Shown: piece by piece, positions 1 to 46,151 of the stretch | How the letters are laid out: the number at the start of each line of letters is the position of its first letter | Position numbering within the stretch: position 1 is the stretch's first letter | Virus record (IMG/VR): IMGVR_UViG_3300045988_148061 | DNA length: 46,151 bases | Strand: one strand, 5' to 3' | Origin: a virus | The notes under the pieces: generated by a model | Seen by the model: the letters and a program-made list of their open reading frames with translations, nothing else | Database searches by the model: none | Told to the model about the DNA's origin: nothing | Translations under genes and position numbers: made by a program

Positions 1-77
1 TTCACTAGCATAAAATTTATTACCTCTACTGTATAACATATATTTTTTACCAGTTGTTTTAGCTTCTTCTGTATATG
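1..77. repeat. Terminal overlap copy A: 1..77 identical to 46075..46151
   Basis: Base-by-base comparison of the first and last 77 nt. An ORF stays in frame across the implied junction. Confidence 0.95.
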
Positions 78-528
78 CAGTCATTATCATATCATAAGCA
101 GTAACACCTAAAAAAACTTTAGTTACACCAGTATTAGCTTGAATTATATCACCTTTATTAAGTCCATATTCAGTAAGAAAATTATTATAGATAGTAGATG
201 CAGTTTGATTTTTTATATTCTTAGATACTTTTATATCATTAAGCTTTGCACAATAGTCGTAACATAGAAAACTCATAGCATTATCACTAGATTTTTCTCT
301 TTCATATACAAAGCCCCTAAATAATTCATTATCATCTTCATAAAAAGATATTATGCTCATAATAGGTATATCAACTTTGGGAATATTTTTATCCATAGGG
401 CTACTGATTAATGAAAACTCAAGCTTTCTAGCACAACTTTTATAGTCACCACTCCAAGCAACATTAATTAGTAAATTAGTTATATCTATTTTTTCTCCAC
501 TAGCTTTTTGACATATTAATTTAATCAT
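1..528 (-). CDS. Tail/baseplate hub protein (XkdQ-like), N-terminal 176 codons; continues across the junction into 44878..46074
   Basis: ATG at 528 overlaps the TGA of the upstream gene (ATGA). The frame is open to nt 1 and in phase with the 44878..46113 ORF once 1..77 is laid on 46075..46151. Confidence 0.8.
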   Translation of the reverse strand, partial: MIKLICQKASGEKIDITNLLINVAWSGDYKSCARKLEFSLISSPMDKNIPKVDIPIMSIISFYEDDNELFRGFVYEREKSSDNAMSFLCYDYCAKLNDIKVSKNIKNQTASTIYNNFLTEYGLNKGDIIQANTGVTKVFLGVTAYDMIMTAYTEEAKTTGKKYMLYSRGNKFYASE

Positions 529-1169
529 GGAATTATCAGCTCCCATTTAACTTGAATTATATTGTTTTTAGCAAGTGATGGATATTTAGTTTTATTAGCT
601 TCTTTAATTTTAGGATATAAACTGCCTTTACCATAATATTTTTGTGCTATATCCCAAAGGCAATCACCTTTTACTACTTTATGAGTTTTTTGAGTATTAT
701 TAGTGATTTCCTCACTAGGTCTAGTTAAATTATCACTTGAACTACTTGAACTACTATTACTTAAATTAGGCACTTCAATGGGTCTGTATTCTAATAAATT
801 TAAAGTAAAATATAAATCTCTTGTACCATCTTGTTCTACCGTATCAAATTGTTGAATCAAGCATTGCATATTAGTAGGGCTATCAGTAACAATAACTCTT
901 AAAGGTTTGCCCTCATACATCCACTTTTGTATTTTCTCACTAAATTCATAAGGTTTCATAAATCCAGTATAATCACAGAAACTATATTCTTGATTAGGGA
1001 AAAAGCTAGTAAATTCAATAGTTTTTAGTGATGTACCATTAAATATAGGCACTTCTCCAAGTTTTATAACTGATTCAGTATCTATATTATTACTTCTATT
1101 CACTCCAATAGATGGAGGAACTACTGGAAATCTTATTTTATCATCATCTGTTCCTAGATATATTTCCAT
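525..1169 (-). CDS. LysM-domain tail protein (XkdP-like)
   Basis: C-terminal LysM-like segment (VVKGDCLWDIAQKYYGKGSLYPKIKEANK), Ser-rich linker, position between tape measure and hub. TAATG overlap with the tape measure stop. Confidence 0.7.
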   Translation of the reverse strand: MEIYLGTDDDKIRFPVVPPSIGVNRSNNIDTESVIKLGEVPIFNGTSLKTIEFTSFFPNQEYSFCDYTGFMKPYEFSEKIQKWMYEGKPLRVIVTDSPTNMQCLIQQFDTVEQDGTRDLYFTLNLLEYRPIEVPNLSNSSSSSSSDNLTRPSEEITNNTQKTHKVVKGDCLWDIAQKYYGKGSLYPKIKEANKTKYPSLAKNNIIQVKWELIIP

Positions 1170-2827
1170 TAATAACCTCCTGCATAAACTATTTTACTTT
1201 CATTTATTTTCTTAAGTAATTGAGAAGCTATTTTATTAATGTCGCTTTCTTCTCTTACTGTTAAACCATTTACAACTACATTTATGCTATTAGTATTTTG
1301 ACCTTTGTCGTATCTGTTTACCTCTTGTTTTGTAAGAATTTTTTCTCCTTCGTGAAGCGTTCTAACAGTTCCATCCCTTGCAATTCTACCACTACCAAAA
1401 GCATTTCTTCCTTCTGATAATCCTAATTTATCTCCTACCCAACTAGCACCTTTTTTAGCTACATTCACAACTGCATTTATAGGAGTTTTAAGAAGTTCAA
1501 CCATTTTATTCCACCAACTACATATTTGCTCTACTGCACCACTTACCTTAGCCAAAGCTTTTACTAATGTGCTTAATATAGGCTCACATATACTCCAAGC
1601 ACCTTGTAAAAGTACACCGACTGTTTTCCATACTGATTGCCATACAGTACCAAATGTCTTAACTATAGCTGATATTTCAGTAGAATGACTTGCTATAAAG
1701 TTAAATATAGCTTCAATGACTGGTCTTACTGCTTCTATTGTAGCTTTTACTAAATTCCAAGCTACTTCAAACACAGTTTTAAATATTTGCATATATTGAC
1801 TAGCTTGCTCGGACTCAGAGAAAGCTTCAAAACCTGCTTTTACACTTTCAGCCACAGCAACCATTTTAGGTGATATACTATCTATAAAGCCTATAATACC
1901 ACTCATACTACCACTTAACATATCAGTAAATACTTTAGTAACACCTTTCAAGCTATTTTTAGCCTTACCACTTATCGTAGATAATAACCCACCTAAGGTA
2001 GTAGACATTTCATTTACTAATCCACCTTGATTTTTAGCAATTCCTTCTTTAGCTTCCTCAAATGTTTTATATTGAGTTCCCAACATATTATTAAGTGCCT
2101 CCATATTTCCATTTGAAGCACTAAAGAAAGCCTCTGAAATCTCTTGTTCAGTTCTAAGTGTACCGACGAAGGCCTTTACATTTCCTTGTAAGTCTGTAAG
2201 CTTCTTAGCTTCTTCTATATCACCTTTTGACATCATCATAGATTTAACTCCAAATTGAGTTACCGCTGAAGTTTCAAAAGGTGTTTTATTTGCATAATCT
2301 TCAAGATATTTATAATATTCATCTGTAGCCTTTTTAGCTTGTTCTTTAGATTGACCAGTATTTTGGATTACTCTATTTATAGTAAGCTTTTGTGTTTGTT
2401 CATTTGCTAGTTCATTAAACCCAGTCTTAGCACCTACCATAACAGTAGCACCTAAAGCTAATGCACTAAGTTTCCCTTGAATACTTGACAATACACTAGA
2501 AGCTTTATCTTTTACTGATACAGTAGCACTCCAAACCTTACCAGCAAAGGCTCGAAGTGTTCCGTTTACTTTAGATAAAACCTTACTAGCCATATCTTTA
2601 GCTTTAAGCACAAACTGACCAAATTTAGTAGCCTTAAATTTATCTACTTGTGCTTTTACCTTAGATATAACTTTACTAGCCATATCTTTAGCTTTTAACA
2701 CTAAAGGTTTAACTGCTTTTGCAGTAGCTTGGAAAGTTTTAGTTTGAGATATAACCTTTTGCATAGGCTTAGTAAAATTATCGACTGCTTGAATTTTAGC
2801 CCTTAAAACTTTTTCTGTACTGCTCAT
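1169..2827 (-). CDS. Tail tape measure protein
   Basis: 552-aa helical Ala/Lys-rich protein with hydrophobic central segments and an internal duplication, directly after the chaperone pair. Confidence 0.75.
   Translation of the reverse strand: MSSTEKVLRAKIQAVDNFTKPMQKVISQTKTFQATAKAVKPLVLKAKDMASKVISKVKAQVDKFKATKFGQFVLKAKDMASKVLSKVNGTLRAFAGKVWSATVSVKDKASSVLSSIQGKLSALALGATVMVGAKTGFNELANEQTQKLTINRVIQNTGQSKEQAKKATDEYYKYLEDYANKTPFETSAVTQFGVKSMMMSKGDIEEAKKLTDLQGNVKAFVGTLRTEQEISEAFFSASNGNMEALNNMLGTQYKTFEEAKEGIAKNQGGLVNEMSTTLGGLLSTISGKAKNSLKGVTKVFTDMLSGSMSGIIGFIDSISPKMVAVAESVKAGFEAFSESEQASQYMQIFKTVFEVAWNLVKATIEAVRPVIEAIFNFIASHSTEISAIVKTFGTVWQSVWKTVGVLLQGAWSICEPILSTLVKALAKVSGAVEQICSWWNKMVELLKTPINAVVNVAKKGASWVGDKLGLSEGRNAFGSGRIARDGTVRTLHEGEKILTKQEVNRYDKGQNTNSINVVVNGLTVREESDINKIASQLLKKINESKIVYAGGY
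2571..2701. repeat. Two about 41-nt near-identical copies 90 nt apart inside the tape measure gene
   Basis: ttagataaaaccttactagccatatctttagctttaagcac versus ttagatataactttactagccatatctttagcttttaacac. They encode VLKAKDMASKV(I/L)SKV twice. Confidence 0.85.
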
Positions 2828-2830
2828 TTA

Positions 2831-3432
2831 TTACACCTCCTCTAAGGAGTTTTTCTTCTGCTCTATTTCCATTTCTTGTTTTATAAAAGCTAAAAGTATC
2901 TCTTTTTCGCCTTTATCCATAGAATTTAATAGATTATAGCTTTCTTTTGGACTAATGATATTTTTCTTATGAAATAAATAAAACATCAAGAATGTATTAT
3001 CATCAGTCTTTATTAGTTTTTTACTTCTTCTATTAAATCACCTTTATATCCAGTTAGTTCAGTTATAGTGTCAGCTAATGCACTTATTTCTCCGCTTAAT
3101 AAAAGCTTTTTAATTAACTCTTTTCCATGTGGAACTTTGAATTTTTTATGAAGTTCTTTATTAGAAAAAAATCTTGTTCCATCTTCTGCATTAAAAACAC
3201 CATTAAACACTAATTCTATTTGAAGTTTTTGTAAATCAAATGTAGGCTCTTTAGTAGTTATATCAATACAATTTTCTTGTATCTCGCTATACTTGTCATA
3301 AGTTAAAGCCTTACATAAAACCGTAAATTTTTCTCCAAATATATTGGATAATCTTTTTATTTCAACCTCTTTGCTAGGTCTTTGTATTTGTTCTAAATCT
3401 GCATTTAAAAGTAAATCTATTACATTACTCAT
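2831..3432 (-). CDS. Tail assembly chaperone, long isoform by -1 frameshift (G/GT-type)
   Basis: The -1 frame is open for 62 codons from the slippery heptamer to the TAA at 2831..2833. It has no convincing start or SD of its own and ends 3 nt before the tape measure ATG. Confidence 0.55.
3013..3432 (-). CDS. Tail assembly chaperone, short isoform (XkdN-like)
   Basis: Lies between the tube and tape measure genes. Start trimmed to the ATG at 3432, preceded by AAAGGAG. Ends just after an A_AAA_AAC slippery site. Confidence 0.65.
   Translation of the reverse strand: MSNVIDLLLNADLEQIQRPSKEVEIKRLSNIFGEKFTVLCKALTYDKYSEIQENCIDITTKEPTFDLQKLQIELVFNGVFNAEDGTRFFSNKELHKKFKVPHGKELIKKLLLSGEISALADTITELTGYKGDLIEEVKN
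3016..3022 (-). promoter_or_regulatory. -1 ribosomal frameshift heptamer A_AAA_AAC
   Basis: Plus strand gtttttt. In the zero frame it reads GTA AAA AAC TAA. Confidence 0.6.
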
Positions 3433-3450
3433 AGTCAATATTCTCCTTTG

Positions 3451-3484
3451 CATATAAAAATAAAGACTAGGAGCAATATCCTAG
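3451..3484 (-). terminator. Hairpin plus T-tract after the tail tube gene
   Basis: Minus strand CTAGGA-tattgc-TCCTAG followed by TCTTTATTTTTAT. Confidence 0.5.
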
Positions 3485-3499
3485 CCTTACTAAAATGAA

Positions 3500-3925
3500 T
3501 TATATTAAATCTAAAAAGTCATAATCTGTAAATGTAAAAGGACATTCAGTCTGACCTACTGCACCTACTTCAAAGTCAAATAAAGTTAAGTCATCAAATG
3601 ATACGTTGTTTATTGCTATTCTTTCTACACCGTCAGAGTCAGGGTCTGCTAATTTACCTATTATAGTAAATCTAGGTTCTTTGCCTTCTTTTATTTGTTG
3701 GCCTATAGCTTTTATCATTCTTGAATTAACTTTATGTAAAGTTATTGAACCTTTACCACTATACCCCATATATTTAGTACCAGTTGCCATTTTGCCAGCT
3801 ACCTTAACTTCTTCTTTTTGGAATTCTAATTTAGCTTGAAATGCTTTAGCCTCTGCAACTTCTTCTCCATCTAAAAAAACAGTACCATGAGTACCATTTA
3901 TTATCTTTCTTTCATCTATAGCCAT
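3500..3925 (-). CDS. Tail tube protein (XkdM-like)
   Basis: 141-aa product directly downstream of the sheath gene. Start trimmed to the ATG at 3925 after TAGGAGGTG. Confidence 0.75.
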   Translation of the reverse strand: MAIDERKIINGTHGTVFLDGEEVAEAKAFQAKLEFQKEEVKVAGKMATGTKYMGYSGKGSITLHKVNSRMIKAIGQQIKEGKEPRFTIIGKLADPDSDGVERIAINNVSFDDLTLFDFEVGAVGQTECPFTFTDYDFLDLI

Positions 3926-3935
3926 AATACACCTC

Positions 3936-4985
3936 CTATATAGAAATTCCAATCACTATATCTTCCATAGCATCTAAAGTCTTTAGTGATATTGCTAAAA
4001 ATACATTACTTTGTGTATTAGCTTCTTTTATTTCTTGCTCTGTCATAGAGCTCACATCTAAATTTGTATTATCTTTAAGCCATTTTTTATGTGCTTCCAA
4101 ATCTATACCAACATAAGACACTTTTTCTATTAATTGTTCATTTTCTAATTCTTCTAAGTAATTCTTTATTTCTGTTATCAATATACACTTATTATCATAG
4201 TTATTAGGTACTTTACCTATATATTTTTCAACTATAACTCTTCTTAAATCATTGTGTATTAGATTTAAAGTTTTTCTTAATTTTATTTTTTGGAAAGCAT
4301 TACCCTTTACATCAGTTAAAGTAGTTAATGAGTTTACTCCTCGAGCAACTCTTACTTTTCCCATTTCTCTTACTAAGATTAACTCACCATTGTCTATACG
4401 AGTATCAGCTTGTTCTTTAGTAAGATTTTCTATAGCATCAACATCTGATAAAGTTGCAAAAGTAATAGATTGATTTAAAGGAGTTCCTTCTATAAGTCCT
4501 GCTATTCTTGCAGTATGATTAGCAGTAGTTACACTTTCGCCACCTACTACTATATTTTTAGCAGTATAGTTTATCATAGCTTCACTATCTGCTTTGTCAT
4601 TTGCAATTATTGCATCACATTTATATTTAACAACATCATTCATTTTCTTTATAAATGTTTTTATAGCAGTTACATCAGAAGTTTCAGCCGAAGGCATACA
4701 CATTAAGTTAAACTCTACACCTTCAAAATAAGTTAATGCTTCTAATATTTCACTATCTGAACCTAATACATAAAGTTCTATTTTGTTAGGTGAACCTTTT
4801 AATACATCTTTTATTAATCCTTGATTAGCTTCTGTTAAGCTAGACGGTATATCTCCTTCATCAAACACAGTTAAAGAAGTTTTAGCAGTATCTTTTAATA
4901 TTAAAGCTACTATACCTCTTTGACTTCTTACTACTGCTGATTTAGCTAATTGCTTAAAGCTTATATCTATTATTGGTAATCCCAT
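3936..4985 (-). CDS. Contractile tail sheath protein (XkdK-like)
   Basis: 349 aa, in the conserved sheath-tube-chaperone-tape measure order. N terminus MGLPIIDISFKQLA is typical of this sheath family. Confidence 0.8.
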   Translation of the reverse strand: MGLPIIDISFKQLAKSAVVRSQRGIVALILKDTAKTSLTVFDEGDIPSSLTEANQGLIKDVLKGSPNKIELYVLGSDSEILEALTYFEGVEFNLMCMPSAETSDVTAIKTFIKKMNDVVKYKCDAIIANDKADSEAMINYTAKNIVVGGESVTTANHTARIAGLIEGTPLNQSITFATLSDVDAIENLTKEQADTRIDNGELILVREMGKVRVARGVNSLTTLTDVKGNAFQKIKLRKTLNLIHNDLRRVIVEKYIGKVPNNYDNKCILITEIKNYLEELENEQLIEKVSYVGIDLEAHKKWLKDNTNLDVSSMTEQEIKEANTQSNVFLAISLKTLDAMEDIVIGISI

Positions 4986-4989
4986 TCAA

Positions 4990-5421
4990 TCACCCCTTCA
5001 TATTTAAGTTTACATCTTGCATATTATCGCAAGTTTCATTATTAAGTTTTATAAAGTCAAAATAAGTTACATAAATTAAAAAATCTAACATATCACCAAC
5101 TTCATCAGTTAAAAAGTTTGGTTCAACGTTAGATATATTTAATACCCTATCATTAACTTTTAAACTTCTAGCAAATAAACCTTCTAATTTATCTGCTATA
5201 TCATAATTATTTAATTTATCATTACTAAAATATTTTACTGAAATCATTAATTGCTTTTCGTTAGTTTTCAAAGTAGAAGCTTTGACTGTAACTGGTACTA
5301 AAGTTACATAAAAACATTCATTCTCAAAAGTCCCCTCTTGATTTTGAACTATCACATCACAATTAAAATTATCAGATAAAATTTTAGTAGTAGAAAATAA
5401 AATATCTTTGTAAGTTATCAT
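4990..5421 (-). CDS. Tail completion/terminator-like structural protein
   Basis: Assigned by position only, immediately upstream of the sheath gene. Confidence 0.4.
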   Translation of the reverse strand: MITYKDILFSTTKILSDNFNCDVIVQNQEGTFENECFYVTLVPVTVKASTLKTNEKQLMISVKYFSNDKLNNYDIADKLEGLFARSLKVNDRVLNISNVEPNFLTDEVGDMLDFLIYVTYFDFIKLNNETCDNMQDVNLNMKG

Positions 5422-5434
5422 ATTAACCTACTTT

Positions 5435-5794
5435 CTACTTGAATAGATTGTCTATCATTATAGAAAATTCTTTATCAAGTTCTGATTCAATTTCTTTTAC
5501 TGATTTTTCAAGCATATAAACTCCGTCAACAAAGGATTTTCCTCCCTTTGTTCTGTGGCCATAGTTTACGAATTGGCCGTATCTGCAATTATTAAACACT
5601 AGCCTTTCAAGGTTACTTATCTTTTTAGGTTGCCAACTTCTCCTTAACAATCCACTATCAACTGGTGTTTTTAGCTTAACTTTAGCTACTAATTTACTAG
5701 CAATAATATCTAATTTCTTATTAGCTTCTTTTTCAAAATTATTACTAGCATTTTCTAAAACTTTAGTAAAATCATCTAATCCTTGAATTTCCAT
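5435..5794 (-). CDS. HK97 gp10-family head-tail joining protein
   Basis: About 119 aa with a VDSGLLRRSW motif resembling the gp10-family T/DxGxLRxS signature. Position fits. Confidence 0.55.
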   Translation of the reverse strand: MEIQGLDDFTKVLENASNNFEKEANKKLDIIASKLVAKVKLKTPVDSGLLRRSWQPKKISNLERLVFNNCRYGQFVNYGHRTKGGKSFVDGVYMLEKSVKEIESELDKEFSIMIDNLFK

Positions 5795-5795
5795 T

Positions 5796-6143
5796 TTAAG
5801 CCCTCTCTTTATAGCTTAATGAAATTTCCATATGAGAGGAATAATAAAAAGGCTTAGAGGCTAAATAAATAGATATTTTACCCATACTAGATACTTCTAC
5901 TGCATCACCTTCTTGAATATCAATATTAGGATTTAAAAATAATAAATGAGAAAAAGCTAATTTTCCAACTCCATCACTAGACATCATTTGAACATCTTTT
6001 TTAGATAAAGCACATTTAACATTTTCAGCTATTATTTCTTCTACAGTTTCAGTTACACCAGTATTTTCATTTTTAGCTTTAACTTTTCTCTTAATAGTAC
6101 ATCTGTCAAAGTAAGTGCTTTCTAATATTTCAATATCAGTCAT
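5796..6143 (-). CDS. Head closure/head-tail adaptor protein
   Basis: Assigned by position and size. ATG at 6143 overlaps the upstream stop (TAATG). Confidence 0.4.
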   Translation of the reverse strand: MTDIEILESTYFDRCTIKRKVKAKNENTGVTETVEEIIAENVKCALSKKDVQMMSSDGVGKLAFSHLLFLNPNIDIQEGDAVEVSSMGKISIYLASKPFYYSSHMEISLSYKERA

Positions 6144-6484
6144 TAGTAGCACCTAGCCCTTCTATACTGCTTTAAAAATTCTTTATCAGATGAAGTTAAA
6201 GTTGCACCGTTTGAAGTAGACACAACATCTCCAACATTATATTCTATTTTAGTGTCCCCTCTACTTATAGACTTAATTTCACCAGTATTTTGAGTTCCCC
6301 CACTCACTAAAGGCTTCATAATAGATACAACTTTATCTTCTATAAAGCTTTCTAGTCCTTCTGTAAGTTCATTTATATTACAATATTCAATTACCATTGT
6401 TTCAACTTTAGATAAATATAGCAATATAATATTGTCGTGCTCATCATTAGTAATATTTAATATTAATTTTATATTTTCTAACAT
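6143..6484 (-). CDS. gp6-like head-tail connector protein
   Basis: N terminus MLENIKLILNITNDEHDNIILLYL resembles the gp6-like connector family. The ATG at 6484 follows GGTAGGTGA. Confidence 0.5.
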   Translation of the reverse strand: MLENIKLILNITNDEHDNIILLYLSKVETMVIEYCNINELTEGLESFIEDKVVSIMKPLVSGGTQNTGEIKSISRGDTKIEYNVGDVVSTSNGATLTSSDKEFLKQYRRARCY

Positions 6485-6494
6485 AATAATCACC

Positions 6495-6528
6495 TACCTA
6501 AAGAAAGAAGGTAGGAGAATAATCTCCT
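6495..6528 (-). terminator. Hairpin(s) after the capsid gene; weak terminator and/or SD-sequestering stem
   Basis: Minus strand AGGAGATTATTCTCCT followed by ACCTTCTTTCTTT. The overlapping CCTACC...GGTAGG stem would pair with the SD of the next gene. Confidence 0.35.
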
Positions 6529-6645
6529 ATCTTTTTAGTAGTTTTTTTCTTTCTAGTTTTCTTTTGTGGGGCTTCCACTTCTTCGACTTCATCAGTTAAA
6601 GAAGCTATACTAACTTCATTAACTGATTTTGAAGCACTTCGTGTG

Positions 6646-7422
6646 CTAACCTTGAACGTATTTTACTATAGCTTCTTCTCTTAAAGTTTTAACACCGTCA
6701 ACTTGAAGTCCTCTTATACCATCAGCAAAAGAGTTTTGTAATCTCATAGCTTCTGTTTCTTCTAATTGTTTAGCATATCCTATAGCTGACTTATGTAATA
6801 CTACTATAGCAAATGTACCGTCATTTAATTCTTCAGAGAATACTAATTGAGTACCGTTTATGTTAGCACCTTCTATTATTCCGTTTTCTAATATTGTATA
6901 TTGTAATGTAAATCTTGAATCTAGTTGTAAATCTTGTAAAACTTCTGCATTTATAACTGCATATCTTTGAGCCTTAGGCACTTTATTTTTATTTAAAGCA
7001 GTATTAGCTTTTACTATTAAATCATATGCTTTGTCAGAATCTTCTTTAGTTACTGTGTTAGAAGTTTCTAAAGCTTCTGTTAATACAAATTTGTCAGTAG
7101 CTTCTTGTAATCCATACCCTGCCTCTTCAACGTGAGGGTCTATTAAATCACCTGCTGCTTGAACTGCGTCAACATCATCAACTTTAAATGCCCAATAATT
7201 TTTATTATCTAAAGCTAATTCAACTTTTGAAGTTGTTAAATCTTTAAAGTCTACAGTTCCAGTGTATTTGTTTATAGCTACATCTGATACCTTATTGAAT
7301 ATTACTTTGTTTCCTTCTACCTTTGTAGGTGCTGTAGTTATTAAGTCTGTTATACTTCTTTCGTGGAATTTTGCTAATAATCTTGCTTCCCAAATTGAAG
7401 GTATAAAGTTAGTTACTGCCAT
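6646..7422 (-). CDS. Major capsid protein
   Basis: N terminus MAVTNFIPSIWEARLL matches the (F)IPE(I)W(S)xxL start of P22-coat-like capsids. It follows the scaffold gene. Confidence 0.75.
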   Translation of the reverse strand: MAVTNFIPSIWEARLLAKFHERSITDLITTAPTKVEGNKVIFNKVSDVAINKYTGTVDFKDLTTSKVELALDNKNYWAFKVDDVDAVQAAGDLIDPHVEEAGYGLQEATDKFVLTEALETSNTVTKEDSDKAYDLIVKANTALNKNKVPKAQRYAVINAEVLQDLQLDSRFTLQYTILENGIIEGANINGTQLVFSEELNDGTFAIVVLHKSAIGYAKQLEETEAMRLQNSFADGIRGLQVDGVKTLREEAIVKYVQG

Positions 7423-7460
7423 ATTATTTCACCATAATAGCTTTTACAAGCTATCCTTTC

Positions 7461-8066
7461 TTATCTAAAATTATTTTTTATCTTATCCCAGTTTTTATTT
7501 ATTTCTTCTGCTGACATATTTCTTAATTGGTCTACTGTGTAAGTAGCTTTAGTAGTAGTTGAAGTTTTCAACTCACCACTTGTTCTTAATCTAGCATTTA
7601 CTGATTTTTCTATAGCTTCTGACCAACATTTTTCAAACACTTCTACATTTCCCATTATTTCATCAGCAGTATCTGATTTTATGAATTGACATAATTCAAT
7701 TGGTAGTCCTTTTTCACTTAAAAGTTTCATAGTTTCATTTTTAATTTTCTCTTGCTCAAAAGCTTTCTTTTCAGCTTCATATTTAGCCACTTTATCCTCA
7801 AACCTTTTACGCTCTCTTTCAGCTTTAGCCTTTATCTTTTCAGCTTCTGTCATTTTAGCAAGTTTTTCAGATTCTTCTTCTATAAGCTTTTCTTGCATTT
7901 CTTGTTGCTTTAATCTTTCAGCTTCTAATTTCTTTTTTTCTTTAGCTATTCTTTCTGCAACTATTTTATTAAGTTCGTCTTGAGTAAAAGTCTTAACTTC
8001 TTTAGCTTCTACTTCTGTGTTTTCTTGTACTTCATTATTAACAACGTTGTTTTCTAAATTTTCCAT
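7461..8066 (-). CDS. Capsid scaffolding protein
   Basis: 201 aa, highly charged Glu/Lys coiled-coil, directly upstream of the capsid gene. Strong SD (AGGAGG). Confidence 0.7.
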   Translation of the reverse strand: MENLENNVVNNEVQENTEVEAKEVKTFTQDELNKIVAERIAKEKKKLEAERLKQQEMQEKLIEEESEKLAKMTEAEKIKAKAERERKRFEDKVAKYEAEKKAFEQEKIKNETMKLLSEKGLPIELCQFIKSDTADEIMGNVEVFEKCWSEAIEKSVNARLRTSGELKTSTTTKATYTVDQLRNMSAEEINKNWDKIKNNFR

Positions 8067-8226
8067 TTTTTAATCCTCCTAGTTTAAAGCCATAGTAGGC
8101 TAAGTTTTCCGAGTTCTCTTTTACGTCTAAACAAGTAAAAAGACAATAAAAAAAGCCCTTACCAAAGACTTTAGTAAAAGCTAAAAAGACTATATATAAT
8201 ATATTATTTATTATTCTTATTGATAG

Positions 8227-8245
8227 TATTGTTAGAAATATCACG
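8227..8245 (+). repeat. Composite motif TTGTTAGAAATATCAC
   Basis: Joins one unit of each of the two neighbouring repeat families. A second copy, TTGTTAGAAATGTCAC, is at 8371..8386. Confidence 0.8.
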
Positions 8246-8248
8246 CTA

Positions 8249-8281
8249 ATATCGCATAAATATCACATAAATATCACATAA
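8249..8281 (+). repeat. 3 x 11-bp tandem repeat ATATC(G/A)CATAA
   Basis: Read directly. Further ATATCAC cores at 8238, 8411 and 8806, and inverted at 24246..24252. Confidence 0.9.
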
Positions 8282-8282
8282 A

Positions 8283-8311
8283 TGCAACGATTAATCACTA
8301 AAACCGTTGCA
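8283..8311. repeat. Inverted repeat TGCAACG-N15-CGTTGCA
   Basis: 7-bp perfect arms lying between the two 11-bp arrays. Confidence 0.8.
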
Positions 8312-8335
8312 AATACTATATTTTATTTGTTATAT

Positions 8336-8387
8336 TATTGTTAGATTATTGTTAGATTGTTGTTAGATTGTTGTTAGAAATGTCACA
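8336..8387 (+). repeat. 4 x 11-bp tandem repeat (T[A/G]TTGTTAGAT), ending in the composite TTGTTAGAAATGTCAC
   Basis: TTGTTAGA cores at 8338, 8349, 8360 and 8371, an exact 11-bp period. Confidence 0.9.
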
Positions 8388-8451
8388 TATTTTTCAATAA
8401 AAAAGAACTTATATCACAATAAGTCCTTAAATACATTGAAAATGCTATATT

Positions 8452-8730
8452 TTAATTGTTAACATTCTCTTTAAAAGTTATCTTAAGAATACTTTTATTT
8501 CTTCCAACACCTTTATTTATATGTTTTATCCATCCTTTAGCTTCAAAGTTTTTTAATATAGTTTCTATTTTTCTTTTTGTTATATTCAATCTTTTATCAC
8601 AACTATTAGACAATGAAGCTAATGAATATTCGCAAATAAAACTTTTATCTTTACAACATTTATATAATTGTCTTAATACTTCTATTTCCACTATATCTGC
8701 ATCTAATGGTAAATAATAATATGTTAGCAT
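8452..8730 (-). CDS. Orphan winged-helix DNA-binding protein; paralog of the N-terminal domain of the replication organiser (23264..24007)
   Basis: SNSCDKRLNITKRKIETILKNFEAKGWIKHINKG aligns by eye with NSDKRLNLTTQKVRTILKKFEKEGYIKFLTSG of the organiser. Confidence 0.65.
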   Translation of the reverse strand: MLTYYYLPLDADIVEIEVLRQLYKCCKDKSFICEYSLASLSNSCDKRLNITKRKIETILKNFEAKGWIKHINKGVGRNKSILKITFKENVNN

Positions 8731-8742
8731 ATAATCACCTCG

Positions 8743-8758
8743 ATATTATTATAACATA
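8743..8758 (-). promoter_or_regulatory. Extended -10 element (TGTTATAAT) in a 16-nt block identical to 34075..34090
   Basis: Minus strand ATGTTATAATAATAT. Very close to the SD, so promoter function is uncertain. Confidence 0.35.
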
Positions 8759-8814
8759 TAATTATCACATACAGTATGTATAAATATTGAAATTTAAACA
8801 ATTAAATATCACAA

Positions 8815-8958
8815 TTAATCTATTTTATAAATTTCTTTCCATTCTTTATATGTAATACTTGAACTTATTTCTATTCTTTTACCTTTTGCATCTCTTGCAA
8901 ATCTAGTTCCTTTTAAATTTTCTATGTAAGGGATAGTAGTTGTTCTGCAATAAGGATG
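8815..8958 (-). other. In-frame continuation of the gp7-like ORF beyond its TGA (47 codons carrying the HPxCR motif)
   Basis: Same frame as 8959..9852. Encodes HPYCRTTTIPYIENL... with no start codon or SD of its own. Confidence 0.7.
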
Positions 8959-9852
8959 TCAATGAAAAGGAGGCATATTTACACCAACTATTGCATCCTT
9001 AACATTAAACACCTCCCCATCTAACCTTTGACATATTTCACTTGTACGTTTATCTAATGTCGCAAGTATTTTATATTTAGTTACATCACATTCCTCATAA
9101 GCCTTTTGTGATGCGATTTCCATAAAGTAACTATGTTCTGTATGTATAAGCCTAATACAATGCTTTAAATCTGCATCTAATCTTTTAGATAATGCTTTAG
9201 AAGTTTCTTTTACACCTTTGCCTTGTATAAGCATTTGAGTAAGTTCCTCAACCATAGCATTTTTTAATTTAGTTCTGTTGCTCCATAACCTTTGACTATA
9301 ATGTCTACCACTCCAGGGAAAAGCTAATATTTCTTTTATCATATCATTATCAATATATGAAAAACTAGCACCAACTCCTATAGCTTTGTGCATATCATAT
9401 ATAGTTTGGTAATAGTTATCTTTTATTGTACTACTATAAGCTATTTGAAGCCTTTTATTAGTGTTTTCATATACTTCATTGATGTATTTACCACATTGAT
9501 AAAACATTTCTTCTGAACGGCTTATACGGCTTTTCATTGATAAAGTATTTAATTCAAGTAAAAGTTCATCATCTGCATATTCTTCTATAAGCTTCATATA
9601 AGTTTTTAAATCATGCTTAAATTCTTTATATTCTTTACCATTTAGAAGCTTTTGAGCATCTTTATAGCTTAAATTATTATCATCAGCATATTTATAAAAT
9701 AAGTTGTTTATTTCCTTACCTATGTTATCCATAGCTTTTTTATATTCTTTTACTAATTCTTTTTCTATTTTCTTTAAATCTTTTAAGCCTTTTTTCAGTT
9801 TATAAGCCTCTCTTTTGGTCCAATATTCTTCATTAGGTAAATTATTACTCAT
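8959..9852 (-). CDS. SPP1 gp7 / Mu F-like minor head morphogenesis protein, interrupted by an in-frame TGA
   Basis: [17 protein letters not shown]...NMPPFH matches the family C-terminal region. It stops at CAT TGA CAT just before the expected HPxCR. Confidence 0.75.
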
Positions 9853-10665
9853 TTAAAGCACCTTCATTCTGTGCATAAAAATAAGCTTCCTCAATTCTTT
9901 TAGAAGCTATATCAAAATAATTATTATCTAATTCTATACCTATAAATCTTCTGCCAGTGTTCATACAAGCAACACCTGTGCTACCACTTCCCATTGTAAA
10001 ATCTAACACCAAATCTCCTTCATTTGTATAAGTTTTTACAAGGTATTCTAGTAAATCAACAGGTTTTTGCGTTGGGTGAATTGTTTTTTCTTTAGAATTG
10101 CTAACTACAGCTGGTATTTTAATGTAGTCCATTGGATTTTTTACTTCAGAATCGTACACTTCCCAACTTCTTGGTTCATAATCGGTTTGAAAACTAATTT
10201 CATTACCATCTTTTCTATAACTTCTCCAATTTTTTGTATTACCTTTTTTTGCCTGTTTAACTCTTTCTGATTTTCTCGGTTGCATTTGTTTGTTAAATGT
10301 AGGTTTCATATATGCAAATATTACGATATCTTCTGTATATTTAAGATGCATAAACTTCGCACAAGCAAAATTGCTCGGTTTATGTTTTATCCAAGTTAAT
10401 TTCTCTCTATATCCCTTTAAATTGCTATGAATCAATTCAGATGTAAAAGGTTCTCTACCAAACAATACTATTGATCCATTAGGTTTTATTAGCTTGTTTA
10501 ACTTATCCCACATTTTATTAAAAGGTATAACCGTATCCCATTTACAAACAGTAGTTCCTAACCATATGGAGGGTCTGTTATAATGGCATCAATTTTTATC
10601 CCTTCAGATATTAAACTATCCATAATTTCAAGACAATCGCCATTGTATAATTTAAAATTCTCCAT
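9845..10665 (-). pseudogene. N6A/N4C DNA methyltransferase (beta class), split by a frameshift at the DPPY motif
   Basis: 10558..10665 encodes [35 protein letters not shown] then TAG. The -1 frame continues [21 protein letters not shown]... into 9845..10513, which carries [10 protein letters not shown]. Confidence 0.75.
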
Positions 10666-10756
10666 AAATAAATCACCTCCAATAAAAACACTATAAAGTG
10701 TTTAGAAAAGTTCTTTTAATATATTCCCATTCTTAAGGCAATCCCCATTATATAAC

Positions 10757-12121
10757 TTATACATTTACATCACCTAATTCAGAATAATTGTCATCATAAA
10801 GCTTATTAGCTTCATTTTCTTTTTTCTCTATTTCAGCTTGAACATCTGAAACTCTAGGCGACATTGCAATTACAGTTTCTTCTGATAATATTCCAGTAAG
10901 ATTTTGCATTATTTGTGATAACTCTAACTCATTATTAGGAGTATTTCTAGTAAAGACTGGCTCAATAGCTAAATAAGAATAATCACTATTATTTTTCATT
11001 TTAGTATAAGCACATAATAACTCTATTCTTCTCATTAAACCTTTTTTAAATTTACTTTCCTTAACTCCTACTAAATTTTCAAGTCCCATAAGTTTAAATT
11101 TCATCGCGATACCACTAGCGTTATTACTGAAATTTTCATCAGTCATATTAGGTACAAAGCTAAATCTATGTATATCTTCATTTAACCTATTTTTATAATT
11201 CTCTAAAGCAGTGTCTTGTATATCTTTTATAAGATATTTTGCATCACTATCTGAATTTAAAAACTGTATTAAATTTATGTCATTTAGGTCTTTAGTTTGT
11301 TCATCGTCTATTAACTCACCATTAACTATTAACATACAATTTGTAAATAATTCAAAATCGTTAGCAGTATCTGATTGACTTTGGTCGTAAGCATCTATCA
11401 AGCTTATTACTTTTTCAAAATCTCCATAAAGTTCATCGTTGTTTATATATACATTTACTGGTATATCATCAAAATAACAATCTTCTTCATCTGATAAAAT
11501 TACATTGTTATCTTCAATAGTTCCTCTTATAATTTTACCATTAGCAACTATTTGCCCTTTGTCATTTTGAGTAGGTTTAGTGTATATTTCTAATCTAGTA
11601 ATAGTTTCATCTTCATCATTAACTCTAATTATTTCATCATAATATCTAATAGCTAATATTATATTTTCTTCTAAAGTGTTATCATAACAAACTATTAACT
11701 GTGAAGGGTCTATCGCTTTAAACCTAGGCTTAGCAAATTTATCTATGTACATTATTTCATAAGCATAACCATATATAGAAGCCATCTTTGCTAAAGTTGT
11801 ATTGTTGTCAGCTTCATCATTATACTTAAATATATCAGTTATTTCTTCTAAAAGCTTTTTGTCTTCTGTAGTATAAGCAATAGGTTTACCTAGTAAATAG
11901 CCAACCGCAGTATCAGTTATATACTGTGCATAAGGGTGAGATAGCTTGTTCTGTGGTTTATTTTTATTTTTATATACTCTGTTGTTTATCTTGTCATTTT
12001 TATTATTGTAATATTTTAGAAGCTTTTCTAATCTTGATTTTTCTTCTGAATGTTTATCTATCAAATCAAGTATTAAATCATTAGTTAAAGTATAATCTTT
12101 ATCTATTTTTATTTTCCTCAT
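10757..12121 (-). CDS. Portal protein (SPP1 gp6-like)
   Basis: 454 aa directly after terL. The LKYYNNK...NKLSHPYAQYITDTAVGYLLGKPI region resembles SPP1-family portals. Start trimmed to the ATG at 12121 after TAGGAGGTG. Confidence 0.8.
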   Translation of the reverse strand: MRKIKIDKDYTLTNDLILDLIDKHSEEKSRLEKLLKYYNNKNDKINNRVYKNKNKPQNKLSHPYAQYITDTAVGYLLGKPIAYTTEDKKLLEEITDIFKYNDEADNNTTLAKMASIYGYAYEIMYIDKFAKPRFKAIDPSQLIVCYDNTLEENIILAIRYYDEIIRVNDEDETITRLEIYTKPTQNDKGQIVANGKIIRGTIEDNNVILSDEEDCYFDDIPVNVYINNDELYGDFEKVISLIDAYDQSQSDTANDFELFTNCMLIVNGELIDDEQTKDLNDINLIQFLNSDSDAKYLIKDIQDTALENYKNRLNEDIHRFSFVPNMTDENFSNNASGIAMKFKLMGLENLVGVKESKFKKGLMRRIELLCAYTKMKNNSDYSYLAIEPVFTRNTPNNELELSQIMQNLTGILSEETVIAMSPRVSDVQAEIEKKENEANKLYDDNYSELGDVNV

Positions 12122-12131
12122 AATACACCTC

Positions 12132-13406
12132 CTATACGTTATATTTGTTTCTATCAAACATCTTGCCTCTTATCATATCGCTTTCAAGTGCATATCTTAT
12201 AGCATCTATAGTGTGATTGTTTTTATCTTCTAATCGAGGCTTAATGTTTCCATCTTTATCTGTTTGATAATCTATATTTTCAAATTCCTTGCAAGTATTT
12301 GGAGTTCTTTTAGGGTCTATTATTATAGCTTCTAAATCATCAAGCCATTTTTCTCCAAACTCAACACTTCCTGGACCTTTTTTAGCACATATCATTTTTA
12401 CTCCATAAGTAAGCAGTTCATCCTTAGATTTAGGCTCGGATGCGTCACATACAGTTAATTGATAATGATAATTTCTAGATTTTATAATTTGTGACAATCT
12501 TCTGTTAGAAGCTTTGACTTCGTAAAATTCGTCTAGTACGTAAATTCTTCTTCTAGTCTTATCATAATGAAGCCTAACAAATGCAACTGGGTCTGTAGCA
12601 TACCCCCAGTCAACACCTTGCCTTATATTGTCAAAGGAAGCTATTTCTTCATCAGTTATAGTCCTAAATTCTAAGTTAGAAAAAGGTACTATACCACTTC
12701 CAATAGGCTCACCTAAATATTCATGTCTATACTTAAATTCATTTCTCTTTTTAACTTCATTGGCTTCTTCTTTAAATGCTTTTGAAATATGTCTGTTTTC
12801 TAAATAAGTAGAATGATGAACATAAGTATTATCTGCTATAAATTGAGTATCGTATTTTTTATTAACCCAACTTTGTTTCCTTTTAGGTGGATTGTAAGAG
12901 TAAAATATTTTATATTCAAGTCCTTCTCCAAGCTCTGCTCTAAGTATAGAATTTACTATCGTTGACACTTCTTCTTCTGTTTTAAATTCAGCTAACTCTT
13001 CTATCCATAAAGTAGTTAAGGGGAACTTAGATATTTTTATAGATTTTATTTTGCTCGGATCGTCTGCCCCTCTAAATATAATCTTGTTTCCTCTTGGCTT
13101 ATATACTATCTGTAAAGGCGACTTTTTACATTCAAATAAATGTCCTAAATCTAGCATCTCAATAGCTTCTTTTAATTGCTCATATACTGACTCAGACAAT
13201 GTATTTCCAACTTTTCGTACACAAAGTATAGTTATAGGCTTTTTAATTATCTCTAATATCAGTGTAAAAGCTATGTGAGTAGATTTAGCACTACCTCTTC
13301 CACCTTTTAGCACGTAATACAAATAACTATCTTTTTTCACTTCACTATAAAACTTCTTAAAATTATCGTTGAATACTTCTGATAGTCTTTTACTCAAAGT
13401 TATCAC
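12132..13406 (-). CDS. terL: Terminase large subunit (PBSX family)
   Basis: Walker A LKGGRGSAKST near the N terminus and a C-terminal nuclease region. The start is uncertain: GTG at 13406 or TTG at 13397. Confidence 0.85.
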   Translation of the reverse strand: MITLSKRLSEVFNDNFKKFYSEVKKDSYLYYVLKGGRGSAKSTHIAFTLILEIIKKPITILCVRKVGNTLSESVYEQLKEAIEMLDLGHLFECKKSPLQIVYKPRGNKIIFRGADDPSKIKSIKISKFPLTTLWIEELAEFKTEEEVSTIVNSILRAELGEGLEYKIFYSYNPPKRKQSWVNKKYDTQFIADNTYVHHSTYLENRHISKAFKEEANEVKKRNEFKYRHEYLGEPIGSGIVPFSNLEFRTITDEEIASFDNIRQGVDWGYATDPVAFVRLHYDKTRRRIYVLDEFYEVKASNRRLSQIIKSRNYHYQLTVCDASEPKSKDELLTYGVKMICAKKGPGSVEFGEKWLDDLEAIIIDPKRTPNTCKEFENIDYQTDKDGNIKPRLEDKNNHTIDAIRYALESDMIRGKMFDRNKYNV

Positions 13407-13824
13407 CTATATCATCAATTATTGTTATAGGCTCTGTTATTTTTAGCTCTGTTTTATCTGTAAATAATTTATGATATTTACCCATTAACTCTAATGCTTT
13501 AAGTTGGTCTTTTTCAGATATTCTTTTTTCAGCTTTAACAACTTCTCCTAGTTGAGTAACCGTTACAATTTCTTCAAAACTTTCCCCTCTAGCCTTTTCA
13601 GATAATCTTATTAAAGCTTCATTCATTTGCATTATTCTCACTTGGTCTAATGCCTTCAATCTATCTTCTACATAACTTTTAATATGAGGTTTTGTCAAGT
13701 TTTCATATCCTATTTCTCTTGCACAATTTTCACTGTAACCGGCTTTTATTGCACTTTGTGTGGCATTAAGGCTCATAATATAATAGTCTGCAAAAGCCTT
13801 TTGCCTTTCGGTTAATTTACTCAC
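13390..13824 (-). CDS. terS: Terminase small subunit
   Basis: LTERQKAFADYYIMSLNATQSAIKAGYS matches the HTH start of small terminases. GTG start at 13824 after AAAGGAGGGG. Confidence 0.75.
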   Translation of the reverse strand: MSKLTERQKAFADYYIMSLNATQSAIKAGYSENCAREIGYENLTKPHIKSYVEDRLKALDQVRIMQMNEALIRLSEKARGESFEEIVTVTQLGEVVKAEKRISEKDQLKALELMGKYHKLFTDKTELKITEPITIIDDIGDNFE

Positions 13825-13863
13825 CTTAACCCCTCCTTTTAAATAAAATAAAAAAGACACCTA

Positions 13864-14010
13864 TTAACTAGATGCCTTTTTCCCCCTTGGTACTTCTTCC
13901 ATGACTTCAACTAGCCATTGTACCCTCTTAGGTATTTCAATAGTAGTTTTTACAACTTCATCTACATCTTTCCATACCTTAGTTTTAACCTTTGTTTTAC
14001 TCTCCTTCAA
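13864..14010 (-). CDS. Small hypothetical protein (48 aa, TTG start)
   Basis: GAGGGG SD 8 nt upstream of the TTG. Basic Lys-rich peptide. Confidence 0.4.
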   Translation of the reverse strand: MKESKTKVKTKVWKDVDEVVKTTIEIPKRVQWLVEVMEEVPRGKKASS

Positions 14011-14192
14011 CTCATTATCCCCTCTTGAGTTTTAATACTAGCACATCAATTTAAACTGATATGCTAGGATAAAAAATCAAAATAAAAATATTAAAAATAA
14101 TATAAGTAATAAGGAGATTAAGAATAATTATGAAATTATCATAAAGTATCTATGTTAATATAATACTACATATGATTTGTAAATAAAATGCA

Positions 14193-14221
14193 ATTTTAAA
14201 GTAAGAATGTAGTAATTTCAA
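14193..14221 (-). promoter_or_regulatory. Candidate late-operon promoter TTGAAA-N17-TAAAAT
   Basis: Read on the minus strand, between the activator gene and terS. Shares a 13-mer with 16007..16019. Confidence 0.5.
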
Positions 14222-14265
14222 TACTTCCGAGATTTTTTGGGTAATAAAAAAGTAGGCTTTTACAC

Positions 14266-14664
14266 CTACACTAACTCTACTAAGCTATTCATTATTCTAT
14301 CTTTGTTGTTCCATACGCTTTTAGTTTCATAATAATTTAATTTTACTGCAATTTTATTCATTCTAATATTTTCTATATAAAAAGCTTCTATTATATATCT
14401 ATCTTTATTATTCAAACTTTCTAAGAGTGCATCTGTTAGGCTTACCTCATATTTAAGTTTCTCTAATTCTTTTTCTCTTTTAACTACTGCATCTGATAGA
14501 TCACTTTTATTAGATGTTTGTATTTTATCTTTTGAATAATCTATCGCAGTAAGCGTATAATCATCATCAGTAACTAACCTTAACTCTAATATTTTAATTC
14601 TTGATTTATTTTTTTTATAATTTCTTAATAATCCCTCAACATATTTATATTTATCTTTAGTCAT
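14266..14664 (-). CDS. Late transcriptional activator (ArpU/RinA-like, sigma-70 region-4-like HTH)
   Basis: 132 aa. The C-terminal DRYIIEAFYIENIRMNKIAVKLNYYETKSVWNNKDRIMNSL resembles a region-4 HTH. It is the last gene before the packaging module. Confidence 0.5.
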   Translation of the reverse strand: MTKDKYKYVEGLLRNYKKNKSRIKILELRLVTDDDYTLTAIDYSKDKIQTSNKSDLSDAVVKREKELEKLKYEVSLTDALLESLNNKDRYIIEAFYIENIRMNKIAVKLNYYETKSVWNNKDRIMNSLVELV

Positions 14665-14702
14665 AATACCCCCTAGATATTATTGTTTTATCTGATTTCT
14701 CG

Positions 14703-14720
14703 TTAAAAGTTTTATTTTAT
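14703..14720 (-). repeat. Intercistronic palindromic motif, instance 1
   Basis: Plus strand ttaaaagttttattttat (TTAAAA-N-ATTTTA arms). Confidence 0.6.
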
Positions 14721-14726
14721 TGGAAT

Positions 14727-14879
14727 TTATTCTTCATATTCGCACCCAATACAATTGCCTTCTAGGTAAAAAACATTAGTACAAATAAATTCACATTGCT
14801 CTTCGCACTCGTAACAACACTTATGACAAGTGTTACTCCAACCTATCCTAGAAAAACTCCAAATATTATTTTCTTCCAT
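14727..14879 (-). CDS. Cys-rich mini-protein (50 aa, 9 Cys)
   Basis: MEENNIWSFSRIGWSNTCHKCCYECEEQCEFICTNVFYLEGNCIGCEYEE, with SD AGAGG. Shares CEF(I/V)C with the next gene. Confidence 0.55.
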   Translation of the reverse strand: MEENNIWSFSRIGWSNTCHKCCYECEEQCEFICTNVFYLEGNCIGCEYEE

Positions 14880-14889
14880 ACTTAACCTC

Positions 14890-14907
14890 TTAAAACTTTG
14901 ATTTTAA
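14890..14907 (-). repeat. Intercistronic palindromic motif, instance 2
   Basis: ttaaaactttgattttaa, immediately 5' of the SD of 14727..14879. Confidence 0.7.
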
Positions 14908-14912
14908 AGATA

Positions 14913-15062
14913 TTATTCTGTTTCTTCATAATATCTTTTTTCACATTCAAACTTATATGCTGGGCATACAAATTCACATTTTCTTATCTCTAAGCAATCA
15001 CAACAACAAATGTTCTTGTTTAATATATTACAATCATCATTCATACATTTAGCATCTTCCAC
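14913..15062 (-). CDS. Cys-rich mini-protein (49 aa, 10 Cys), tandem paralog
   Basis: VEDAKCMNDDCNILNKNICCCDCLEIRKCEFVCPAYKFECEKRYYEETE. GTG start after AAGGAG, with an alternative ATG at 15044. Confidence 0.5.
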   Translation of the reverse strand: MEDAKCMNDDCNILNKNICCCDCLEIRKCEFVCPAYKFECEKRYYEETE

Positions 15063-15100
15063 AACTTACAACTCCTTTTCTTAAATAAAAATTATATTAA

Positions 15101-15259
15101 TTAGAATACACTACCTTCACAAGTATTCTCTATGATTTCAGTTATAGTAACTACAAATGATTCATCTTTGTTTAGATTTGACAACTCACTTTCTTCATAA
15201 CCAAGGAATCTTGCATACTTGAACATAGTTTCCTCATTTAAATCTAATATAAATTTCAT
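15101..15259 (-). CDS. Hypothetical protein (52 aa)
   Basis: Start trimmed to the ATG at 15259, which follows the motif and AAAGGAAGTGA. Confidence 0.5.
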   Translation of the reverse strand: MKFILDLNEETMFKYARFLGYEESELSNLNKDESFVVTITEIIENTCEGSVF

Positions 15260-15272
15260 AATTTCACTTCCT

Positions 15273-15290
15273 TTAAAATTTTGATTTTTA
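15273..15290 (-). repeat. Intercistronic palindromic motif, instance 3
   Basis: ttaaaattttgattttta, directly 5' of the SD. Confidence 0.7.
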
Positions 15291-15308
15291 TAAGAATTTT
15301 TATTTTGA

Positions 15309-15527
15309 TTAATAGTTTTCAATTTCTATATCGTCTAATAGTCCATATTCTTCAATCCAAGTTTTCAAAGTTTCAATCTCAATTATAACTTCTACTTCTT
15401 TTGCATTAGTATATGTACCATTTTCTTCATTTGAAAATGTTACTTCATCTGCATCACTTATTAGAATTTTGTTTCCTATATCAAATCCTTGCATTTTTAA
15501 AAGTCCATTTTTTATCTCATAATTCAT
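15309..15527 (-). CDS. Hypothetical protein (72 aa)
   Basis: ORF-track ORF in operon phase. Acidic product. Confidence 0.5.
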   Translation of the reverse strand: MNYEIKNGLLKMQGFDIGNKILISDADEVTFSNEENGTYTNAKEVEVIIEIETLKTWIEEYGLLDDIEIENY

Positions 15528-15550
15528 TTTAATTTCATCCTCAATTTCCT

Positions 15551-15568
15551 TTAAAATTTTGATTTTAA
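15551..15568 (-). repeat. Intercistronic palindromic motif, instance 4
   Basis: ttaaaattttgattttaa, with perfect 7-bp arms. Confidence 0.75.
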
Positions 15569-15586
15569 TATTCTAAAACTCCTCTT

Positions 15587-15745
15587 CTATTTTAATATCA
15601 ATTCTTTTCTAGTTTTTATAAAGATAATATCTTTATCTTTTATATTATGTTTAGTTATAAAATAATTCATCTTAGGATAATCTAAGAAAAATCTATCTAT
15701 GATTTCTCCACAAAATCTAACTCTAATCCAAAACTTGTGCTTCAT
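15587..15745 (-). CDS. Hypothetical protein (52 aa)
   Basis: ATG after ACGGAGGAAGTT. Product MKHKFWIRVRFCGEIIDRFF... Confidence 0.45.
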   Translation of the reverse strand: MKHKFWIRVRFCGEIIDRFFLDYPKMNYFITKHNIKDKDIIFIKTRKELILK

Positions 15746-15800
15746 AACTTCCTCCGTTTAAAATATGTTTTTTATTTTCCTATCCGTTTTTGTGGTGTTT

Positions 15801-15887
15801 TTATTTACTTCTTTTCTTAGCTTTATCATTTAGCCTTTCTAATTGCATAAATAAATGATTATTTAAATCACCTAAAGTATTTTTCAT
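15801..15887 (-). CDS. Hypothetical peptide (28 aa)
   Basis: Strong SD (GGAGGGGG). Product MKNTLGDLNNHLFMQLERLNDKAKKRSK, possibly a truncated gene. Confidence 0.35.
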   Translation of the reverse strand: MKNTLGDLNNHLFMQLERLNDKAKKRSK

Positions 15888-15983
15888 ATTATTTCCCCCT
15901 CCAAATTAAATTATATCTATCTAAAATATTAGTTTAATTTACATAATATTTGTTATGTAATTGTCCTTTAAATATACATTTAC

Positions 15984-16014
15984 AGTATACTTTGTCGAAA
16001 CATAGAAATTTCAA
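15984..16014 (-). promoter_or_regulatory. Promoter-like element TTGAAA-N19-TATACT
   Basis: Same AAGTATTGAAATT block as the late promoter, but the spacer is suboptimal. Confidence 0.3.
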
Positions 16015-16072
16015 TACTTTCAGAAATCGCTATTTTTTACTTGATATTTATTTAACACCAAATATTACAAAA

Positions 16073-16321
16073 TTATTTATTTATATCTATAACTATGTTA
16101 ATAGCTTCTCTATAAAAATCATCTACATATATATCTTTAACTCCTATTACATTGCAATTGCTATATTTATTCATCCAACTTTCATTTCTTAACACTTCCC
16201 ATTCCATAGACACTTTTCTATCATCTTCAGTTATCATTTCATGCCCACATTCTATGGGCTTCCATAGCCTTATAAGAGAATTTTTACATATATTTTTTTC
16301 TATAAATTCAATTAACTTCAT
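16073..16321 (-). CDS. Hypothetical protein (82 aa)
   Basis: ATG after GGAGGG. No recognisable motif. Confidence 0.5.
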   Translation of the reverse strand: MKLIEFIEKNICKNSLIRLWKPIECGHEMITEDDRKVSMEWEVLRNESWMNKYSNCNVIGVKDIYVDDFYREAINIVIDINK

Positions 16322-16402
16322 TTTACCCTCCATTTATAAAATACAAAGGGACTAATTACAAAGCCCCTTAGAATTGATTTGAATAGCTTCCATGTATTAC
16401 CA

Positions 16403-16654
16403 TTAATCTATAAACTTATGATTTCTATTTAATAACTTCTCATTATGTTCTTTTATATGCTCTTCTAAGTTTATTCCCTTAGTAAAAGCTATACCGTAGC
16501 AACACTGAATTACATCAAGTAATTCTTCTGCTAGATTTTCTTTGTCATTCATTAATATAGCCCCTGCAACTTCTTTTACTTCTTCATCAAGTTTATTATA
16601 CATATTGACTGCACTAAGTTTTTTATATATCTCTAAATTATGTATTTTATTCAT
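16403..16654 (-). CDS. MazG-like nucleotide pyrophosphohydrolase (small form)
   Basis: 83 aa with EEVKEV...AEELLDVIQC, an acidic helix pattern resembling the MazG EExxE/ExxD metal-binding motif. Confidence 0.45.
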   Translation of the reverse strand: MNKIHNLEIYKKLSAVNMYNKLDEEVKEVAGAILMNDKENLAEELLDVIQCCYGIAFTKGINLEEHIKEHNEKLLNRNHKFID

Positions 16655-16822
16655 TTAATCAACCTTCTCTAAATCATTTATTTTTAATGTCATTGTTTCT
16701 TTTATATCACCACAATAAACATCTATATAAGTTTCCATGTCTGATATATACATATATGGATTACTTATAGCAACACCTTCTAAATCTAAATATTTTACTT
16801 TATCCCCTTTTACTATTCTCAT
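16655..16822 (-). CDS. Hypothetical protein (55 aa)
   Basis: ATG after AAAAGGGGAATAAGGGA. Its stop abuts the next start. Confidence 0.45.
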   Translation of the reverse strand: MRIVKGDKVKYLDLEGVAISNPYMYISDMETYIDVYCGDIKETMTLKINDLEKVD

Positions 16823-16837
16823 TCCCTTATTCCCCTT

Positions 16838-17278
16838 TTATTTATCTTTTGATTTTAATTCAACACCTACACCACCACATACATAAAATGATATGTCATG
16901 TATGTAAGTAGCTAGTTGGTTTTTATCTATCTTCTGTGAGTTTAATATATCTTTTGATAGCTTTCTTAATTGCCTAGCACTTTCATTATTGCACCATAGT
17001 TTCCTATTACTATCATTCCAAAGTTTTGCTAACTCTTCATTAGCCTTTTTAAGTTTTTCATTTTCTTCTTTTAGATCATTTACTGTATTATCATATAAAT
17101 CTATTTCTTGATTTAATGATAATATTTGATTTTCTAAGCCTATGATATTATTTAAGTTAATTTCATTACTTATATTAACTGTTTCATAATTGTCTTTTAG
17201 TTCCTCATATTTATCATTTAATAAAAGATATTCTTTATTAAGCAAATCATATTTTTTCTTTGATACAAATAATTTCAT
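16838..17278 (-). CDS. Coiled-coil protein, unknown function
   Basis: 146 aa rich in heptad-like Leu/Asn/Glu/Lys. Confidence 0.5.
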   Translation of the reverse strand: MKLFVSKKKYDLLNKEYLLLNDKYEELKDNYETVNISNEINLNNIIGLENQILSLNQEIDLYDNTVNDLKEENEKLKKANEELAKLWNDSNRKLWCNNESARQLRKLSKDILNSQKIDKNQLATYIHDISFYVCGGVGVELKSKDK

Positions 17279-17305
17279 CTTTAGTTATCTCCCCCTTACT
17301 TACAA

Positions 17306-18112
17306 CTACTTACAAACTAAATCAAACATAGGTAAAGTTTTAAAGTAATCGCATAATAATCTCCACTCTTGCATTTTATGGTTACTTCTTTGATTGACTA
17401 TAGATTTAAGTTGCAAATAATTAGTTGTCATTCTAGCAGTTAGCATTAATCCACTTGGAGTATTTGCTATTATTATGTTAAATAAATTTTCTTTATCAAA
17501 AATAATATTACTAGATTCTAATGAATACATTTCTATATACACATCTTTAGTCTTGTAATCAACTGAAAACTCAATGTCATAGCGTTCTACTTCCTCTATT
17601 GTAAAAATACTTTCGTTTTCTTCGTTATCTTCTGATTGATAACATAAAACATATTTATCAGTAACTTTTTGATACACTAATTCAAAATTATTATACATCC
17701 ATACAAGTTTTTTTAAATAATCCTTAGTATAATCAGATACATACTTATTACAAGCTTTATCTATATCAAGTTTTAATATTCTGTGCATCTTGCTTTGACT
17801 ACTAACATAATCTATAAAATGGTACCTATCTAATTGTCGCCATATGTACTCGGGTACTTGTAAATCAAATTGTACTGTAATACCTTTAGCAAAACAATCG
17901 TGACCACTTCCTGGAGTTGCATTTCCTAAATGTTTAGCCCTTTTTAAATCTTTTTCTGTAAGTATTTCATCAGTAATAACATCCCTAACATTCATATCAT
18001 AAGTTTCAATTTGCATAGGATAACCACTTGCTATTACACTTTCATTCAATCCATATACTCTTACGTTATCAACTTTTATTATTCCTTCAACTTCAAAACC
18101 TTTTACTTCCAC
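17306..18112 (-). CDS. Divergent ThyX-like protein (flavin thymidylate synthase fold) with an altered signature
   Basis: GSGHDCFAKGITVQFDLQVP...WRQLDRYHFIDYVSSQSKMH and the C-terminal NQRSNHKMQEWRLLC parallel ThyX blocks. The RHRxxS...SxRY signature reads RYHxxD...SKMH here. Confidence 0.4.
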   Translation of the reverse strand: MEVKGFEVEGIIKVDNVRVYGLNESVIASGYPMQIETYDMNVRDVITDEILTEKDLKRAKHLGNATPGSGHDCFAKGITVQFDLQVPEYIWRQLDRYHFIDYVSSQSKMHRILKLDIDKACNKYVSDYTKDYLKKLVWMYNNFELVYQKVTDKYVLCYQSEDNEENESIFTIEEVERYDIEFSVDYKTKDVYIEMYSLESSNIIFDKENLFNIIIANTPSGLMLTARMTTNYLQLKSIVNQRSNHKMQEWRLLCDYFKTLPMFDLVCK

Positions 18113-18114
18113 AA

Positions 18115-18642
18115 TTATTCCCCCTTAGATATTTCCATTATAGCCAATACACTGTAATTAGCTAAATCTATAAGTGTATCTTTTATACTTTCATCATCCA
18201 CATTAATATCAACTATTCCATTTTTAGCCTCTGAAATCTGTTTATTTAAGCTTTTGAGCCTATTCAATTTATCTTCTAGTCTTATACATACACTTGTTAG
18301 TCCATACTCATCAAACTGTTTTGAAAAGCTATTGCCATAATTTTTATTTTTTATTTCAAAAAGCCTTGCCATTTCATCTGTAATAGATTTAAAAACATCT
18401 ATAGCCTCAAATTTACCCATATTATAATATTGTGGGTGGTTTATCATTTCTTTTCTATCTTCTGCTAATTCAAAATAATTACAATCATAACAATTATTTT
18501 CGTTTATAGTGTAATCTTTTCCTAATTCAAACTTTCTATGGCCTTGCTTTTGACATCCACCTAATTCTTTTAAAAAATTATTACAACTATCGCAATATGT
18601 TACAGTATCATATCCAAAATAAATATAATTATTAAAACTCAT
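18115..18642 (-). CDS. Zn-ribbon / DUF3310-like / DUF1599-like fusion protein
   Basis: N-terminal CxxC...CxxC, then HPQYYNMGKFEAIDV (DUF3310-like), then NYGNSF...RLEDKLNRLKSL...ESIKDTLIDLANYSVLA (DUF1599-like). Confidence 0.45.
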   Translation of the reverse strand: MSFNNYIYFGYDTVTYCDSCNNFLKELGGCQKQGHRKFELGKDYTINENNCYDCNYFELAEDRKEMINHPQYYNMGKFEAIDVFKSITDEMARLFEIKNKNYGNSFSKQFDEYGLTSVCIRLEDKLNRLKSLNKQISEAKNGIVDINVDDESIKDTLIDLANYSVLAIMEISKGE

Positions 18643-18778
18643 AATATCCCCTCTCTTGTTTTATATCGCATATTGTTTCTAATATGATGTTAACTACATT
18701 ATCTATATCATTGTTATTTTTACAATTACAAAATAAACCTTCTAATAAAAAATATAAATCAAGTCTATCTATTTTCAT
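18632..18778 (-). CDS. Hypothetical protein (48 aa)
   Basis: ATG after AAGGGGTAAAA. Overlaps the next start by 11 nt. Confidence 0.4.
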   Translation of the reverse strand: MKIDRLDLYFLLEGLFCNCKNNNDIDNVVNIILETICDIKQERGYYEF

Positions 18779-18794
18779 TTTTACCCCTTATGTT

Positions 18795-19172
18795 TTAGAA
18801 TGGTGTATCATCATAATTTATAACTTCTTTTTCTTGTTCTTTTATTCGAGTAAATATGATTTCTTTTCTAGTTGAATCATAATCATATCTTCCCATTGTA
18901 AACTTTCTGATAAAAATAATATTTTCTATGAATATATCAATAGTTTCTTTATCATTTAATGCGAATCTAGCAATATATGTTTTATGAGCATCAGTTTCTT
19001 CAAATACTTCCCTTATGTTGGTCCAAGTAGGATTCATTATTTCAATTGTTCCATTCTTAGTCGTAATCATATATCTTTCTTCAAAGAAACTTTCAACACA
19101 CTCAAAATTTTCTAAATTCCATTGGATATTTTCTTCCCATTCTTTCTTTGCGTTCCCATGAAACAAATTCAT
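18795..19172 (-). CDS. Hypothetical protein ending in an SSB-tip-like DDTPF
   Basis: 125 aa, SD AGGAGG. The C terminus is ...INYDDTPF, compared with ...NDEIPF for the SSB. Confidence 0.55.
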   Translation of the reverse strand: MNLFHGNAKKEWEENIQWNLENFECVESFFEERYMITTKNGTIEIMNPTWTNIREVFEETDAHKTYIARFALNDKETIDIFIENIIFIRKFTMGRYDYDSTRKEIIFTRIKEQEKEVINYDDTPF

Positions 19173-19192
19173 TCTCCAAAACCTCCTATATT

Positions 19193-19588
19193 TTAAAATG
19201 GTATTTCATCATTATCTACTTCTTGAAAATCTGCAAATTCTAAAGTGTCTGCATTAGTTTTCTTTTCAGTAGTTGCATTACTTAAAAACTCTAATCTATC
19301 AACTTTTACTTTAGTAAATGAACGCTTTTCTCCGTCTTTTTCATAATTATCAATGTTTAACTCGCCTTCAACTAATATTTGTTTCCCTTTAGTTACATAC
19401 TGACATAAGTTTTCAACGTGCTTCCCAAGTTGTTCACAGTTTATAAAATCAACTTTTTTATTATTTTTATCCTTTTGATAATTTCTTTCTACTGCTATTG
19501 AAAAACTCATTTTAGGTGTAGCAGTAGAAGCTATATAACTTAACTCTGCATCTCTAACTAAACGACCACTAATTATTATTTTATTCAT
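19193..19588 (-). CDS. ssb: Single-stranded DNA-binding protein
   Basis: OB-fold start MNKIIISGRLVRDAEL and an acidic tail ending DEIPF. Confidence 0.9.
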   Translation of the reverse strand: MNKIIISGRLVRDAELSYIASTATPKMSFSIAVERNYQKDKNNKKVDFINCEQLGKHVENLCQYVTKGKQILVEGELNIDNYEKDGEKRSFTKVKVDRLEFLSNATTEKKTNADTLEFADFQEVDNDEIPF

Positions 19589-19670
19589 ATTTATTTACCT
19601 TCCCTTTCTGCTAATATTATTGCTAGTTCAAGCATTAAATAACAAGTTATTCCTAAAACTAATAACCTCA

Positions 19671-20003
19671 TCATTTTACTAATCCTTCATACTTTTTCAT
19701 AAAATATGCTTTAAATTTCATATGTTCAGCTTCTGACCAATACTTCAAAGGTATACCTATTTTATTTTCCCATTTTCTACTTTCCTTCAAGAAGTGTGGC
19801 ATAAGTATAACGCTATTAAATTTAGCTTTCTTTTCTGCTTCTTCTTTTTCTATCAAACTTTTAAAAGTTTTGTTAGCACTTTTATACATATATTGAGTGA
19901 GTATATGTATTAAGTTTTTATTAAAATCAATTTCTACGGATACAACTTCATCACCTTTTGAGCAAACTATATGATTATAAACCACATCAGCTACACTTGA
20001 CAT
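19671..20003 (-). CDS. Hypothetical protein (110 aa)
   Basis: SD GAGGGGGAG. No recognisable motif. Confidence 0.5.
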   Translation of the reverse strand: MSSVADVVYNHIVCSKGDEVVSVEIDFNKNLIHILTQYMYKSANKTFKSLIEKEEAEKKAKFNSVILMPHFLKESRKWENKIGIPLKYWSEAEHMKFKAYFMKKYEGLVK

Positions 20004-20124
20004 TTTTCTCCCCCTCTTTATTCAAGATTTTATCTACTAAAACACTTGAAGCTATTGTTACTTCATCATTAAAGCCATATGCTTCAATAAATTTAATCAT
20101 TAACTCCCTAGCTTCTTCTAGCAT
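19987..20124 (-). CDS. Spo0E-like peptide (possible Spo0A~P phosphatase family)
   Basis: MLEEARELMIKFIEAYGFNDEVTIASSVLVDKILNK aligns by eye with B. subtilis Spo0E IDEKRKLMIDAARKQGFTGHDTIRHSQELDCLINEY. Confidence 0.45.
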   Translation of the reverse strand: MLEEARELMIKFIEAYGFNDEVTIASSVLVDKILNKEGEKNVKCS

Positions 20125-20140
20125 ATTAATCCCCCTTTAT

Positions 20141-20326
20141 TTACAATAATTCTTCTGCCGATACTTCTAATATTTCAGCCAGCTTCAATAACATATCAAC
20201 TTTTGGAATTTGCTTACCAGTTTCTATTCTGCACAAAGTATTTGGAGATACTCCTACTAACTCACCTAATTCTTTTTGAGTTAATCCTTTCTTAACTCTA
20301 GCTACTTTTAAATTTAAAATATTCAT
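20141..20326 (-). CDS. XRE/Cro-type HTH regulator (61 aa)
   Basis: GLTQKELGELVGVSPNTLCRIETGKQIP is a classic HTH_3 motif. Confidence 0.8.
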   Translation of the reverse strand: MNILNLKVARVKKGLTQKELGELVGVSPNTLCRIETGKQIPKVDMLLKLAEILEVSAEELL

Positions 20327-20340
20327 ATTGTTCTCCCCTT

Positions 20341-20583
20341 TTATCTATAAGTTTTCTTATACACTTTCCAAATCGCTTCAATTAATTCAGTTTTATTCAT
20401 CCTAGATCTATTTGCATATTCTTCTATTTCTTTTTCAATACTATCATCTAAATTAATACAATTTAAACCTTTATCAATTAATTTGCACATCATATAATTA
20501 ATACTTCTATCTTCGACCTCCGAAATATTTTTAACTTTATCAAATATTTCTTCATCTACTCTTAATAAAAAATTTTTTTTCAA
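20341..20583 (-). CDS. Ribbon-helix-helix (CopG/Arc-like) protein
   Basis: TTG start after AGGAGGTG. KKNFLLRVDEEIFDKVKNISEVEDRSINYMMCKLI fits a beta-strand plus two helices. Confidence 0.5.
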   Translation of the reverse strand: MKKNFLLRVDEEIFDKVKNISEVEDRSINYMMCKLIDKGLNCINLDDSIEKEIEEYANRSRMNKTELIEAIWKVYKKTYR

Positions 20584-20630
20584 TAAAACACCTCCTAGAT
20601 GTCTTAATATCATATTGATATTATATTAAT

Positions 20631-20639
20631 ATTATAACA
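20631..20639 (-). promoter_or_regulatory. Extended -10 promoter element TGTGTTATAAT
   Basis: Minus strand, about 40 nt upstream of the RHH start and just after a strong terminator. Confidence 0.5.
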
Positions 20640-20703
20640 CAAATTTATAATTATATGTTGTTTATATCAAATTTATTCCAACTTTCGTTCGCCTTATTTT
20701 GAC

Positions 20704-20736
20704 AAAATAAAAAAGACTTACCTAATTTGGTAAGCC
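20704..20736 (-). terminator. Rho-independent terminator
   Basis: Minus strand CTTACC-aaatta-GGTAAG followed by TCTTTTTTATTTT. Confidence 0.7.
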
Positions 20737-20931
20737 TAGTAATTCTCTCACAAATTCTATTTCTTTTATTATATTATCTCTTTCGTGCCATATTTTGTAC
20801 TTGTGAGCCTTTACAAATTCCCAACAATAGTTATTATCATTAGCCCATTTTTCTGCCTTATAAAGCCTATCTATTAGTTTTTCATATTCACTAATTAATT
20901 TATCTCTATCTTCAATAACACTACTTGTCAT
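20722..20931 (-). CDS. Hypothetical protein (69 aa)
   Basis: SD AAGGAG. No recognisable motif. Confidence 0.5.
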   Translation of the reverse strand: MTSSVIEDRDKLISEYEKLIDRLYKAEKWANDNNYCWEFVKAHKYKIWHERDNIIKEIEFVRELLGLPN

Positions 20932-20939
20932 TTGTGTAT

Positions 20940-21101
20940 CTACTCCTTTTTTTCATCATTACCCCTTGTAATAGCTTGATAATTAGGATGTACTGGATTT
21001 TTAATACTTAAATTTCCAGTGCATTTTTTATCTCTGCTTAAATTATCTATCAAGCAAGTTTTATAATATATGCAAGTTTTATTATTACATTTATCATTCA
21101 T
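20940..21101 (-). CDS. Small Cys-containing protein (53 aa)
   Basis: MNDKCNNKTCIYYKTC... The N terminus resembles MNDDCNI of 14913..15062. TAATG overlap with the upstream stop. Confidence 0.45.
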   Translation of the reverse strand: MNDKCNNKTCIYYKTCLIDNLSRDKKCTGNLSIKNPVHPNYQAITRGNDEKKE

Positions 21102-21301
21102 TATTTAATCACCAATTTTTTATTTATATAATCGTTTTTATTAAATTTAACTATATCTCCACTTTCATATTCACCTTTACATATATTTCTGTAAATATCA
21201 TTAAATACATGTATATCTCTATTTTCTTCTAATAAAAAAGTTATATCAAAATCTATTTTACTTAATACTATAATCATTTCATCAGTTGTATAAGTTTTCA
21301 T
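21101..21301 (-). CDS. Hypothetical protein (66 aa)
   Basis: ATGA overlap with the upstream gene. Confidence 0.5.
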   Translation of the reverse strand: MKTYTTDEMIIVLSKIDFDITFLLEENRDIHVFNDIYRNICKGEYESGDIVKFNKNDYINKKLVIK

Positions 21302-21498
21302 CTTATCCCCCTATTTTTCCATCTATTCTTCATTTCTAATTCTTTTATATATTTGTCAAATTCTTCTTTGCTCATACTTATATTTTTAACTTCAGCTTCT
21401 TTATATGCTTTTTCATATGTGTATTTAAGTTCGTTGTTTATATTGTGTCCCCATTGACTTTTTTCTAATCTTCCCATGTTCCCTGTACTTCCTCCCAT
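21298..21498 (-). CDS. Hypothetical protein (66 aa; alternative start 21477)
   Basis: Overlaps the primase-helicase 3' end. GGAGGAAG lies upstream of the internal ATG. Confidence 0.45.
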   Translation of the reverse strand: MGGSTGNMGRLEKSQWGHNINNELKYTYEKAYKEAEVKNISMSKEEFDKYIKELEMKNRWKNRGIR

Positions 21499-23252
21499 AA
21501 ATCTAAGTATCTTTTATTTAATTCTTTTTCTGTTTCAGCACTATAAAACCTTTTACGCTCTATACTAAACATTAACTTTTTACCTACATTTACCCCTGTA
21601 TGTCTATTCTTCAGTATTTTAAGTATTGCATCATATTCAACTACATCATCTTTCGCTCTTGATATTGTAGTTACATAATCAGCTAGGTTAGTTATATTAG
21701 CACTTCCTGCAACATCATCTTTTTCAATTTCATCATTCATAGACTTTCTAGGATGTGCAACTAAATGAACTAAAGCATTATATTTTTTAGCAAAGTTTTT
21801 TAGTTTTTTAACTACATCAGTTTCAGCTTCGTACTTATCCTTCAAGCTACTTTCAATAGTCATAAGATTATCTATAACAAACACCCTTACGCCATATCTT
21901 TTAGCTAGTATAGTCATTTTTTCAATTATAGCTTCAATTCTATAATCATCACTATCATATAAGAAAAATCTATCTTTCATATCATTAACTATTTTTTCTT
22001 TTGCTTGAATAGTAACTTTTTTATATTTATGACCGTCTTTAGCAGTATACTCTGCGAATTCTTCTTCGTTGGCTAAAGTTTGAAGCAACCAGTATTTAAC
22101 ATTCCCACCTATTAACTCACCACTAAATAGAAATGTCTTATAACCTTGAGCAATAGCTTCTGCAATATATATTTGATTTAATATAGTTGATTTACCACTA
22201 CCGTTTCTACCACTTAAAACATTAAGACTCCCAAATACCATTCCAACAAGCTTATCATCAATATATTCTATACCAGTTTTTAATGTTTCAGCTTCATGCA
22301 CGTCAAAATCTTCTATCATATCCAAAGTTGCAACACCTTCTAAAACTGGCGTTGAAGCTTTTTCTATTTGTTTTAATACTGCTAACTTTCCATACTTGTG
22401 CAATAACTCATTTATATCATTAGCTACCTCACATCTAACTATTTTTACACTACTGTTAGGCAATCTATTAAATACCTCTCTAGCACCTTTTATTCCTGCT
22501 TCATCATTATCAAACCAAATTATTATCTCTTCAAACTGTTCTATAAAAGTCCAGTTGCTTGTTATCCACTCATTAGTGCCATTAACTCCACTCGGTATAG
22601 ATACTGCATTTTTAAATCCACTTTCTATTGCTGATAAACAATCAAATTCACCTTCTGTTATTAATAAAGGATCTGATATATTTATTTTATCCATGTTAAA
22701 TAAAGTATTTACATTGGTCCCCTTCTCAAACCACATTTTAGGACCTTCACTCTTTTTAGTTTTTCTATATTTATTTGCTAAATGCTCGCCCAACTCATTT
22801 CTATACTCAAATACTACACAATTATTATTTTCTTTTACTCTTACATAATCTATAGTATCTTTTGATATATTTCTTTTTTCACAATAAGTTAATATGTTTT
22901 TATTATAATTTTCGTGCTTCGTAGGAGATTTTTTAGGCTTCCTATCTGATTCATTGATAATTATATCAATATTTAAATTAAAATCGTTTATAATTGATTT
23001 TGTAGCTTCTAGGAATGATTTATTGTAATATTCTTGATAGTGATTAAATATATCGTAAGAAGCAGCACATGAAAAACATTTGAATTTTTTCTTTTTAAAA
23101 TCATAACTCATACTTGGATTACTTTCAGAATGTTTAAAGCATAAACATTTATTATTTTTAAATTTTAATCCTAAATCTAAGGCTATTTTATTTTTAACTT
23201 GCTCTGCATCTATATATTTTTTTATATCATCAACTATGTTTTTTAAATTCAT
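21465..23252 (-). CDS. Bifunctional primase-helicase (CHC2 Zn finger, Toprim and DnaB-like ATPase)
   Basis: CLCFKHSESNPSMSYD...FKCFSC, then ITEGEFDCLS...WFDNDEAG, then Walker A SGRNGSGKST and Walker B VFVIDNL. Confidence 0.85.
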   Translation of the reverse strand: MNLKNIVDDIKKYIDAEQVKNKIALDLGLKFKNNKCLCFKHSESNPSMSYDFKKKKFKCFSCAASYDIFNHYQEYYNKSFLEATKSIINDFNLNIDIIINESDRKPKKSPTKHENYNKNILTYCEKRNISKDTIDYVRVKENNNCVVFEYRNELGEHLANKYRKTKKSEGPKMWFEKGTNVNTLFNMDKINISDPLLITEGEFDCLSAIESGFKNAVSIPSGVNGTNEWITSNWTFIEQFEEIIIWFDNDEAGIKGAREVFNRLPNSSVKIVRCEVANDINELLHKYGKLAVLKQIEKASTPVLEGVATLDMIEDFDVHEAETLKTGIEYIDDKLVGMVFGSLNVLSGRNGSGKSTILNQIYIAEAIAQGYKTFLFSGELIGGNVKYWLLQTLANEEEFAEYTAKDGHKYKKVTIQAKEKIVNDMKDRFFLYDSDDYRIEAIIEKMTILAKRYGVRVFVIDNLMTIESSLKDKYEAETDVVKKLKNFAKKYNALVHLVAHPRKSMNDEIEKDDVAGSANITNLADYVTTISRAKDDVVEYDAILKILKNRHTGVNVGKKLMFSIERKRFYSAETEKELNKRYLDLWEEVQGTWED

Positions 23253-23263
23253 ATATCTTCCCC

Positions 23264-24007
23264 CTACCCAATATCGCAACTTTGAGTATATTTTCTTCTA
23301 TTGTTGCATATACTAGGATTAACTTTAATATTTTTATTTTTATCAGAACCTATTGCAGTAGGTTCTTTTTTATTTGCTTCATTTAAATAATTTTCAAATT
23401 TAGTCCCAAATAAAGTTGCTGGCCTTAAATACTTTTCAAAATCTGTATTAAGCCAATCTTTGCTTTTACTATCAATAACCTTTTTAAAATCTTCTACTGT
23501 ATATCCTTCTCTTACTCTAGCATTTATAAAACTTTGAGTATTTTTAGTAGTTGGTCTGTAATTAGTAGAAGCTTTTCTATTAAGATAATCTATAACTAAA
23601 CTATATATATTATTATTATCTTTCTCTTTTTTCTTTGTAGTATTGTTAGATTGTTGTTGTTTAGTTGTTAGATTACTGTTATCTGACTCCTCAACTCGTT
23701 GCAATTGCTCACTTTTATTTGTTGCATTATTGTTGAATAATTGTTGCTTAATTGTTAGCTTCAATGTACTTTCTTTCCCTTTACTCCCACTTGTAAGAAA
23801 CTTAATATACCCTTCTTTCTCAAATTTCTTTAATATAGTCCTAACTTTTTGAGTAGTTAGATTTAATCTCTTATCAGAATTTACAACTAACTGATTAATT
23901 GTATATCCTGCTATATCTGTATCATAATTTGAGTATCTACACAACAATCTCCAAATATCTATCTCTTCAAGTGTCATTTCATCTAGTGCTATAAAATATT
24001 TTTTCAC
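23264..24007 (-). CDS. Replication organiser/initiator (winged-helix N domain plus Phg_2220_C-like C domain)
   Basis: C-terminal VIDYLNRKASTNYRPTTKNTQSFINARVREGYTVEDFKKVIDSKSKDWLNTDFEKYLRPATLFGTKFENY matches the conserved phage C-terminal domain. GTG start after AAGGGGG. Confidence 0.7.
   Translation of the reverse strand: MKKYFIALDEMTLEEIDIWRLLCRYSNYDTDIAGYTINQLVVNSDKRLNLTTQKVRTILKKFEKEGYIKFLTSGSKGKESTLKLTIKQQLFNNNATNKSEQLQRVEESDNSNLTTKQQQSNNTTKKKEKDNNNIYSLVIDYLNRKASTNYRPTTKNTQSFINARVREGYTVEDFKKVIDSKSKDWLNTDFEKYLRPATLFGTKFENYLNEANKKEPTAIGSDKNKNIKVNPSICNNRRKYTQSCDIG
23643..23760 (+). repeat. 11-bp-phased TTGTT(A/G)N(A/C)T repeats inside the organiser gene
   Basis: TTGTTAGAT at 23643 and 23665. 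TTGTTGAAT, TTGTTGCTT and TTGTTAGCT at 23730, 23741 and 23752. All offsets are multiples of 11 except between the two groups (65 bp). Confidence 0.75.
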
Positions 24008-24018
24008 TTGATACCCCC

Positions 24019-24198
24019 TTAATTTAGCAAATCTTCATAAGTAACTTTAAACAATTCCTTTAATAATTTTATCTCTTCAATTGTAAAAGCCCTTTTCCCT
24101 AATTCTTTATTACTATAACTATTTTGTTTTATATTCAAAATATTAGCAATTTCAGTTTGTGTATATCCATTTAAAAGCCTATATTCTTTTACCTTCAT
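24019..24198 (-). CDS. XRE-type HTH regulator (59 aa)
   Basis: MKVKEYRLLNGYTQTEIANILNIKQNSYSNKELGKR. SD GGGGGAGG. Confidence 0.7.
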   Translation of the reverse strand: MKVKEYRLLNGYTQTEIANILNIKQNSYSNKELGKRAFTIEEIKLLKELFKVTYEDLLN

Positions 24199-24325
24199 AT
24201 TCCTCCCCCTTTAAAAAACTTTATATAATATATAATATCTCTTTTTGTGATATTTGTTATATACAATCGTTCTCTTTATTACGACAAAAAAGACTATATT
24301 TCTATAGTCCTTTTAATTAATTTTG

Positions 24326-24343
24326 TTAAAAACTTTATTTTAA
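24326..24343 (-). repeat. Intercistronic palindromic motif, instance 5
   Basis: ttaaaaactttattttaa within the longer shared block ...aattagaatttatt. Confidence 0.65.
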
Positions 24344-24357
24344 TTAGAATTTATTCT

Positions 24358-24528
24358 TTATTCTGCTTTCAATATATTTTTAAGTTTATTTTTACATTCT
24401 TTGCATAAATAAAATTTAATTTCACTTTGTTCAATTACAAACTTATAAAAGATATTAAATTTATCTATATCTTTTCCACAATCATTACACTTATTAATAT
24501 TTTTAGATTCTACTCTATACGCCTTCAA
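24358..24528 (-). CDS. Zn-ribbon-like mini-protein (about 56 aa; start uncertain, TTG 24528 or GTG 24537)
   Basis: CNDCGK...CKEC pairs. Preceded by motif instance 6 and AAAGGAAGTGA. Confidence 0.45.
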   Translation of the reverse strand: MKAYRVESKNINKCNDCGKDIDKFNIFYKFVIEQSEIKFYLCKECKNKLKNILKAE

Positions 24529-24542
24529 ACATATCACTTCCT

Positions 24543-24560
24543 TTAAAATTTTGATTTTAA
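24543..24560 (-). repeat. Intercistronic palindromic motif, instance 6
   Basis: ttaaaattttgattttaa, identical to instance 4. Confidence 0.75.
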
Positions 24561-24683
24561 CTAAATATTTTTTAAATATTCTCTAGCTTCATAATATAAA
24601 ATATCATTTATAATTCTAGCACTGTCTTTTTTATCACAATAAACTAGATTAACATTATATCTAACTAATAAACTTTCTAACAT
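24561..24683 (-). pseudogene. Remnant 3' end of an ERCC4-type nuclease gene (40 codons)
   Basis: LLVRYNVNLVYCDKKDSARIINDILYYEAREYLKNI versus LQAKYDISIEYCKKEDSARLINDILYYHAREYLKGI at the end of 25457..26095. A 17-nt DNA identity lies within. Confidence 0.7.
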
Positions 24684-24687
24684 AGTT

Positions 24688-25476
24688 TTAATCGTAATAT
24701 TTCCATTCAAGTCCTCCAGTTCTTTTTCTTCTTCCTTTACAACATGCAGTTATATTTGGTATACCTACATTATATTTCCTACTTGCATCAGATAAAGAAT
24801 CAAATATTTCCCCAGTAGTTACACAAATAATCTTTCTAGCCCAAGGATTATCTCCTCCAACTAATTTCCCTCTTCTTGATACACTTATTTTTTCTTTAAC
24901 TTCATCGGTTTTACTTTTCCCATACATTGGAGATTTTTCACCTTTTAAAGCTTTACTTATCTTATCTTTCGTTTCATTTTTCATAGTGCGTCCAATAGCA
25001 GATTTTCTCATTTTTTTAATGCTTTCTTCTGAATGTTTCTTCCCATAAAAATGATTATTTTCCCCACTTTTCATTTCACTAAGTTTAGCCCTTGTTTCTT
25101 CACTAACAATTCTTCCCCTACTATACTCAGCCAATAATCTTTTATGTTCCTCAGAAAGCTTCTTTCCAAATCTAGGATGTAGTTCTCCACTTCCCGTTCC
25201 TTTCCCTCCTTCGCACAAATTATAATAATCCTTGCTTCTAACTGCATTATTTATAAAGATATATTCTTTTTCTTTTTCATATGCTTCATCTTCGCTATTA
25301 CATACGAATACTATTTTCTTTTCAAAATTATTTATTCCATACTTATTTATAGCTTTCATTAAAGCCTTACCACTTCCCATGTATCTATCTTTACTTATTT
25401 CACAATGACAACTTCTTTTCCCTATATATTTTCTTCCATTAACCAAATTAGTTATTTCATACACATAATGATTCAT
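24688..25476 (-). CDS. Free-standing GIY-YIG homing endonuclease (I-TevI/Seg-like)
   Basis: YVYEITNLVNGRKYIGKRS (GIY...YIG), three NUMOD3-like repeats (HPRFGKKLSEEHK, NHFYGKKHSEESI, SPMYGKSKTDEVK) and a C-terminal HTH-like module. Confidence 0.85.
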   Translation of the reverse strand: MNHYVYEITNLVNGRKYIGKRSCHCEISKDRYMGSGKALMKAINKYGINNFEKKIVFVCNSEDEAYEKEKEYIFINNAVRSKDYYNLCEGGKGTGSGELHPRFGKKLSEEHKRLLAEYSRGRIVSEETRAKLSEMKSGENNHFYGKKHSEESIKKMRKSAIGRTMKNETKDKISKALKGEKSPMYGKSKTDEVKEKISVSRRGKLVGGDNPWARKIICVTTGEIFDSLSDASRKYNVGIPNITACCKGRRKRTGGLEWKYYD

Positions 25477-26095
25477 TTATATCAATCCCTTTCAAATATT
25501 CCCTTGCATGGTAATACAAAATATCATTTATAAGCCTTGCACTATCTTCTTTTTTGCAATATTCAATACTTATATCATATTTAGCTTGTAATGCTCTTAA
25601 AATTGAATTAAAAGCCCTTGGTGATACCTTAGAAGCTTTATCAAATCTGAAATATTTTGAAGATAATATTTTACTGTGCATATTATCAACTTCAACTAAT
25701 AATATTACTTTTATATTTTGTTCTTTTGCTCGTTCTAATTCCCTTTCTAATCTTGTTTTGCCTTCTTCATCTTTTTTGTCAAAGAAGTTACAACACAATT
25801 CATTCAAATCTTTTTTTCTTTCTATAACTATTTTATCTTGAAAATTAATAACTTCACCACTTGGCAACTGCACTGCTATAGTATAATCTCCAACTTTAAG
25901 ACCTTTTTCTTGAATGTAGTATTGTATAGGATCTGAATAAGTAGATTTTTTACCTCTATACATATCGTGATGTGATACTTTATACTCAAAGCCTTCTTCA
26001 AATTTATTCAGTATGTGCTTATTGATTTTCTCTCGACTATCGACCACAACCTTATAAGCACACTTTTTTATATCAATTCCTTTTTTCTCCCCCAT
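25457..26095 (-). CDS. ERCC4-type (XPF/Mus81-like) nuclease
   Basis: VVDSREK...VGDYTI...VIERKKDLNEL is the ERCC4 signature. The last codons overlap the endonuclease start. Confidence 0.6.
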   Translation of the reverse strand: MGEKKGIDIKKCAYKVVVDSREKINKHILNKFEEGFEYKVSHHDMYRGKKSTYSDPIQYYIQEKGLKVGDYTIAVQLPSGEVINFQDKIVIERKKDLNELCCNFFDKKDEEGKTRLERELERAKEQNIKVILLVEVDNMHSKILSSKYFRFDKASKVSPRAFNSILRALQAKYDISIEYCKKEDSARLINDILYYHAREYLKGIDINESLCV

Positions 26096-26106
26096 TTTAT
26101 GCCCCC

Positions 26107-26205
26107 TTAATTATTTCTGTAAAAGTTTATAGTTTTATATATTAAATACATCACAAATAAATCAAATCCTGCTATCGTTAAAATTAAATCATTAAATAAA
26201 TTCAT
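26107..26205 (-). CDS. Small hydrophobic peptide (32 aa)
   Basis: SD GGGGGAAGG. Product MNLFNDLILTIAGFDLFVMYLIYK... Confidence 0.3.
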   Translation of the reverse strand: MNLFNDLILTIAGFDLFVMYLIYKTINFYRNN

Positions 26206-26236
26206 ACCTTCCCCCTATACTGAAAAATAAGGGCAA

Positions 26237-26923
26237 TTAAACCTCTACTTTTTTAGCTTCAAGCCCTTCCAACTTAGCTTTTAATGTCATATAATCTTTC
26301 ATTGATATATCTATTACATTATTCTTATAGTCCCTTTTAGAAGCTTTTTCAACCATATCATCACTATAGCCTTTATCGTTAGCTATTTTATAAAGTGCTT
26401 TTACCATAGCTTCTGTAACTTCGCTTCTCGTTGATTTGATTTTATCTCCAAATCTAAAACATTCTTTACCTTTACTATCAACTATAACTAGCATATTTAT
26501 TTCTCTATCATCATTATAGCCTATTTCTTTAACTTCAAATTTTTCATATTTATTATACCCCATTGAAGCTGGTATCCATATAAAAGGCGAAGTATATAAT
26601 TCTCTACCTATCCCCAAGTTGAAACACGCTCTTTTAAAACTGTCTGATACTTGCCCTTTTTCTTTTTCTGTATTACTTTCAGTTCCTACATCTTGCTTAC
26701 TTATCCAGCAATTCCTTTTTTCACTCCACACTCTTACTGTGCAAAATAATTTACCGTCTATAAGCTGGTGCTCTCTTTCCCAACCGTCAAACCCAAATAC
26801 TTCATCAAGTATTCTCATATCAACCCTAGCATCTTTGTAAAGCAATAAGCTAATTCCCTTCCCTTCTTTAAAAGTCCCTATTCTACACTCTATTTCATTA
26901 GCTTTTAGTAATCTTATCTCCAT
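26237..26923 (-). CDS. Rad52/Sak-type single-strand annealing protein
   Basis: DARVDMRILDEVFG..GW...QDVGTESNTEKEKGQVSDSFKRACFNLGIGRELY matches the Rad52/22 family core. Confidence 0.7.
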   Translation of the reverse strand: MEIRLLKANEIECRIGTFKEGKGISLLLYKDARVDMRILDEVFGFDGWEREHQLIDGKLFCTVRVWSEKRNCWISKQDVGTESNTEKEKGQVSDSFKRACFNLGIGRELYTSPFIWIPASMGYNKYEKFEVKEIGYNDDREINMLVIVDSKGKECFRFGDKIKSTRSEVTEAMVKALYKIANDKGYSDDMVEKASKRDYKNNVIDISMKDYMTLKAKLEGLEAKKVEV

Positions 26924-26925
26924 TC

Positions 26926-27030
26926 CTATTTACCTTCCTTTATCTTTTTGTATTGTTTTAAATGAAAAAATCTTTTATCTGCTTTTACTCCAAATTCCTT
27001 TATAAACTCTTGTAATATAACTATACTCAT
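26926..27030 (-). CDS. Hypothetical peptide (34 aa)
   Basis: SD GAGGGAG. Tightly spaced with its neighbours. Confidence 0.35.
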   Translation of the reverse strand: MSIVILQEFIKEFGVKADKRFFHLKQYKKIKEGK

Positions 27031-27046
27031 TTTATTGTACTCCCTC

Positions 27047-27268
27047 TTATTTATTCTCCTTGTAATATTCTAAGTCCTTTAAAATATCCTCTATTTTAGC
27101 CTGTAAGCCCTCTAGAAAGTAATCTTTGTTTCTATATTCATTGTAAGATTTTTTGTGCTTCTTATCAGCTTCTACACCTTCAAAATTAGTCCATATGTTT
27201 TTAGACTGTTTTAAGTATTCTTCTTGAAGCTTTAACCTTTCATTTTTAATAAAATCTAATTCCTCCAT
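27047..27268 (-). CDS. Hypothetical coiled-coil protein (73 aa)
   Basis: SD AAAGGAGGGG. Confidence 0.5.
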   Translation of the reverse strand: MEELDFIKNERLKLQEEYLKQSKNIWTNFEGVEADKKHKKSYNEYRNKDYFLEGLQAKIEDILKDLEYYKENK

Positions 27269-27304
27269 TTTATCCCCTCCTTTAAATGTCTTTTCACCTC
27301 TTAT

Positions 27305-27335
27305 GGGCTAGTATTGAGTGTCCCCAACCTAGCCC
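27305..27335. repeat. GC-rich hairpin GGGCTAG-N17-CTAGCCC
   Basis: Stands out in AT-rich intergenic DNA upstream of 27047..27268. No T-tract follows on the coding strand. Confidence 0.6.
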
Positions 27336-27343
27336 CATTTGTT

Positions 27344-27490
27344 TTATATTGAATAGCCCATACTTTCTATTGTTCTTTCTATCTCTTTTATTTCATCTTC
27401 ATTATCCCAATAAAAACTTATATCTGAAAATAATTCTTTAACCTTTTTACAATCTTCACACTTGCAAGTTTCCCAATACCCTTCACACAT
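27344..27490 (-). CDS. Small Cys-containing protein (48 aa)
   Basis: MCEGYWETCKCEDCKK... Confidence 0.4.
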   Translation of the reverse strand: MCEGYWETCKCEDCKKVKELFSDISFYWDNEDEIKEIERTIESMGYSI

Positions 27491-27491
27491 T

Positions 27492-27632
27492 TTATAAACC
27501 TCCTTTTAAATCTCTTTCATTCATTTTCTCATATTCCTCTAATTCAAAATCTTCATAGTCTAGGGGAGTTTCTTCTACTCCCTCTAGACTTTCCATTTCT
27601 TTTATAAAAGCATCACTATCGAATTTATACAT
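27492..27632 (-). CDS. Highly acidic mini-protein (46 aa)
   Basis: MYKFDSDAFIKEMESLEGVEETPLDYEDFELEEYEKMNERDLKGGL. TAATG overlap with the upstream stop. Confidence 0.45.
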   Translation of the reverse strand: MYKFDSDAFIKEMESLEGVEETPLDYEDFELEEYEKMNERDLKGGL

Positions 27633-27787
27633 TAGCAGTTACCCCCCTCTAACTTTTTTTTATTTTTCTCTATTAAAAATTCAAGATGTTTAACTTCTTC
27701 CCATTCTCCTTCTTCTTTTGCCCCTACTAATCTTGCTTCGCAATCTCTTATAGCCATTTCACAAGTTCTTATTTGCCATTTATCCAT
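27632..27787 (-). CDS. Hypothetical protein (51 aa)
   Basis: Start trimmed to the ATG at 27787 after AAGGAGG. Confidence 0.45.
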   Translation of the reverse strand: MDKWQIRTCEMAIRDCEARLVGAKEEGEWEEVKHLEFLIEKNKKKLEGGNC

Positions 27788-27877
27788 TTTCAATACCTCC
27801 TTATTTCCTTTCCCTCTTTCTATATTTATATTATACCCTATTTGTTGTATGTTATGCAACATTTATTATAAAAAAAA

Positions 27878-28075
27878 TTATTTTATTTTTATTTCATTTA
27901 AGTCTATATCCAACAAGTCAATTAATTTAAGTAAATTCTGTATTGGAATATTTTTAACTTGATTATTTTCATACCTAAAATAAGTTGTTCTGTCTATGCC
28001 TAGTATTCTAGCGACTTCTATTACTGATAATCCTTTTTCTATTCTAGATTCTTTTAATATTTCTCCTATATTCAT
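27878..28075 (-). CDS. XRE-type HTH regulator (65 aa)
   Basis: GLSVIEVARILGIDRTTYFRYENNQ is an HTH_3 motif. First gene after a consensus-like promoter. Confidence 0.8.
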   Translation of the reverse strand: MNIGEILKESRIEKGLSVIEVARILGIDRTTYFRYENNQVKNIPIQNLLKLIDLLDIDLNEIKIK

Positions 28076-28107
28076 TGCTTACACCTCGTATTTTTTATTA
28101 TACAAAT

Positions 28108-28136
28108 ATTATACTCATTAAGTGCATATTGTACAA
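28108..28136 (-). promoter_or_regulatory. Sigma-A-type promoter TTGTAC-N17-TATAAT
   Basis: Read on the minus strand, about 30 nt upstream of the XRE start. Confidence 0.6.
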
Positions 28137-28274
28137 CAACAAAATAAAAAAATATACCTCCAATTTAGGAAGTACATTTTTAAGTCAATAGAATTTTACA
28201 AAATCTTAGTGTTAAAAGTGTTAAAGGAGTTTCCCCCTTTTTCTTTAGATTTTAATACTACATATAGCAATATA

Positions 28275-28283
28275 ATTATAACA
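28275..28283 (-). promoter_or_regulatory. Extended -10 element TGTGTTATAAT
   Basis: Same core as at 20631. Sits just after the stop of 28289..28459. Confidence 0.4.
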
Positions 28284-28288
28284 CATAA

Positions 28289-28459
28289 TTAAATATATTT
28301 CTCTAAGATGGAATAAATTTTTTCTAGTTCTAATTTAGTAAAAGGAATTTCACCCTTCAACTTTCTTCTTAGACTGTTATATGTTATATCTAACTGTGCA
28401 GCTATCCACTTCTTTTTTAATCCGCTTTTCTTTATAGCTTCATTTATTTTCTCATTCAT
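28289..28459 (-). CDS. Small HTH protein (56 aa)
   Basis: KKKWIAAQLDITYNSLRRKLKG. Start trimmed to the ATG at 28459 after AGAGGTG. Confidence 0.55.
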   Translation of the reverse strand: MNEKINEAIKKSGLKKKWIAAQLDITYNSLRRKLKGEIPFTKLELEKIYSILEKYI

Positions 28460-28469
28460 GTTTACACCT

Positions 28470-28862
28470 CTATGCAAATAGTTGATATATTGCATATATT
28501 AAAGCAATTATTAATATATAAGTTAAGCATCCCCAACTTGCTTCACCTTTTTCAACTTGTTTTTTAAGCACTTGATAAGTTTTCCAGTCCTTTTCCTCTA
28601 GTTGTATTGTAAGAGTATCTGACCTTTTATCTTGCTTATTAAACTTTGGCTTATACTTATTAATGAAATAGACTTCCATAACTTGTGCATCAGATTTAGT
28701 TTTCCATTTTATATATTCTATTTTTGCCACACTAGAATAACATTCTTTTGGTAAATGACCTTTTGTAAAATGCTGATTCATTCTCTCGCTCATTTTTTGC
28801 CCAGTATAGCCTATATAAATAGTGTTGCCATACTTATCTTTAAATCTGTAAGTATAAGCCAT
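28470..28862 (-). CDS. GIY-YIG nuclease domain protein with a C-terminal transmembrane anchor
   Basis: YTYRFKDKYGNTIYIGYTG...RMNQH...EVYFINKYKPKFN (GIY-YIG core), followed by the hydrophobic tail WGCLTYILIIALIYAIYQLFA. Confidence 0.6.
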   Translation of the reverse strand: MAYTYRFKDKYGNTIYIGYTGQKMSERMNQHFTKGHLPKECYSSVAKIEYIKWKTKSDAQVMEVYFINKYKPKFNKQDKRSDTLTIQLEEKDWKTYQVLKKQVEKGEASWGCLTYILIIALIYAIYQLFA

Positions 28863-28874
28863 TTAAAACACCTC

Positions 28875-29813
28875 CTATTCCCTTAAATAAGGCTTCAACA
28901 TTTCATCTATCTTTTCTTCTTCTAAATAAAATATTTGAGTTTCAACTATACCTTCACTATTTTTTATTTTGCATCTACCTTTTACATTTATATCTTGTAA
29001 GTTATAGCCTTTACCAATTAATGTATCACTATCTGTTTGGTCGAATGTATGAAATCCTACTATTTGACTGCAATTCATTTTACATCTACCTATAGTTTCC
29101 TTTGTGCAATCTTGAGTAGCTAATAAAAAGTAAATTCCATAACTCGCACACTTGCTCATAATTAAATGAAGTTTATCTTTGCAATCTTTATCACTTACAA
29201 CTTGAACTAATTCATCTATAACAACTATTATATAACTAATTTTTACATCATGCTTTTTATTATAATTTATTACATTTCTGCAATTAGCTTCGTCTAATAT
29301 ATCAGCCCTTTTATTCATTTCTTTTTCTAGCCATTTTATTTGAGCCATAAATTCTTCTTTGTTTGTACTCATACCTAAAAAATTATTATAATTTCTAAAA
29401 TAATAAACATCTGCTTTTTTATAATCACAACCTAAAAAACAAACTTCATTTCTCGTATATGTTTTAGTTATATTAGTTATAAACACATTTAAAAAGCTTG
29501 ATTTGCCCCATCTAGAAGCACCTCCAACTATTGTATGACCTTCTAACATATCAAAGTTTTTTAGATTCCCTTCTAAATCGTATCCTATAAAAGCCTTTAC
29601 TCCTTCTTTTTCACCTTCAATAAAAGTATATTTAACTTTATTTAATTCCATTTCAATATCCTCCCATTTCCCAACTGGTATATATTCATATTTAACTATA
29701 TTATCAACTTCGACAACTGGATCTAATTCAATTCTATTACTATCATAAATCACTTTGCACACATAAGCTAAACTTCCTGCTATAGTACCAATTAATAAAT
29801 TTCCAATTACCAT
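28875..29813 (-). CDS. FtsK/SpoIIIE-family ATPase with an N-terminal transmembrane helix
   Basis: Hydrophobic N terminus VIGNLLIGTIAGSLAYV, Walker A GGASRWGKSS, Walker B IIVVIDEL and the downstream ATQD block. Confidence 0.7.
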   Translation of the reverse strand: MVIGNLLIGTIAGSLAYVCKVIYDSNRIELDPVVEVDNIVKYEYIPVGKWEDIEMELNKVKYTFIEGEKEGVKAFIGYDLEGNLKNFDMLEGHTIVGGASRWGKSSFLNVFITNITKTYTRNEVCFLGCDYKKADVYYFRNYNNFLGMSTNKEEFMAQIKWLEKEMNKRADILDEANCRNVINYNKKHDVKISYIIVVIDELVQVVSDKDCKDKLHLIMSKCASYGIYFLLATQDCTKETIGRCKMNCSQIVGFHTFDQTDSDTLIGKGYNLQDINVKGRCKIKNSEGIVETQIFYLEEEKIDEMLKPYLRE

Positions 29814-29855
29814 TAGCACTCTCCCCTTTAATCTGCTACAATATAAGAAAAATAT

Positions 29856-29884
29856 ATTATAAAGAATTTATATAAAAATGATAA
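29856..29884 (-). promoter_or_regulatory. Candidate promoter TTATCA-N17-TATAAT upstream of the FtsK-like gene
   Basis: Read on the minus strand. Confidence 0.4.
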
Positions 29885-29906
29885 AAATATTAGTAGTAAT
29901 AGTAGT

Positions 29907-29939
29907 AGGTGGAGCATTAACCCCACCTTTATTTTTTTA
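29907..29939 (+). terminator. Plus-strand-oriented hairpin plus T-tract inside a minus-strand operon
   Basis: AGGTGG-N10-CCACCT followed by TTATTTTTTT on the plus strand. No T-tract follows on the minus strand. Confidence 0.35.
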
Positions 29940-29942
29940 CCA

Positions 29943-30065
29943 TTAATCTTTCCATTCACACTTACAATCCCTACAAAACCATTTATTACTAAAATAACAA
30001 AAGCTTATATTTCTACCTTTACATCTTTTACAGTTGCAAGTGAAACTTAAAAAGTTTTTAATCAT
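29943..30065 (-). CDS. Zn-ribbon mini-protein (40 aa)
   Basis: MIKNFLSFTCNCKRCKGRNISFCYFSNKWFCRDCKCEWKD. SD GGGGGGA. Confidence 0.5.
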   Translation of the reverse strand: MIKNFLSFTCNCKRCKGRNISFCYFSNKWFCRDCKCEWKD

Positions 30066-30135
30066 ATAATTCCCCCCTATATTAAAGCTACTATAATAGC
30101 TATATATCCCAAATAAGTAACTGCAACAATACCCA

Positions 30136-30357
30136 TTAGAAACTTCCTTTCTTTTTAGCCACTTCAAATCCTCCACAAGCTTCTACAACTTGAAACTTAT
30201 AATCATTGATTAATATATCCTTTAAACTGTAAAAGTCGTTCTCTGTGCCTTCTGAAGCTTCTTGACATATGTTTTTAAAATCTCTGTAACTCATATTATC
30301 ATTGTGAGTTAATATAGCTAATATTTCATTTTTATTTTCTAAAGTATATATTTTCAT
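30136..30357 (-). CDS. Hypothetical protein (73 aa)
   Basis: SD GAGGGGGA. Confidence 0.5.
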   Translation of the reverse strand: MKIYTLENKNEILAILTHNDNMSYRDFKNICQEASEGTENDFYSLKDILINDYKFQVVEACGGFEVAKKKGSF

Positions 30358-30435
30358 AGTTAATCCCCCTCATATCTTATATAACGTTTTGTTACTTTAT
30401 TATATGTATAAGTTATAAAAATGATACATAAGTTT

Positions 30436-30473
30436 ATAAAAATAAAAAGCTATAGAAAATTAATCCTATAGCT
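30436..30473 (-). terminator. Rho-independent terminator
   Basis: Minus strand AGCTATAG-N10-CTATAGCT followed by TTTTTATTTTTAT. Confidence 0.7.
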
Positions 30474-30484
30474 TATTACGCACA

Positions 30485-30697
30485 TTACTTATACATCCAA
30501 TTATCCATACATCTCAATTCATCATTAACATCATCTAAATACAAGAATTCTAAATCATTTTCTTTCATATAATCTTGCATTTGAGGCAATATATTTTCAT
30601 CCTCATAAATACTTTTATTTCCATGTATTATTTCTACAAAGTCTACTCTACCATTTGTTCTAAAATAAATTCTATAACCATATTTTTTAGTTTTCAT
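30485..30697 (-). CDS. Hypothetical protein (70 aa)
   Basis: ATG after GGAGGAAGTT. Confidence 0.5.
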   Translation of the reverse strand: MKTKKYGYRIYFRTNGRVDFVEIIHGNKSIYEDENILPQMQDYMKENDLEFLYLDDVNDELRCMDNWMYK

Positions 30698-30715
30698 AAC
30701 TTCCTCCAAATTTCA

Positions 30716-30733
30716 TTAAAAGTTTTATTTTAA
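30716..30733 (-). repeat. Intercistronic palindromic motif, instance 7
   Basis: ttaaaagttttattttaa. Confidence 0.65.
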
Positions 30734-30744
30734 TAACTTATTTA

Positions 30745-30945
30745 TTATTTATATGAATCTTTGTACATTTTCTTATATTTAAGAACATCTTGAATGGTCT
30801 TATCAGTATTATCACATCGTTTACTTCTAAATATTTTTATATATTCAATTCTTGCTTGTCTATAGCAGTTTCTATCTTGTCCATTCGATATATCTAAATT
30901 ATCAAATATAGCTAACTTACTTGCTACCTTTTGAAACTTATTCAT
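30745..30945 (-). CDS. Hypothetical protein (66 aa)
   Basis: ATG after GGAGGAAGTT. Confidence 0.5.
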   Translation of the reverse strand: MNKFQKVASKLAIFDNLDISNGQDRNCYRQARIEYIKIFRSKRCDNTDKTIQDVLKYKKMYKDSYK

Positions 30946-30962
30946 AACTTCCTCCTATGCTC

Positions 30963-30978
30963 CCGACATTAATGTCGG
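30963..30978. repeat. Perfect 16-bp GC-containing palindrome CCGACATTAATGTCGG
   Basis: Lies between motif instance 8 and the SD of 30745..30945. Confidence 0.8.
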
Positions 30979-30990
30979 TCCCAAACCATC

Positions 30991-31008
30991 TTAAAGACTT
31001 TATTTTAA
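30991..31008 (-). repeat. Intercistronic palindromic motif, instance 8
   Basis: ttaaagactttattttaa within the shared block ...aattagaatttac. Confidence 0.65.
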
Positions 31009-31113
31009 TTAGAATTTACTTCTATTATATTGCATCCTTCTATCTTCTCTTTTAAATTCAACTCTTGCTAAATACATATTCATCACCTATTTCCTCTCAA
31101 AAGTTTCATTTAT

Positions 31114-31338
31114 TTAGAATTTACACTTATCAAAGTATTCTATACTGTACATATCAGTATGACCTTCATACACTTCTATCGTAACCATATCGCAAGAATC
31201 AACTTCTAATACTTTATATTTATGTCCTTCTTTTAGCCCAAATTCATCTGTGTTGGCAACCACAAAATCACCTACACCAACTTCTACATTTTCTAAACTA
31301 CTATCATACATATTTAACATTACCTTCATAACTTTCAT
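31114..31338 (-). CDS. Hypothetical protein (74 aa)
   Basis: SD AAGGAG. Ends ...CKF-stop inside the shared AAATTCTAA block. Confidence 0.5.
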   Translation of the reverse strand: MKVMKVMLNMYDSSLENVEVGVGDFVVANTDEFGLKEGHKYKVLEVDSCDMVTIEVYEGHTDMYSIEYFDKCKF

Positions 31339-31344
31339 TTCTCC

Positions 31345-31360
31345 TTAAAATTTTGATTCT
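31345..31360 (-). repeat. Intercistronic palindromic motif, instance 9
   Basis: ttaaaattttgattct, directly 5' of the AAGGAG SD. Confidence 0.6.
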
Positions 31361-31368
31361 ATTTAAAT

Positions 31369-31539
31369 TTAAAACGGCAATAATAAATCTATTAACTTTT
31401 CTTTATGCTCATTACAAAGATATACTCTATTTCCTAAATCGTTTGGCTTTGTATCTTCTGTAAAATCTATAAGTATAATACTGTCATTATCGCAACATTC
31501 ACATATATGTTTATTATCATCAAATATTCTAATCATCAT
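31369..31539 (-). CDS. Zn-ribbon-like mini-protein (56 aa)
   Basis: MMIRIFDDNKHICECCDNDS...LCNEHKEK. SD GGGGGAAG. Confidence 0.45.
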   Translation of the reverse strand: MMIRIFDDNKHICECCDNDSIILIDFTEDTKPNDLGNRVYLCNEHKEKLIDLLLPF

Positions 31540-31629
31540 ATCTTCCCCCTATCGTAAGTAATGAATAGAAAAATGCTACTAAAACAATATAAATTAATAC
31601 CCCTAATATAATCTTCATTAGTTATCCCC

Positions 31630-32211
31630 CTACAATTTCAGTCTGTATTTATATTTATGCCTTCCAAAGACACCTTCGACAGTTCTATTTAATTCCTTAG
31701 CTATATCTTCATAAGTAAAGCCCCTATTTAATCTATCAAGCATTATATTATCTTCATACTCTGACCAAGCTTTATTGTATTTATTAGTCTTAAATTTATC
31801 AGTTTCAACTTTTTCTAAATACCATTTTTCATTGCTAAAAATATTTATAGTTAAATTCTTTGTATGCCATAAGTCTTGATTTTGTTTTAGAAACTTTTTA
31901 AGCTGAACTTCATCTAACATATAAGGCTTTTGTTTAGTTCTTGCTCTCATACACTTAAAATTAGTCTTAACAATTCTTTTCCTTATAGTATCTTTGTTTA
32001 TCCCAGTTATATGCTGAATTTCTAATAAAGTATACCATTGAGTTTGATGCCCTAACTTTAAAGTGTTATAAGCCCTTTCTTCTACTGCCCTTTTAGTTCT
32101 ACCTAGTCTTTTACATAAATTATCTATTTTAATTTTTCCCCAATTCTCAACTAGAAAATTATCTTCTTCTTTAGTCCATTTTTTCCTTGTTCTTTTAGCT
32201 TCTGTATTCAA
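31630..32211 (-). CDS. DNA-binding protein with two Myb/SANT-like repeats
   Basis: WTKEEDNFLVENWGK... and WSEYEDNIMLDRLNRGFTYEDIAKEL... TTG start after GAGGGG. Confidence 0.55.
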   Translation of the reverse strand: MNTEAKRTRKKWTKEEDNFLVENWGKIKIDNLCKRLGRTKRAVEERAYNTLKLGHQTQWYTLLEIQHITGINKDTIRKRIVKTNFKCMRARTKQKPYMLDEVQLKKFLKQNQDLWHTKNLTINIFSNEKWYLEKVETDKFKTNKYNKAWSEYEDNIMLDRLNRGFTYEDIAKELNRTVEGVFGRHKYKYRLKL

Positions 32212-32303
32212 TTATATCCCCTCTTGTTTTAATATTTTATCCCTTGTTATATTTGCATTAAGAGAAGTTTAAAACCTCTCTCAATGCCCTTTAAATCGTT
32301 TTA

Positions 32304-32756
32304 TTATATACCGTACTTATCTAATATATTGCATAAATCAATGTACCATTTAGGCAAATCACTTTCTTCTAGCTCATACTTATATAAATCTATTTCATTT
32401 GGATATACTTTTTTATATAGTTGTGAATAACAAGATTGCATAACTTCATCAAATACTTCTTTTATATGGAATTTACTATCTTCGTAAAATAATAAGTAAA
32501 CATCTCTAACATCAATATTATTTATACAACTAGCAGTTCTAGCTAAAGATTTTAGAATTTCGCTTAGTCTATTGGCTTCTTTTATAATATCTTCATTGCT
32601 AGCTCTACATATATCTATTCTAATATAATCATCTACAAAAATTTCAAGATTAAGCATATAATCAAAGTAATATTGTTTAATTTTTTCAAGCCCTCTTGTA
32701 TTTTCTACTGTTTCGCAATATATTTTAAATTCTCTTATAAAATTTTCCATATTCAT
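32304..32756 (-). CDS. Hypothetical protein (150 aa)
   Basis: Start trimmed to the ATG at 32756 after AGGAGAT. Confidence 0.5.
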   Translation of the reverse strand: MNMENFIREFKIYCETVENTRGLEKIKQYYFDYMLNLEIFVDDYIRIDICRASNEDIIKEANRLSEILKSLARTASCINNIDVRDVYLLFYEDSKFHIKEVFDEVMQSCYSQLYKKVYPNEIDLYKYELEESDLPKWYIDLCNILDKYGI

Positions 32757-32772
32757 TTTATTATCTCCTATA

Positions 32773-33696
32773 TTAAAAATTAGCTTTGAAAATTCCCTTA
32801 GCATTAGGGTTTCTACCACTCCAATTTGTTCCATTTTTTAAATCTAATTTATATGCAATATCTTCGTTTGACATATCTTCTACACTTTTCAATTCTCCAT
32901 TTACATCAACTTTACTATCTGCCATATATATTGATCCTTTTCTTTTGCTTGTATCAATACCATTATTGTTTCCATACTTATAAGCCATTCTTAAAGCTTT
33001 TATACCATGAGAATTGTTAATCTCGCATATACTTAAAGCTTCTTTTAATTTATCTATATCAGTAAATTCTTCTTCACAATCTTTTAAATCTTGCTTTCTA
33101 ATATTTACACAACTTTTATTTATAATTTTCACTACTTCACTTTCTACTTTTTTACATTGATTTTTTTCATCAAATGAAGTATTATTTATATCAGAATTGC
33201 ATATACTTTTATTAGGTTTGATTTCTTCGGCTTCTACTTGTGGCAAAGTAGGGGCTTTTTTATTTTTCATATCTTCATCATCTTCCGTTATGCTTGGAAG
33301 AAGTGAATATAATTTTTCAGTAGGGGCAAAATAAGATTTAGTGCCTTCTGCATCTTTTTTAGTGTATCTTTTAAATATTCCTATAAATTTAGATTTCATC
33401 TTTTTCTTTCTGCTACTTTCTTTCATTGAGTTAAGCCTTTCTTCCCAATCGCTTGGCTTTTCTCCTAAATCATAAATTAACATATCGCTTATAGCTTGTT
33501 TTTTAACTCCTAATATTTCTAAATCTGTAGCTACTTTTTCATATTTTACCCAATAATAAAATTCACCATTTACAAGCACCTTTTCCATCTTGTTACTATT
33601 TATAAAGTTTAATAAATATCTTATAACTAAGCTTTCATCATGGCTTATTTTTTCCTCTTTCAATCTGCTGCTTAAAAAACCGTGTATATATTTCAT
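32773..33696 (-). CDS. Initiator-like protein (winged-helix N domain), candidate Rep for the adjacent iterons
   Basis: The N-terminal about 90 aa (ISHDESLVIRYLLNF...YYWVKYEKVATDLEILGVKKQAISDMLI) resemble RepA_N/organiser wHTH logic. Second gene downstream of the iteron region. Confidence 0.35.
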   Translation of the reverse strand: MKYIHGFLSSRLKEEKISHDESLVIRYLLNFINSNKMEKVLVNGEFYYWVKYEKVATDLEILGVKKQAISDMLIYDLGEKPSDWEERLNSMKESSRKKKMKSKFIGIFKRYTKKDAEGTKSYFAPTEKLYSLLPSITEDDEDMKNKKAPTLPQVEAEEIKPNKSICNSDINNTSFDEKNQCKKVESEVVKIINKSCVNIRKQDLKDCEEEFTDIDKLKEALSICEINNSHGIKALRMAYKYGNNNGIDTSKRKGSIYMADSKVDVNGELKSVEDMSNEDIAYKLDLKNGTNWSGRNPNAKGIFKANF

Positions 33697-33713
33697 TTAG
33701 TTATCCCCCTTTA

Positions 33714-34049
33714 TTACTTTACTATTCCTTTTATAATAAGCTTTTCTATATTTGGCTTATTAAGCTTAAATAAAACAACAGTTCCAAATTCTCTACCCTT
33801 TTTTAAAATTTCCCTTGTTATAAACTTCTTCATACCCTCTTTGTCTAACATCCTTCTAAGTTTAACAGAATTAGCTTCGTAACTTTTGTTATTAAATATG
33901 ATAGGTAAATCATTTATTATTTTTGCATATGGCAATTCAAATTCTTCTCCTAAATTTTCTCTTTCTGATACTAAAGATAAATAGCTTATAAGAGTTATAT
34001 CTTTTACATCAATATTATTACTTATAGCCATTTCAAAATTAACACTCAT
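33714..34049 (-). CDS. Small winged-helix-like protein, first gene downstream of the iteron/DnaA-box region
   Basis: 111 aa, SD AAGGAGG. ITLISYLSLVSERE...YAKIINDLPII...SVKLRRMLDKEGMKKFI. Confidence 0.4.
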   Translation of the reverse strand: MSVNFEMAISNNIDVKDITLISYLSLVSERENLGEEFELPYAKIINDLPIIFNNKSYEANSVKLRRMLDKEGMKKFITREILKKGREFGTVVLFKLNKPNIEKLIIKGIVK

Positions 34050-34079
34050 TTTTAACCTCCTTATCTGTTTTCTAATATT

Positions 34080-34108
34080 ATTATAACATACTTAATAGGA
34101 TATGTATA
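34080..34108 (-). promoter_or_regulatory. Promoter TATACA-N17-(TGT)TATAAT with an extended -10
   Basis: Read on the minus strand, between the AT-rich/iteron region and 33714..34049. Confidence 0.5.
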
Positions 34109-34191
34109 TGTTTTTTATTAAAAGCTAAATTTTTTTTATTATATATATATTATCTATAATAATTTCCCTATAATAACTTATCTATCTTTGT

Positions 34192-34298
34192 TCAATTCCA
34201 TCGAATTAACCCCGTCAATTCCACGGAATGTACCCCGTCAATTCCACGGAATGTGTGGGTATTATATTTTTACTTATACCGTCAATTCCACGGAATGT
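34192..34298 (+). repeat. Iterons: three exact 20-bp CCGTCAATTCCACGGAATGT plus one degenerate copy
   Basis: Exact copies at 34212..34231, 34235..34254 and 34279..34298, with a degenerate TCAATTCCATCGAAT at 34192. Spacings are 23, 23 and 44 bp. Each contains ATTCC-AC-GGAAT dyad symmetry. Confidence 0.9.
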
Positions 34299-34336
34299 GT
34301 GCAGTATTTTCAACGGTTTAAGCTATAAACAATATT

Positions 34337-34363
34337 TGTGGATTATGTGGATATTGTGGATAA
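34337..34363 (-). promoter_or_regulatory. Three abutting DnaA-box-like 9-mers
   Basis: TGTGGATTA TGTGGATAT TGTGGATAA. The reverse complements are TAATCCACA, ATATCCACA and TTATCCACA against the consensus TTATCCACA (1, 1 and 0 mismatches). Confidence 0.7.
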
Positions 34364-34441
34364 ACTTATATATAATTAAATTAGTATAATTTTACAAGCA
34401 CCTAGTAGAGATAAACAACTCATACCACAAAGGAGGAAGAA

Positions 34442-34573
34442 ATGAAAATAAAATTACTTGAAAATGATAAAATAATCGAAGTGCCTAAGTACTGGAAATG
34501 GCATTTAGTAGAAGGTAAAAAAGTTATAATTGACCAAAACAAAGAAATAATTGCTTTAGTAGTAGAGGAATAA
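34442..34573 (+). CDS. Hypothetical protein (43 aa), plus strand
   Basis: Strong SD AAAGGAGGAAG 3 nt before the ATG. Product MKIKLLENDKIIEVPKYWKWHLVEGKKVIIDQNKEIIALVVEE. Confidence 0.55.
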   Translation: MKIKLLENDKIIEVPKYWKWHLVEGKKVIIDQNKEIIALVVEE

Positions 34574-34638
34574 TGTATAAATATATTCAGATATGCTTAT
34601 AATACCTTTTAAATTAGATTTTAAAGGTGGTCGGTTAT

Positions 34639-34812
34639 ATGTTTAATATATTTAATCAAGATAAAGAAGAAAAAGGCTCATACTGGGAAAGAAATCATCA
34701 AGATAATTTTTATAGTGAGAGTAGCTATAATAATAATTTTCAATATTGTAGATGTTGTGATAGGTATCAAAGATTTGAATATGATAGATGTTGTGTATGT
34801 CATTCAAATTAA
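34639..34812 (+). CDS. Cys-rich small protein (57 aa), plus strand
   Basis: ATG after AAAGGTGG. The C terminus is CRCCDRYQRFEYDRCCVCH. Confidence 0.5.
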   Translation: MFNIFNQDKEEKGSYWERNHQDNFYSESSYNNNFQYCRCCDRYQRFEYDRCCVCHSN

Positions 34813-34911
34813 AATAGCCTATACAGATTAAGTATAAGCCATTAAAACGTTAGAATAATTTGGATATAAATTTGTGGAATTTCAAAAATCTAGACAATAA
34901 TTATAAACTTA

Positions 34912-34941
34912 TTGTACTAACTTAATTATATTTTTCATAAT
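34912..34941 (+). promoter_or_regulatory. Candidate plus-strand promoter TTGTAC-N18-CATAAT with no ORF before the terminators
   Basis: Read directly. Plus-strand terminators follow at 35005 and 35071. Confidence 0.3.
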
Positions 34942-35004
34942 AAAATTTGTCAATATTTTACCAAATAAAAAGGATTTTAATTACTTTTATAGAATTATAT
35001 ATAT

Positions 35005-35046
35005 GTACTAAAATTTAGCTATGTTTTAGTACCTCTTTTCTTTTAT
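35005..35046 (+). terminator. Rho-independent terminator (plus strand)
   Basis: GTACTAAAA-N10-TTTTAGTAC followed by CTCTTTTCTTTTATT. Confidence 0.6.
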
Positions 35047-35070
35047 TATTAATTATATCGTTAATAAAGA

Positions 35071-35100
35071 AGATTGCTTTTAAGCAGTCTTTTTTTATTT
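35071..35100 (+). terminator. Rho-independent terminator (plus strand)
   Basis: AGATTGC-ttttaa-GCAGTCT followed by TTTTTTTATTT. Confidence 0.65.
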
Positions 35101-35110
35101 GTCTAATTTA

Positions 35111-35150
35111 AACATAAAAAAGAAGCTAATCCCCATAGCTTCCCCTTTTT
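35111..35150. terminator. Bidirectional terminator
   Basis: GAAGCTA-atcccca-TAGCTTC flanked by an A-run upstream and CCCTTTTT downstream. Confidence 0.6.
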
Positions 35151-35270
35151 ACTGAACTTATATGATTGTTTGTTGATATTGAAATCTTTAGCCGATTAAC
35201 TGTTGAATTTATACTCTACAACTCGAGTGTTGTAAATTAAAGTTGGATATACTTATATTGTAGCAAGTAA

Positions 35271-35302
35271 AAGAAGCTATCGCAACAATACAATAGCTTC
35301 TT
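35271..35302 (-). terminator. Hairpin downstream of the endolysin gene
   Basis: 10-bp stem AAGAAGCTAT/ATAGCTTCTT with a 12-nt loop and short T-tracts on both strands. Confidence 0.45.
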
Positions 35303-35433
35303 TTGAATCAAAATACATAATAATTACAAAATATAGAAACATTTAGAATAAGATTAAAGTAAAGATAATATATTCTTACTTATGTAATGTTATTTTAATT
35401 ATATTTTAACATATATTTCCAATAAAATAAACA

Positions 35434-36111
35434 TTATCTTGGAATTAAATAAGCATCTTTATAACCTTTTTTCTTTAATTCTTCAACTTTTGAATCTGCT
35501 ACAGATTTATCACTATAAGCACCAATACAAACTGCATATAGTTTTTTATTAGTAAATGAAGTGCTAGAATTACTATTTTCAGATATAGTTTGATTTGCTA
35601 TTCCCTCTGCTATTAATTTAGCTATCTTTTTCCTATCAGATGTATATTTATCAGTATCACTTTTATTAGATACAAAGCAAGTTTCTATTAATATTGCAGG
35701 GGGCTTAGTCAATCTTAACCAACCTAAATCGCGTTTTAAGTCATTTATATCATGCTTTATTTTTCTATCTTTAAATTCAGTTTTAAGTTTATCTTGAACT
35801 TTTTGAGCAAATACTTTCCCTTTAGAACTTCTGTATATTACTTCTGTACCATTAGCAGCTGCATTATCTGAACTATTAAAGTGTATTTGAACAACTAAAT
35901 CATAATTTTTAGAATTAGCTTTTTTAGCTTGTTGCTCTATATAATCACTTCCTCTATTTATTTCATGATAATCTGTTTCACAACCTAGTTTTTTAAGATG
36001 TTCAACTATAAATTTAGCTAATACTCTATTTTCTTGACTTTCATTTATAAAACCAACTGCACCAGTACCTTTACCAGTAAGAGTATGACCTGCTGATATT
36101 AATATTTTCAT
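35434..36111 (-). CDS. Endolysin: N-acetylmuramoyl-L-alanine amidase (Amidase_3/CwlC-like) with a C-terminal SPOR-like domain
   Basis: MKILISAGHT...VQIHFNS...GTEVIY amidase blocks. The C-terminal KLYAVCIGAYSDKSVADSKVEELKKKGYKDAYLIP is SPOR-like. Confidence 0.8.
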   Translation of the reverse strand: MKILISAGHTLTGKGTGAVGFINESQENRVLAKFIVEHLKKLGCETDYHEINRGSDYIEQQAKKANSKNYDLVVQIHFNSSDNAAANGTEVIYRSSKGKVFAQKVQDKLKTEFKDRKIKHDINDLKRDLGWLRLTKPPAILIETCFVSNKSDTDKYTSDRKKIAKLIAEGIANQTISENSNSSTSFTNKKLYAVCIGAYSDKSVADSKVEELKKKGYKDAYLIPR

Positions 36112-36113
36112 AT

Positions 36114-36392
36114 CTATACACCTACCCTTTCTTTTATGCTTCTCACATCATCTTCAATAGACTCTAATCTGTTATTATTACTTTCTAAAGCTATAGCAAA
36201 TTTATCTAGTTTACTATCAAATTTGTCTATTGTATCTCTATATAATTCTCTATCTAGTTTATTATCTTCCCTTAAATTGTCTATGATTTTATTTATATCT
36301 TCTCTTGATGATTTATCTTTCTGTACAAAGTAATAAGCTAAGCCTACCACACAAGCAATAGGAAAGCCTAAATTAGTTATCATTTGTTCCAC
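36114..36392 (-). CDS. Holin-like protein (BhlA/UviB family-like)
   Basis: A single N-terminal TM (LGFPIACVVGLAYYFV) then a charged coiled-coil. Immediately upstream of the endolysin. Confidence 0.6.
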   Translation of the reverse strand: MEQMITNLGFPIACVVGLAYYFVQKDKSSREDINKIIDNLREDNKLDRELYRDTIDKFDSKLDKFAIALESNNNRLESIEDDVRSIKERVGV

Positions 36393-36410
36393 TTATTCCA
36401 CCACCCTTTT

Positions 36411-36442
36411 AAAATAAAATAAGACTAGAGAAAAAACTCTAG
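36411..36442 (-). terminator. CTAG-stem hairpin plus T-tract upstream of the holin SD
   Basis: Minus strand CTAGAG-tttttt-CTCTAG followed by TCTTATTTTATTTT. Confidence 0.4.
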
Positions 36443-36460
36443 CCTTTATAATTAATCATA

Positions 36461-36613
36461 TTATTTTTTATCTAATAATTCTTTTAACTCTAACCCTTGT
36501 TCTACTGTTATTAATCCATCTGCTACAAAGTTAGTTATTTTTAATTCCATAGCTTCCTTGTTTGGGTATCTTCCAGCTATTATCATTTTCTTTAAATTTT
36601 CATACCAATTCAT
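36461..36613 (-). CDS. XkdX-like small protein (50 aa)
   Basis: MNWYENLKKMIIAGRYPNKEAMELKITNFVADGLITVEQGLELKELL resembles the XkdX family. Below the ORF-track cutoff and translated by hand. Confidence 0.55.
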   Translation of the reverse strand: MNWYENLKKMIIAGRYPNKEAMELKITNFVADGLITVEQGLELKELLDKK

Positions 36614-36683
36614 ACTATACATACTCCTTTTAAAATTAGATTTAGCATATTTTAAGCCATATGCCAGGGCATAAAAATAACAC

Positions 36684-39600
36684 CTATATTAAAGGTGTTT
36701 CTTCTTCTATCTTAGGATTATGTTGTTCTTCTATTATTTCAAATAAAGTTGAATACATTTCATCTGAAATAACAAAGTCCATCCAATAAAATCTTATCAA
36801 GTTTTCTATATATTCTCTGTTGTAATTATCTTTTCCAACTAAAACATTATTTAGTATTAACTCGTATAAGTCGTTATCATATTCAAAAGCATCACTAAAA
36901 GAAGCTACATCTACTTTGAAGCTAACTGTATCAGCATTGTATCTACTTGCTAACATTAATCTATTTTGAGTTATCATATATTTTGTCATGTTGCTTTCTA
37001 GTAAACTAACTTTCTTTTGTAATAAGCTAACTACATTAGATATATTTGAATGAACTTTTAGTGTAGTTTTAGGAGATAAAACACCACTTTCAATAACATA
37101 ATTAGTTTCATTTACATATGTTATTAAATCTATGTTAGTACATTCGTATACTTTTTCTTCTGCTAGTTGATATACTACTGTTACGTTGTTAGTTTGTAGC
37201 CATTGCTTGAAACCTTGCACGTCTTGTGTAGAAAGTTTTGAGTTATTTACTCTTGTAACTAATCTATTTCTATCGTCCCATAATCCAATACCTTCAACAT
37301 CACTTTTAAAATCATTTATACTCCTAGAAGTCAATTTATCACTAATAGCAGTTATTGCGTATTTATCTGTTGTGTTCTTGAACGATGTATTTGTCAATAG
37401 AAAACCTATAGTATTCTCTAATAATAACCACGAAGCCCACTCCTCACTACCATTTAACACAACTTCTCCACTTCTTTGGTGATAGTAATACTTACCATTA
37501 GCGTGTTTCTCTATACTATCCCATTGACGTAATATAGGTTTTTCCCACGTTTGAGTTTCTTCATTGTAGTATAAAAGACGTTTTTTATCTGATTGATGTG
37601 GGATATCGTGTAATTTATTCCCATATACTACAACAACATCACTAACTGCGTTTATATCAACTCGACTATCATCACTAGTTTCTAATTTTTTAGCAAACTT
37701 TACATAGTGAGTTTTATCACTAACTGTTGCTTTGTATGTTCCTCCACTAAATTTTATGAAATTTTTATTCATATCATATTCTGCCATCCTAATATCAGTA
37801 CTTGTGGCATTTTCACCCTTATACTTACCTATTTTACATATAACTTCACTAGAAGGTTTTACACGAATTAACCCTGTTTTCACATAAGAAGTCCAATCAG
37901 TATCACCACTTGCATTTAAACTACCAACTTCCAACTCTCCATCAAATAAATTACCATAAGGATTAACACTTGAAACTACTATTTCATCTGCCCCATCTTC
38001 AGAAGTCGTACCCGACTGACCTACTGATTTAAGTCCTTCAAAGTAATTTGGTAGGTTTTGTGTGTGGTCGCCTTCAAGGACAATACAAGTTTTCTTTATT
38101 TTTTCTTTATCACTTTCACTATTAGCATCCCAACCTCTAGCACCTGCACCATAACAACATCTTATATATTCACTTTCTTCTAAAGTTGCTTTTATACAAG
38201 TATTAGCATTTAATATATATGACCTAACCCAAATTGAATCCTTACTTATATCATATATTACTACCTTATCGGTATTATTTACAAGTGTAACCTCTTTACC
38301 TTTAGTTAACTCATAATTTTGAGCGTATCCATATATATTAACTTCATTTACAATCCCTACTGCCTTAAAGTTAAATAAATTAATTAACGTCTTACCTTCT
38401 AGTTTCACATCTTCAAAATACCCACCACTTGTAGCTTCAACAGTTGTAAAATCACTTTCAGTAGTAATAGTAGATACTGTACTTTCTTCTAACTTCTTAA
38501 CTCTATCTAACTCTTTATTTAAGTTACTGATTTGTTCAGTATGAGTATTAACAGTAGCACCAAGACTTTTTGGTACTTGTGCTTTTATCGTTCCTTCTAT
38601 TTCAGTAAGGAATGAAATGTTAGTTTTATTGGCAAAAGTACGTAGTTTAACCTGTTGGTCGTGTGGTAGTGGGATGAATGTTGGTTGAGTAGCTATATAT
38701 TTAATTAAAATATTATTACTTTTTAAAGAATTCTTAAATTCTTCAACATTAGAATAATTGGCTCTAATGCTTAAAAACCCATCATCTACATTATGACTTG
38801 CAATTGATTCTTTATCTAAATTATTCCACAAATCTATAAACGAAGAACTTTTATATTTAGAAGATAATACACCAATTCCATCAACTGCTTTTATATATAT
38901 ATGTTTAGTTAAAAATCTATTGTAAGGGGTTTGCACACTCAAAGACCAAACCTCATTACCGTTCAATATCGCAGTATCTACATTCTTCTCTACTCCCCAA
39001 ACTCCACCTTTCTCGATTATTCTATCACGAACATCTCCTACTTTTTCAAGTTGGACAGGTGATAAAATAGTTATTTTATCTTCAACGTATGGCTCGTATG
39101 GGGTTGCTACTGTACCTTCTTCTATTTGAATATCTTTAATATATATTGTACCTGCATTTGTCCAATTAAACCTAACATAATCTAATTGCTTATTCTTATC
39201 TGATGTTTTAGTAATCTGAATAAATTCAGTAGTTGAATTACAATAGGAAAATTGTTGAACAGAACCATCAGTATATACAAAATTTGCTCTAAAATTAGTA
39301 GCAGTACCTAATTTAGCTTTATATGACACAGTATATTGTACATTTTTAACTGCCTTAAATATACCTTTATTATACAGGTCTATAGGAGTTTGTGTGTGTA
39401 TTTCATACGTATCATTGGATTTAGAAATTATATTCGAAGATATATTATCTATATTAAATAAGTTCTTTCCACGAGATAAAACAGGTATTTCATACAGTTC
39501 TTGACCTTCTACTTTATCTCCAACAGACTTTATATCTGCAAGGTTTGAAGCACTTTGTATAGTATTACCAAGTATCTCTATATCCTTTAAGTAACCAACA

Positions 39601-41180
39601 GAACTATCAGTAGATATATTACTTCCTTCTACACACTCATAAACTTGTTTAGCCTTTTCTATATCTCTATCAAGTCTAGCTTTTAAAGAAGTTTCTCCAT
39701 CACGAGCATCTATAACTTCTGCATCTTGTTGTTGTGAAGATGTAAGTGCGTTAAATCTAGTTTCTACTTCATTTATTTTATTTGATACAGTATTAGTCAT
39801 ATCAGATTTAGCAACTTCTATTTCAGATATTTTAGTGTCAACTTTAGTATTTATACTAGCTACAAAATTATCTTTAGCATTATCTATTTCAGATATTTTA
39901 TTATCGACTTTAGTATTTATACTAGATATAAAATTATCTTTAGTAGTATCTAATTCAACTATCTTTTCATCAACTTCACTTACTTTATTTTCAAATATAT
40001 TTTGTCTAGAAGTTTCATTTTTTTCTCTAGCTTTTTCATTAGCTTTTCTAGTATTTTCATTAGATATTCTTTCAACTTCATTTGATACTCTTCTATCTTC
40101 TTGTGATTTTCTATTTAACTCATTAGACTTTCTTTCTTCTTCTTTAACTTTTGCAGTATTAGTATAGTTTTCAAAGTTATTAGCATTAGCTTCTGCATCA
40201 GCTATAAAAGAGTTATATCTACTTTGTCTTTGAGTTTCTGCTTCTACTCTGTGAGTTTCATTATTTTGTCTAGTTTCTTCATTAGCTTTTCTTGTATTTT
40301 CATTACTAACTCTAGTATTTTCTGCTAATACTCTAGCTTGTTCTGTAGTTCTTCTTTTAGCTTCTTCATTAACTCTATTAGTTTCAGCTTGAACTCTTAA
40401 AACTTCTGCTTCTTTGTGTGCATTAGCTTCTAATCTTCTACGTTCTTCATCCTCTGTCATAAAGTTGTAATTATCTTTTCTAAGTTGTTCGGCTTTCACT
40501 CTATTAGTTTCTTGCTCTATTCTATTAGCTTCATTTTCAAGCCTTACATTTTCACTAGATATTCTAGCTTCTTCATTGATTTTTCTTATATTCTCATTAC
40601 TTTCTCTTGTTGCATCGTATTTAGTTCTGTCTGCTTCCTCGTGTTGTCTAACAAGTTCAGCTTCTACCCTTTTAGATTCTTCTATTTTTCTATTTTCTTC
40701 TGATAATATTCTTTCGGCTTCATTTATCACTCTTTGTTCTTCTGATATTTCTATAGTAGATAATCTTGCTAAAGCATCTGTAAAAAGAGGAAATCTTTCA
40801 TCACTTACAACATCATCATTAAGCCTAGATATTATTTTATCTTCACTTACTGAATAGTTTATAGTGTCTGTAGTTACTATTTCCCCTTCTAAGACTATCA
40901 TAGCTTTAGCTTGATAATTTCCTACTAAATCACACATAGAAGGCTTTAAATCGGCATATATTTGCCCTTCTTTAACTTCTATGAATTGAGCATCAACTGC
41001 ATTATTAGGTTTAATTGCAACTAAAGTAATTATTGATTTATCTAAATCTTTTACTACTTCGTTATTTTTAGTTACTTCAATATAAAAATCATTAACATTT
41101 TTATCAAACTGATTAAATGCCATTTTTTTATTATAAAGTTTTTTATTTAAGTCTAGCTTTATTTTATACTCTTTATTCAT
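36684..41180 (-). CDS. Large tail fibre / receptor-binding protein (1498 aa) with a BppU_N-like N terminus
   Basis: N-terminal MNKEYKIKLDLNKK...DFYIEV...AQFIEVKEG is BppU-like. About 250 aa of NExxR heptad-like repeats precede a large C-terminal globular region. Confidence 0.75.
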   Translation of the reverse strand: MNKEYKIKLDLNKKLYNKKMAFNQFDKNVNDFYIEVTKNNEVVKDLDKSIITLVAIKPNNAVDAQFIEVKEGQIYADLKPSMCDLVGNYQAKAMIVLEGEIVTTDTINYSVSEDKIISRLNDDVVSDERFPLFTDALARLSTIEISEEQRVINEAERILSEENRKIEESKRVEAELVRQHEEADRTKYDATRESNENIRKINEEARISSENVRLENEANRIEQETNRVKAEQLRKDNYNFMTEDEERRRLEANAHKEAEVLRVQAETNRVNEEAKRRTTEQARVLAENTRVSNENTRKANEETRQNNETHRVEAETQRQSRYNSFIADAEANANNFENYTNTAKVKEEERKSNELNRKSQEDRRVSNEVERISNENTRKANEKAREKNETSRQNIFENKVSEVDEKIVELDTTKDNFISSINTKVDNKISEIDNAKDNFVASINTKVDTKISEIEVAKSDMTNTVSNKINEVETRFNALTSSQQQDAEVIDARDGETSLKARLDRDIEKAKQVYECVEGSNISTDSSVGYLKDIEILGNTIQSASNLADIKSVGDKVEGQELYEIPVLSRGKNLFNIDNISSNIISKSNDTYEIHTQTPIDLYNKGIFKAVKNVQYTVSYKAKLGTATNFRANFVYTDGSVQQFSYCNSTTEFIQITKTSDKNKQLDYVRFNWTNAGTIYIKDIQIEEGTVATPYEPYVEDKITILSPVQLEKVGDVRDRIIEKGGVWGVEKNVDTAILNGNEVWSLSVQTPYNRFLTKHIYIKAVDGIGVLSSKYKSSSFIDLWNNLDKESIASHNVDDGFLSIRANYSNVEEFKNSLKSNNILIKYIATQPTFIPLPHDQQVKLRTFANKTNISFLTEIEGTIKAQVPKSLGATVNTHTEQISNLNKELDRVKKLEESTVSTITTESDFTTVEATSGGYFEDVKLEGKTLINLFNFKAVGIVNEVNIYGYAQNYELTKGKEVTLVNNTDKVVIYDISKDSIWVRSYILNANTCIKATLEESEYIRCCYGAGARGWDANSESDKEKIKKTCIVLEGDHTQNLPNYFEGLKSVGQSGTTSEDGADEIVVSSVNPYGNLFDGELEVGSLNASGDTDWTSYVKTGLIRVKPSSEVICKIGKYKGENATSTDIRMAEYDMNKNFIKFSGGTYKATVSDKTHYVKFAKKLETSDDSRVDINAVSDVVVVYGNKLHDIPHQSDKKRLLYYNEETQTWEKPILRQWDSIEKHANGKYYYHQRSGEVVLNGSEEWASWLLLENTIGFLLTNTSFKNTTDKYAITAISDKLTSRSINDFKSDVEGIGLWDDRNRLVTRVNNSKLSTQDVQGFKQWLQTNNVTVVYQLAEEKVYECTNIDLITYVNETNYVIESGVLSPKTTLKVHSNISNVVSLLQKKVSLLESNMTKYMITQNRLMLASRYNADTVSFKVDVASFSDAFEYDNDLYELILNNVLVGKDNYNREYIENLIRFYWMDFVISDEMYSTLFEIIEEQHNPKIEEETPLI
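39821..39952. repeat. Two tandem 66-nt copies inside the fibre gene
   Basis: tttcagatatttta...actttagtatttatactag...aaaattatctttag occurs twice. It encodes (D/A)KDNF(I/V)(S/A)SINTKVD(N/T)KISEI twice. Confidence 0.85.
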
Positions 41181-41196
41181 AAAGTCACCACCTTTT

Positions 41197-41229
41197 GGAA
41201 AATAAAAAGGCTAGAATTTAATCTAGCCT
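41197..41229 (-). terminator. CTAG-stem hairpin plus T-tract just upstream of the fibre gene SD
   Basis: Minus strand AGGCTAGA-ttaaat-TCTAGCCT followed by TTTTTATTTTCC. Confidence 0.45.
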
Positions 41230-41242
41230 AATAAAAAAGAAC

Positions 41243-41377
41243 TTATTTTATTAAGTCCTCTCTTCCTTCTGTTATTAATATTAAGTCTATATCTTCTTTG
41301 TACTGTGGGAATTTTTCTACTGTTTGAGTATAAGATATTTTCCCCTTTAATATTTGCATAGCTAAATAAGCTACCAT
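41243..41377 (-). CDS. Small hypothetical protein (44 aa)
   Basis: MVAYLAMQILKGKISYTQTVEKFPQYKEDIDLILITEGREDLIK. SD GGTGGTG. Translated by hand. Confidence 0.45.
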   Translation of the reverse strand: MVAYLAMQILKGKISYTQTVEKFPQYKEDIDLILITEGREDLIK

Positions 41378-41393
41378 AAAATACACCACCTTT

Positions 41394-41801
41394 TTATATA
41401 TTTAAAGAATTAAATATTAATTCATTTATAGCATCTTGTGTTATTGATAATTCTTGTTTTAAAGTTTTATTTTCGGCTTCTAAAATGGATATTTTTTCTT
41501 TAATTAATTCAATTTCAGTAGGCTCTTGCGGTGGAGTCGGTAATTCTTCATAACTAAATATTAATTCTTTAGTTTCAAGATTAACCATAACTCCCGTACT
41601 ACCTTGAGATAATTTAGGATATTCACCATAATTAAAAGTTAATAATCCTATGCTAGATTTTTCTCTTTCTTTTAACTCTGAATATATTTCATAATCTTCA
41701 TCAAAAGTTGTTTCTCTTACATATCCTTGACAATCACCTATGATTTTTATTACGTTTCCTGTTAGCAAACAATAATATATTTTAGTTCCTATTTGCTTCA
41801 T
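41394..41801 (-). CDS. XkdW-like tail-fibre-associated protein
   Basis: A globular N half, a Pro-rich hinge (PTPPQEPTE) and a C-terminal coiled-coil, the same layout as XkdW. Confidence 0.4.
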   Translation of the reverse strand: MKQIGTKIYYCLLTGNVIKIIGDCQGYVRETTFDEDYEIYSELKEREKSSIGLLTFNYGEYPKLSQGSTGVMVNLETKELIFSYEELPTPPQEPTEIELIKEKISILEAENKTLKQELSITQDAINELIFNSLNI

Positions 41802-41813
41802 AGCTTATCACCT

Positions 41814-42257
41814 CTACTCATAAACTTGCCAATTAATATTAGCACCTTCCCTAGCGTTTGCAACCCATAAATCAAAACCATCGCTATAAATAACGCTTTT
41901 TCCGTAATCTTCGAAATAATTAGAATGTTCAGCGTAAATATCAATCGTTGGAGAAGAACAGTATACAACAGAACGTTTATCATAATAGTTAACGCCAGTT
42001 TGATAACCGTATATAAATCTAGGTTTAAAGTTTAACCCTCTAACACTTATTTTACTAGAATTTACCACCGAAGTTCCGCTAGCCCATTTCTTACCTAGTT
42101 CTATTTCTCCAACTTTACCAACTAAAGATAATAATTTATCTGCATCACTACATTCAACACCCTTTTCTATAAGATTACTTTTCAAATTAGTATGACAAGT
42201 TTTTAATTCATTTTTTATATTAGTAGTTTCATCAACTAATTGTTTAAGAGTAGACAT
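41814..42257 (-). CDS. Tail fibre / receptor-binding accessory protein
   Basis: Assigned by position. N-terminal coiled-coil. Start overlaps the upstream stop. Confidence 0.4.
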   Translation of the reverse strand: MSTLKQLVDETTNIKNELKTCHTNLKSNLIEKGVECSDADKLLSLVGKVGEIELGKKWASGTSVVNSSKISVRGLNFKPRFIYGYQTGVNYYDKRSVVYCSSPTIDIYAEHSNYFEDYGKSVIYSDGFDLWVANAREGANINWQVYE

Positions 42258-42565
42258 TACAACACCTCTCTTATTGCATTTATATTATTTTGTAGAGTAG
42301 TTTTGTTTGTTCCTAGTTCTTTTTGTAACTCTAAAATACTTGTTTTGTTCTCTAAAAGAGCATCTTCTACATTAGTAGCTTCAAACTTATTAGTAGAATC
42401 TGCAATGCTTACTCTTTCAGCAGTTAATTCTAATCCATCTACTTTACCTTTTACTTCTTGTATAGCAGTGTCTATTTTATCCATGTTTCTGTTATGAACT
42501 TCTATATCATAATTTTCATTTAGTAAAGGTTTTTCAAGTTGTAAATTATTTGTATAGTTAGGCAT
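42257..42565 (-). CDS. Short tail fibre protein
   Basis: MPNYTNNLQLEKPLLNENYDIEVHNRNMDKID matches the common fibre N-terminal box (NLxLxKPxxxExYD...N.NMD.ID). Confidence 0.6.
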   Translation of the reverse strand: MPNYTNNLQLEKPLLNENYDIEVHNRNMDKIDTAIQEVKGKVDGLELTAERVSIADSTNKFEATNVEDALLENKTSILELQKELGTNKTTLQNNINAIREVL

Positions 42566-43098
42566 TATTCAACCACCTCTCTAATTTCTTGATGTGTAAA
42601 TTGGCTTAATTCTTGATGCGTTTTAGGTTTAATTTGTTGATGAGTATTAAATATAAATTCTAGAATATAAGCTAAGTGTGCTGGTTTAATTTCATCTATA
42701 GCATTTTTAAAATCATCTAAATTCTTAGGTCTACCTTTTTCACTTACAAACTTAAGTTTAAAAGCATAATCATTATACATTTCAGTTATTTCAACTTCTC
42801 CACAGTCAAAAGCTAAAGCAGTATCTTTTATCATTTTTATAGTAGTTGTTCCATTACCTATTTTTTTAGCTTTTATACGTTCTCTTCTTTCTTCATAAGT
42901 CTTAGATTTATCAGTTTTAAGCCCTAACTCTTCTTCAAAATAATCAAGTCCCCAAGTCGCAGTGTTAACGTATAAATTATTAACTAAATCATCTATACTT
43001 TCTTTTATAAAATTATGCTCTACACTTTGACTAGACATATATGATTTTACAAAATCGCTATTATGATAAAAAGATGGCAACATATTTATTAAATTCAT
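42565..43098 (-). CDS. Baseplate protein (XkdU/DUF2313-like)
   Basis: MNLINMLPSFYHNSDF...TATWGLDYFEELGL pattern. Start trimmed to the ATG at 43098. Confidence 0.55.
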   Translation of the reverse strand: MNLINMLPSFYHNSDFVKSYMSSQSVEHNFIKESIDDLVNNLYVNTATWGLDYFEEELGLKTDKSKTYEERRERIKAKKIGNGTTTIKMIKDTALAFDCGEVEITEMYNDYAFKLKFVSEKGRPKNLDDFKNAIDEIKPAHLAYILEFIFNTHQQIKPKTHQELSQFTHQEIREVVE

Positions 43099-43099
43099 A

Positions 43100-44152
43100 T
43101 TATACCACCTCTGCATAAGAAAAAGATATTGTACCAACTTTAGGAATGTCTGTATCTAGCAGATTAACATTATTCATAGCACCATTAACTTTAAAATCTG
43201 AATAATCAAACACCCCAGCAGTATCAAGAAGTAAATTCCCTAGTCTAGCAGTAGATACATAAGTATCTTTAAAAGCTATTTCTTTAAGATGTTGAGTTAA
43301 TTTAGTTGCAAATTCTGTTTTAACTTCTTCGATATCATACCCTTTTACAAGCCTTATAGTAGCACTTACATTTATAGCTTTTTCTGTAGCACTAACAACA
43401 GTTACACTTGCACCTATTGGTCTTTTCCTTTCAATATTAGCTTTTACTTTTTCTATTAGTTCACTTGATGCCCCCAACATATCACTATTAGTTATTACAA
43501 TTTCAACTGTACCATTCCCATTTTTCAAAGGATATACGTTACAAGCACCAGTTCCATCAACTTCCAAAGTCCACATTTCATAGTGTGCTACATTCCCACT
43601 TGTATAAGATTTCTTTATAGTTGTAAAAAATCTTTCCCTTAAATCTTCATCACTTTCTACATCTGTTCCATTTTCAAAATTAGATTTAACATATATGTCA
43701 TTTACGCCATTTATAGGCTCTGTAGCAGTTAATTTTGTATTAGCTGATAAATTATATTGCTTTCCTACTTCTAAGGCTTCTACAACTAATTCTGCTTGAT
43801 TTTCAGCTATAGTAGCATCATTTAAAACAACAAAATATAAATCATCAACAACTAATATAGTGCCATTAGATATTAAAGTTCCATTTTCACCAGTAAATAT
43901 AACTTCCCCTACTGATTTAGTTCCTTGTTTCCTAGATATTCCATACTCTTCGCACTTAATGTCTAAGTAATTAAAATATCCATTTTTTACAAAAGCCATG
44001 TTTACTAAATCTTGTTGTTCTATATAAAATTTAGCTAATTCATAAGATAAAGGAGAAGCCATATTATTTAAAAATGAACCTTCTCTTTTATCTACATTTA
44101 TATCAGTATTATTTAATACTCTTTGTTTTATTTCTTCATATGTTTTAGACAT
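43100..44152 (-). CDS. Baseplate J-like protein (XkdT-like)
   Basis: REGSFLNNMASPLSYELAKFY...LDIKCEEYGISRKQGTKSVGEVIFTG matches the Baseplate_J N-terminal region. Confidence 0.8.
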   Translation of the reverse strand: MSKTYEEIKQRVLNNTDINVDKREGSFLNNMASPLSYELAKFYIEQQDLVNMAFVKNGYFNYLDIKCEEYGISRKQGTKSVGEVIFTGENGTLISNGTILVVDDLYFVVLNDATIAENQAELVVEALEVGKQYNLSANTKLTATEPINGVNDIYVKSNFENGTDVESDEDLRERFFTTIKKSYTSGNVAHYEMWTLEVDGTGACNVYPLKNGNGTVEIVITNSDMLGASSELIEKVKANIERKRPIGASVTVVSATEKAINVSATIRLVKGYDIEEVKTEFATKLTQHLKEIAFKDTYVSTARLGNLLLDTAGVFDYSDFKVNGAMNNVNLLDTDIPKVGTISFSYAEVV

Positions 44153-44531
44153 TTACTATCACCTCACCATCGTAAATTGTCTTTACTCTTACATTAGCAC
44201 TTAAAATATCACCGTCAAAGCTTGTAGATATTACATTTACATCAAGTATGTAAGGGTTAATAAGAAGTGCTTCTTTTATATATCTAGAAGCTTCTGATTG
44301 TGTTAATCCTTTTGTATATGCTTTACCTATAAGACTTAACAATTCGCTTCCATAGTCCCAAGTGTATATCTCATACTGATATCTAGGCGTTTGAAGTGCT
44401 TTGTATATCCATATTTTTATAGCTTCATTTCCTTCGACTATTTTAAGTCCTTTTCCGACTTCCCTATAAAGTGGCAAAGTTTCGTTTTTTACTATATCCT
44501 CTTTATAACTTACAAAAGGGAATAAACTCAT
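44145..44531 (-). CDS. Baseplate protein (XkdS/DUF2634-like)
   Basis: Assigned by size and position. IWIYKALQTPRYQYEIYTWDYGSEL pattern. Confidence 0.5.
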   Translation of the reverse strand: MSLFPFVSYKEDIVKNETLPLYREVGKGLKIVEGNEAIKIWIYKALQTPRYQYEIYTWDYGSELLSLIGKAYTKGLTQSEASRYIKEALLINPYILDVNVISTSFDGDILSANVRVKTIYDGEVIVNV

Positions 44532-44878
44532 ATACTCACCACCTTACTTATGATTATAAATTTATCATTTATTTTTAATAATATTACTTTATCATTTACT
44601 TCTAATTTATCTTGAATATTATATTTCATTCGGTGTCTGTGGTTACCGTCCCCAGTAGTATCTCCACCATGTGTATGCCCTTGATATTCAGTAAATAAAT
44701 CTTCATTTCTATCTTTTAGCCATTTATCAATAAGTAAATTGTCTTTATCAAGTACAATATCATTTAATTGGACCTCTAAATTAGGCAAAGGAGTTTTAAT
44801 TTTTGCAATAAAAAAAGAAGGCTCGACCTTCGTTGCTTCTCCCATTACTTCATATAAACCTAAAAAAGGATTATTCAT
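44528..44878 (-). CDS. Baseplate/spike-associated protein (XkdR/DUF2577-like)
   Basis: Assigned by position after the hub gene. The ATG at 44878 overlaps the hub stop (TAATG). Confidence 0.45.
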   Translation of the reverse strand: MNNPFLGLYEVMGEATKVEPSFFIAKIKTPLPNLEVQLNDIVLDKDNLLIDKWLKDRNEDLFTEYQGHTHGGDTTGDGNHRHRMKYNIQDKLEVNDKVILLKINDKFIIISKVVSI

Positions 44879-46151
44879 TATATAACCCTCCTTGCACAAG
44901 TATAATCTTTTCTACCACTCAAGCTACTTATTTTTACTACATCACCAGTCTTAGGTGAATGTATATACTGACCATTACCACAATACATTCCAACGTGATG
45001 CACTGGACTTCCAAAGAATACTAAATCACCTATTTGTAAATTACTTTTGCTTACTGATTTCCCAAAAGTAGATTGTTGTTTACTCGTTCTAGGTATACTT
45101 ATTCCAACAGAAGCATAAGCTTTCATCATTAAGCCACTACAGTCATATCTTGGTCCAGTTCCTCCCCATAGATAAGGAGTACCAAGTTTACTTTTACAAA
45201 ATGCCAAGGCTTTATTAGCTTTTTCATTTACACCATTGTTAGTGTTAGGAGTTTCTGAAACTTCAACACCTATTAAAGCTTTTCCTTTTCTTCTTCCGAA
45301 CGCTAAAGCACTTTTCTTATCTTTCATAAGTAAATCTATATGATAAACACCGTTAGAGTCTATTACAATTGCCCCACCTCTGTCAGTACAAGTATAAACT
45401 AAATTATCTCTATCTGTTCCAGTTCCTTTAACTTGAATTTTAGTTTTAAATGGTACAGATTTAGGGCAAGCACAAGTTAATTTATTTGGATCTAATTTAT
45501 TACCCATAGCATCAAGTAAACCACCTTGCATAGAATTGTTAGCTGGATAATAAGCAGTAAATTCAGCATTAACTTCTTTTCCACCAGTTACAGTTGTACT
45601 ACCATCTAAATTAACATTTGTTTCAGTTTTTTCATCTTCCCCTACAGATACTTCATTCATTATGTTTTTAAAGTTCAACTCTAAGTCTATAGTATAATTT
45701 CCACCTTCCCAAGTATGTGTATCACTATCTATATAAAATAAACCTACCAGACCAGTATGAGTATCTTTAACTTGAACTCCATAGCCAGTTATACAAGTTG
45801 TATCACCAAAACCAGTTAAGCTACAAGTTTGTTCAATATCTTTTAGCATTGCTTTAGCTTCTGCATTACTGTCTTTACCTTCTTGTTGTTTATAAACATC
45901 TTGAAATAATCCATAAGTTTTGTGCCATTCTTCATTTTTTACTTCTGATACTTTATTTCCGTTTTCATCAACGATTAATACTTTATTAACCATATTTGAT
46001 ACAGATTCTTTAAAGCTACTTGATAATATATTTTTACCTTCTTCAAAAGATAATTTAAGTTTTACAATACCTTTTTCACTAGCATAAAATTTATTACCTC
46101 TACTGTATAACATATATTTTTTACCAGTTGTTTTAGCTTCTTCTGTATATG
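44878..46151 (-). CDS. Tail/baseplate hub protein (XkdQ-like), C-terminal part with 3D-like and NlpC/P60 domains; 5' part is at 1..528
   Basis: AEFTAYYPANNSMQGG...CTDRGGAIVIDSNGVYHIDLL is 3D-like. YLWGGTGPRYDCSGLMMKAYASVGISIPRTS...GDLVFF...HVGMYCGNGQYIHSP is NlpC/P60 (Cys/His). The frame is open to the window end. Confidence 0.8.
   Translation of the reverse strand, partial: YTEEAKTTGKKYMLYSRGNKFYASEKGIVKLKLSFEEGKNILSSSFKESVSNMVNKVLIVDENGNKVSEVKNEEWHKTYGLFQDVYKQQEGKDSNAEAKAMLKDIEQTCSLTGFGDTTCITGYGVQVKDTHTGLVGLFYIDSDTHTWEGGNYTIDLELNFKNIMNEVSVGEDEKTETNVNLDGSTTVTGGKEVNAEFTAYYPANNSMQGGLLDAMGNKLDPNKLTCACPKSVPFKTKIQVKGTGTDRDNLVYTCTDRGGAIVIDSNGVYHIDLLMKDKKSALAFGRRKGKALIGVEVSETPNTNNGVNEKANKALAFCKSKLGTPYLWGGTGPRYDCSGLMMKAYASVGISIPRTSKQQSTFGKSVSKSNLQIGDLVFFGSPVHHVGMYCGNGQYIHSPKTGDVVKISSLSGRKDYTCARRVI
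46075..46151. repeat. Terminal overlap copy B (identical to 1..77)
   Basis: Same comparison. Implies a circular unit of 46,074 bp. Confidence 0.95.

Follow-up and report, generated by a model that had tools for sequence, protein, structure and literature searches.

Between the gp7-like minor head protein gene and the scaffolding protein gene of an uncultivated phage known only from metagenomes lies a segment (8144-8814) which, with a probability of about 0.78, represents a late non-coding duplicate of an origin located inside the replication organiser gene of the same phage (23590-23762), in an arrangement of the SPP1 oriR/oriL type and combined with a small organiser paralog that would have private iterons. 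The phage is represented by IMG/VR record IMGVR_UViG_3300045988_148061, whose 46,151 nt constitute the window, i.e., the whole stretch of DNA analysed in this study. A first-pass annotation of the window had proposed a second origin-like, initiator-binding locus at this position, and the existence of such a putative locus is supported by homology between the two loci, covariation with the initiator, and the match to SPP1.

Bacteriophage SPP1 possesses two origins of similar organisation, each made up of direct repeats together with an AT-rich unwinding element (PMC6316719). SPP1 oriL is located inside gene 38, and oriR belongs to a late segment which splits the block of structural genes, has transcription signals on both sides, and contains three morons (PMC6316719). 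It has been proposed that gp38 bound at oriR stalls the replication fork and causes a switch to concatemeric replication (PMC6316719, PMC3485210). The role of oriR is still a model, in which it serves either as a second origin or as a gp38-bound barrier triggering the theta-to-sigma switch (PMC6316719, PMC3485210).

Anatomy of the segment between the gp7-like and scaffold genes

All genes of the window are located on the minus strand and the segment is therefore described in gene orientation (reverse complement). Two repeat words are distinguished: box 1 (ATATCACA) and box 2 (TTGTTAGAT, which reads ATCTAACAA in gene orientation). The gp7-like gene is followed by an 84-bp promoter, the gene encoding a 92-aa protein (the small protein), and a terminator with box 1 in its loop. 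Downstream are one box-1 copy fused to five box-2 copies, a spacer of approximately 44 bp, four box-1 copies fused to one box-2 copy, the motif CTATCAA with approximately 30 bp of almost pure A+T, a second hairpin terminator, and the scaffold gene (Table 1).

Table 1. Coordinates of the segment, its flanking genes, and the replication genes in the window
Position	Strand	Feature	Basis
7461..8066	-	Head scaffolding protein gene	Pfam DUF4355 6.6e-17; PHROG scaffolding 2.8e-26
8144..8182	-	Second intrinsic terminator, at the scaffold-gene end of the segment	Terminator scan; RNA fold -13 kcal/mol, z -3.65
8188..8226	.	CTATCAA motif, then almost pure A+T stretch	Sequence, relatives
8227..8281	.	Second array: 4 box-1 (ATATCRC, 8238-8281) and 1 box-2 (8227-8237)	Repeat finding
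8283..8326	.	Conserved spacer, AAATAAAAYRTAGTRTTTKCAAYGG... in gene orientation	Alignments with relatives
8327..8387	.	First array: 1 box-1 (8380-8387) fused to 5 box-2 (TTGTTAGAT / TTGTTATAT), 11-bp period	Repeat finding
8396..8428	-	Small-gene intrinsic terminator, box-1 copy in its loop	RNA fold -9.4 kcal/mol, z -2.8, then U-run
8452..8730	-	Gene of the 92-aa protein, DNA-binding domain only	BLASTP, AlphaFold2, weak PHROG matches to replication initiators
8731..8814	-	Promoter/operator of the small gene	Read from sequence
8815..9852	-	gp7-like minor head protein gene (Mu F / SPP1 gene 7 type)	Pfam Phage_Mu_F 4e-14; PHROG minor head protein 4e-89
21465..23279	-	Primase-helicase gene, directly downstream of the organiser gene	Pfam Zn_ribbon_DnaG, Toprim, DnaB_C
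23264..24007	-	Replication organiser / origin-binding protein gene: N-terminal winged helix and C-terminal Phg_2220_C	PF09524 4.8e-29; TIGR02220 2.5e-32
23590..23762	.	In-gene origin-like segment, linker-coding region	Box-2 arrays and AT-rich stretch

Tandem Repeats Finder detected two period-11 arrays, one at 8236-8283 (AAATATCACAT, 4.4 copies, 83% matches) and the other at 8327-8378 (TTGTTAGATTA, 4.7 copies, 95% matches), and a repeat search placed the copies at exact 11-bp spacing, in agreement with this result. The two phased arrays described in the first-pass annotation were thus confirmed, the box-1 array gaining a fourth, weaker ATATCAC copy at 8238. In relatives devoid of the small gene, the position of the second array is occupied by a pure box-2 array. 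Two further elements noted earlier were also found, namely the two composites TTGTTAGAAAT(A/G)TCAC bracketing the arrays (8229-8244 and 8371-8386) and an inverted repeat inside the spacer with 7-bp arms TGCAACG/CGTTGCA (8284-8290 and 8305-8311). The inverted repeat shows no conservation in the relatives compared, and for this reason no role was assigned to it.

In the 46 kb, the 9-mer TTGTTAGAT occurs five times, with three copies in the segment, two in the organiser gene, and none elsewhere. The word ATATCRCA was observed 10 times compared to 3.1 expected, a count reached in none of 100 shuffles, and the degenerate box-1 word YGYGAYAW was observed 21 times compared to 10.5 expected, with 9 of the 21 copies located within 8238-8813, all on one strand (gene orientation). 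Box 1 is present twice in the promoter of the small gene (8806-8813 and 8762-8769), and once in the loop of its terminator (8411-8418). A further five copies lie inside the origin copy and share the helical phase of box 2. The promoter region also contains an extended -10 element, TGTTATAAT, at 8748-8756 and a good ribosome-binding site, GAGGTGA, at 8735-8741.

The ORF called for the gp7-like gene spans 8959-9852, and its frame continues past the in-frame TGA at 8959-8961, remaining open to a stop at 8815-8817; the end of the gene is therefore probably at 8815, not at 8959. Translation through the TGA reveals the conserved HPYCR motif. At the other end of the segment, the A+T stretch is a candidate DNA-unwinding element, corresponding to the coding stretch ...LSKKKEKDNNI... 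in the in-gene copy. The terminator closing the segment is kept in relatives (L019, L022, L118, and L128; L numbers designate viral contigs used for comparison).

The in-gene origin-like segment, its late copy, and SPP1

The organiser gene shares TTGTTAGAT with the segment in 11-bp phase, as had been claimed: two copies start at 23643 and 23665, 22 bp apart, and Tandem Repeats Finder reports a period-11 array at 23719-23756. The box-2 arrays extend over 23719-23762 and 23643-23673 and the AT-rich stretch over 23598-23640, a layout common to ten related organiser genes. Since the in-gene repeats also encode an Asn/Gln/Thr-rich linker, their conservation could in part reflect selection on the protein; the same DNA is kept in the non-coding copies, which counts against this. 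GC skew was flat and uninformative because all genes share one strand.

Alignment of non-coding elements (L022, L118, L127) with in-gene segments (window, L119, L107) showed 66-75% identity over about 150 nt, and both types of locus share the order array, ATAAAA-spacer, array, CTATCAAAGAA / CACTATCAAAGAA, and AT-rich stretch. When the L022 element was compared with the whole window using blastn, its best matches were the interval between the gp7-like and scaffold genes (hereafter the slot) and then the organiser gene (E 5e-11 and 4e-10), whereas the best match at any other locus reached only E 2e-3. A search of viral contigs for box-2 dimers located them inside organiser genes (L119, L122) and in non-coding late-region elements. 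In the non-coding copy, the coding stretch ...LSKKKEK... can still be recognised in the remnant CTATCAAAGAATAAAGAA, which suggests that the late copy arose from the organiser gene. In addition, the array/spacer junction is repeated at the 3' end of the small gene and in the sequence following it, and for this reason the small gene and the origin copy together resemble the 5' half of an organiser gene that was partially duplicated. The position of the non-coding copy is not fixed, as it is found upstream of terS in L127 and L129 and beside an HNH gene in L121. Such a movable position fits a mobile cis element but weakens the positional analogy with SPP1.

The repeats in the late region change together with the type of initiator, which was observed for two iteron families within genomes and for a third across contigs. 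In contigs 142192 and 153650, the head genes and the primase-helicase are the same but are accompanied by an unrelated, type-2 initiator (MSYTIVDNEII...), whose linker-coding DNA contains four GTGAAAAACCCAACT-type repeats at 23-bp spacing. In both contigs, the slot contains the GTGAAAAACCCAACT-type repeat family and no box 2. Comparison of the type-2 slot with the replication region of its own genome gave the best match in the initiator gene (E 1.4e-9), compared to E >= 0.007 in cross-controls; an exact-word search for the type-2 repeat in these contigs returned the slot copies only, the in-gene copies being found when mismatches were allowed. Type-3 organisers differ in the recognition helix (TTKKVRN vs TTQKVRT) and have GGGCAACA repeats within the same in-gene architecture. 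The corresponding element in the slot of L218 consists of GGGCAA repeats with an 11-bp period, the type-3 initiator gene being located on a different contig. Among genomes with a box-2 element and the organiser on the same contig, all three encode the window-type organiser. Taken from the sequences compared, box 2 appears to belong to the organiser.

The organiser also provides a connection with SPP1, since its C-terminal half shows 33% identity to gp38 over 131 aa (E 2e-18, BLASTP); a PDB sequence search with the organiser yielded no match. Four properties are shared by the two phages. The initiator carries the C-terminal Phg_2220_C domain typical of the gp38 family, and direct repeats with an AT-rich stretch lie inside the linker of the initiator gene. 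A second, non-coding copy has the same organisation, as indicated by the alignment, the specificity of the blastn matches, and the covariation across three repeat families. The late copy is located between gene-7-type and scaffold genes and is bracketed by transcription signals, which in the window are two terminators; in some relatives of the window phage it occupies other sites of the late region. In the SPP1 record, the oriR segment lies between gene 7 and scaffold gene 11, and AAAAGACACAGAA and ATAAACAACAATGATAA are found both in gene 38 and in the intergenic region between genes 7 and 8. The resemblance to SPP1 oriL/oriR suggested earlier was therefore upheld, both by the gp38-homologous C-terminus and by the common gene-7/scaffold interval.

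In contrast, the N-terminal DNA-binding domain and the iteron sequences differ from those of SPP1. The window encodes a primase-helicase, whereas SPP1 encodes gp39 and gp40, and SPP1 is a siphovirus, whereas the window phage has a contractile tail sheath (Phage_sheath_1). SPP1 does not possess a paralog composed of the DNA-binding domain only, and sequence comparison revealed no relation of the SPP1 morons gp8, gp9, and gp10 to gp38 or to the small protein; the neighbour of the origin copy in the window is such a paralog, with its own sites apparently woven into the copy. The window therefore probably harbours a dual origin of the SPP1 type, with the late copy at the equivalent genomic position. 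Two separated clusters of binding repeats for one initiator are also found in phage P4, in which ori is accompanied by crr, a second iteron cluster of the alpha protein required in cis. However, alpha is an unrelated primase-helicase-initiator fusion, and P4 is not known to have a paralog comprising the DNA-binding domain only or a site in the head module.

The small protein and its repeats

In BLASTP, the 92-aa protein matched the 247-aa organiser across residues 4-92, with 37% identity over 89 aa and E 2e-15, indicating that it is a true paralog of the N-terminal winged helix of the organiser. The AlphaFold2 model (pLDDT 78) is a winged helix with the elements H-E-H-H-E-E, comprising a three-helix bundle and a beta-hairpin wing, and a Foldseek comparison of the model with PDB folds returned MarR, BlaI, and PadR proteins as top matches (probability 1.0, TM 0.55-0.62, E about 2e-3 to 2e-2). 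Both the alignment and the predicted structure thus agree with the paralogy put forward in the first-pass annotation. The C-terminal Phg_2220_C domain is absent from the small protein.

The identical small protein is present in hundreds of metagenome assemblies. Neither the segment nor the small protein had a DNA or protein match among the public phage genomes of INPHARED, or a match in Rfam, PADLOC, and NCBIfam, and no PADLOC profile match to anti-phage defence proteins was obtained. A word-indexed protein search with the small protein returned near-identical proteins only. A full HMMER search found 44 relatives, a mixture of full-length initiators and short proteins consisting of the DNA-binding domain only. 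Among these 44 relatives, no full-length initiator close to the small protein was present that would mark box 1 as an origin iteron of another phage.

The slot varies among members of one phage lineage, and comparison of these relatives showed that box 1 changes with the small protein. In the window the box-1 word is TGTGATAT. In L012, whose small protein shows 84% identity to that of the window, every copy including that in the promoter reads TGTGACAT, and in L011 (63% identity) the word is TGTTAC / TGTTCC. L019, in which the small protein shows 39% identity and the head genes are 88-99% identical, has AGACAGTT in both the array and the promoter. A fifth word, TAGACAAT, is found in L128, in which the small gene is cut off by the contig start. 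The promoter boxes change together with the protein allele in the relatives whose promoter lies on the contig, which are those covered by this comparison. Neither the small gene nor box 1 is present in L022, L118, and L127, in which both box-2 arrays are retained along with the spacer and the AT-rich stretch.

In contrast, box 2 is constant across relatives carrying the window-type organiser, including all five box-1 variants. Because the box-1 words change with each allele and vanish in the absence of the gene while box 2 remains constant, box 1 is most likely the site of the small protein, and box 2 that of a conserved factor. This result does not support the earlier suggestion that the small paralog competes with the organiser for the same sites, since the small protein covaries with ATATCACA and not with TTGTTAGAT. 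The presence or absence of the module and its high diversification among near-identical phages suggest that diversifying selection acts on it as a determinant of specificity. Alleles differ in how box 1 is arranged with respect to box 2 and the AT-rich stretch, as seen for the window and L019, and therefore the anatomy does not define a single mechanism of the small protein.

Putative function of the late copy and alternative explanations

Based on the covariation described above, the organiser would bind the 11-bp-phased TTGTTAGAT repeats at both loci through its winged helix, and the small protein, the product of an autonomous gene, would bind ATATCACA. The small protein would also repress its own promoter, an autoregulation suggested by the presence of box 1 twice in the promoter. 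At the late origin copy, it would occupy part of the locus on the same helical face as the organiser and would modulate this copy only, either restraining unwinding or helicase loading or reinforcing a protein-DNA barrier. Since the small protein is devoid of Phg_2220_C and so could not take over the task of the organiser's C-terminus, restraint of firing or reinforcement of the barrier at the late copy is its most likely role, an assignment that we hold loosely because of the different box layouts in the window and L019. According to the SPP1 model, the locus itself would be either another site of initiation or a fork-arrest site triggering the transition from theta to concatemer-producing replication.

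We also consider, tentatively, that the paralog and its private iterons may act as an allele-specific lock on the second origin, deciding when, or for whom, the late copy is usable. Such a lock would be a specificity module that diversifies fast, represented by at least five protein/site pairs among phages whose remaining sequence is 88-99% identical. It might time the theta-to-concatemer switch, or it might be a determinant of replication incompatibility between co-infecting relatives sharing the initiator.

Among the alternatives to a late origin copy, pure titration or handcuffing survives best, although we consider it improbable. Additional iteron loci, such as incA of plasmid P1, control replication by titration or handcuffing, and by analogy the arrays of the segment would never fire and would sequester the organiser, the small protein tuning access to them. 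The repeats are indeed the same as at the in-gene origin, and, like incA, they form an extra origin-type array apart from the active origin, able in principle to sequester initiator molecules or to pair them; moreover, the window array beside the AT-rich stretch is largely replaced by putative sites for a protein without Phg_2220_C. However, a complete origin layout, including the AT-rich stretch, is kept in all relatives, and the full box-2 array adjoins this stretch in L019, L022, and L118. The window copy further differs from incA in containing the sites attributed to a second protein, and the window phage has no plasmid maintenance genes. Pure titration would be best seen as a sub-variant of the late-origin explanation, from which sequence does not separate it.

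A partition locus, in which the small protein would be a TubR- or ParR-like centromere-binding protein and the arrays the centromere of an extrachromosomal prophage, is very improbable. As in TubR/tubC and ParR/parC, the gene of a small DNA-binding protein adjoins phased repeats of about 11-12 bp, here two clusters of 11-bp direct repeats, and its promoter contains sites for the protein, which suggests autoregulation. Protein and sites also show the allelic diversity that is typical of incompatibility determinants. The contigs carrying the small gene are all <=50 kb, no integrase was present among the genes scanned, and a search of 185,579 reference bacterial genomes using small-protein and organiser alignments as queries revealed no relative and no prophage copy. 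However, the annotated genes of the window and of near-identical contigs include no match to the ParA, ParM, or TubZ families, and the candidate centromere-binding protein is a paralog of an initiator domain. In addition, most of the repeats are box 2, which is homologous to the in-gene origin and covaries with the initiator and not with the small protein, and the arrays are retained in close relatives that lack the small gene.

The least probable explanation, that the arrays are pac sites or activator sites of a scaffold/capsid promoter and the small protein a late regulator, agrees with the location of the segment, which precedes the scaffold gene within the head module, the element directly upstream of terS in L127 and L129, and the transcription-factor fold of the small protein. 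However, it is the initiator with which the repeats covary, the arrays are cut off from the scaffold gene by an intrinsic terminator, the element in L121 is found at a site unrelated to either function, and the slot lies 5 kb from terS in the window and is 100% identical across contigs with two different terminase modules, which argues against a packaging signal. The partition, pac-site, and late-promoter readings were thus rejected as primary explanations, considering the absence of a partner NTPase among the annotated genes, the assignment of most repeats to the initiator, the absence of covariation with the terminase, and the terminator preceding the scaffold gene.

A paralog reduced to the DNA-binding domain and provided with private iterons would be a new accessory to an SPP1-type second origin. 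Across uncultivated phages, the late origin copy tracks the specificity of the initiator through three iteron families and sometimes moves, and such tracking argues that the second copy is selected for and is not an accident of SPP1. The natural variants, with or without the paralog, with five site specificities and three iteron types, constitute ready test material. The small protein may represent a clean case in which, once an initiator gene had been partly duplicated, a new DNA-binding specificity evolved along with its sites. If the lock proved true, it would define a new class of phage replication regulators, which arose when part of an initiator gene was duplicated along with the origin inside it.

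An ORF-poor, repeat-bearing region between the lysis and early genes

Between the amidase (lysis) gene and the first early genes, the window contains 1.4 kb poor in ORFs (34050-35434), notable above all for 34192-34363, with DnaA-box-like words and a GC-rich word whose core is palindromic (see the table). At the equivalent place, two related genomes (L014 and L013) carry RepA_N or HTH_36/DnaD_N genes. The region could be an operator region or an additional origin-like locus of plasmid type. The early genes include an FtsK/SpoIIIE-family ATPase, and relatives possess a SpoOE-like small gene, which hints at a spore-forming host.

Features of the window outside the proposed late-region origin copy
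Feature	Position	Details
gp7-like minor head gene	8815-9852	in-frame TGA at 8959-8961
N6/N4 DNA methylase gene	9845-10665	split
FtsK/SpoIIIE-family ATPase, 314 aa	28875-29819	early genes; adjoined by a GIY-YIG nuclease
GC-rich word, four copies	34190-34300	CATTCCGTGGAATTGACGG, with palindromic core
DnaA-box-like words, three in tandem	34337-34363	gene orientation (reverse complement): TTATCCACA / ATATCCACA / TAATCCACA

Interrupted genes and exchanged modules

Beyond its TGA, the gp7-like gene continues in frame for 47 more codons, including a conserved HPYCR motif, before a TAA; the TGA is found in the relatives L019, L020, and L021 and is absent from L012 and L022, and it could be read through or recoded in a programmed way, or be a nonsense mutation that the phage tolerates. 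The methylase gene consists of a 35-aa ORF ending with DPPYG and a 222-aa ORF in a different frame, separated by 44 nt, a split identical in all ten near-identical contigs (10/10), which could result from a frameshift (programmed or not) or mark a pseudogene.

Near-identical phage genomes (L001-L010, L013, and L014) carry one of two mutually unrelated terminase modules, encoding either a 148-aa protein with Terminase_6N or Terminase_2 with Terminase_3, and further differ in homing-endonuclease-type insertions (HNH, GIY-YIG, and NUMOD). Together, these differences indicate that modules are actively exchanged among these genomes.

Repeats at contig ends and in the linkers of other initiators

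Two short metagenome contigs with diverged alleles of the small winged-helix gene, L011 and L012, end (at 1228 and 6032, respectively) inside repeat arrays or just beyond them; these ends probably reflect assemblies broken at the repeats rather than physical genome ends. Repeated peptides, such as VTNAYVIGNS and SDNNMT (each present twice), also occur in the linkers of other initiators of the replication organiser family (L143, 1501-2220; P0006; P0013), where they mirror repeats, of different sequence types, in the DNA of the genes themselves. For this initiator family, an origin within the linker part of the gene seems to be the general pattern.

Follow-up and report, generated by a model that had tools for sequence, protein, structure and literature searches.

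The intergenic region at 34.05-34.37 kb of the window (the whole stretch of viral DNA analyzed, 46,151 nucleotides) raises the question of whether it is a replication origin and, if so, whether this origin belongs to the replication module of a phage or is a separate plasmid replicon. The original prediction favored the latter: a Rep- and DnaA-dependent replicon of the P1 oriR type, dedicated to a plasmid prophage and distinct from the lytic module, that maintains the element as a low-copy plasmid. The window is a complete, circularly assembled genome of 46,074 bp from a gut Clostridium phage. Its repeats are real and most likely mark the replication origin, which is of a kind that many related phages have. 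The region is probably the phage's own theta origin, similar to those of lambda, TP901-1 and SPP1, located upstream of the initiator gene. The features on which the argument is based are as follows.

21465..23279, minus strand: 604-aa primase-helicase (zinc finger, Toprim, DnaB_C)
23264..24007, minus strand: 247-aa replisome organiser (weak HTH_24, and Phg_2220_C/TIGR02220)
32773..33696, minus strand: 307-aa candidate origin-binding initiator
33714..34049, minus strand: 111-aa protein, first gene of the early operon
34080..34108, minus strand: P_left, early promoter, TATACA-17-TGnTATAAT
34109..34188, no strand: AT-rich tract (86-87% A+T), candidate DNA-unwinding element
34184..34192, minus strand: junction motif AACAAAGAT, directly after the last iteron on the gene side
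34189..34208, plus strand: iteron 1, degenerate, in register, 13/20 identical to the consensus
34212..34231, plus strand: iteron 2, exact
34235..34254, plus strand: iteron 3, exact, 23 bp from iteron 2
34279..34298, plus strand: iteron 4, exact, 44 bp from iteron 3
34337..34363, minus strand: three abutting DnaA boxes, TAATCCACA, ATATCCACA and TTATCCACA
34348..34376, plus strand: P_right, divergent promoter
34442..34573, plus strand: 43-aa ORF that has a strong ribosome-binding site and opens the small divergent cassette
34627..34812, plus strand: 61-aa ORF (called as 57-aa) with a CxxC-CxxC motif, last gene of the divergent cassette

When the whole window is searched for CCGTCAATTCCACGGAATGT, exact copies are detected at 34212, 34235 and 34279, and no other match is detected at three or fewer mismatches; the number expected by chance is zero (100 shuffles). 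These three copies and the degenerate copy form an array of dyad-containing units of 20-23 bp, spaced at 23/23/44 bp, as had been predicted. The core of iteron 1 is intact in the relatives L015, L019 and L021. Copies 2 and 3, which had been described as identical over 23 bp, form a perfect tandem of ACCCCGTCAATTCCACGGAATGT (34209-34231 and 34232-34254), and the ATTCC-NN-GGAAT dyad, which had likewise been noted, is present in all four copies and nowhere else in the window. The array is the sole non-coding repeat array of the genome, and no second origin-like array is found elsewhere in it. Neither iteron or dyad matches at other promoters, including P_left, nor an extra copy-control array are found in the window. 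A single exact iteron copy in L003 is dismissed, because its context is unrelated, and the repeats at 66-bp spacing that precede the L023 homolog belong to a CRISPR array and are not iterons.

The tract that adjoins the iterons on the gene side was first described as consisting of A and T only. It is not pure A+T, but it is AT-rich, and no duplex anywhere else in the genome is as unstable: calculated with windows of 40, 60, 80 and 100 bp, the stability minimum of the whole genome lies here and spans 34073-34174. CTATAATAA occurs twice within the tract, at 34154-34162 and 34168-34176. The stability minimum abuts the iterons and also contains P_left, so that its low stability could simply reflect the presence of this promoter. 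P_left, which is detected by a consensus scan with the predicted extended -10 (TATACA-17-TATAAT preceded by the TG extension), directs transcription into the genes for the 111-aa and 307-aa proteins, and is retained in relatives, in which its -35 is TTTACA.

The 307-aa protein consists, according to its AF2 model, of an N-terminal winged-helix domain (residues 1-135, pLDDT >95) and a helical C-terminal domain (residues ~187-290). Both genes downstream of P_left had been called winged-helix-like; this description stands for the 307-aa protein, and is far less secure for the 111-aa protein, the model of which has a pLDDT of 59. The 307-aa protein has no match in Pfam, PHROG or NCBIfam, and thus none in Pfam to Rep_3, PF06970 (RepA_N) or Phage_rep_org_N, the last of which is the family of G38P-type organisers. 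When its model is compared with the PDB by Foldseek, nothing is found below an E value of 0.09, and the top matches (DnaD, 4pql and PadR/MarR) are no more than suggestive; 4pql_A, which is a RepA_N-type N-terminal domain, is matched without significance (E 0.22). The N-domain profile matches only a PadR-like protein among PDB sequences (E 0.42). Comparison of the model with BFVD yields three fold matches with E values below 1e-3 (1e-6 to 7e-4), one of which is to a protein named as containing Phg_2220_C. Among 62 distant homologs of the N-domain, 12 carry Phg_2220_C and 2 carry DnaB_2. The C-terminal half is fused elsewhere to RepA_N (P0121, P0130 and P0147) and to HTH_36 plus DnaD_N (P0127 and P0143). 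These domain relationships place the N-domain in the family of phage replisome organisers, and make the 307-aa protein a candidate replication initiator, both halves of which are common to replication initiators.

Close relatives have exchanged the iterons, the small gene and the initiator N-domain jointly, and have retained the C-domain and the DnaA boxes. In clade B (L018, L043 and L045), the N-domain is 44% identical and the iterons, which are spaced at 67/22/23/22 bp, are unrelated. In clade C (L034), the iteron is identical at 20 of 23 positions, the recognition-helix region is near-identical and the small gene is unrelated. In clade D (L065), the iterons have diverged and are 16/23 identical to those of the window. 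Cassette E (L069) combines a RepA_N N-domain, detected in its protein P0121 at 33 bits, with new iterons, TGTAAAATTTYTTTAC, and a C-domain that is 93% identical. The array is located upstream of the initiator gene in the window as well as in cassettes B, C, D and E. The iteron type therefore co-varies with the initiator N-domain across five cassette types (4-5 independent comparisons); that this co-variation rests on 4-5 cassette types counts against the origin reading. The prediction of an origin-like module next to an initiator-like gene is supported by these joint swaps, by the sharing of both halves of the 307-aa protein with initiators, and by the recurrence of the layout in other genomes, as described below.

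The 111-aa protein, in contrast to the initiator N-domain, does not co-vary with the iteron type, and it is probably not the iteron binder because of this. Cassette C keeps an A-like iteron despite an unrelated small gene; the small-gene position is occupied by other small proteins in cassettes C, B and E, and no similarity is detectable between the 111-aa protein and those of cassettes C and B. The 111-aa protein is limited to this phage group (15 clusters) and has no match in Pfam, PHROG or NCBIfam. The fold matches of its model are all winged-helix domains, none of them significant, and are set aside as evidence, because the model is poor. The 111-aa protein may nevertheless be a winged-helix protein that acts as a regulator or co-factor.

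Homologs of the N-domain are encoded by L063 (C. difficile pCd18_3), L064 (C. botulinum p3), L067, L023, L024 and L049, and are confirmed by Pfam to contain Phg_2220_C in the case of L063 and L067. All of these genes contain, in the region encoding the linker, four palindromic iterons at 22/23/23 bp. The iterons of L063, L064, L067, L023 and L024 are directly followed by AACAAAGAT and then by 15-mer repeats; in L049, an AT-rich run takes the place of these repeats. The window has the same layout of iterons, AACAAAGAT and AT-rich DNA, with its AT-rich tract at the position of the AAAGATTATTCTATT 15-mer repeats of the homologous origins, but upstream of the gene rather than inside it. AACAAAGAT abuts the last iteron in L018, L043 and L045 as well as in all of these homologs, regardless of whether the DNA is coding or non-coding. 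No promoter is expected inside these genes, and the iteron/AACAAAGAT module is therefore not primarily an operator array.

The three abutting DnaA boxes (34337-34345, 34346-34354 and 34355-34363) differ from TTATCCACA at 1, 1 and 0 positions, as predicted. Counted over the whole window, DnaA boxes are no more frequent than chance predicts (17 observed, 16.3 expected), but the third box is the sole perfect one, and among 300 Markov simulations none produces a triple on the same strand and 6 produce a pair. Cassettes A, B and E, to which the comparison extends, each have two or three boxes that abut one another, alike in place and orientation; the homologous contigs of clades C and D end within the iteron array. 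The boxes overlap P_right, the -35 of which (TGGATA) falls within box 2 and the spacer of which contains box 3, a geometry that is also seen in L018 and L069. Firing of the origin in a DnaA-dependent manner is plausible, but DnaA may have no part in initiation, because the gene-embedded homologous origins lack such boxes.

The genes for the organiser and helicase are ~10 kb from the gene for the 307-aa protein, whereas such genes are adjacent in classical modules, which counts against the origin reading. The primase-helicase gene follows the gene for the 247-aa organiser, not that for the 307-aa protein. The linker of the 247-aa organiser gene contains two copies of AATCTAACAA, 22 bp apart, before an ACAAAGA-like stretch, but no four-copy array that would mark a second origin within this gene. 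The lack of an iteron array in the organiser gene fits a single origin served by both proteins. We infer that the 247-aa organiser connects the helicase with the complex formed at the origin, and that the 604-aa primase-helicase is the replicative helicase loaded at the origin.

If the region is the phage's own theta origin, initiation may proceed as follows. Early after infection, the 111-aa and 307-aa proteins would be expressed from P_left. Dimers of the 307-aa protein would bind, through the N-terminal winged-helix domain, to the four 23-bp-phased iterons at the TTC-N4-GAA/ATTCC-NN-GGAAT dyad, and the resultant nucleoprotein complex would melt the adjoining AACAAAGAT/AT-rich tract (34109-34192). 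The C-terminal domain of the initiator, which is common to RepA_N- and DnaD_N-type initiators, would then recruit either the Phg_2220_C organiser and primase-helicase or host loaders. The DnaA boxes on the far side may bind host DnaA as an auxiliary origin factor, may render P_right responsive to DnaA, or may do both. Every step of this scheme is extrapolated from what is observed directly, namely the sequence elements, their conservation, the co-variation of the iterons with the N-domain and the domain relationships.

The plasmid-prophage replicon of the original prediction is not supported and is unlikely. Iterons, an AT-rich tract and tandem DnaA boxes do adjoin an initiator gene, and the C-domain of the 307-aa protein is common to RepA_N-type plasmid initiators. 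The 247-aa organiser, encoded by the helicase gene's neighbor, is a second initiator-like protein, so that two modes of replication are conceivable. The element is never joined to host DNA: its relatives are known only as metagenome or MAG contigs, which are 40-49 kb long and differently permuted, and the genome assembles as a circle. Distant homologs of the N-domain are, moreover, encoded by Clostridial phage-plasmids. In the genuine Clostridial phage-plasmids, however, the N-domain protein belongs to the phage replication module, and ParA or plasmid-rep genes are present separately nearby, as in pCd18_3, which has a ParA gene. The assignment of the N-domain to the family of phage organisers, together with an organiser gene that has no array, speaks against a second replicon for plasmid maintenance that is separate from the lytic module.

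The claim of a low-copy plasmid prophage fares no better. No gene for an integrase, a partition protein (ParA/ParB, ParM or TubZ), a toxin-antitoxin or other stability function, or a CI-type repressor is found among the ORFs scanned, which include most of those of the early region down to ~60 aa; many small ORFs of the genome remain without annotation. The regulator-like proteins that are found are short, four XRE/Cro-like and one Arc-like, all encoded on the lytic strand. Extra copy-control iterons and an iteron-like operator at P_left, which such a replicon might have, are lacking. The early operon begins with the origin cassette, so that expression of Rep would entail expression of early lytic genes. 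The genome encodes three GIY-YIG/NUMOD homing endonucleases and a nucleotide-modification domain, which suggest a virulent phage. Close relatives are present in no isolate genome, in no PLSDB plasmid and not in INPHARED, which may reflect an uncultured host, and the DNA of 32.7-35.5 kb matches none of 50,697 phage records. Rfam and tRNA scans of the window yield nothing, and the GC-skew profile gives no information, as almost every gene lies on the same strand. The lineage might instead persist unintegrated, as a plasmid prophage or in a carrier state, coupled to host DnaA and without canonical partition or lysogeny genes. In that case the DnaA boxes, which are kept through at least three cassette exchanges, would tie origin firing and P_right to the replication-initiation status of the host; we give this possibility a small chance.

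It is also rather improbable that the region serves transcriptional control only, with the repeats as operators of a winged-helix regulator (the 111-aa or 307-aa protein) at P_left and P_right, a DnaA-responsive P_right, and the origin elsewhere. Two divergent promoters flank the array, every repeat shows the kind of dyad symmetry that operators have, and the -35 and spacer of P_right fall on the DnaA boxes both here and in L018 and L069. The small first gene of clade B, in addition, encodes a regulator-type winged-helix protein with HTH_36/MarR-like matches. Nevertheless, the repeats overlap neither promoter: the -35 of P_left is 81 bp away from one end of the array and that of P_right 50 bp away from the other, and none of the genome's other promoters has an iteron copy. 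In at least six lineages, the homologous iteron/AACAAAGAT/15-mer module is located inside genes, where control of a promoter is not expected. The two halves of the 307-aa protein are both associated with replication initiators, and the genome has no alternative origin-like array. That the repeats form a packaging site, whether pac or cos, or a centromere for partition is very improbable: direct-repeat arrays can be binding sites for terminase or ParR/ParB, and the genome assembles as circular or permuted, but the terminase genes (12132-13860) are ~20 kb from the array, no partition ATPase is found and the co-varying partner of the repeats is an initiator-like winged-helix protein, so that these readings, like that of an attP site, are rejected on gene context.

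The phage's own theta origin, as proposed here, has counterparts in several known systems. ORF13 of TP901-1 and Rep2009 of Tuc2009 bind direct repeats inside their own genes, and these repeats are the origin (PMC8965321). As in these phages, the candidate initiator has an N-terminal winged helix, their organisers having a C-domain of the DnaD-like or Phg_2220_C type (HTH_36 plus DnaB_2 in a domain scan of ORF13 in the TP901-1 genome record), and their gene-embedded arrangement is that of the distant homologs of the 307-aa protein. The window differs from them in that its origin is extragenic and upstream, with the helicase gene 10 kb away and tandem DnaA boxes attached, and in that its N-domain is in no curated family and its C-domain is neither DnaB_2 nor Phg_2220_C. 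The iterons of lambda bind O dimers beside a 40-bp A+T-rich region (PMC5043065). The window resembles ori-lambda in its four dyad iterons, which are probably bound by dimers, and in the adjoining A+T-rich region, which opens in lambda; the candidate initiator resembles lambda O in that its specificity would reside in the N-terminal domain and in its expression from an early promoter (PMC5043065). Unlike the window, lambda has its origin inside the O gene and without DnaA boxes; there is no sequence homology between the two, and the host here is a Gram-positive Clostridium. The oriL of the Bacillus phage SPP1, a virulent Firmicute phage, is located in gene 38 and likewise consists of direct repeats along with an AT-rich unwinding element, and its origin-binding protein brings a DnaB-type helicase for theta replication (PMC6316719). 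SPP1 differs in that it has two origins (oriL and oriR), uses gp39 as a separate loader and lacks DnaA boxes, and the 307-aa protein has no Phage_rep_org_N match.

The window also shares with pSC101, pPS10, RK2, R6K, F and P1 oriR its helix-phased iterons, the presence of DnaA boxes and of an AT-rich region, and the position of the initiator gene next to them (PMC5043065, PMC4980987). Unlike these replicons, the window encodes no Rep_3-type initiator, its iterons are palindromic, which suggests binding by a dimer, and it lacks an incA-like control array, a partition system and, at the rep promoter, an inverted half-iteron. Its elements are arranged as DnaA boxes, iterons and AT tract, those of the plasmids as DnaA box, AT tract and iterons. 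The window is related to RepA_N initiators of the pSK41 type through its C-terminal half, which is fused to RepA_N in relatives, and L069 uses this combination at the same locus; its own N-domain, however, has no PF06970 match. RepA_N origins are located within the rep gene.

If the assignment is correct, four palindromic iterons phased at 22-23 bp, followed by AACAAAGAT and AT-rich 13-15-mer repeats, constitute a recognition rule for a widespread type of phage origin that is not found described in the literature searched, and that is tied to an N-terminal winged-helix domain for which Pfam, NCBIfam and PHROG have no model. Candidate origins located by this rule lie in Clostridial phages and phage-plasmids (C. 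difficile, C. botulinum) and also in a phage group that is abundant in the human gut. The relatives would provide a natural swap series for initiator specificity, in which the iterons and the N-domain change while the C-domain and the DnaA boxes remain constant. For a phage that is apparently virulent, a DnaA-box tandem that stays constant and overlaps a divergent promoter poses the question of whether the phage senses or uses host DnaA. The origin cassettes could also supply replicon parts for Clostridium genetics. In the divergent cassette on the far side of the DnaA boxes, the 43-aa ORF has a gene call in every close relative, and the 61-aa CxxC-CxxC ORF is conserved in clade B.

All sequence features listed in the original prediction are found where it placed them, around 34.2 kb. 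Exact 20-bp iteron copies start at 34212, 34235 and 34279 (three copies; chance expectation, 0), with a degenerate copy in register at 34189, and copies 2 and 3 repeat perfectly in tandem over 23 bp. The ATTCC-NN-GGAAT dyad is confined to the iteron copies within the window, and the iteron array is the only non-coding repeat array of the genome. The tract predicted to be AT-only is AT-rich but not pure (86-87% A+T). The least stable duplex genome-wide is located at 34073-34174, as calculated with windows of 40, 60, 80 and 100 bp. The array is flanked by two divergent promoters, one of which (P_left) reads into the genes for the 111-aa protein and the 307-aa protein, the candidate initiator, and the other (P_right) into the plus-strand ORFs.

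34108..34080, minus strand: P_left, with an extended -10
34348..34376, plus strand: P_right, with its -35 (TGGATA) within DnaA box 2 and box 3 in the spacer

Three DnaA boxes abut at 34337-34363, and one of them is the sole perfect box in the window. The total number of DnaA boxes in the window is at chance level; a same-strand triple is found in none of 300 Markov simulations. The repeats are therefore real, and the segment is quite probably a replication origin, as predicted. That it is the phage's own iteron-type origin cassette, with the full mechanism proposed for it, is somewhat less certain, but still favored.

No Pfam, PHROG or NCBIfam model matches the 307-aa or the 111-aa protein. 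With the 307-aa protein as query, an exhaustive HMMER search matches 229 cluster representatives. Many homologs align over residues 1-70 only, and 12 of 62 such proteins contain Phg_2220_C and two contain DnaB_2, a DnaD-like domain. Other homologs match the C-terminal half only, and have either RepA_N (P0121, P0130, P0147) or HTH_36 and DnaD_N (P0127, P0143) at the N-terminus. This result indicates that both halves of the 307-aa protein travel with replication-initiator domains. In its AF2 model, residues 1-135 (the N-domain; pLDDT >95) form a winged helix, the wing of which is a long hairpin. Three BFVD fold matches have E values of 1.4e-6 to 7e-4, one of them a Phg_2220_C protein, and weaker ones are named replisome organiser or replication initiator; PDB matches are not significant, with DnaD, 4pql and PadR/MarR at the top. 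The proposed winged-helix assignment is well supported for the 307-aa protein, but weakly for the 111-aa protein, which is modeled poorly and is found in this phage group only. The 247-aa protein is a classical organiser (Phg_2220_C at 100 bits). In lactococcal theta plasmids, Phg_2220_C occurs as a fusion with Rep_3 (PMC4490491).

Six loci encoding N-domain homologs were compared: C. difficile plasmid pCd18_3 (L063), C. botulinum plasmid p3CbBKT12695 (L064), a temperate phage encoding a serine recombinase and a CI/Cro pair, in which DnaB follows the N-domain gene (L067), and L023, L024 and L049. All six share an origin-like layout within the gene: ~415-515 nt into it are four repeats that contain palindromes and are spaced 22/23/23 bp apart (for example GGTAAAAATACC, CGGTATCAATACCG and GGACAAAAATGTCC). 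The repeats fall in the linker before Phg_2220_C in L063 and L067, for which the domains were mapped. The last repeat is directly followed by AACAAAGAT and then by two copies of AAAGATT(A/C)TTCTATT (one in L067; an AT-rich run instead in L049). On the minus strand of the window, the iterons are followed by AACAAAGAT-AGATAAG and an AT-rich run that contains TTATTATAG twice, upstream of the gene. Retention of the 9-mer at the same junction in coding and non-coding contexts indicates that it is a DNA-level signal, not a coding by-product. The homologous loci share their architecture with TP901-1 and Tuc2009, in which repeats within the organiser gene are the proven origin (PMC8965321), and their design with SPP1 oriL (PMC6316719) and lambda (PMC5043065). 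A domain scan of TP901-1 ORF13 detects HTH_36 and DnaB_2. The cassette of the window is best explained as a relocated version, decorated with DnaA boxes, of an origin type that is widespread and associated with organisers; no description of this type was found in the literature searched.

The 247-aa organiser gene contains no four-copy iteron array, consistent with one origin, at 34.2 kb, that a split initiator/organiser pair would serve. Within this gene (23630-23672, minus strand), two copies of AATCTAACAA are located 22 bp apart, just before ACTACAAAGAAAAAAGAGAAAGATAATAATAATATATATAG, one of the 40-bp windows with the lowest duplex stability genome-wide (23578-23617). They may be what is left of a gene-embedded origin belonging to the same family. 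L023 (IMGVR_UViG_2541047295_000016), a prophage-like contig encoding a distant N-domain homolog, also carries a CRISPR array at 3057-3492, in which GTTTTATATTAACTAAGTGGTATGTAAAT occurs seven times, spaced 66 bp apart, and the spacers vary.

The phage and its relatives carry five variants of the cassette.

Cassette variants (identities relative to the window unless stated)
A (window, L015, L019-22): small gene 111 aa; N-domain, reference; iteron CCGTCAATTCCACGGAATGTACC
B (L018, L043, L045): small gene 88 aa, HTH_36/DnaD_N-like; N-domain 44%; iteron TCAWATGATAAGA, 67/22/23/22 bp
C (L034): small gene 78 aa; N-domain 64%, recognition segment 71%; iteron ACGTCAATTCCGTGGAATGTACC (20/23)
D (L065): small gene 113 aa, 57% identical; N-domain 64%, recognition segment 60%; iteron CCAACCATTCGGCTGAACGTACC, four copies (16/23)
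E (L069): small gene 88 aa, 28% identical to that of B; N-domain RepA_N; iteron TGTAAAATTTYTTTAC

In clade A, the full-length large proteins are 74-100% identical, and the array is nearly unchanged though protein identity falls to 74%. The recognition-helix segment of clade C hardly differs from that of the window (LGIKKQALSDMIIYDL versus LGVKKQAISDMLIYDL), and the 78-aa small protein has no detectable similarity to the 111-aa protein. Clade D has a diverged recognition segment, and its four iterons are identical 23-bp copies in tandem. In clade B, AACAAAGATTATTCTATT repeats come after the iterons; in cassette E, three copies of a 13-mer do. These comparisons indicate that it is the large protein's N-domain that the iteron type tracks, rather than the small protein. 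Cassette E belongs to a very close sister phage, in which the endolysin-side and downstream gene layout is unchanged and the C-terminal half of the large protein is 93% identical, indicating that the swap is confined to the cassette. One recombination joint lies between the DnaA boxes and the iterons, the other between the initiator's two domains, and such swapping is the behavior of origin-initiator specificity modules.

Between its DnaA boxes and iterons, clade B (L018 1163-1200, L043, L045) has a single TGTAAAATTTCTTTAC, the iteron of cassette E (L069 3288-3324). This lone copy hints that a B cassette was inserted into an E-type background. One exact 20-bp iteron is found in another viral contig (L003, IMGVR_UViG_3300044580_000253, 11614-11633) in an unrelated, apparently coding context, with no array or DnaA boxes around it. 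Short metagenome contigs with cassettes C and D (L034, L035, L036, L065, L066) start within or at the iteron array, probably because tandem repeats break short-read assemblies there.

Cassettes A, B and E retain two to three abutting DnaA boxes in unchanged position and orientation, one of which forms the -35 of P_right, 17 bp upstream of TATAAT or TACAAT. No DnaA boxes are found near the gene-embedded origins of the same family. These results place the boxes in the constant flank, where they could assist the origin as an auxiliary element, control a promoter in response to DnaA, or do both. The divergent cassette beside the boxes is variable: clade A relatives add a 59-aa ORF and a DUF7167 ORF (L015 8642-9033), and that of clade B (L043 600-3430) holds as many as eight ORFs, which all lack Pfam matches.

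The window ends overlap exactly by 77 bp, indicating a complete genome of 46,074 bp, circularly assembled or permuted. Its G+C content is ~28%, and only two ORFs, both small (43 and 61 aa), are on the plus strand.

13860-12132, minus strand: small and large terminase, then portal, head and tail genes, running across the window ends
41180-36684, minus strand: tail fibre
36111-35434, minus strand: holin and endolysin, separated from the early region by a 1.4-kb gap
34049 downwards, minus strand: early region, with FtsK-like protein, GIY-YIG/NUMOD homing endonucleases, Rad52, ERCC4 and SSB
24007-23264, minus strand: Phg_2220_C organiser (247 aa), early region, upstream of the primase-helicase
23279-21465, minus strand: primase-helicase, early region

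The original prediction assigned the cassette a plasmid-maintenance role, as the replicon of a plasmid prophage separate from the lytic module. The element is never seen integrated, and many of its ORFs are unannotated, as this proposal would allow. However, no integrase, partition ATPase, toxin-antitoxin or CI-type repressor gene is detected among the ORFs scanned, and in genuine Clostridial phage-plasmids the N-domain protein is encoded in the phage replication module, just downstream of an HTH regulator gene pair, and ParA or a 'plasmid replication protein' is encoded apart from it. Together with the organiser gene lacking the array, these results leave the proposal unsupported, and a plasmid-maintenance role is improbable. 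The lytic strand encodes four short XRE/Cro-like proteins and an Arc-like protein; the genome also encodes an ArpU/RinA-like late activator, three GIY-YIG/NUMOD endonucleases and a DUF1599 nucleotide-modification domain.

Many human-gut metagenomes carry the same phage as 40-49-kb contigs with varying start points, and none of the metagenome matches lies in a longer contig. The sole match among 185,579 species-representative genomes is a 48.9-kb contig in an 'uncultured Clostridium sp.' MAG. The region 32.7-35.5 kb has no nucleotide match among 50,697 deposited phage records.

GIY-YIG/NUMOD genes come and go at various sites among near-identical relatives (window 28470-28862 and 24688-25476; L005/L008 879-1571; L043 4632-5111); L005 has one between holin and endolysin, where the window has none. 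A perfect TTGACA-17-TATAAT promoter (34925-34953, minus strand) is followed ~75 nt on by a terminator-like hairpin (34813-34843). This pair, convergent with or antisense to the 3' end of the 61-aa ORF and conserved in L015, could produce a ~100-nt small RNA or drive read-through transcription towards the origin. A non-coding stretch at 35040-35300, which separates the endolysin gene from the plus-strand cassette, has no Rfam match; it hardly differs in L015 despite diverged neighboring proteins, and contains two terminator-like hairpins on the plus strand (35066-35095 and 35122-35142). The 1498-aa tail-fibre gene contains 21-nt periodic repeats, corresponding to a heptad-like protein repeat, and a 66-nt tandem duplication (39990-40757 and 39807-39938, respectively).
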